Assembly (NCBI GenBank): GCA_019241735.1
Contig: JAFAWN010000114.1
Location: 1 to 26,487, forward strand
Source of the DNA: Terriglobales bacterium
GTDB lineage: Bacteria > Acidobacteriota > Terriglobia > Terriglobales > Acidobacteriaceae
Direction of reading: 5' to 3'
DNA length: 26,487 bases
Both the position numbers and the translations under genes were made by a program. Every line of letters starts with the position of its first letter. Within the stretch, counting starts at the first letter, position 1. Of this stretch, positions 1 through 26,487 are shown one piece after another. The notes under the pieces were generated by a model. It searched no databases, was not told the origin of the DNA, and saw nothing but the letters and a program-made list of their open reading frames with translations.

Positions 1-2
1 TG

Positions 3-365
3 GAGGCATTGCCGCGAGATCTGAGATATGCCTTCGAATTCCGCGACCTGAGCTGGATTCGACCTGATATTGACAAGCTCCTCGCCAGATTCAGGGCCGC
101 ATTCTGCATCTATGAACTCGCCGGCTACCAGTCTCCATTGACCATAACCGGCGACTTTGCATACGTGCGTTTGCATGGGCCGGGTCCCGCCAAATATCAG
201 GAGACCTACAGCACCCAGCGCCTTCGCGGGTGGAGCAAACAGATCGAGGATTGGGCGAAAGATCTGGCTGCTATCTACATCTATTTTGATAATGATCAAG
301 CGGGCTATGCAGCTCGGAATGCCCAGACCCTCAAGCAGATGGTCACTGGAAAAAACCCCCGATAG
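3..365 (+). CDS. DUF72 (YecE-like) family protein, C-terminal part; 5' end lies outside the window
   Basis: Frame is open from base 3 (EALPRDLRYAFEFR...). It shows DUF72-type motifs AFEFRDLSW, FAYVRLHGP and YIYFDND, with a stop at 363-365. Confidence 0.9.
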   Translation, partial: EALPRDLRYAFEFRDLSWIRPDIDKLLARFRAAFCIYELAGYQSPLTITGDFAYVRLHGPGPAKYQETYSTQRLRGWSKQIEDWAKDLAAIYIYFDNDQAGYAARNAQTLKQMVTGKNPR

Positions 366-462
366 AGCGGGAAGGACGCTTGTCTGGCCGCTGGCATCGC
401 CACTTTGGGCCGATGAATGACATTACTGCGAACCAGGCGGGATGGCCGACGACTGACACTTC

Positions 463-1182
463 TTACTCCTCGTACTCATCTGATCCGAGCACCCAGATAA
501 ACGACTGAATGTCGATCAAATCCCGGGGTCGAAGGTCGCGGAGGTCGTTTCCAATTTGGGTGGCAAACGCGAGAAGACTGGAGTAGGTTTCCCACGACGG
601 TCCCGAGTGATAGCGAAAATCGAAGCCGTATTCTCTAGCCGCCAATCGCGTTACCGTAGGCTTTAAGAAGATATGCGTTTCAGGCTGCGCAATGAAGCCA
701 AATACGGTCGCTACCGGCCAGGTAAGCACTCGACTTTGCCTGCGCGGAAGTGCTGCAACAACCTCGCACCACCGGCCAAATTTAGTTTCCAGACTCCCCG
801 CCCCGTATAGAAGGGAGTACAGACCTTCCGCGAAATCACGAGCGCCCGCTTCAGATTTCAACGCATCCCGGATTGCCATCTTCTCAAACGAGAAAAGAAG
901 ATTTGTCCGGGACTCAATCCTGACTACCTCCGCGCCAATCTCCAGAAACTTCCCCTGGGATAGTTTTGACCGAAACGCCTCACGATCCAGTGAAGCCTTC
1001 CATTCCTGATGCGCCCGCCACTTGTATCCGCGCTCCCAGTCCAGGTAGGTCTCATCGCGAAATCCGTCGTGGAAGAATCTCAGAAACTTGCGCTTGCAAA
1101 GCGCGACAGTGGATCGGCTCTGAACGGACCCAGCGTGCCCGGCTTTGACGAGCTTAGCGTGCGTTGCGGTTCGCGTTTTCAT
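463..1182 (-). CDS. Conserved hypothetical protein (239 aa) with C-terminal PRDLIDIQSFIWV motif
   Basis: Long ORF with protein-like composition filling the gap between neighbours. It resembles a widespread uncharacterised family (recognition only). Confidence 0.8.
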   Translation of the reverse strand: MKTRTATHAKLVKAGHAGSVQSRSTVALCKRKFLRFFHDGFRDETYLDWERGYKWRAHQEWKASLDREAFRSKLSQGKFLEIGAEVVRIESRTNLLFSFEKMAIRDALKSEAGARDFAEGLYSLLYGAGSLETKFGRWCEVVAALPRRQSRVLTWPVATVFGFIAQPETHIFLKPTVTRLAAREYGFDFRYHSGPSWETYSSLLAFATQIGNDLRDLRPRDLIDIQSFIWVLGSDEYEE

Positions 1183-1183
1183 T

Positions 1184-1205
1184 CATCTGTCGCACATCTG
1201 TCGCA
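1184..1205. repeat. 11-bp perfect tandem direct repeat (CATCTGTCGCA x2)
   Basis: Read directly at 1184-1194 and 1195-1205, 1 bp from the start codon of the 463-1182 gene. Confidence 0.9.
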
Positions 1206-1264
1206 CCCAGGCCGTTATTTTTGCGAAGCGGATCCCGCGGACGGCCTCTTTCTCTCCTGCCGGC

Positions 1265-2053
1265 TTAGCTGGCTTTCGGTTTCGCCATCTTTTCGTGCAT
1301 TGCCCCCTTCACCACCCCCGGAGTAACGTTAGCCAGCATTCCTTCCACTTTGGTTTTCAGCGAGGCAGCATAAACATGGTCTTTGCCCGCCAGCAGGGCC
1401 TCGATGCCTTGCCGCGCGACATCCTCGGGCTGGCTTTCGGTCTTGCCCTCTGAGCCTACCTGGGTGTTGTCCATCCCGGCGCGGTGGAAAAAGTCGGTAT
1501 CGGTAGGGCCCGGTTGCAAGGCGGTGACGGAAACGCCGCTGTCCCGGAGTTCATAGCGCAGACTGTGCGCGAAGGTGAGATCGAACGACTTGGTTGCGGC
1601 ATAAACGGCTTCCCGCGGTGCCACCATCTCTCCGGCAATGGACGAAGTGATCAGGATGCGGCCCTGTCCCCTCGCGAGCATATGGCGAACCACATGCTTT
1701 GCGAGTTGCACCGTTCCCGAACAGTTCAGCGAGATCATGTTCAGTTCCGCATCCAGGTCGGTTTCGGCGAACAGACCGCCGACGCCGACGCCGGCATTAA
1801 TACAGGCGACATCCACCTGGCGTCGCAACCCCTCGACCTTCGTCCACAACTGATCGACCCCTTCGCGTTTCGCCAGGTCAGCTTGGATGGCAACCACCTC
1901 CACACCTGACAATTGCAAGGTTTGAGCCGCGTCGTTCAGCCGTTCATCCTCGGCGCAGATTGCAAGATCGTACCCGCGACCTGCAAGTTCCTTCGCCAAT
2001 GCCAGTCCGATCCCGCTCGAAGCTCCCGTTACCAGTGCGAACTGTTGTGCCAT
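1265..2053 (-). CDS. Short-chain dehydrogenase/reductase (SDR family NAD(P)-dependent oxidoreductase)
   Basis: Shows TGASSGIG Rossmann motif, NAG, catalytic Ser (TSSIA) and YAATK (YxxxK). ATG at 2053 has GGAGA 7 nt upstream and is preferred over the ORF-track TTG at 2059. Confidence 0.95.
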   Translation of the reverse strand: MAQQFALVTGASSGIGLALAKELAGRGYDLAICAEDERLNDAAQTLQLSGVEVVAIQADLAKREGVDQLWTKVEGLRRQVDVACINAGVGVGGLFAETDLDAELNMISLNCSGTVQLAKHVVRHMLARGQGRILITSSIAGEMVAPREAVYAATKSFDLTFAHSLRYELRDSGVSVTALQPGPTDTDFFHRAGMDNTQVGSEGKTESQPEDVARQGIEALLAGKDHVYAASLKTKVEGMLANVTPGVVKGAMHEKMAKPKAS

Positions 2054-2232
2054 CGTCAAATCTCCAATCCTTTGATCTTTAAATCCGAGTGGATGAGATG
2101 CTTCTGTGAGTGCACAGGATGTTCAACCAATGCTGCCGCGCCCGTGAAAATTGGGCCCCGCTGTTATTATGGATAGCTACTTTTCCGCGGGATTCGAATA
2201 CATCTGCCGCCGCCGAACGGACAAAATACAAA

Positions 2233-2640
2233 ATGGCAAGACTTTCAGGCTGGAAAGAAATCGCTAGTCATCTACAAACGTCGGTCCGCACCGTCCAACG
2301 TTGGGAGAGGACCGAATCTCTTCCCATTCACCGGCACTATCACCGCAGAGGTACCACTTCTTATGCGATCTCGGAAGAGCTGGACTCGTGGCTTCGCGAT
2401 CGCAGTATTCACTCCCGGGGCGTCAAAGTTGCGGCCCCGAGCATCGGCGCCATGTTCGACCTCATCGGGCAACAGGACGCGCTGATCAACAAGCTGCGGG
2501 TGGTAATTGAAGACCAGCGAAGCCTAAGCCGTCAGATTGCCGATGCCCGCCAGGATTTAAAGCCGCTTCCCGCCTCCGCATTGAAGGAGCACCCAGACTC
2601 TAAGATCGTCCTCCAACTCGTTCCCGGAGCGCGCGAATGA
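2233..2640 (+). CDS. Small helix-turn-helix DNA-binding protein with C-terminal coiled-coil (135 aa)
   Basis: N-terminus MARLSGWKEIASHLQTSVRTVQRWERTESLPIHR is an excisionase/MerR-like HTH of a type common in Acidobacteria. ATG 2233 is chosen because the domain starts there; the ORF track extends to 2110. Confidence 0.8.
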   Translation: MARLSGWKEIASHLQTSVRTVQRWERTESLPIHRHYHRRGTTSYAISEELDSWLRDRSIHSRGVKVAAPSIGAMFDLIGQQDALINKLRVVIEDQRSLSRQIADARQDLKPLPASALKEHPDSKIVLQLVPGARE

Positions 2641-2858
2641 AACAGCAATGCCAACGCTGCTCGGAGCTTTTCAGCAGCGTAGCAGCAGTGCTGGACGATC
2701 TCACATCACTGACCCGCGCGCAATCGGAAGCCTTCAAAGCCGGCGACATGGACGAGTTCACCCGGCTCGACAAGGAACTCGAGAACGCGGTCGGGCTAAA
2801 GGAGCGCAGCATCGGCGCGCTGCGGGAGCACCGCCGGGAGCATGGCCTCGCGGGCTGA
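2637..2858 (+). CDS. Small helical hypothetical protein (73 aa) with N-terminal CxxC and C-terminal HxxxH
   Basis: ATGA start/stop overlap with the upstream gene. Amphipathic helical sequence containing CQRC and HRREH. Confidence 0.7.
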   Translation: MKQQCQRCSELFSSVAAVLDDLTSLTRAQSEAFKAGDMDEFTRLDKELENAVGLKERSIGALREHRREHGLAG

Positions 2859-2869
2859 TCCCTGTTATT

Positions 2870-3475
2870 TCACCGCCTCCCGGGTTTCTTCTTTGAGGCA
2901 CTCCGCGCTGCCGCCGGCCCCCGCCGAAGTTTCCCGTCGTCCTTTTTACTCGCTCTCTGGCGCTCGCCGCCTGCTTGCGCCGTCCGCGCCGCCTCGGCGT
3001 TGATTCCCCCCTCAGCCAGCGACGACAGTTTCTCGTCTGCGGCTTTTTCTTCGTCCAGCGTTTCCTGCAAAAGCTCCGCCGCCTCCGCGTGCCCCATCGT
3101 CTGAGCCCATGCGATTAAAGAGCCGTAGGCAGCCATTTCGTAGTGCTCGGCGCGCTGACCCGCGGCAATCAGGCATGCATCAAGCACCGTCTCTTCGATG
3201 TCCTCTTCGAGAATACTCTTGCCTTCCTCGATGATGCCGGCGATTCCGTCGCAGTGTTTCCCGCGTGGTTTTTCATCCAGCGATGCAAAGACCTGCTCCA
3301 GGCGTCTTATCTGTCCCTCAGTCTCCGCGAGATGGTCTTCAAAAGCAGTTCGAAGCTCGTCCGAAGCTGCCGCGCGGGCCATTTTCGGAAGCGCTTTGGT
3401 CAGCTGTTTTTCTGCGTCATAGGCATCGCGCAGCTCGTCAATGAAGACCTCATGAAATGATTTTGGCTCCGGCAT
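2870..3475 (-). CDS. yciF: Ferritin-like domain protein, YciE/YciF (DUF892) family, with basic C-terminal tail
   Basis: Shows DELRDAYDAEKQL, HLAET, AAGQRAEHYEMAAYG and TLDEEKAAD diiron-type motifs. AAGGA RBS upstream; 31 bp downstream of katE. Confidence 0.92.
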   Translation of the reverse strand: MPEPKSFHEVFIDELRDAYDAEKQLTKALPKMARAAASDELRTAFEDHLAETEGQIRRLEQVFASLDEKPRGKHCDGIAGIIEEGKSILEEDIEETVLDACLIAAGQRAEHYEMAAYGSLIAWAQTMGHAEAAELLQETLDEEKAADEKLSSLAEGGINAEAARTAQAGGERQRASKKDDGKLRRGPAAARSASKKKPGRR

Positions 3476-3506
3476 TATCCTGTCCTTTCGTGTCTAAGGT
3501 TTGAAA

Positions 3507-5888
3507 TTACACCCGCGGCGGATCGGTCTCCCGGGCAAAATGCCGGTGCGCTGCCAGTGCTGCGATAAATCTTTCGAAACCGGAGTGACCCCCCATTATG
3601 ATTCCGGGATCGGCCTTGCCGCCGGGAAGCGCTGCGGCTATACCCGCCCGGTCGAGCAACGACCCTCCGGATCCCATTACCAGGATCGGCTTGCAATGCC
3701 GGTACTGGTCCTTGAGGAATTCCAGACTGCGTCCATCCGCAGCCAGACCCTCAGCTCCATCACCATCCGGAAGCACCACGCCATCGAAGAGTACAGACGG
3801 AAGCGCTTCAAGCGTGCCATCGATTTCCACGAAGGCCTCGCCCTGCCCTGAGACGCGCCCGAGCCGCGAGCTTATGAATCTGGGCACCGCACCGGCGGCG
3901 GTGAGCCGGTCAGCCAGGCCCAGCAGGCCTTCGATATCAGCGCCGTCCGCAACCAGCATAGCCACCCTGCGTCCAGCGATGCCTCCGTCGCCGGGCCTGG
4001 CGAAAAGAGACAGCGCTTTTGACACCGTTACTTCCGGCTTGACCTTTTTCGTTAACACTTTCGGCATCGGTTCCGGAAGTTCAGTCAGGCCAAGACCTTC
4101 AGCAACCGCCTCGGCCAGCTCAGGCGCTACATTCATCAGCCCGGACACCATGCGTACTCTGATCGCGGGCGTCTGCACCCGTGAAAGCTCGAAACGAAAT
4201 GCATTGACGATGTGTTTCTTTTCAACTTCGGTTTGGCTGTTCCAGAAAAGCGTTGCCTGGCTATAGTGGTCGGCGAAGCGCTCTCCCTTGCCGCGAACCT
4301 TATCGCCGGCGTCTTCTGCCGGCCCCGCATACGAACGGAAGCCCGCTGCGCCCGCCTGAAACGGACAGCCGCCGGCAAGTGAATTGGGCTCATACGAGAC
4401 GCGGCCACGATTAATTGCCTGACGGTGCATACCGTCACGCTGATTGTTGTGCGCCTGCGCCACCGGAGCGTTAATCGGAATTTCGTGAAAGTTCGGGCCG
4501 CCCAGGCGCGAGATCTGTGTATCCACATACGAGTGAATGCGGCCGGCAAGCAGGGGATCGTTTGTGAAATCCAGTCCCGGCACTATGTGGGCGGTACAGA
4601 AAGCCACCTGCTCGGTTTCTGCGAAAAAATTATCGGGGTTGCGGTTGAGCACCATTCTGCCCACCGGGACCAGGGGTACCAGTTCCTCGGGCACGATTTT
4701 TGTGGCATCCAGCACGTCGAAGCTGAATTTTTCGGCGTCTTCTTCGGTAAAAATCTGCAGGGCGAGCTCCCATTCGGGATAGGCGCCCGCCTCGATTGCT
4801 TCCCATAAGTCACGCCGGTGATAATCCGGATCAGCGCCTGAAATCTTGACCGCTTCGTCCCATACCAGCGAATGCGTTCCTGCTTTCGGGGACCAGTGGA
4901 ATTTGACGAAACGGGATTCCCCCTCGGCGTTTACCAGGCGGAATGTATGGACCCCGAAACCCTGCATCATCCGGTAGCTGCGCGGGATTCCGCGATCAGA
5001 CATCGCCCACATCAACATGGCGGTCGATTCCGGCATGAGGGAGACGAAATCCCAGAACGTGTCATGAGCAGTGGCCGCCTGGGGCATGGCGAAATGCGGC
5101 TCCGGTTTCGCAGCATGAACCAGGTCAGGAAACTTCATCGCGTCCTGAATAAAAAAGATGGGGATATTGTTGCCTACCAGGTCCCAGTTTCCCTCGTCGG
5201 TGTAGAACTTCACCGCGAAACCGCGCACGTCGCGGGCGGTATCGGCCGACCCGCGCTCGCCCACGACCGTGGAAAACCGGGCGAAAACCGGGGTGCGCTT
5301 GCCGGCTTCCGAGAAAATCGATGCGCGTGTGAGTTCGGTGAGCGGCTTGTAACATTCAAAATATCCATGCGCCGCCGAGCCCCGGGCATGCACGATCCGC
5401 TCGGGGATACGCTCGTGATCGAAATGTGTGATCTTTTCTCGAAGAATGAAGTCTTCGAGCAGGGTGGGGCCGCGTAGGCCTGCCTTCAGCGAGTTCTGAT
5501 TGTCAGCGACCGGAACCCCGAGGTTGGTAGTCAAAGTGCGACCGGTCGAATCCACCCTCACGCGATCCAGAGGCGCAATGGTTTTGTTGTTGCCGATCGG
5601 CGGCGCGCCGCTGCCCACTTTTTCAGAGGCGTTGGCCTCAGAGACGGTACTGGCGCCCACTATTGGATCAGTAGGCCTTTCAGTCTTGCCTTGTTCCGCT
5701 TCGCCTCCGAATTCGGACGGCTTGTTTTCGTTGAATGCGAACCGCGCTGCCAGTTCCTGGCTGGCGGTGAATTTGTCCTGAAGCGCGCTGCCCTCGGCGC
5801 CCGAAGGGACGGTTGGGCCGCTCACCGTGGATCGGGTGGGCGCCTCTTCCGACCCGGATTTCTTTCTAGGGGGATTAGAGCCTGGCAT
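3507..5888 (-). CDS. katE: Large-subunit heme catalase HPII with C-terminal DJ-1/PfpI-like domain
   Basis: Shows [15 protein letters not shown] (distal His), LVGNNIP, proximal heme signature RIHSYVDTQ and C-terminal [10 protein letters not shown]. 793 aa, GGAG RBS. Confidence 0.97.
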
Positions 5889-6071
5889 GATTTCTCCGGA
5901 GAGGATGCGTTAAGAGCGCATGCCTCGCGCCCCTTGGAGGTAATTTTGTTCCATGCCGTTGCTTCCGCTGGCGTGCTTTGGCGCACTTTGTCGTGCGCAA
6001 TCCATAAGTTCTGTGTTTTCCGGGGAAATGGGCCGTACTTCTGCCCAGGGCTTGGAGGGGGTCTCTAAAGT

Positions 6072-7280
6072 CTAGAAAAGTGATAACTGTTTACACCTAC
6101 GTCGTGGACCTGCTGGATGAGTTGCCACAGTCCTGCCGCCCAGCGAATCAGAAATCTTAAGTTCACGCGCGACAGTTGCCTCTAAGTCGGCTCTTGGGGC
6201 CTGAGAATGTTCAATGGCCTGCACAAACCGGTCAAGCCGCCGAAGGCCGTCAATTTTGTCTGTGTTTCCCACCTTGGCTGCCTCTAACGAGCGCCTAAGG
6301 ATTTGTAAAGTCTCGTCGTAAGTTTTGAGCGGTACGGGGAAAGGGTGGCCGTCTTTGCCGCCATGCGCGAAGGAAAAACGTGCAGGATCAGAAAACCGTA
6401 TTGGGGTTCCGTGGATTACCTCGGCAACCAGGGCCAGCGACTGGAGAGTTCTAGGGCCAAGCTTCTCTAATAACAATAACGACGCGAAATCATGAAGCTC
6501 ACGCTCGTACGCCGCCGCCAGGACCGCTCCCAACCGCTGGAGGTCCACATCGGCGGCCCGGACATCATGATGCTTGGGCATTGTCAATTTCCGGATATCA
6601 GCCAGAGTCGCATGGGGATGGTTTCGCACAATATTTAATAAAGCCTGTTGCGCCGGCTGGGCGAAAGCGGAGACCAGGTTCATGATTTCCCCCTGATGCT
6701 CGCCGACGATTCCCGCGTGCGGCTCACTGGTAAAATTTTTCACCGCAGGCGAGTGCCAGTGGTACCGGCGCGCCATTCCGCTGGCGCCATTCATTCCTTG
6801 TTGGACGATCGTCCATTCGCCGTTTGCGGCAAGAATGAAGCCGTGGAGATAAAGTTGGAAGCCATCAGCGATGGCATTGTTATCAACGCGCGCCGCCAGG
6901 CGGCTACAGCGCACCAACGCGTCTCCGTTCAAACCAGTCCCGTCCGCGTACCGCAAAAGCTCGGCCGGAGTCTGGCGGGAGTGGCGTCCGCGGCCACCGC
7001 AGATGTAGATTCCCAGTTCCTGAGTTCGCGGATTCAGCCCTCTTTTGAGGGCTCCCAACACTGAGGTGGTGATGCCGGACGAGTGCCAGTCCATCCCCAT
7101 AACTGAACCGAGTGCCTGAAACCAGAACGGATCAGCAAGACGGGACAGCAGCGCTGACACGCCGTAATGGTGGACAACATTTTCGGCGATTGCGGTGCCG
7201 AGAAGCGTCATCCGGTCCGCTAGCCACTTGGGGACACTGCCCCCATGCAGCGGTAGGTTGGCAATCCCGGATCGTCGCAT
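6072..7280 (-). CDS. DUF763 family protein (402 aa)
   Basis: Family motifs ANLPLHGG, GMDWHSSGITT, VQQGM, RRYHW and FSFAHGGKDGHP. HhH-like LEKLGPRTLQSL. Ends in QLSLF. Confidence 0.9.
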   Translation of the reverse strand: MRRSGIANLPLHGGSVPKWLADRMTLLGTAIAENVVHHYGVSALLSRLADPFWFQALGSVMGMDWHSSGITTSVLGALKRGLNPRTQELGIYICGGRGRHSRQTPAELLRYADGTGLNGDALVRCSRLAARVDNNAIADGFQLYLHGFILAANGEWTIVQQGMNGASGMARRYHWHSPAVKNFTSEPHAGIVGEHQGEIMNLVSAFAQPAQQALLNIVRNHPHATLADIRKLTMPKHHDVRAADVDLQRLGAVLAAAYERELHDFASLLLLEKLGPRTLQSLALVAEVIHGTPIRFSDPARFSFAHGGKDGHPFPVPLKTYDETLQILRRSLEAAKVGNTDKIDGLRRLDRFVQAIEHSQAPRADLEATVARELKISDSLGGRTVATHPAGPRRRCKQLSLF

Positions 7281-7410
7281 TCCAAAATTGTACCGTGCTA
7301 GTCCCCGCCCCGAAGTTTCGACAGCTGACAGCGCCTAACCATTTTTTTCAGGATGTAGGATCGCAGAAGCAATTCCTTAGCCTTACTAGGAATTCGCCAT
7401 TCTCATCCGT

Positions 7411-8643
7411 ATGATAAGGCCGATGAAAACCAGCAGCGACTGCTGTCCGCCTGAGCGCCGTCAGGCTGTACTTACCGAGCGGCAGCGTCTAAAGATGGCC
7501 CGCTCGGCACATTCCTACGTTCGGGGGAGCACGCTTAAGTTTTACGAATGGCTGAGTTCGTCCCTGGCGCGGTCATTGCCACAGGGTCCGCCCGTGTGGA
7601 TTTGCGGCGACTGCCATCTGGGAAACCTCGGCCCGGTCGCCGACGCCAATGGCCGGGTGAAGATTGCTATCAGAGACCTGGACCAGACAGTCATAGGAAA
7701 CCCTGCCCACGACCTGATCCGCCTTGGGCTCTCGCTGGCAACGGCGATCCGCGGATCAGATTTGCCAGGCGTGACCACCGCGCTCATGCTGGAACAGATG
7801 ATAGAGGGATATGAGAGCGCGCTGACCCATCCGGAAAACACCCCAAGAAAGTCTGCCTCGCCCGCATCTGTCCGGCGTGTGCTGAAACGCGCTTTAAAGC
7901 GGCGATGGCGTCATCTGGCTGAAGAGCGGATCGAAGACGTGAGGCCAGAGATTCCGATGGGCAAGCGGTTTTGGCCGGTCACCATCACTGAGAAGAAAGA
8001 AATCGAACGCATTTTCAAGCTGGCGGAAGTGCGCGCGCTCATCACCTCTCTGAAGGATCGCGACCACGGGGACGAGGTCGAAGTGCTGGATGCGGCCTAC
8101 TGGATGAAGGGCTGCAGCTCTCTCGGCCGGCTGCGGTTCGCCATCCTGCTGGGCGTTGGAAAAAAGACGAAAAGCAGCGAAGGCTTTTGCCTGGTCGACA
8201 TCAAGGAGGCCGTTCGAGCAGCCGCCCCGCATTCCGCGAAAGCAAATATGCCCCGGGACCATGCCAAACGTGTCGTCGAAGGTGCGCTAAAACTATCGCC
8301 GTTTCTGGGGCAACGTATGCTCGCGGGACATTTTTTGAACAAACCTGCGGTTATGCGCGAACTGCTCCCCCAAGACCTCAAACTGGAAATGGATCAGCTG
8401 ACCCGCGAGGAAGCGATAGGCGCAGCGCGATTCCTGGCGTCAGTCGTCGGGCAGGCACATGCACAACAAATGGACAAGACTACAAGACAGCAATGGAAGA
8501 CAATCTTGAAGCACAATCGCAGCAAGAAGCTGGACGCCCCGTCATGGCTGTGGACGAGCGTAGTTGAATTAGTTGCCAGCCACGAATCTGCTTATCTGGA
8601 ACATTGTCGTCAGTATGCACTCGCCGGGGAGAAAGCGCGATGA
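7411..8643 (+). CDS. DUF2252 family protein (kinase-like fold)
   Basis: Shows KMARSAHSYVRGS, WICGDCHLGNLG, IRDLDQT and KGCSSLGRLR. An alternative ATG at 7423 has AAGG upstream. Confidence 0.9.
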   Translation: MIRPMKTSSDCCPPERRQAVLTERQRLKMARSAHSYVRGSTLKFYEWLSSSLARSLPQGPPVWICGDCHLGNLGPVADANGRVKIAIRDLDQTVIGNPAHDLIRLGLSLATAIRGSDLPGVTTALMLEQMIEGYESALTHPENTPRKSASPASVRRVLKRALKRRWRHLAEERIEDVRPEIPMGKRFWPVTITEKKEIERIFKLAEVRALITSLKDRDHGDEVEVLDAAYWMKGCSSLGRLRFAILLGVGKKTKSSEGFCLVDIKEAVRAAAPHSAKANMPRDHAKRVVEGALKLSPFLGQRMLAGHFLNKPAVMRELLPQDLKLEMDQLTREEAIGAARFLASVVGQAHAQQMDKTTRQQWKTILKHNRSKKLDAPSWLWTSVVELVASHESAYLEHCRQYALAGEKAR

Positions 8644-8768
8644 GCCAAAATTCCAGTCCGGAAGTTACCTCCGTGGAACAGCAAACATTTACTGAATGTA
8701 ATTATGGATGTCGCTGCAAAGCTTTGAAGCGGCCGATAATGGCAATCCCGGCCAGCATATCGAATCAT

Positions 8769-8843
8769 TGGTGGGCGCTATAGGATTCGAACCTATGACT
8801 TCCACCGTGTGAAGGTGGCACTCTACCGCTGAGTTAAGCGCCC
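8769..8843 (-). tRNA. tRNA-Val (anticodon CAC), CCA encoded
   Basis: Reverse complement is GGGCGCTTAACTCAGCGGTAGAGTGCCACCTTCACACGGTGGAAGTCATAGGTTCGAATCCTATAGCGCCCACCA. Acceptor stem, D arm, CCACC/GGTGG anticodon stem with TTCACAC loop and TTCGAAT T-loop are all present. Confidence 0.98.
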
Positions 8844-8867
8844 GCGTTTTCGGAATCAGCGCATACA

Positions 8868-8876
8868 ATTCTATCA
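8868..8876 (-). promoter_or_regulatory. Putative extended -10 promoter (TGaTAGAAT) for tRNA-Val
   Basis: TGN-TANAAT match about 25 bp upstream of the mature tRNA 5' end. No good -35 seen. Confidence 0.55.
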
Positions 8877-8998
8877 GCGCTTCATTCCCTTGGCGGTGGG
8901 CAGTACTGGCGCGGATGGATCCTCGCGCCTTCCCGCAGCCGCTGGTACCATGTTCACTCAGTCGCCGCTGAGTCATCTGCCCGGTCGCGAGGAGAATT

Positions 8999-11113
8999 AT
9001 GTTACGCCGCACGCCCCTGATCGCCATCATCTTTTATCTTTGCGCGTCGCAACTTCAGGCTGCCGAGAAGCCGCGACTCTCCATTGATGAATTCTTCAAC
9101 TACGTGGATATCAGTAAGGTTGAATTGTCCCCCGATGGACATTCAGTTGTCATCGCCACCACCCGTGCCGACTGGAAACAAAACATCTTCCGTCACGATC
9201 TTTGGTTGTACCGGGATTCTGGCGCCCAGAGCAGCCTCATTCAGCTCACTCAATCTGGCCACGACACCGAGCCGCAGTGGTCTCCGGATGGCAAATGGAT
9301 CGCCTTACTTTCCGAACGCAAGATGGAATCAAAAGATCCAGATTCGGACAACTCACACGATTCCGAAGACACTAAGCAGCTTTATCTCGTCTCACCTTCC
9401 GGCGGGGAAGGTTTTCCTATCACCCAGGGCGAAGAAGAACTGCACTCATTCGGGTGGTCGTCTGATTCCCGAACGCTATATTTTTCCACCCGTCAGCCGT
9501 GGACAAAGGACCAAAAAGAGGAGAACCGGAAAAAGTGGAAAGACACTATTCAATTTCGTGCCGGCGAACTTGGTGACACCATTTTCGCTTTGGATGTCTC
9601 TGCCGCCATCTCGCGCCGCCGCGATTTGCCAGGCAAGCCGCAAACCGGAAAAGACGAAGAAGATAAAGAAGATGTAACCCCTGGCGCTCGGCCCGTAGCC
9701 GCCACCCCGTGGCACGTGGCGCAGATAGCCGTGTCGCACGATGGCAAAAAACTCGCGTTCATCACTACATCCGTCTCCGAGCGCCAGGAAAAAATTGCAG
9801 AGTTTGAAATCTATGAAGTCCCGCTCGCCGATGCCTCGCCGCAGCGCCCGCCCATCCGCCTCACCGAGAACAATGCCGTGGAACAAGATCTGCGGTGGTC
9901 GCTGGACGACAAACATATATTCTTCACCGTTGAGGTCGGTGACGTTTCCGGCCCCTATCGCGACCTTCAACCTCATCTCTATTGGCTCGATCCCGAAACC
10001 CACGCCGTCACGCAGTGGAGCAAAGATTTTTCTGGGGCAATCGATAGTTACAGCGTCACCGGCAACGGGGTGGTCGTTTCGGGCCAGTTGGGTACGGAGG
10101 CCTCGGTTTACACTGCGAACTCCCCAGCCGGGACTCTGGCACAATCCGATTCCTGGCCCGGCACCTACGAGCATATTTCTACCGCGTCTCACTCACCGCG
10201 CGTCGCAGTTGTCTACTCATCTCTGGAGAAACCGGCTGAAGTCTACCTCGCGGACGACAGCTCTCTACACAACGCGCGGAAAATTACATCGTTCAATCAA
10301 TTGTTTACTGAACGCAATCTTCCGCAAGGCAAGCCCTACCGCTGGACCGCCGACGACGGAACCATGGTCGAGGGCATGCTGATCTATCCGCCGGGAAAGT
10401 TTGAGCAGAAAAATCTTCCCCTATTCACCTTGATCCACGGCGGCCCTGCCTCCGCCGACGGCAACCATTTTGAAGCTGACTGGTATCAGTGGGACCGGCT
10501 GGCTGCCACCAACGGATGGCTGGTTTTTGAACCCAATTACCGCGGATCAACCGGCTATGGCGATAAATTTCTCCTCGGCATCGTGCCGCAAATCGTTTCC
10601 CGCCCCGGCAAGGATATTCTCGAAGGAGTTGACGCCCTCGTCCGCGACGGCATCGCAGATGCCAACCGCCTCGCGGTTGGCGGATACAGCTACGGCGGAT
10701 ACATGACCAACTGGCTCATCACTCAAACCACGCGCTTTAAGGCGGCCGTCACCGGCGCCGGAGCGGTGGAGCACGTCGGCAACTGGGGCAACGATGACAC
10801 CACATTCGACGACGCGTATTTTCTCGGGGGCCTGCCTTGGGAAGCAGCCGACAGGTATCACGATGAAGCAGCCATCTTTCAGATCAACAAAGTGAAGACG
10901 CCTACCCACATGGTGGCTGGCGCGGACGACATCCGGGTTGCGGTGATGGAAGATTATCTACTCGACCGCGCCCTGCACGAGCTCGGCGTCCCCAGCACGC
11001 TCCTGATTTTCCCCGGGGAAGGGCACTCGCTCGCTAAAAATCCCTGGCATGGAAAAATTAAGGTCCGCGAAGAGCTGGAATGGCTGAAGAAATACGGAGG
11101 GGCCACTCAGTAA
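8999..11113 (+). CDS. Secreted S9 family serine peptidase (prolyl oligopeptidase / acylaminoacyl peptidase-like)
   Basis: Signal-peptide-like N-terminus, beta-propeller repeats (PQWSPDG), IHGGP, NYRGSTGYG, nucleophile GYSYGG, Asp in DDIRV and His in GEGHS. GAGGAG RBS. Confidence 0.95.
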   Translation: MLRRTPLIAIIFYLCASQLQAAEKPRLSIDEFFNYVDISKVELSPDGHSVVIATTRADWKQNIFRHDLWLYRDSGAQSSLIQLTQSGHDTEPQWSPDGKWIALLSERKMESKDPDSDNSHDSEDTKQLYLVSPSGGEGFPITQGEEELHSFGWSSDSRTLYFSTRQPWTKDQKEENRKKWKDTIQFRAGELGDTIFALDVSAAISRRRDLPGKPQTGKDEEDKEDVTPGARPVAATPWHVAQIAVSHDGKKLAFITTSVSERQEKIAEFEIYEVPLADASPQRPPIRLTENNAVEQDLRWSLDDKHIFFTVEVGDVSGPYRDLQPHLYWLDPETHAVTQWSKDFSGAIDSYSVTGNGVVVSGQLGTEASVYTANSPAGTLAQSDSWPGTYEHISTASHSPRVAVVYSSLEKPAEVYLADDSSLHNARKITSFNQLFTERNLPQGKPYRWTADDGTMVEGMLIYPPGKFEQKNLPLFTLIHGGPASADGNHFEADWYQWDRLAATNGWLVFEPNYRGSTGYGDKFLLGIVPQIVSRPGKDILEGVDALVRDGIADANRLAVGGYSYGGYMTNWLITQTTRFKAAVTGAGAVEHVGNWGNDDTTFDDAYFLGGLPWEAADRYHDEAAIFQINKVKTPTHMVAGADDIRVAVMEDYLLDRALHELGVPSTLLIFPGEGHSLAKNPWHGKIKVREELEWLKKYGGATQ

Positions 11114-11211
11114 ATAGTTCACGCCGGGATATAGATCACTGCAGCCCGCGACCACCGAATTAACAGCTCGCCAGGACATCTTCCGGTTGCCACTACCGGG
11201 ACTAAACCTGC

Positions 11212-13728
11212 CTAACGCGCTGCCAATTTTTCGAATATTCGGCGCGCCTGGTCAAACTTCCTGACCACGTTCTGCTTCTCTTCATCTGAATTCCACAAGC
11301 CGCTGGACTGCGCTCCAGCGATGACCCGGCTGGTCCAGTCCACGAAATATTGAGCGTCTGCCGCGATGGTCCATCGTGACCCGGGCATGTTTATGTAAAT
11401 CGGGCTCGTGGTTGCGTATGGATAAATATCGAGCACCGGAAACTCCGCCCGGTCGCTGAATGCCCGCAACAAACACCAGCCTCCGCGATCAATCGTAAGC
11501 CGGTCTTCCAGATACGCCGTCGTTCGATCCGTGCTTAGTGGCAGCTCCCGTGCCAGTCTTCCGTTGCAAATAATCTGCAGATGGTCCACCGGAACAATGG
11601 AACCCATCGCCGCCGTAAGAGTTAAAGTTTGTGCTGCCGCCACGCGTACTTCTCCGCCCGGAGACTGCCCTCCAAGCTCGAAGCGAAGCAGCGGCCCGTT
11701 AGTCGCGAATGTTCTCCCAGACTTGATCGCACGCAGCCAAGACTGAATATCGAGCGCTCCCGGGGGAACTTGCGCGTACACGCGATTCAATCCTGCCGGC
11801 CCCCGGAGCGATGCAAAGTTCCCCATGAAGTCGGTCCCTGCGGCGGCAGGCAGCCGAAATCCGCAATTTAGCAGCTTGTACCATACCTCCGCCGTGGACT
11901 TATGATCGGAAAATCCCAGCACCTCGATGTAATCCACTTTGCCGAGCGCCACATCTATTGGCAGCTCGTTCGTGATCTCCTCCTTCGCCGGATCCGGCAG
12001 CTCGTCGAGAGGATGCACGTACCCCACCAGCGCGCCCTGATCATGCGCCAGATCCGCAACGTCCGCGTTTGATGGAAACAAACTTGCAGCCGCAGTGTTC
12101 GGATATCCTGCATACCCCGGCAAAATCAGATTCCGCGTCAGATTCAAAAGCCCGAGATGCCCCCAATAGCTGGTATGAAATTCCTGCGAGTGCTGAATTA
12201 TCTGTTCCGCGGTAGACGCTGGATCCAGCGCGGTCGAAAAATAAGCGATATCAGGAAACCGTTGTTCTTTATTCACCACCAGGTTCTCAATGAAACTCAG
12301 ATTTTCCGCCGCGGCCTGCTCCACCAGATGCGCCGGAGTGTTGCGGTAAGTTCCGGCATAGTTCATGTGGACGTGCACATCCCCACTCGCCCACTTATCT
12401 TCAGAATGTTTCCACGCGACGGGGCGCAATTTGATCTCGACTTCGGTTGTCTTCCCCGGCTCGATTTCTACTCTCTGCCGCTCGAACTGAAATTCAAACC
12501 CGCGCATTACGCCGATTTCAACCCTTCCAGACGGCACCTTAAGCTCGGACTCCCCGTTGCTATCGAAGTAATGCGCTTCAAACGCGCGCTCATGGCGATC
12601 GAAACTGTCATCGGCCGCAATCCATGCGGTGTCTGGCGCATAAGCGCGGCCATCTTCTGCAGTAACAAAAAGTCTGGACGGGCATAGCTTCCCGTCGGGA
12701 TGCAACACCCGAATCCTCAACTGCCCCATGGGTCTTAGGTACTCTCGGCTCCGCGCAACTATCTCAGTCTGCGCCCCGCCCGGAATGGACTGCACCCACA
12801 AAGAAGTGTTGCCGCTGCGATTCGATATAAACGCGATTTTGGATCCGTCCGGCGCCCAGCGGGGATTAATGTTATCGAAATCGCCGTATGAAATCGGAAA
12901 CGCATCGCCGCCGCTTGCCGGCATCACCCACAGCTGGTGCCATGCCCGCCCCATATAAGACGCATATACCATCCGGGTCCCGTCCGGCGAAAAGTCAGGC
13001 CGGGCCTTCCAGTTGGTCTCTTCATAATGGATTTCGTGCCCCTCGGCTCCAGGTTGCGCCTTCATTCTCCAAAAGCCTCCGGTGCCGTGAATGTGCCCGC
13101 GATTCGAAACGAACAAAATCTCAGAGCCGTCCCGCGACCATACCGGGCTGATCTCATGATCAAACCTGCTGTAGTAATAACGGGGAAGAGGGCTGACATG
13201 TTCCGCCGTCAACTGCCCGACGTTGCTGAGTTCACCGTTCTGAAAGCGTCCCACAAAAATATGGAAGTGTCCGTGATACGAGGTCGAAACGAACGCCAGC
13301 CGGGTTCCATCAGGAGAGAAGCGCGGTTCGATATTGACGGCTCCTCCGGCGGTTAATTGCCGCGCCCGCCGCGTCGCCAACTCCAGCGCCCACAGCTCCA
13401 GTGCATCGTGATCGTAACGTGTGAAAACCAGCCAGCGCCCATCCGGCGAGCAATCCGGTTGGTAATTGTAGCCGGGCCCGGCGATCAGTTCTTCAGCTTT
13501 TGGGCTGTCAATTCTTTGCTGCCACAATGACCCTTCCATTGAGTAATACAGCGTCTTCGAATCCCGCGACCACGCCGCCGCGCTTGGTCCGCTCGTAAGT
13601 TGCGGCAGGTACATCTCGCGGTAGTAATAGGGGTGCGGAAGATTAATTTGCTTCAGCACCGGGTCTCGCTGCGCCAACACGCTCATACATGAAACCACAA
13701 CAAAACTGTAAAAACGCAGGATGCGCAA
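11212..13728 (-). CDS. Secreted TolB-like beta-propeller (PD40 repeats) fused to CehA/McbA-family PHP-type metallohydrolase
   Basis: PD40-type repeats (PDCSPDG, PRFSPDG, PVWSRDG, PDFSPDG, PRWAPDG). PHP metal motifs GDVHVH, HSQE, YVHP and AAGTDF. TTG start with GGAG 7 nt upstream. Confidence 0.85.
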   Translation of the reverse strand: MRILRFYSFVVVSCMSVLAQRDPVLKQINLPHPYYYREMYLPQLTSGPSAAAWSRDSKTLYYSMEGSLWQQRIDSPKAEELIAGPGYNYQPDCSPDGRWLVFTRYDHDALELWALELATRRARQLTAGGAVNIEPRFSPDGTRLAFVSTSYHGHFHIFVGRFQNGELSNVGQLTAEHVSPLPRYYYSRFDHEISPVWSRDGSEILFVSNRGHIHGTGGFWRMKAQPGAEGHEIHYEETNWKARPDFSPDGTRMVYASYMGRAWHQLWVMPASGGDAFPISYGDFDNINPRWAPDGSKIAFISNRSGNTSLWVQSIPGGAQTEIVARSREYLRPMGQLRIRVLHPDGKLCPSRLFVTAEDGRAYAPDTAWIAADDSFDRHERAFEAHYFDSNGESELKVPSGRVEIGVMRGFEFQFERQRVEIEPGKTTEVEIKLRPVAWKHSEDKWASGDVHVHMNYAGTYRNTPAHLVEQAAAENLSFIENLVVNKEQRFPDIAYFSTALDPASTAEQIIQHSQEFHTSYWGHLGLLNLTRNLILPGYAGYPNTAAASLFPSNADVADLAHDQGALVGYVHPLDELPDPAKEEITNELPIDVALGKVDYIEVLGFSDHKSTAEVWYKLLNCGFRLPAAAGTDFMGNFASLRGPAGLNRVYAQVPPGALDIQSWLRAIKSGRTFATNGPLLRFELGGQSPGGEVRVAAAQTLTLTAAMGSIVPVDHLQIICNGRLARELPLSTDRTTAYLEDRLTIDRGGWCLLRAFSDRAEFPVLDIYPYATTSPIYINMPGSRWTIAADAQYFVDWTSRVIAGAQSSGLWNSDEEKQNVVRKFDQARRIFEKLAAR

Positions 13729-13803
13729 GGCTCAACTCCGGAAAAGCGGGCGAGGTTCGGTTGGCAGTGTATCGCGCAACCGGCTCATCCGCGGTGAGAT
13801 TTT

Positions 13804-13832
13804 TTGCAGTTTGCTTCGCCGCAACTTAAGAT
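13804..13832 (+). promoter_or_regulatory. Putative sigma70-type promoter for the Rieske oxygenase gene
   Basis: TTGCAG (13804-13809), 17-bp spacer, TAAGAT (13827-13832). The implied start site lies just before the GGAG RBS at 13840. Confidence 0.5.
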
Positions 13833-13851
13833 ATGTAACGGAGTGTTCTTG

Positions 13852-14949
13852 ATGATTTCTGAGGTCCAAAGCCCCGCCCAGACTCTGCCCGGGCGTTATT
13901 ACACTGACCCTGAGCTTTTCAAAGCGGAGGTCGAGCGTTTTTATTGCCGCACTTGGGTGTGCGCCGGCCGTGCCGGCCAAATTCCCAATGCCGGAGATTA
14001 CTTTCTACGTGAGGTTGCCGGAGAGAGCATTCTTATCACCCGAACAAACACCGGCGCGATTAAGGCCTACTTCAATGTTTGCCGGCACCGCGGCACCCGC
14101 ATCTGCGCCACTGCCGAGGGCGCCTTCCCCGGCCGCATCCAGTGCCCTTATCACGGGTGGACTTACAGCCTGGAAGGGAAATTAATCGGCGCGCCACACA
14201 TGGACCACATATGCCGGGAAGACTATCCCCTCAACCCGGTTCAAGCCGACACATGGGATGGACACATATTCATCAACCTGAATTCCGACGGACAGTCTTT
14301 GCGGGAACAGCTTGCCGACCTCCCGGATAGATTCACGAACTGGCACATGGGCGACCTGCGGCTGTACAAACGCATGGTGTATGAGGTGAAAGCAAACTGG
14401 AAGCTGCTCATCCTGAATTACAACGAGTGCCTGCACTGTCCGGTGCTGCATCCCACGCTGAATAAATTAACCAGCTACACCGGCGCCGAGAATGTTGCTC
14501 CTCATCCCGCCTACATTGGGGGACAGATGGGCTTCAAAGATGGGGCGAGAACGATGAGCATGGATGGAAAGTTACGCCGCGACTATCTGCCATCTCTGAC
14601 TGAAGAGGAGCGGGAGAAAGTCTGTTATTACGCTATTTACCCAAATTTGCTGCTGAGCCTGCATCCGGATTACATGATGACGTACACCTTATGGCCGGAG
14701 GCAGTGAACCGCACGCAAGTAATCTGCGAGTGGCATTTCCATCCAGATCAACTGGCACAGCCCGGCTTTTACGCCGAGGATGCAGTCGATTTCTGGGACC
14801 TCACTAACAAGGAAGATTGGTCGATTTCCGAACTTTCGCAGCTGGGGATCAGTTCTCGCGCCTACAAACCTGGCCCCTATTCTTCCCGAGAATCATTGCT
14901 GCATGCGTTCGATGAAACCGTCCTCGAGCGTGAAAAGCAATCGAAGTAA
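13852..14949 (+). CDS. Rieske non-heme iron oxygenase alpha subunit (choline monooxygenase/GbcA-like group)
   Basis: Rieske ligands CRHR and CPYH, mononuclear Fe motif YNECLHCPVLHP and distal EDW. ATG 13852 has a GGAG RBS; the ORF-track TTG at 13804 overlaps the predicted promoter. Confidence 0.92.
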   Translation: MISEVQSPAQTLPGRYYTDPELFKAEVERFYCRTWVCAGRAGQIPNAGDYFLREVAGESILITRTNTGAIKAYFNVCRHRGTRICATAEGAFPGRIQCPYHGWTYSLEGKLIGAPHMDHICREDYPLNPVQADTWDGHIFINLNSDGQSLREQLADLPDRFTNWHMGDLRLYKRMVYEVKANWKLLILNYNECLHCPVLHPTLNKLTSYTGAENVAPHPAYIGGQMGFKDGARTMSMDGKLRRDYLPSLTEEEREKVCYYAIYPNLLLSLHPDYMMTYTLWPEAVNRTQVICEWHFHPDQLAQPGFYAEDAVDFWDLTNKEDWSISELSQLGISSRAYKPGPYSSRESLLHAFDETVLEREKQSK

Positions 14950-15031
14950 GTGCCGTCCTCTCCGCAGGTTACGCTCGGCGAATGACCTCGGTAATGTTTT
15001 AGTAACTCGACCCCGCCTATAAAATCGGCTC

Positions 15032-16768
15032 GTGGAAGTGCGTCTTTTAGCGCGCGACAGGGTTTGGCTCGCCCTCGCTTGGACTGCTGTGTGCGTGGCC
15101 GCACTCCTTCCTTTAGCGTTCAGCCGCGGCTATGTTCTCACTTCTTATGGCGATGTTGTGCAGTGTTTTCTTCTTCTTTCAGTCTTCATCGCCTGCGCCC
15201 GAAACGTAAAAGCGAGCAAGCGGCAGTCCCGGTTTTTCTGGCTGCTCATGCTGTCCGGATTCGGTCTCTGGCTGTTTTCCCAACTGCTGTGGACTTACTT
15301 CGAAGTCTTTCTACATCGTGAAGTTCCGAACCCCTTTGTCGGGGACGTGTTTCTGTTTCTTCACCTTGTTCCAATAATGGCAGCGCTCGCTACCCAGCCA
15401 TTCGCCAAGCGGGTGAGCCGCGTCGGCGAATTGGGTGCCATCGATTTCGTGCTCTTACTGGTCTGGTGGCTTTATCTCTACTGCTTCGTGGTAATTCCGT
15501 GGCAATACATCCATCCCAGCGAAGGTCTTTATGGCCGCAGTTTTGATCTGGTTTACTTCGTCGAGCATGCGGTCTTGCTTTCTGTGGCGGGCTACATCTG
15601 GCATCGCAGTACCGGGCATTGGCGCATCATCTACGGTCGCGTCCTGGCCGCTAGCATTCTTTATGCCCTGGGCTCAGTGGCCGCAAGTCTCGCCATTGAT
15701 TTCAACCGGTACTATACCGGCAGCCTTTACGATATTCCTTTGAACTCCGCTATGGCGTGTTTCTTTGGGATGGCGGTCTTGGCGAGCCGCTTGTCATTCT
15801 CCAGCGAAACCGCAGATGTCGAACCCCGGAAAAGGGCGCAGTGGATTGAATGGCTGGCTACAATCACGATCCTTTCTCTCCCGATTTTTGCTGCCTGGAC
15901 CCAATTTGTGAGCCACGCGCCCCTGGAAGTCAGAAATTTCCGCACCCTGCTAACGCTGGCCATCATGATGGTGATGGGCGGACTGTTGGCGGTAAAACAA
16001 CACCGGCTGAGCAAGCATCTCGCTGCCGCAAATGAGGAACTGGAGGAGGCCTCACTCACCGATCTGCTGACTGGCGTGCGAAACCGGCGTTTCCTCGCAA
16101 CCACGATCGAAAGCGATATCCGCCAGGTCGTACGCTCCTTTACTGCCGCTCCTGGGGCCCACACCCCCTCCAATCGGGATGTGATTTTCTATTTTATTGA
16201 TGTCGACCACTTTAAAGAGGTAAACGATTTCTACGGGCACGCCGCTGGAGACCAGGTCTTGGTGGAAATTGCGCGGCGAATAAGTTCCGCCATCCGTCAC
16301 TCAGATTTTTTGGTGCGCTGGGGCGGAGAGGAATTCCTGGTGATGTCGCGCTGCACCAACCGCAATGGCGCTGAGATCCTCGCCTCCCGGATTCTTCACG
16401 CTATCGGCAAAGATGAGTTCGGACCATTCGACGGTCAGCGGCTGCGCCGGACATGCTCTATAGGATGGGCGGTTTTCCCGTGGTTTGTGGGCGAACCCGA
16501 AGCCGTCCATTATGAAAAGGTGTTACAACTCGCGGACTCTGCGTTGTATCAAGCAAAAAATGATGGCCGCAACAAAGCCATCGGAATCTTGCCAGCCACA
16601 GTGTCGAGCCCACTGCCGGGAACTTTCGAATATGACAACGGAACCCTGCCGGCACGGAAGATTGTGACGTTGGGGCCCGGCTATGAACCTGAAACGCTGG
16701 AAAAGAACCCTGCCGGGCCGGATTTAACGCCATCCGCTCTCGCCGCCGCTGCATCCCAAGATGCATGA
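15032..16768 (+). CDS. Multi-pass membrane diguanylate cyclase (GGDEF domain)
   Basis: About 10 hydrophobic segments, then TDLLTGVRNRR, IDVDHFKEVNDFYGHAAGD, RHSD I-site, RWGGEEF, SIG and ADSALYQAKNDGRN. Confidence 0.93.
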   Translation: MEVRLLARDRVWLALAWTAVCVAALLPLAFSRGYVLTSYGDVVQCFLLLSVFIACARNVKASKRQSRFFWLLMLSGFGLWLFSQLLWTYFEVFLHREVPNPFVGDVFLFLHLVPIMAALATQPFAKRVSRVGELGAIDFVLLLVWWLYLYCFVVIPWQYIHPSEGLYGRSFDLVYFVEHAVLLSVAGYIWHRSTGHWRIIYGRVLAASILYALGSVAASLAIDFNRYYTGSLYDIPLNSAMACFFGMAVLASRLSFSSETADVEPRKRAQWIEWLATITILSLPIFAAWTQFVSHAPLEVRNFRTLLTLAIMMVMGGLLAVKQHRLSKHLAAANEELEEASLTDLLTGVRNRRFLATTIESDIRQVVRSFTAAPGAHTPSNRDVIFYFIDVDHFKEVNDFYGHAAGDQVLVEIARRISSAIRHSDFLVRWGGEEFLVMSRCTNRNGAEILASRILHAIGKDEFGPFDGQRLRRTCSIGWAVFPWFVGEPEAVHYEKVLQLADSALYQAKNDGRNKAIGILPATVSSPLPGTFEYDNGTLPARKIVTLGPGYEPETLEKNPAGPDLTPSALAAAASQDA

Positions 16769-16960
16769 AGCGCGCCCCCGTTTTATCTTCGCGGGCCCAT
16801 TCTATTTTTCATCGGGGAGACCCCAGGGATCGCATTTGAAGTCTTGCTGTTGTCTTCCAAGCCCACTTGAGAGAGACTGGGTCGCCGTTTCATAGAAACG
16901 ACGCGGGCGTAAAACTAACGACACTCAAGCCCAAAAAAAAGAGCGGCCTGCAATCGCCAC

Positions 16961-18328
16961 ATGACGATGCCCACTAACGCGGCGGCTCCGAAGACTGCCG
17001 GAAAACTTCTGCGCGTTCTGGGCGTAGGTTTCGGTTTAGCGGTAATTATTGGCAACACCATCGGCGCCGGAATTCTGCGAACGCCCGGAGACGTCGCCAC
17101 TTACCTGCCGACCCCGGCGCTGTTTCTCGGCGTCTGGGTGGTCGGCGGCTTCTATGCTCTGTTGGGGGCCATCTCCCTCTCCGAGCTGGGGACAATGCTG
17201 CCGCGCTCCGGCGGCTACTATGTATTCGCGCGCCGGGCGCTGGGCGAGTATGCAGCATTCACCGTCGGTTGGACTGACTGGCTGGCGCAATGCGGCACCA
17301 CTGCCGCCGTCGCCATCGTTATCGCAGAGTACGGCGGAGAACTCTTCCGCCCGCTCGCCGGCCATACGGTTCTCACAGCTTCCAGCGTGACCGTCGCGGT
17401 TGCCGTACTTCAGTGGCATGGCATCCGCACTGGAAGCATGGTGCAGAATGTGACCACGGTCCTCAAGACGGTTGCATTCCTCGCGTTGGTTGCCGCCGCC
17501 TTTATTTTTAGACACGGCAGCGGATTGTCCTCCGGAATCCCGCTGAGCGCACTTCGCGGGCACTCGATGTGGGCCGCCGCAATTCTTGCGCTGCAGGCGG
17601 TTATCTATTCTTACGACGGCTGGTACGGTGTGATTTATTTCGGCGAGGAAGTTCGGGACCCGGCGCATGATATTCCGCGCTCCATGATTTATGGAGTGTT
17701 GTCTTTGACCGCGATTTACCTGCTGGTAAACGTGGCGTTGTTGCACGTCTTGAGCATCCCGCAGATAGCCGGGCAGACCATGGCTCTGGGCACGGCCACT
17801 GCCGCTATTTTCGGGGCCCGGGGCCACACTATTCTGCAAATCCTGATGATTGTCTCGATGCTGAGCGGCATCAACGCCTATCACCTCATGGCGAGCCGGA
17901 TTCCTTTCGCCATGAGCAAGGATGGCCTCCTGTCGCGTCACGCGTCGAAGGTGAACCTCGGCGGGACCCCAACCGTGGGACTGTTTCTAAGCACGATCGT
18001 AGCCTTAACATTTATCCTGAGCGGGAAATTTGAGATCGTGCTGTCGGTCACCGCGTTTTACTTTGTCGCCGACTATCTCATGGCCTACACTGCGGTCTTT
18101 GTTCTGCGCTGGCGGGAGCCGCATGCCAACCGCCCGTTCCGCGCCTGGGGCTACCCTTGGACAACCGGACTGGCATGGATTGGCTCGCTTGGCTTTCTGG
18201 TGGCCGCGATAAAAGAAGATGCCCGCAACAGCGAATACGCCTTGATTTCGCTGGCATTGAGCTATCCGCTTTACCGGCTCACGCGGGTGATATTGCGGAG
18301 ACAAAACAAGACCGTCGAAGCCGCATAG
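16961..18328 (+). CDS. APC family amino acid/polyamine permease
   Basis: Shows GNTIGAGILRTPG, ELGTMLPRSGGYY, YSYDGW and RPFRAWGYP, with about 12 TM segments. Confidence 0.95.
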   Translation: MTMPTNAAAPKTAGKLLRVLGVGFGLAVIIGNTIGAGILRTPGDVATYLPTPALFLGVWVVGGFYALLGAISLSELGTMLPRSGGYYVFARRALGEYAAFTVGWTDWLAQCGTTAAVAIVIAEYGGELFRPLAGHTVLTASSVTVAVAVLQWHGIRTGSMVQNVTTVLKTVAFLALVAAAFIFRHGSGLSSGIPLSALRGHSMWAAAILALQAVIYSYDGWYGVIYFGEEVRDPAHDIPRSMIYGVLSLTAIYLLVNVALLHVLSIPQIAGQTMALGTATAAIFGARGHTILQILMIVSMLSGINAYHLMASRIPFAMSKDGLLSRHASKVNLGGTPTVGLFLSTIVALTFILSGKFEIVLSVTAFYFVADYLMAYTAVFVLRWREPHANRPFRAWGYPWTTGLAWIGSLGFLVAAIKEDARNSEYALISLALSYPLYRLTRVILRRQNKTVEAA

Positions 18329-18347
18329 GATTGCAAGGATCCCGAAA

Positions 18348-18728
18348 ATGACTTTACAGGTTTCAAGATACCTGCTGGGCACGGCCGCGTTGCTTTCGGC
18401 TTTGGGCGCCGCAATTCACGCAGGAGCGTTCAAGAAGGCCGCCTCTGCCATTGAAGCTTCTGACCTGCCCCGCTTTTACGCGTCGAGCTCGAAAGCCCTG
18501 TGGCTTGCTGACTCCGCCACCCTGCTTATTCTGGCGTTCATTTTTGGAGTGATTGCTGCACGGCCTTCTTTAGCCAGCGCGGGCCTGCTTTTTCTGCTGG
18601 CGCTCGTACCCGCTGCGACGGCGATCCTGATCTACACATTTGTCGGCAATTTTCCCGCCGCACATCTCCTGCTGACAATCGCGGTTCTTGTGTTTCTTGC
18701 AGCGCTTAAGTTTAAGGGCGCCGCCTAA
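18348..18728 (+). CDS. Small hypothetical membrane protein (about 4 TM, 126 aa)
   Basis: Hydrophobic helices, AAGGA RBS, 19 bp after the permease stop. Confidence 0.75.
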   Translation: MTLQVSRYLLGTAALLSALGAAIHAGAFKKAASAIEASDLPRFYASSSKALWLADSATLLILAFIFGVIAARPSLASAGLLFLLALVPAATAILIYTFVGNFPAAHLLLTIAVLVFLAALKFKGAA

Positions 18729-18827
18729 CCCGAGAGGCTGATTGGCGCGCTTGCTGGGAATTCATACTTCCGGAACATCCGCTGAAGTTCCGGGCAACCG
18801 CGGTCGCTGCTTCGGAGTCCAAGCCTA

Positions 18828-20438
18828 GTGTCCACACTCACGGTTGCATCCCGCCCGCGAAATCGCAAGAAATTGCAACATCGCAATCTCCCTTCTAGAA
18901 AAATCGCGATTTTCATCCTGATTTCGATTGCGGCGGTGGTTTGCGTCGGCATCCTCCTACTAAAGCTGTTTTGGCCATTTGAGCCGAAGTTGGTCATAGA
19001 AGCGCTCGGGGAAGCCGGGGACAGCCAGGTGCAAGCCCGTGGCTTCCACAAAACTTACTTTCCCCACCCCGGTTGCGTATTAGACGGGGTTGCGTTCATC
19101 CACGATAAGAATGCCGCACAACCGCTCATCTCGGTGGAAAAGCTGACCATCCAGAGCACGTATCTTTTAATTTTCGCCAAGCGCCTGAGTCTCATCCGGG
19201 CCGAGGGATTGAAGATATCGATCCCGCCATTTGGGACCAGTAAGCCTTTTCACGCGCGGCGCTCCACCATCGTGATCAGCGAGATGATCGGCGACGGAGC
19301 CATCCTTGAGTTCGCTTCGACGGATCCCAAGAAGGCGCCGCTTCGCTTCGACATTCATAAGGCATTGCTACGCGACGTGGGAGGGAGCCACGCGCTGAGC
19401 TACCGCCTAAAGTTGCACAATCCAGAGCCGCCGGGAGAGTTTGAAGCCACCGGCAAATTTGGCATGTGGAACGACAACGATCCGCCCTCGACTCCGATTT
19501 CCGGCCAATACACATTTGAGCGCGCAGATCTCAGTGTCTATGAGGGCATCGCCGGCTTACTCTCATCGAAAGGGAAATTTGATGGAAAGCTTGCGCACAT
19601 CGATATTTCGGGCGCAGTCGAGGTGCCCGATTTCGCGGTGAAATCCGGCGGTCACCCGGTGCGGTTGACGATGGATTACGGCGCTTACGTGAATGCGACC
19701 AATGGCGATACCTTCCTCAAGCGAGTGGACGCGCGCTTCGGCAAAACGCAGGTCACCAGTGAAGGCAGCATTGCGGCGTCTGACGGCAAGAAGGGGAAGA
19801 CGGCGAAGGTTCATTTCGCCTGCAACCACGGGCGCATCGAAGATATCCTGGGATTATTTGCCAGGCAGCGGGCGCCGATGTCGGGCGCGGTGACCCTGCA
19901 GGCGAATGCGGAATTGCCGCCCGGCGAACGCCCGTTCCTTGAAAAACTAAAGCTCAGCGGCGGCTTCGGAATTGCGGGAGGAAAGTTTTCCCATTCTTCG
20001 ACACAGGAGGACGTCAACAAACTGAGTGCCGGGGCGCGTGGAGAAAAAGTCGGAGACAAAGACGACAAAAATAAGCCTGACCCCGAAACCGTGCTTACCG
20101 ACCTCACCGGCGAGGTCTCGGTGGCGAACGGCGCCGCAACTTTTACCGACCTTTCATTCGGCGTGCCGGGCGCGTCGGCGCGCATGCATGGAACGTATGG
20201 CCTGATCAATCACAAGATCGATCTGCATGGACAACTACAGGTGGATTCCAAAATCTCAAACGCCAGCAGCGGGGCCAAATCGCTATTCTTAAAGATGATG
20301 GACCCATTCTTTAAGAAGAAAAGCAAGGGTGAGATTCTGCCGGTGCGAATTTCCGGCACCTATGAGAATCCCTCATTTGGATTAGATCCTAAAGATCGGA
20401 AGGCGAACGTCGCCCCGCCATCCCAGCCCAAACCGTAG
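18828..20438 (+). CDS. AsmA-like family protein (N-terminal membrane anchor, beta-rich body)
   Basis: Basic N-terminus plus one TM helix, then Gly-rich beta repeats and C-terminal LFLKMMDPFFKK...ILPVRISGTYENPSF typical of AsmA C-termini. GTG start is uncertain. Confidence 0.8.
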   Translation: MSTLTVASRPRNRKKLQHRNLPSRKIAIFILISIAAVVCVGILLLKLFWPFEPKLVIEALGEAGDSQVQARGFHKTYFPHPGCVLDGVAFIHDKNAAQPLISVEKLTIQSTYLLIFAKRLSLIRAEGLKISIPPFGTSKPFHARRSTIVISEMIGDGAILEFASTDPKKAPLRFDIHKALLRDVGGSHALSYRLKLHNPEPPGEFEATGKFGMWNDNDPPSTPISGQYTFERADLSVYEGIAGLLSSKGKFDGKLAHIDISGAVEVPDFAVKSGGHPVRLTMDYGAYVNATNGDTFLKRVDARFGKTQVTSEGSIAASDGKKGKTAKVHFACNHGRIEDILGLFARQRAPMSGAVTLQANAELPPGERPFLEKLKLSGGFGIAGGKFSHSSTQEDVNKLSAGARGEKVGDKDDKNKPDPETVLTDLTGEVSVANGAATFTDLSFGVPGASARMHGTYGLINHKIDLHGQLQVDSKISNASSGAKSLFLKMMDPFFKKKSKGEILPVRISGTYENPSFGLDPKDRKANVAPPSQPKP

Positions 20439-20467
20439 CTTAGCTTTCTCATAAACATTGCGGAGCT

Positions 20468-20476
20468 TGTGAATAA
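20468..20476 (-). promoter_or_regulatory. DnaA-box match (TTATTCACA)
   Basis: Plus strand reads TGTGAATAA, which fits the TT(A/T)TNCACA consensus. A single 9-mer could occur by chance. Confidence 0.45.
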
Positions 20477-20492
20477 TGTTCCACGTGGAACA
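20477..20492. other. parS: parS centromere-like site (TGTTCCACGTGGAACA)
   Basis: Perfect 16-bp palindrome matching the bacterial parS consensus TGTTNCACGTGNAACA, in an intergenic region. Confidence 0.9.
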
Positions 20493-20735
20493 CTGTACGG
20501 AAGTTTTGCGGCGCTTTTTCGTCATTTATATCTTATAGCTATCTAAATCTGCAAATGTTTCACCTCTGGAAAATTCACACCGCAAAAGTCCGTCTCCGAA
20601 AAGCGCTAGAATTACCACCCTTTCGGCTACTCCAGAAGAGTAGGTTTTCGGCGGTCGCCTGCGTAGTAAGCTCCCCTTAGTCCGCCACCCTGGCGCGATC
20701 CGACGCCACGGCTACACCTCCCCCGAAAGCTTGAA

Positions 20736-23700
20736 ATGACCACTCGCATGCGCAAACTCGCATTGTGCGCCGCCCTATTGTTGGCTGCATTGGGCAAGCC
20801 CAGTGCCGCCTCCACGACTTTTACCAGCACTGGTGGAACTCTTTTTATCCCCTCGGGCGCAAGTGGATCGAGGTCGGAGGTTTCGAGCGGCATTGCGGTC
20901 AGTGGATTAACTGGATCGTTGAGTCAAGTCACGGTCAGCCTCAACGGCTGGTCCGACCCGGACACTCTGAACCGCGAGTTGCTCCTGGCATCGCCGGAGG
21001 GAAGGTTCTTTGAGTTCTTGTCCGGTACCGGAGATTCCAGAGGCGTTTCCAATGTCACGCTGACGTTCGCCGACAACGGCGCGAATGGCTCGCCCCCGTT
21101 CTATTACCAGGGCGCGCCGGTGAATGGGGCGACATACGTTCCAAATGTAAATGCGTATTGCTCTGGCAGTTTCGAGGCGTGGCCTTATCCAGCAGGGACA
21201 TCCGTCGCCGATTGCGCTGTTTCGGGCGCTTACGCCCAAAGTCTGGGCGTTTCTTCAGGCGGAAACGCTACGTTCGCGTCTCAGTTTCCATCCCAGACCA
21301 AAGTCAACGGCATCTGGACGCTATACATTTACTCCCCCACCACTGACAGCCCAGCCACGCTGAATAGCTGGTCCATCACGCTGACCATGCAGCAAGCGCA
21401 GCAGAACACCAGCACCAGCGTATCTGCAAGCACCGGCGAAACCTTCGAAGGCAACAGCGTAACTTTAACCGCGACCGTCGCCGATGCAACCAACAGCGGG
21501 GCGGTGGTAAACGAAAGCACGGTAACGTTCAGCGACAACGGCAATGTAATTACCGGCTGCAGCGCGCAATCCGTTGTCGCGGGCAGCGCAACCTGCAAGA
21601 CATCGTTCGCGGTTGAAGGCGGCCACATCATTACCGCCCAATACAACGCAGATTCGAATTTCACCGCGAGCAGTGGCAGCGCGGCGGTTTTTATTGACCA
21701 CCCCACGAGCGGAGCGTCACCGGTCTTTTGCAATACTGGAACGATCACGCTGGGGAATTCCAACATTGCGCCGGAGGCGACTCCGTATCCGCAGCATATC
21801 TTTGTTAGCGGCGTGGGGCCCATTTCCGATGCTGCGCTGCAAATCAACCGGCTCAACGGCGACCCTTTCCCGGACCACTTGCGGTTTCTGCTGGTGGCCC
21901 CGAACGGAGCGTCTTTCGTGCCGCTGGCCGGAGCGGGCGGCGTGCATGGTTCCAGTAACGCGACCCTGATTCTGACCAACGCATCCAGCGCCGCGGTGCC
22001 CGACAATAATTCGGACACGCTTCCCGGGGGAACGTATGCCCCAACAGATCTGATTTCAAGCCTGGTCTTTCCATCGCCTGCGCCGCAGACGGGCTACAAC
22101 CTGCCCCCAGCACAGGGACTGGCTACATTTGCGACCAGCTTCGCGGGTCTACCCACGGCAGACGGAATGTGGAGCCTGTATGTGATGAACACAAATGGCG
22201 ATACGGGCGCGATCGGAGGCTATTGCCTGGCCTTCTCCACCGGCAGCCTTCCTACAACGCAAACCGCCATCAACGGGAGTCCCAGCCCCGGGGTGAAGGG
22301 GCAACCGGAGTCGATCACTGCAACGGTGACTAGCGCAGGGTCACCGGCAACGCAAGGGTCGGTCACGTTTGAAGAAAGCGGAACAGTGATCGCAGGTCCA
22401 ACCAGCGTGGACAACAATGGCCAGGCAAGTTTCCAAACATCGAGTCTCTCCGAAGGAATCCATAACATCACCGCGATGTACAGCGGGGTGACTGGATACT
22501 ACGGCGTCAGTTCGAGCAGCACGCAGGTGGAAATTGACACCGCGACGACCAATCCCGCCGCCGGTAAATACTGCAACCCAGGGGGAGTGAGTATCCCAGC
22601 GTCGGGCGGCGTCAATGGCATCAACGGCGCCATCAATTCGACGCCGTACCCTTCGCGCATCAATGTGACCAACATGGCGGGGACAGTCCAGTCTGTCGCT
22701 GTAACCTTGAACAACTTCAGCCACGCGTTGCCGGATGCTGCAATTCTTATGATCACTGACCCTCTGGGTCACAATCTTGTCTTTTGGGACGCTGCGGGCG
22801 GCAACGCTGTGGTGACGTCGCAGAACTTGATGATTGCGGATGCTGTGGGCCCGGGCAACCCGATACCCGCGGGCGTGACCTCCAACGGCTCGACCTATTA
22901 TCCGACAGCTAATCCGCAAAGCCCGGAAAGTTCTTTTGGCCCGCCGGCCCCGGCCGCGAATCAGTTGAGCTTCGCTCCTCCGTATGGCTCGGCGACATTC
23001 ACCACATCTTTTGCAAATGAAAATCCCGCGGGGTACTGGAGCCTGTTTCTGATCAACCGGGCTTCCGGGGCCCCAATGAGCGTTGGAAGCTGGTGCTTAA
23101 ATTTCACCGGAAACCCGCCCGCACTCAGCCTCGCCGCCACTCACACGGGTAACTTCACGCAAGGCGATAGCGCGGACATTTACACCATCACGGTGGCGAA
23201 CCCGAATGGTCCTGGAGCCACGGCCGGAAACTTGCAGCTGGTAGATACGCTCCCGAGCGGAATGACCGCGGTGTCGATCAGCGAGACCGCGAACACCAAC
23301 GGAGGTAATGGCTCGGACTGGACCTGCAATATCAGCTCTGCGAGCTGCACGCGAACAACCCCGATGCCGGTGGGCGAAAGCGACACCATCACCTTGCGTG
23401 TAGCCGTGGGATTCAATACGGCAAGTCAGGTTACAAACTCGGTGCAAGTCTCCGGGGGCGGGATCTCCGCGACGCAGATGGCAAATGATTCCACCACGGT
23501 CAATCAGAGCCCGGGCTATCTCCTGGCCACGAGTGTGAGCCCGTCCGGCGGTGGAACGGTCACTGCGAATCCGGGCAATAGCCCCGGCTTGTCCGCCGGA
23601 TATTACTCGCCCGGAGCAGTTGTAACGCTGACCGCGGTGCCGGCGACCGGCTATAGTTTTATCGGCTGGTCCTCGAATTCAGATCTTGCGGGCACCGGCA

Positions 23701-26487
23701 CTAATCCGATTACCATAACGATGAATTCAAATGTGGAAAGCGTGACGGCGAGTTTTTCCTCGGCCACAGTGGCGGTGACGATCAATACCTCGCCTTCGGG
23801 GCTGCAAGTGAGCGCAGACAACGGAGCCGCCTTGGCCGCGCCGTTGACTGGGAACTGGGTAATAGGCAGCCAGCACACGATTGCCACTGCCACCCCGCAG
23901 GGATCGAATGGCACACAGTACAACTTTACCGGCTGGTCCGATGGCGGCCCGATTTCCCATCAGGTGACCGCTGCGGCGGGAACCACTGGACCGGGCAACA
24001 ATGTATATGTGGGGCAGGTGGCCGCAGGCACCGGTGATGGATCCAGTTGCGCCAACGAAAAGGCGATCAACTATTTCAACACCGCGGGAAACTGGTCGGC
24101 ATCGCCCACCGGGATGCAGATCGGGCCGGACACCACCGTGCATCTGTGCGGAATTATCACCAGCGAACTCTACGCCAAGGGCGGCGGCTCAAGCGGGCAC
24201 CCGGCGATCATATTGTTTGAACCCGGGGCCAAAATTCAAATCAGCCCGGGCGCGGACGCCAATGGCGCATTAAATCTGGGGACAATTGGGTGGATAGTCG
24301 TGGACGGCGGCATCGGGAAGCCCTGTGGCTGGAACACCGCTACCAACGCCACCGAGGGGGCCTGCAACGGCCAGATAGAAAACATGCTCTATGGTTCACC
24401 CGGCGCGGCCTGTCCAGGCGGAACGTGTACTACGCAGGCAACATCGACCATAGGAAATCTGATTCAATCCAGCGGCGCTTCTAATATCGAAATCCGTAAC
24501 TTGGAAGTTGGGCCGTCGTATATCCATACCGCCACGACTAACGATGCCGCTGGGACACAGGGCATACTGTTATCGAACGGAAGCAACTTTAACGTCCACG
24601 ATAACAAGCTTCACGATGGAGCCTGGCACACCGTGCTCGCCTATACCAACGGGGGGACCCTTTCCAACTGGAAAATCAGCAATAACGAGTTTTATAACAA
24701 TGGGCACATGATGGCGGTGGGGGCGGCGGGCGCGTCCACCCTGAATGGTCTCACCATCACTGGTAATTATTGCCACGACATGTCGAACTGGGACACGGCG
24801 TCCGATTATTGGCACAACAACTGTCTCCACAGCTTTGGCGCCCAGGGATCAACGCTCAACAACTTTATCCTGGCCAACAACATAATGGCGGGGAACATGG
24901 GAAATGATGTCACCGCGCAGGCCTTCCTTGAGTCGCAAGGTTCTACCGGCACGAATTTTGCCATCTTTAATAACGTGATGACGGGGACTCCGGCGAATGG
25001 AAGGCTGTTCCTGCTCAATGTGTGCACCAGCGGATGCTACATCTATAACAACACCTTTGTGGGAAACAGCGTCACCAACGTAGCTTGCAGCTACTTCAGC
25101 ACCAGCCAGGGCCCCAGTGTTTCGGTTGCCGCTTTTGAAAATAATGTGATGTCGAATTGCTTTGCGTTAATTGACTCCGAGAAATCGAGTTTTGGGGCCA
25201 TCGATTACAACACCTACGGAATCCAGGGTTCGTTTGTGTGGAACGGCAACTTTCTTTCAGGTTTTGCGGGATGGCAAGCCAGCAGCGGCGGGGAAACACA
25301 CTCCACCAGTAATCCGGCGGGCATCAGCCTGAATGCGAACTTTATTCCTCAGAGTGGCTCGCCGGTAAAAAATGCAGCGGTGAATGTATGCGTAGTGAAT
25401 CCGTCTTTCTGCAGCAATTATCCCGCTATTAAGAATGATCTTTCCGGAACGCCGCGTCCCACGAGCGCGGCATGGGATGCAGGAGCCTATCAATTCGGCA
25501 GCAGTCCACAGGGCCAGCCACCGGCGGGCAGCGGGGGATCGAGTTTCACCGCGAACTTCAGCACTTCCTACCAGCTGACGACCGCAGCCACTCCGCCGAA
25601 CGGCGGGACGGTGACGCCAGCCTCGGGGAACTACTATGCGGCAGGAACCGTGGTGACTCTGACTGCGACCCCTGCCGCCGGATACGGCTTCACGGGATGG
25701 ACCGGGAACGTAGCCAACGCCAATTCTGCGTCCACGACGTTGACGCTTTCTGGAGGCCCGCAGAGTGTAACTGCCAATTTCAGCCCTGTTCCTTCAGCAA
25801 CAGTAGTGGATGCAGTGGCGGGGAGCACACACTTGCTGATCAGTGTGGACAACGGCCCGGCACAAACCGGCCCGCTAACCGAGGCGTGGGCGCCGGGCAG
25901 CCAGCACACCATTGCAGCGGTCTCGCCGCAGGGGGCGAATGGGACGCAATATATCTTCACCGGCTGGAGTGACGGCGGAGCCATTTCGCATGCTGTTACC
26001 ATCCCCAGCGGTAAAGCCGCTTACACGGCCAGCTTCAGCACTTCGTATTTGTTGACGGTTACCGCGAATCCGCCGGGTGGCGGCACGCTGTCGCCACCCT
26101 CCGGGAATTATTATCCCGCGAACTCCACCGTGAGCTTGAACGCGAACAATGTGAACCAGAACTATACCTTCAGCATGTGGACAGGCCCGGTGATGAATCC
26201 AACTTCCGGGTACACTTTGGTGACGATGTCAGGACCTCAATCTGTCACTGCGAACTTCAAGCCCAGCGGACCACCAGTGCTCAGTATCGCGCCGGCTAAT
26301 GCAAATTTCGGGAGCGTCAGCGTGAACACCTCGCATAGCATGTCGTTAACGCTTACTAATACCGGAACATCGGCGCTGAATCTGGGGAACATCTCGATTA
26401 CGGGAACCAATTCAAGCGCCTTTTCGCAGACTAATACCTGCTTCGGTGCTATCGCGCCATCCAACAGCTGCAACATGAACGTTACAT
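20736..26487 (+). CDS. Giant secreted surface/adhesin-like protein, 3'-truncated (>1900 aa). Order: signal peptide, 3 P-domain-like modules, 2 Big_3 Ig, DUF11-like domain, InlB-B/Flg_new-type repeats, right-handed beta-helix with choice-of-anchor-Q-like end, ASH/choice-of-anchor-D-like domain
   Basis: Translated by hand with no stop from ATG 20736 (alternative ATG 20748, MRKLALCAALLLAALGKPSAA) to the window end. Frame was checked at 22491, 23931, 25491 and 26484. It is missing from the ORF track because it has no stop in the window. Confidence 0.9.
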   Translation, partial: MTTRMRKLALCAALLLAALGKPSAASTTFTSTGGTLFIPSGASGSRSEVSSGIAVSGLTGSLSQVTVSLNGWSDPDTLNRELLLASPEGRFFEFLSGTGDSRGVSNVTLTFADNGANGSPPFYYQGAPVNGATYVPNVNAYCSGSFEAWPYPAGTSVADCAVSGAYAQSLGVSSGGNATFASQFPSQTKVNGIWTLYIYSPTTDSPATLNSWSITLTMQQAQQNTSTSVSASTGETFEGNSVTLTATVADATNSGAVVNESTVTFSDNGNVITGCSAQSVVAGSATCKTSFAVEGGHIITAQYNADSNFTASSGSAAVFIDHPTSGASPVFCNTGTITLGNSNIAPEATPYPQHIFVSGVGPISDAALQINRLNGDPFPDHLRFLLVAPNGASFVPLAGAGGVHGSSNATLILTNASSAAVPDNNSDTLPGGTYAPTDLISSLVFPSPAPQTGYNLPPAQGLATFATSFAGLPTADGMWSLYVMNTNGDTGAIGGYCLAFSTGSLPTTQTAINGSPSPGVKGQPESITATVTSAGSPATQGSVTFEESGTVIAGPTSVDNNGQASFQTSSLSEGIHNITAMYSGVTGYYGVSSSSTQVEIDTATTNPAAGKYCNPGGVSIPASGGVNGINGAINSTPYPSRINVTNMAGTVQSVAVTLNNFSHALPDAAILMITDPLGHNLVFWDAAGGNAVVTSQNLMIADAVGPGNPIPAGVTSNGSTYYPTANPQSPESSFGPPAPAANQLSFAPPYGSATFTTSFANENPAGYWSLFLINRASGAPMSVGSWCLNFTGNPPALSLAATHTGNFTQGDSADIYTITVANPNGPGATAGNLQLVDTLPSGMTAVSISETANTNGGNGSDWTCNISSASCTRTTPMPVGESDTITLRVAVGFNTASQVTNSVQVSGGGISATQMANDSTTVNQSPGYLLATSVSPSGGGTVTANPGNSPGLSAGYYSPGAVVTLTAVPATGYSFIGWSSNSDLAGTGTNPITITMNSNVESVTASFSSATVAVTINTSPSGLQVSADNGAALAAPLTGNWVIGSQHTIATATPQGSNGTQYNFTGWSDGGPISHQVTAAAGTTGPGNNVYVGQVAAGTGDGSSCANEKAINYFNTAGNWSASPTGMQIGPDTTVHLCGIITSELYAKGGGSSGHPAIILFEPGAKIQISPGADANGALNLGTIGWIVVDGGIGKPCGWNTATNATEGACNGQIENMLYGSPGAACPGGTCTTQATSTIGNLIQSSGASNIEIRNLEVGPSYIHTATTNDAAGTQGILLSNGSNFNVHDNKLHDGAWHTVLAYTNGGTLSNWKISNNEFYNNGHMMAVGAAGASTLNGLTITGNYCHDMSNWDTASDYWHNNCLHSFGAQGSTLNNFILANNIMAGNMGNDVTAQAFLESQGSTGTNFAIFNNVMTGTPANGRLFLLNVCTSGCYIYNNTFVGNSVTNVACSYFSTSQGPSVSVAAFENNVMSNCFALIDSEKSSFGAIDYNTYGIQGSFVWNGNFLSGFAGWQASSGGETHSTSNPAGISLNANFIPQSGSPVKNAAVNVCVVNPSFCSNYPAIKNDLSGTPRPTSAAWDAGAYQFGSSPQGQPPAGSGGSSFTANFSTSYQLTTAATPPNGGTVTPASGNYYAAGTVVTLTATPAAGYGFTGWTGNVANANSASTTLTLSGGPQSVTANFSPVPSATVVDAVAGSTHLLISVDNGPAQTGPLTEAWAPGSQHTIAAVSPQGANGTQYIFTGWSDGGAISHAVTIPSGKAAYTASFSTSYLLTVTANPPGGGTLSPPSGNYYPANSTVSLNANNVNQNYTFSMWTGPVMNPTSGYTLVTMSGPQSVTANFKPSGPPVLSIAPANANFGSVSVNTSHSMSLTLTNTGTSALNLGNISITGTNSSAFSQTNTCFGAIAPSNSCNMNVT
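23865..23960 (+). repeat. Internal coding repeat, copy 1 (GSQHTI..PQG.NGTQY.FTGWSDGG.ISH)
   Basis: Aligns ungapped over 96 bp / 32 codons with 25896-25991. Confidence 0.9.
25896..25991 (+). repeat. Internal coding repeat, copy 2
   Basis: Aligns with 23865-23960. Confidence 0.9.

What the first reader, a model, noticed from the sequence alone, without database searches (positions are those of the whole stretch)
6072..6089. DUF763 ends in a perfect beta-sliding-clamp motif (QLSLF-stop)
Seen: the last five residues are QLSLF (CAG TTA TCA CTT TTC TAG), after a flexible basic linker. The protein also has an HhH-like LEKLGPRTLQSL segment (about 6441-6480) and several His/Asp motifs. Established: QL[S/D]LF is the consensus DnaN clamp-binding motif, often at the C-terminus of replication and repair proteins. 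Inference: DUF763 is a clamp-recruited DNA-processing enzyme, which would assign a function class to this DUF.
Basis: partly seen in the sequence, partly recalled or inferred. Interest (0 to 1): 0.72.

Follow-up and report, generated by a model that had tools for sequence, protein, structure and literature searches.

The report
Clamp-docking tail on orphan DUF763 protein
This acidobacterial gene encodes a protein of unknown function and unrecognised fold whose last five residues are the peptide that bacterial repair enzymes use to grip the DNA sliding clamp; the tail is conserved in one bacterial branch of the family, and some relatives sit behind DNA-damage switches, so the branch gets a first testable role in DNA repair.

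Summary
The 402-aa ORF at 6072..7280 (-) is a full DUF763/PF05559 protein (E 3e-127) and ends KQLSLF-stop. By composition, 0.0085 ORFs of this genome should end in QL[SD]LF; one does.

The tail is under selection. 114 of 120 close homologues and all 80 species-level relatives keep Q-x-x-L-F at or near the C-terminus, behind a variable Lys/Pro/Arg-rich linker that is modelled as disordered. Positions 1, 4 and 5 are fixed, as in known clamp-binding motifs.

The tail is not a family-wide trait. On a tree, all tail-bearers form one bacterial clade with a 60-85 aa C-terminal extension. 120 archaeal homologues and many short bacterial forms lack the extension and have no PIP-like motif.

Independent DNA-damage link: 13 Sphingobacteriaceae/Chitinophagaceae orthologues carry the published Bacteroidetes SOS operator at -14/-15. 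Four Acidobacteriaceae orthologues carry a direct repeat that also precedes lexA, an imuA-like gene and a radical-SAM gene in two of the same genomes. The window's own copy has no such box.

The core fold has no detectable relative; an HhH-like module is weakly supported. Binding and catalysis are untested. The scan found the same thing earlier in another genome (e1-5284384).

The parts
6072..7280 (-). DUF763 (PF05559) gene, long form, 402 aa
   Evidence: ORF list. Pfam E 3e-127. The conserved N-terminal LPLH motif shows that the start at 7280 is right; some gene callers start at M24 instead (P0001; alignment).
6075..6089 (-). C-terminal QLSLF, predicted beta-clamp (DnaN)-binding motif; the stop codon is 6072-6074
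   Evidence: Sequence. Q-x-x-L-F is kept in 114/120 close homologues and 80/80 GTDB species loci. The consensus QL[S/D]LF / QxxLF is quoted in PMC12309361.
6090..6122 (-). Variable basic, proline-containing linker (residues 387-397)
   Evidence: pLDDT about 40. In relatives this stretch is K/P/R-rich, mostly 10-14 residues long, and has low information content.
6123..6185 (-). Second conserved block of the clade-specific extension (consensus h-I-x-x-E-R-x-x-S-x-x-h-G-G-R/K-T/S-V-F-G/D; here ...ARELKISDSLGGRTVA)
   Evidence: Anchored logo over 78 of 80 loci: E 77/78, S 74/78, GG, R/K, T/S, V 71/78, F 58/78. Its function is unknown.
6402..6662 (-). Helical HhH-like module (residues about 207-293); hairpin segment LEKLGPRTLQSLALVAEVIHG at 6411-6479
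   Evidence: VIA-align match to the TEFM N-terminal HhH domain: Z 5.6, 79 residues aligned, rmsd 3.2. Sub-threshold Pfam HHH hits in 10/54 and HHH_5 hits in 5/54 family members, but none for the window protein itself.
6669..7259 (-). N-terminal alpha/beta core (residues 8-204) holding most invariant residues (H12, Q55, G62, D64-W-H-S-S-G69, G95-G96, D133, Q161, R171-R172)
   Evidence: Alignments A1 and A2. Domain model has pLDDT 91.8 and pTM 0.89. No PDB neighbour reaches Z 5 and there is no Foldseek hit.

Best explanation
The gene encodes a long-form DUF763 protein with three parts: an orphan-fold core with enzyme-like invariant polar residues, an HhH-like helical module, and a clade-specific disordered C-terminal extension that ends in a beta-clamp-binding motif (QLSLF). 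The most likely mechanism is that the tail inserts into the hydrophobic pocket of DnaN, as the tails of Pol II, Pol IV and PolC do. This would concentrate the protein at clamp-marked DNA (primer-template junctions, stalled forks, repair gaps), where the core with its HhH module acts on DNA as part of a damage or stress response. Shown here: the motif, its position, its selective conservation, a single origin of the tail inside the family, a disordered linker, DnaN in the host, and SOS-type operators upstream of orthologues in two phyla. Inferred: physical DnaN binding, DNA as the substrate, and any catalytic activity. In this genome the copy has no LexA-type box. It lies directly upstream of a large catalase and a DUF892 (YciE/YciF-like) gene on the same strand, so here it may instead be expressed with a general or oxidative stress module.
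For: (1) Exact consensus motif at the extreme C-terminus; 0.0085 such ORF ends are expected in the genome and 1 is observed. (2) 114/120 homologues at 72-84% identity keep Q[LM]x[LF][FW] in the last 12 residues while the preceding residues vary. (3) In 80 species-level loci from Acidobacteriota, Bacteroidota, Planctomycetota, Spirochaetota, Binatota and Pseudomonadota (55-75% identity), 71 keep Q[LM]x[LF][FW] and the other 9 keep Q-x-x-L-F. Q1, L4 and F5 are fixed and position 3 is free, matching the positions reported as critical for clamp binding (PMC12309361). (4) The tail (382-402) is modelled as disordered. (5) On a tree built without the tail columns, all tail-bearers form one clade (local support 99), so the tail arose once and was retained. 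(6) DnaN is present in the host genome. (7) SOS link in Bacteroidota: an exact CTAA-N5-TTAG lies at -14/-15 from the start in 12 Bacteroidota loci and at -84 in one more (0.57/kb upstream against 0.021/kb locus-wide). This is the EMSA-validated operator of the Bacteroidetes LexA-like repressor, with large regulons reported in Sphingobacteriaceae and Chitinophagaceae (PMC8565304). In the Pedobacter kyungheensis genome the same operator variant also precedes an S24 repressor-like gene and a Y-family polymerase. (8) SOS link in Acidobacteriota: the direct repeat TTCGC-N6-TTCGC precedes lexA, recA and imuA-imuB in the window's genome. In two Acidobacteriaceae genomes it precedes lexA and a SplB-like radical-SAM gene, and in Tunturiibacter also an imuA-like gene. 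It sits at -36 to -47 of DUF763 in four Acidobacteriaceae loci. (9) HhH signal at family level. (10) Parallel case: the only other ORF of the genome ending in a loose form of the motif is a SplB-like radical-SAM protein. Its acidobacterial homologues also end in QxxLF-type tails, and two of them carry the LexA-type box.
Against: No binding data exist, and no complex prediction was possible with these tools. The window's own copy has no LexA-type box even with 2 mismatches allowed, and only 4 of 38 acidobacterial loci have one. The window protein itself gives no Pfam HHH hit, its hairpin is degenerate (KLGP rather than G-h-G), and the structural HhH match is modest at Z 5.6. Archaeal and short bacterial family members work without any clamp motif, so the core function does not need a clamp. 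No gene neighbour is conserved across the 80 loci, so context cannot point to a pathway. The core has no structural or sequence relative, so 'enzyme' rests only on invariant polar residues.
Confidence: 0.72

Rival explanations
1. The tail does bind DnaN, but the protein is not a DNA-processing enzyme. It would be a non-catalytic regulator or adaptor that occupies clamp pockets during stress, for example to restrain or exchange polymerases or to mark clamps left on DNA.
For: The same motif evidence applies. SOS-controlled clamp competitors are a plausible logic. No catalytic fold was recognised.
Against: The roughly 320-aa core is strongly conserved from archaea to bacteria, with about 15 invariant polar or glycine positions (D64, H66, S67, S68, Q161, R171, R172 and others), which is more typical of an active site than of an adaptor. 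Tail-less forms exist widely, so the core has a clamp-independent job.
Confidence: 0.18
2. The conserved C-terminal QxxLF serves another purpose: a docking peptide for a different partner, a degradation tag, or an intramolecular latch. It would resemble the clamp motif only by convergence.
For: Short hydrophobic C-terminal peptides can be degrons or partner motifs. A second conserved block (..E-R-x-x-S-x-x-h-G-G-R-T-V-F..) sits just upstream and has no known meaning.
Against: The match to QL[S/D]LF is exact in 82/120 close homologues, and the tolerated variants (M at position 2, W at position 5, any residue at position 3) are those known for clamp motifs. The tail occurs only in bacteria, which have DnaN, and never in 120 archaeal homologues. 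SOS co-regulation with Y-family polymerase and imuA-like genes fits clamp biology.
Confidence: 0.1
3. Chance occurrence of a five-residue string with no function.
For: Short motifs do occur by chance: QL[SD]LF occurs 3 times anywhere in the genome's ORFs against 2 expected.
Against: The expected number at an ORF's very end is 0.0085. The motif is conserved in 80/80 species loci despite a variable linker.
Confidence: 0.01

Closest known systems
Bacterial beta-clamp clients with a C-terminal QL[S/D]LF-type motif (E. coli Pol II and Pol IV; B. subtilis PolC, which ends in QLSLF)
   Same: Identical pentapeptide at the extreme C-terminus after a flexible segment, with Q1, L4 and F5 conserved. Some orthologues are co-regulated with Y-family polymerase and imuA-like genes by SOS repressors.
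   Different: The attached domain is not a polymerase or any recognised repair fold. Clamp binding is only predicted. The motif is restricted to one clade of the family.
Pfam PF05559 / DUF763 (COG1415), an uncharacterised family of Archaea and Bacteria
   Same: Full-length match with all family-invariant residues present.
   Different: The window protein belongs to a bacterial sub-clade with a 60-85 aa C-terminal extension (a conserved GGRTVF block, a basic linker and QxxLF) that the Pfam model does not cover and that archaeal and short bacterial members lack.
SplB-like radical-SAM 'DNA repair photolyase' (COG1533-type), an SOS regulon member in several phyla
   Same: In Acidobacteriota it shows the same two hallmarks as long-form DUF763: a LexA-type box upstream and a disordered C-terminus ending in QxxLF.
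   Different: Unrelated fold and chemistry (radical SAM). It serves here only as a parallel case.
HhH-containing DNA repair enzymes (for example the HhH-GPD glycosylases)
   Same: An HhH-like hairpin followed about 23 residues later by a nearly invariant Asp-Pro and a Gly-rich loop. This resemblance comes from my own knowledge of the HhH-GPD motif and is a lead only.
   Different: No Pfam HhH-GPD hit in any of 54 members at E up to 1. The N-terminal core is alpha/beta and matched no solved structure.

Membership tests
Pfam PF05559 (DUF763) | HMM score above the gathering threshold over the full model | tested here: met
   424.7 bits against a cut-off of 35.5, model positions 1-319 of 319.
Pfam PF05559 (DUF763) | Family-invariant residues present (LPLH, PFWFQ, G-x-DWHSSG, GG-x-G, QQG, ARRYHW, GGKDG-x-P) | tested here: met
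   Alignment A1 of 54 sequences; every invariant column is occupied by the consensus residue in the window protein.
Beta-clamp (DnaN) clients with a QL[S/D]LF / QxxLF motif | Sequence fits the pentapeptide consensus | tested here: met
   QLSLF at residues 398-402; consensus as quoted in PMC12309361.
Beta-clamp (DnaN) clients with a QL[S/D]LF / QxxLF motif | Motif lies in an exposed, flexible terminal or loop segment | tested here: met
   Residues 382-402 have pLDDT below 50 and no secondary structure.
Beta-clamp (DnaN) clients with a QL[S/D]LF / QxxLF motif | Positions 1, 4 and 5 are conserved among orthologues while the flanks vary | tested here: met
   114/120 close homologues and 80/80 species loci, the latter counting 9 variants at position 2.
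Beta-clamp (DnaN) clients with a QL[S/D]LF / QxxLF motif | Host encodes a bacterial beta clamp | tested here: met
   PF00712 match at E 1.9e-26 in a 384-aa ORF at G000:C344.
Beta-clamp (DnaN) clients with a QL[S/D]LF / QxxLF motif | Physical binding in the DnaN hydrophobic pocket | not testable with these tools
   No complex prediction or binding assay was available.
SOS (LexA or LexA-like) regulon | Operator of the lineage's repressor in the promoter of the window's own gene | tested here: not met
   No TTCGC-N6-TTCGC with up to 2 mismatches in 7281-7430.
SOS (LexA or LexA-like) regulon | Operator upstream of orthologues and shared with core SOS genes in the same genomes | tested here: met
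   13 Bacteroidota loci carry CTAA-N5-TTAG, shared with S24 repressor-like and Y-family polymerase genes in Pedobacter. 4 Acidobacteriaceae loci carry TTCGC-N6-TTCGC, shared with lexA and a radical-SAM gene in two of those genomes and with an imuA-like gene in one.
Helix-hairpin-helix DNA-binding motif (PF00633 and relatives) | HMM match or clear structural match of the hairpin module | tested here: inconclusive
   No hit for the window protein. 10/54 relatives hit HHH below threshold, best E 0.0011. Structural match to the TEFM HhH domain at Z 5.6.
HhH-GPD DNA glycosylase superfamily | PF00730 match or an EndoIII-like two-domain helical fold | tested here: inconclusive
   No PF00730 hit among 54 members at E up to 1. 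Not among the listed fold matches.
Archaeal PCNA clients (PIP box) | Q-x-x-[LIMV]-x-x-[aromatic]-[aromatic]-like motif in the C-terminal 25 residues of archaeal DUF763 | tested here: not met
   0 of 120 archaeal homologues. Degenerate or internal PIPs were not examined.

The most novel reading that the evidence does not exclude
The DUF763 core is a DNA-repair or lesion-processing enzyme with a previously unseen fold. It would be widespread in Archaea and scattered in Bacteria. One bacterial clade would have wired it to the replisome by adding a clamp-binding tail and, in some lineages, SOS control. That would define a new repair activity or pathway rather than just another clamp client.
Probability: 0.35. 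Interest if true: 0.8.

Novelty: new member of a known kind. Interest (0 to 1): 0.62.

Why it matters
DUF763/COG1415 is a sizeable family: 3347 cluster representatives at E up to 0.001. It is present in many archaea, including Thermococcus, Sulfolobaceae and Thermoplasmata, and it is patchy in bacteria. The searched literature holds one incidental mention and no structure. A conserved clamp-docking tail plus lineage-specific SOS operators give the first concrete and cheap experiments: peptide-DnaN binding, damage induction and knock-out phenotypes. They also point to DNA as the substrate. If the orphan-fold core proves catalytic, it adds a new activity to prokaryotic genome maintenance. The same logic (LexA box plus QxxLF tail) also flags the SplB-like radical-SAM protein as a clamp client.

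Tried and rejected
- Sequence searches for relatives with known function found nothing. This covers phmmer and profile searches against PDB sequences, NCBIfam, PADLOC and PHROGs, and ESM Atlas features with PF05559 excluded.
- Fold searches of the full model found no convincing neighbour. Foldseek against the PDB gave nothing at E up to 0.001. VIA-align wide gave a best Z of 5.9, from helical alignments only. The Atlas returned only DUF763 itself.
- The high-confidence N-terminal domain model also matched nothing (best Z 4.3 and no Foldseek hit).
- No neighbour beyond a generic SDR in 17 loci recurs across the 80 loci.
- No canonical PIP box occurs in the archaeal tails (0/120).
- The GGA-N5-TCC Bacteroidetes operator is not enriched upstream of DUF763.
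- GTTC-N7-GTTC was not found upstream of the acidobacterial copies.
- The window copy has no LexA-type box.
- The consensus scan found no sigma-70 promoter and no terminator between DUF763 and the catalase gene.
- The literature search for DUF763, COG1415, PF05559 and IPR008482 returned only one incidental mention.
- The main text and held supplements of PMC8565304 do not mention DUF763 or COG1415.

Full report
**Observation**

The window holds a 402-aa ORF at 6072..7280 on the minus strand that ends ...PRRRCKQLSLF-stop. The codons CAG TTA TCA CTT TTC TAG occupy 6089-6072 exactly as reported. The protein is a full-length member of Pfam PF05559 (DUF763): E 3e-127, residues 5-316, the whole 319-position model. 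NCBIfam, PADLOC and PHROGs have nothing for it.

Closest homologues are named Candidatus Sulfotelmatobacter, Terriglobales or Acidobacteriaceae, so the host is an acidobacterium. Its draft genome is 2.6 Mb in 482 contigs and 84% complete.

**Is the motif more than chance?**

In this genome's 5343 stop-to-stop ORFs of at least 120 aa, composition predicts 0.0085 ORFs ending exactly in QL[SD]LF. One does, and it is DUF763.

Conservation matters more than this count.
- Of 120 homologues at 72-84% identity, 82 end exactly in QL[SD]LF and 106 end in Q[LM]x[LF][FW]. 114 have that pattern within the last 12 residues, while the residues just before it vary freely.
- In 80 loci from GTDB species representatives at 55-75% identity, 71 keep Q[LM]x[LF][FW]. 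The other nine keep Q-x-x-L-F with R, G, I or Q at position 2. These loci come from Acidobacteriota, Bacteroidota, Planctomycetota, Spirochaetota including Leptospirales, Binatota and a Rhizomicrobium.
- Q1, L4 and F5 are therefore fixed and position 3 is free (S, K, R, T, D and others). These are the positions reported as critical for clamp binding, and QL[S/D]LF or more generally QxxLF is the stated consensus (PMC12309361).
- The stretch between the motif and the last structured helix is rich in Lys, Pro and Arg, mostly 10-14 residues long, and poorly conserved.
- AlphaFold2 models residues 382-402 with pLDDT below 50.
- The host encodes DnaN.

**How far does the tail reach in the family?**

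A HMMER search of 1.84 billion cluster representatives found 3347 DUF763 proteins. Many are short forms of about 350-375 aa that stop soon after a conserved ...LKRL... helix and have no extension and no motif. Short forms occur in bacteria such as Syntrophorhabdales and Omnitrophota and also within Acidobacteriota (ORFs of 358-372 aa).

A second search seeded with a short form returned 120 homologues. The named ones are all archaeal: Thermococcus, Staphylothermus, Sulfolobaceae, Thermoplasmata, Bathyarchaeia and Methanomethylicia. None has a beta-type motif in its last 15 residues or a PIP-like motif in its last 25.

I built a FastTree tree of 102 sequences on columns that exclude the extension. 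All 42 tail-bearers fall in one clade with local support 99. That clade also holds one sequence that keeps the extension but has lost the motif. The tail is thus a single gain in one bacterial lineage of the family, later spread across phyla and retained.

The family is patchy. It was found in 13 of 151 Acidobacteriota genomes searched, and in only one of 14 control genomes (Sulfolobus acidocaldarius).

The extension also contains a second conserved block upstream of the linker: h-I-x-x-E-R-x-x-S-x-x-h-G-G-R/K-T/S-V-F-G/D. E is present in 77 of 78 loci, S in 74 of 78 and V in 71 of 78. In the window it reads ...ARELKISDSLGGRTVA (6123-6185). Its role is unexplained.

**What is the rest of the protein?**

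The alignment shows about 15 invariant and about 40 nearly invariant positions. They include H12, Q55, G62, D64-W-H-S-S-G69, G95-G96, D133, D139, H146, Q161, R171-R172-Y-H-W175 and G307-G-K-D-G311. This pattern suggests an active site.

The full model has pLDDT 80 and pTM 0.76. A separate model of residues 8-204 has pLDDT 91.8 and pTM 0.89. Neither finds a convincing relative.
- Foldseek against the PDB gives no hit at E up to 0.001.
- VIA-align against 48,161 chains gives a best Z of 5.9 for the full model, through helical alignments only, and 4.3 for the core domain.
- The ESM Atlas returns only DUF763.
- Sequence and profile searches against the PDB are empty.

Residues about 207-293 resemble small HhH domains. 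The best case is the TEFM N-terminal domain: Z 5.6, 79 of 81 residues aligned, rmsd 3.2. Pfam HHH is the only secondary family that recurs in relatives (10 of 54 members, best E 0.0011; HHH_5 in 5 of 54), but the window protein itself does not hit it. The HhH reading is therefore plausible at family level and weak for this protein.

**Independent functional evidence: damage-response operators**

I followed a lead from an earlier report of this scan on another genome (e1-5284384) and tested it myself.

Bacteroidota:
- The exact palindrome CTAA-N5-TTAG lies at -14/-15 from the DUF763 start codon in 12 loci and at -84 in one more. The loci are from Pedobacter, Mucilaginibacter, Arcticibacter, Pararcticibacter, Chitinophaga and Chitinophagaceae.
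- The density is 0.57 per kb upstream against 0.021 per kb over whole loci. GGA-N5-TCC shows no enrichment.
- CTAA-N5-TTAG is the operator of the non-canonical LexA-like repressor of Bacteroidetes, validated by EMSA. Large regulons are reported precisely in Sphingobacteriaceae and Chitinophagaceae (PMC8565304).
- That paper's main text and held supplements do not mention DUF763 or COG1415.
- In the Pedobacter kyungheensis genome the same operator variant also sits beside an S24 repressor-like gene and upstream of a Y-family polymerase.

Acidobacteriota:
- In the window's own genome the direct repeat TTCGC-N6-TTCGC, with an AT-rich spacer, lies between the -35 and -10 boxes of lexA. It also lies upstream of recA, of an imuA-imuB pair and of dnaB. 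It is therefore a strong candidate LexA box.
- The same repeat sits at -36 to -47 of DUF763 in four Acidobacteriaceae loci (L020, L027, L032, L039). The density is 0.70 per kb upstream against 0.05 per kb locus-wide.
- In two of those genomes, Tunturiibacter gelidiferens and strain dw_441, the repeat also precedes lexA and a radical-SAM gene. In Tunturiibacter it also precedes an imuA-like gene.
- The window's own copy has no such box, even with two mismatches allowed.

**Local context**

The window gene is followed on the same strand, after 183 bp and with no predicted terminator, by a large catalase and then a DUF892 (YciE/YciF-like) gene. An 81%-identical relative has DUF763-DUF892-DUF72 in a row, while another close relative has different neighbours. 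No neighbour is conserved across the 80 species loci.

**A parallel case in the same genome**

The only other ORF of the genome that ends in a loose form of the motif is a SplB-like radical-SAM protein ending in SQLALF. By my reading of the tails, at least 13 of 24 acidobacterial homologues end in QLxLF, QMxLF, QxSLF or hexapeptide QLxLxL-type tails. The two homologues preceded by the LexA-type box end in QQRLFA and QQSLFA.

splB is a recognised SOS regulon member (PMC8565304). So in this phylum two unrelated proteins combine a LexA-type box with a disordered QxxLF tail. This supports reading the tail as a clamp hook used by damage-response factors.

**Mechanism and confidence**

My best explanation, at confidence 0.72, is that the QLSLF tail tethers long-form DUF763 to DnaN on DNA, and that the conserved core plus HhH-like module then acts on DNA during damage or stress.
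- Shown here: motif, position, selection, single origin, disorder, host DnaN, and SOS operators in relatives.
- Inferred: physical binding, DNA as the substrate, and catalysis.

Rivals:
- A clamp-binding but non-catalytic regulator (0.18).
- A look-alike peptide with another partner or a degron role (0.10).
- Chance (0.01).

**Comparison and novelty**

The protein works like the known C-terminal clamp-binding clients (Pol II, Pol IV, PolC), but its domain belongs to none of their families. It is a bona fide member of PF05559. It cannot be filed under HhH-GPD glycosylases or any solved fold.

Clamp clients are a known kind and this is a new one. The core may turn out to be something new in its own right (probability about 0.35). 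The scan reached the same reading earlier on other DNA (e1-5284384), so this window is a second, independent instance rather than a first sighting.

No claim here rests on the unpublished genome G024; its locus L129 was skipped.

Noticed in passing
G000:C225:12927-13802 (L081:2928-3803, minus strand); relatives L108-L130, L170, L156: A SplB-like radical-SAM protein ends in SQLALF. By my reading of the tails, at least 13 of 24 acidobacterial homologues end in QLxLF, QMxLF or QLxLxL-type tails. Two Acidobacteriaceae homologues (46-49% identical) are preceded by the TTCGC-N6-TTCGC box and end in QQRLFA and QQSLFA. It is probably a second SOS-controlled clamp client.
   Followed up: partly
G000:C330:4861, C411:4864, C168:1471, C300:4993 (L082, L084, L087, L085): A candidate acidobacterial LexA operator: the direct repeat TTCGC-N6-TTCGC with an AT-rich spacer (period 11). 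It lies upstream of lexA, recA, imuA-imuB and, unexpectedly, dnaB. A full-text search for 'Acidobacteria' with 'LexA-binding motif' returned only one paper, a general survey of transcription factors, which I did not open.
   Followed up: partly
window 6123-6185 (-): A second conserved block in the clade-specific extension (E-R-x-x-S-x-x-h-G-G-R/K-T/S-V-F-G/D), modelled with low confidence. Its function is unknown. It could be a second docking element or a strand that folds back on the core.
   Followed up: partly
window 7281-7292 (-) and upstream regions of L001-L080: A -10-like hexamer (TACAAT here; TAnAAT-like in many acidobacterial loci; the Bacteroidetes TAnnTTTG box in Bacteroidota) lies only 6-12 nt before the start codon. 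DUF763 mRNAs may therefore be leaderless or nearly so in both phyla. The consensus scan found no full sigma-70 promoter.
   Followed up: no
window 2870-7280 (-); L135, L136: DUF763, a large catalase (KatE-type, with a DJ-1/PfpI-like C-terminal domain) and DUF892 lie on one strand. An 81%-identical relative has DUF763-DUF892-DUF72 without the catalase. This hints at a stress module in this lineage in place of LexA control.
   Followed up: partly
L103 (Staphylothermus marinus), L102 (Thermococcus bergensis), L105 (Sulfolobaceae): Archaeal short-form DUF763 genes lie convergent to a herA (DUF87)-rad50-like operon in Staphylothermus and next to an SMC_N/AAA_23 ATPase in Thermococcus. In Sulfolobaceae they lie within a few kb of endonuclease V and a Hel308-like helicase. 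This is suggestive of DNA repair, but the genes are not operonic and only three places were examined.
   Followed up: no
L091:1507-2718 (+) in the Pedobacter kyungheensis genome: A 404-aa ORF with no Pfam match starts right at a CTAA-N5-TTAG operator and is divergent from an S24 repressor-like gene. It may be another unknown SOS regulon member.
   Followed up: no
window 7212-7280 (-): A database protein 100% identical to the window's (P0001, 379 aa) starts at Met24 and drops the conserved N-terminal LPLH segment. The longer start at 7280 is supported by conservation.
   Followed up: yes
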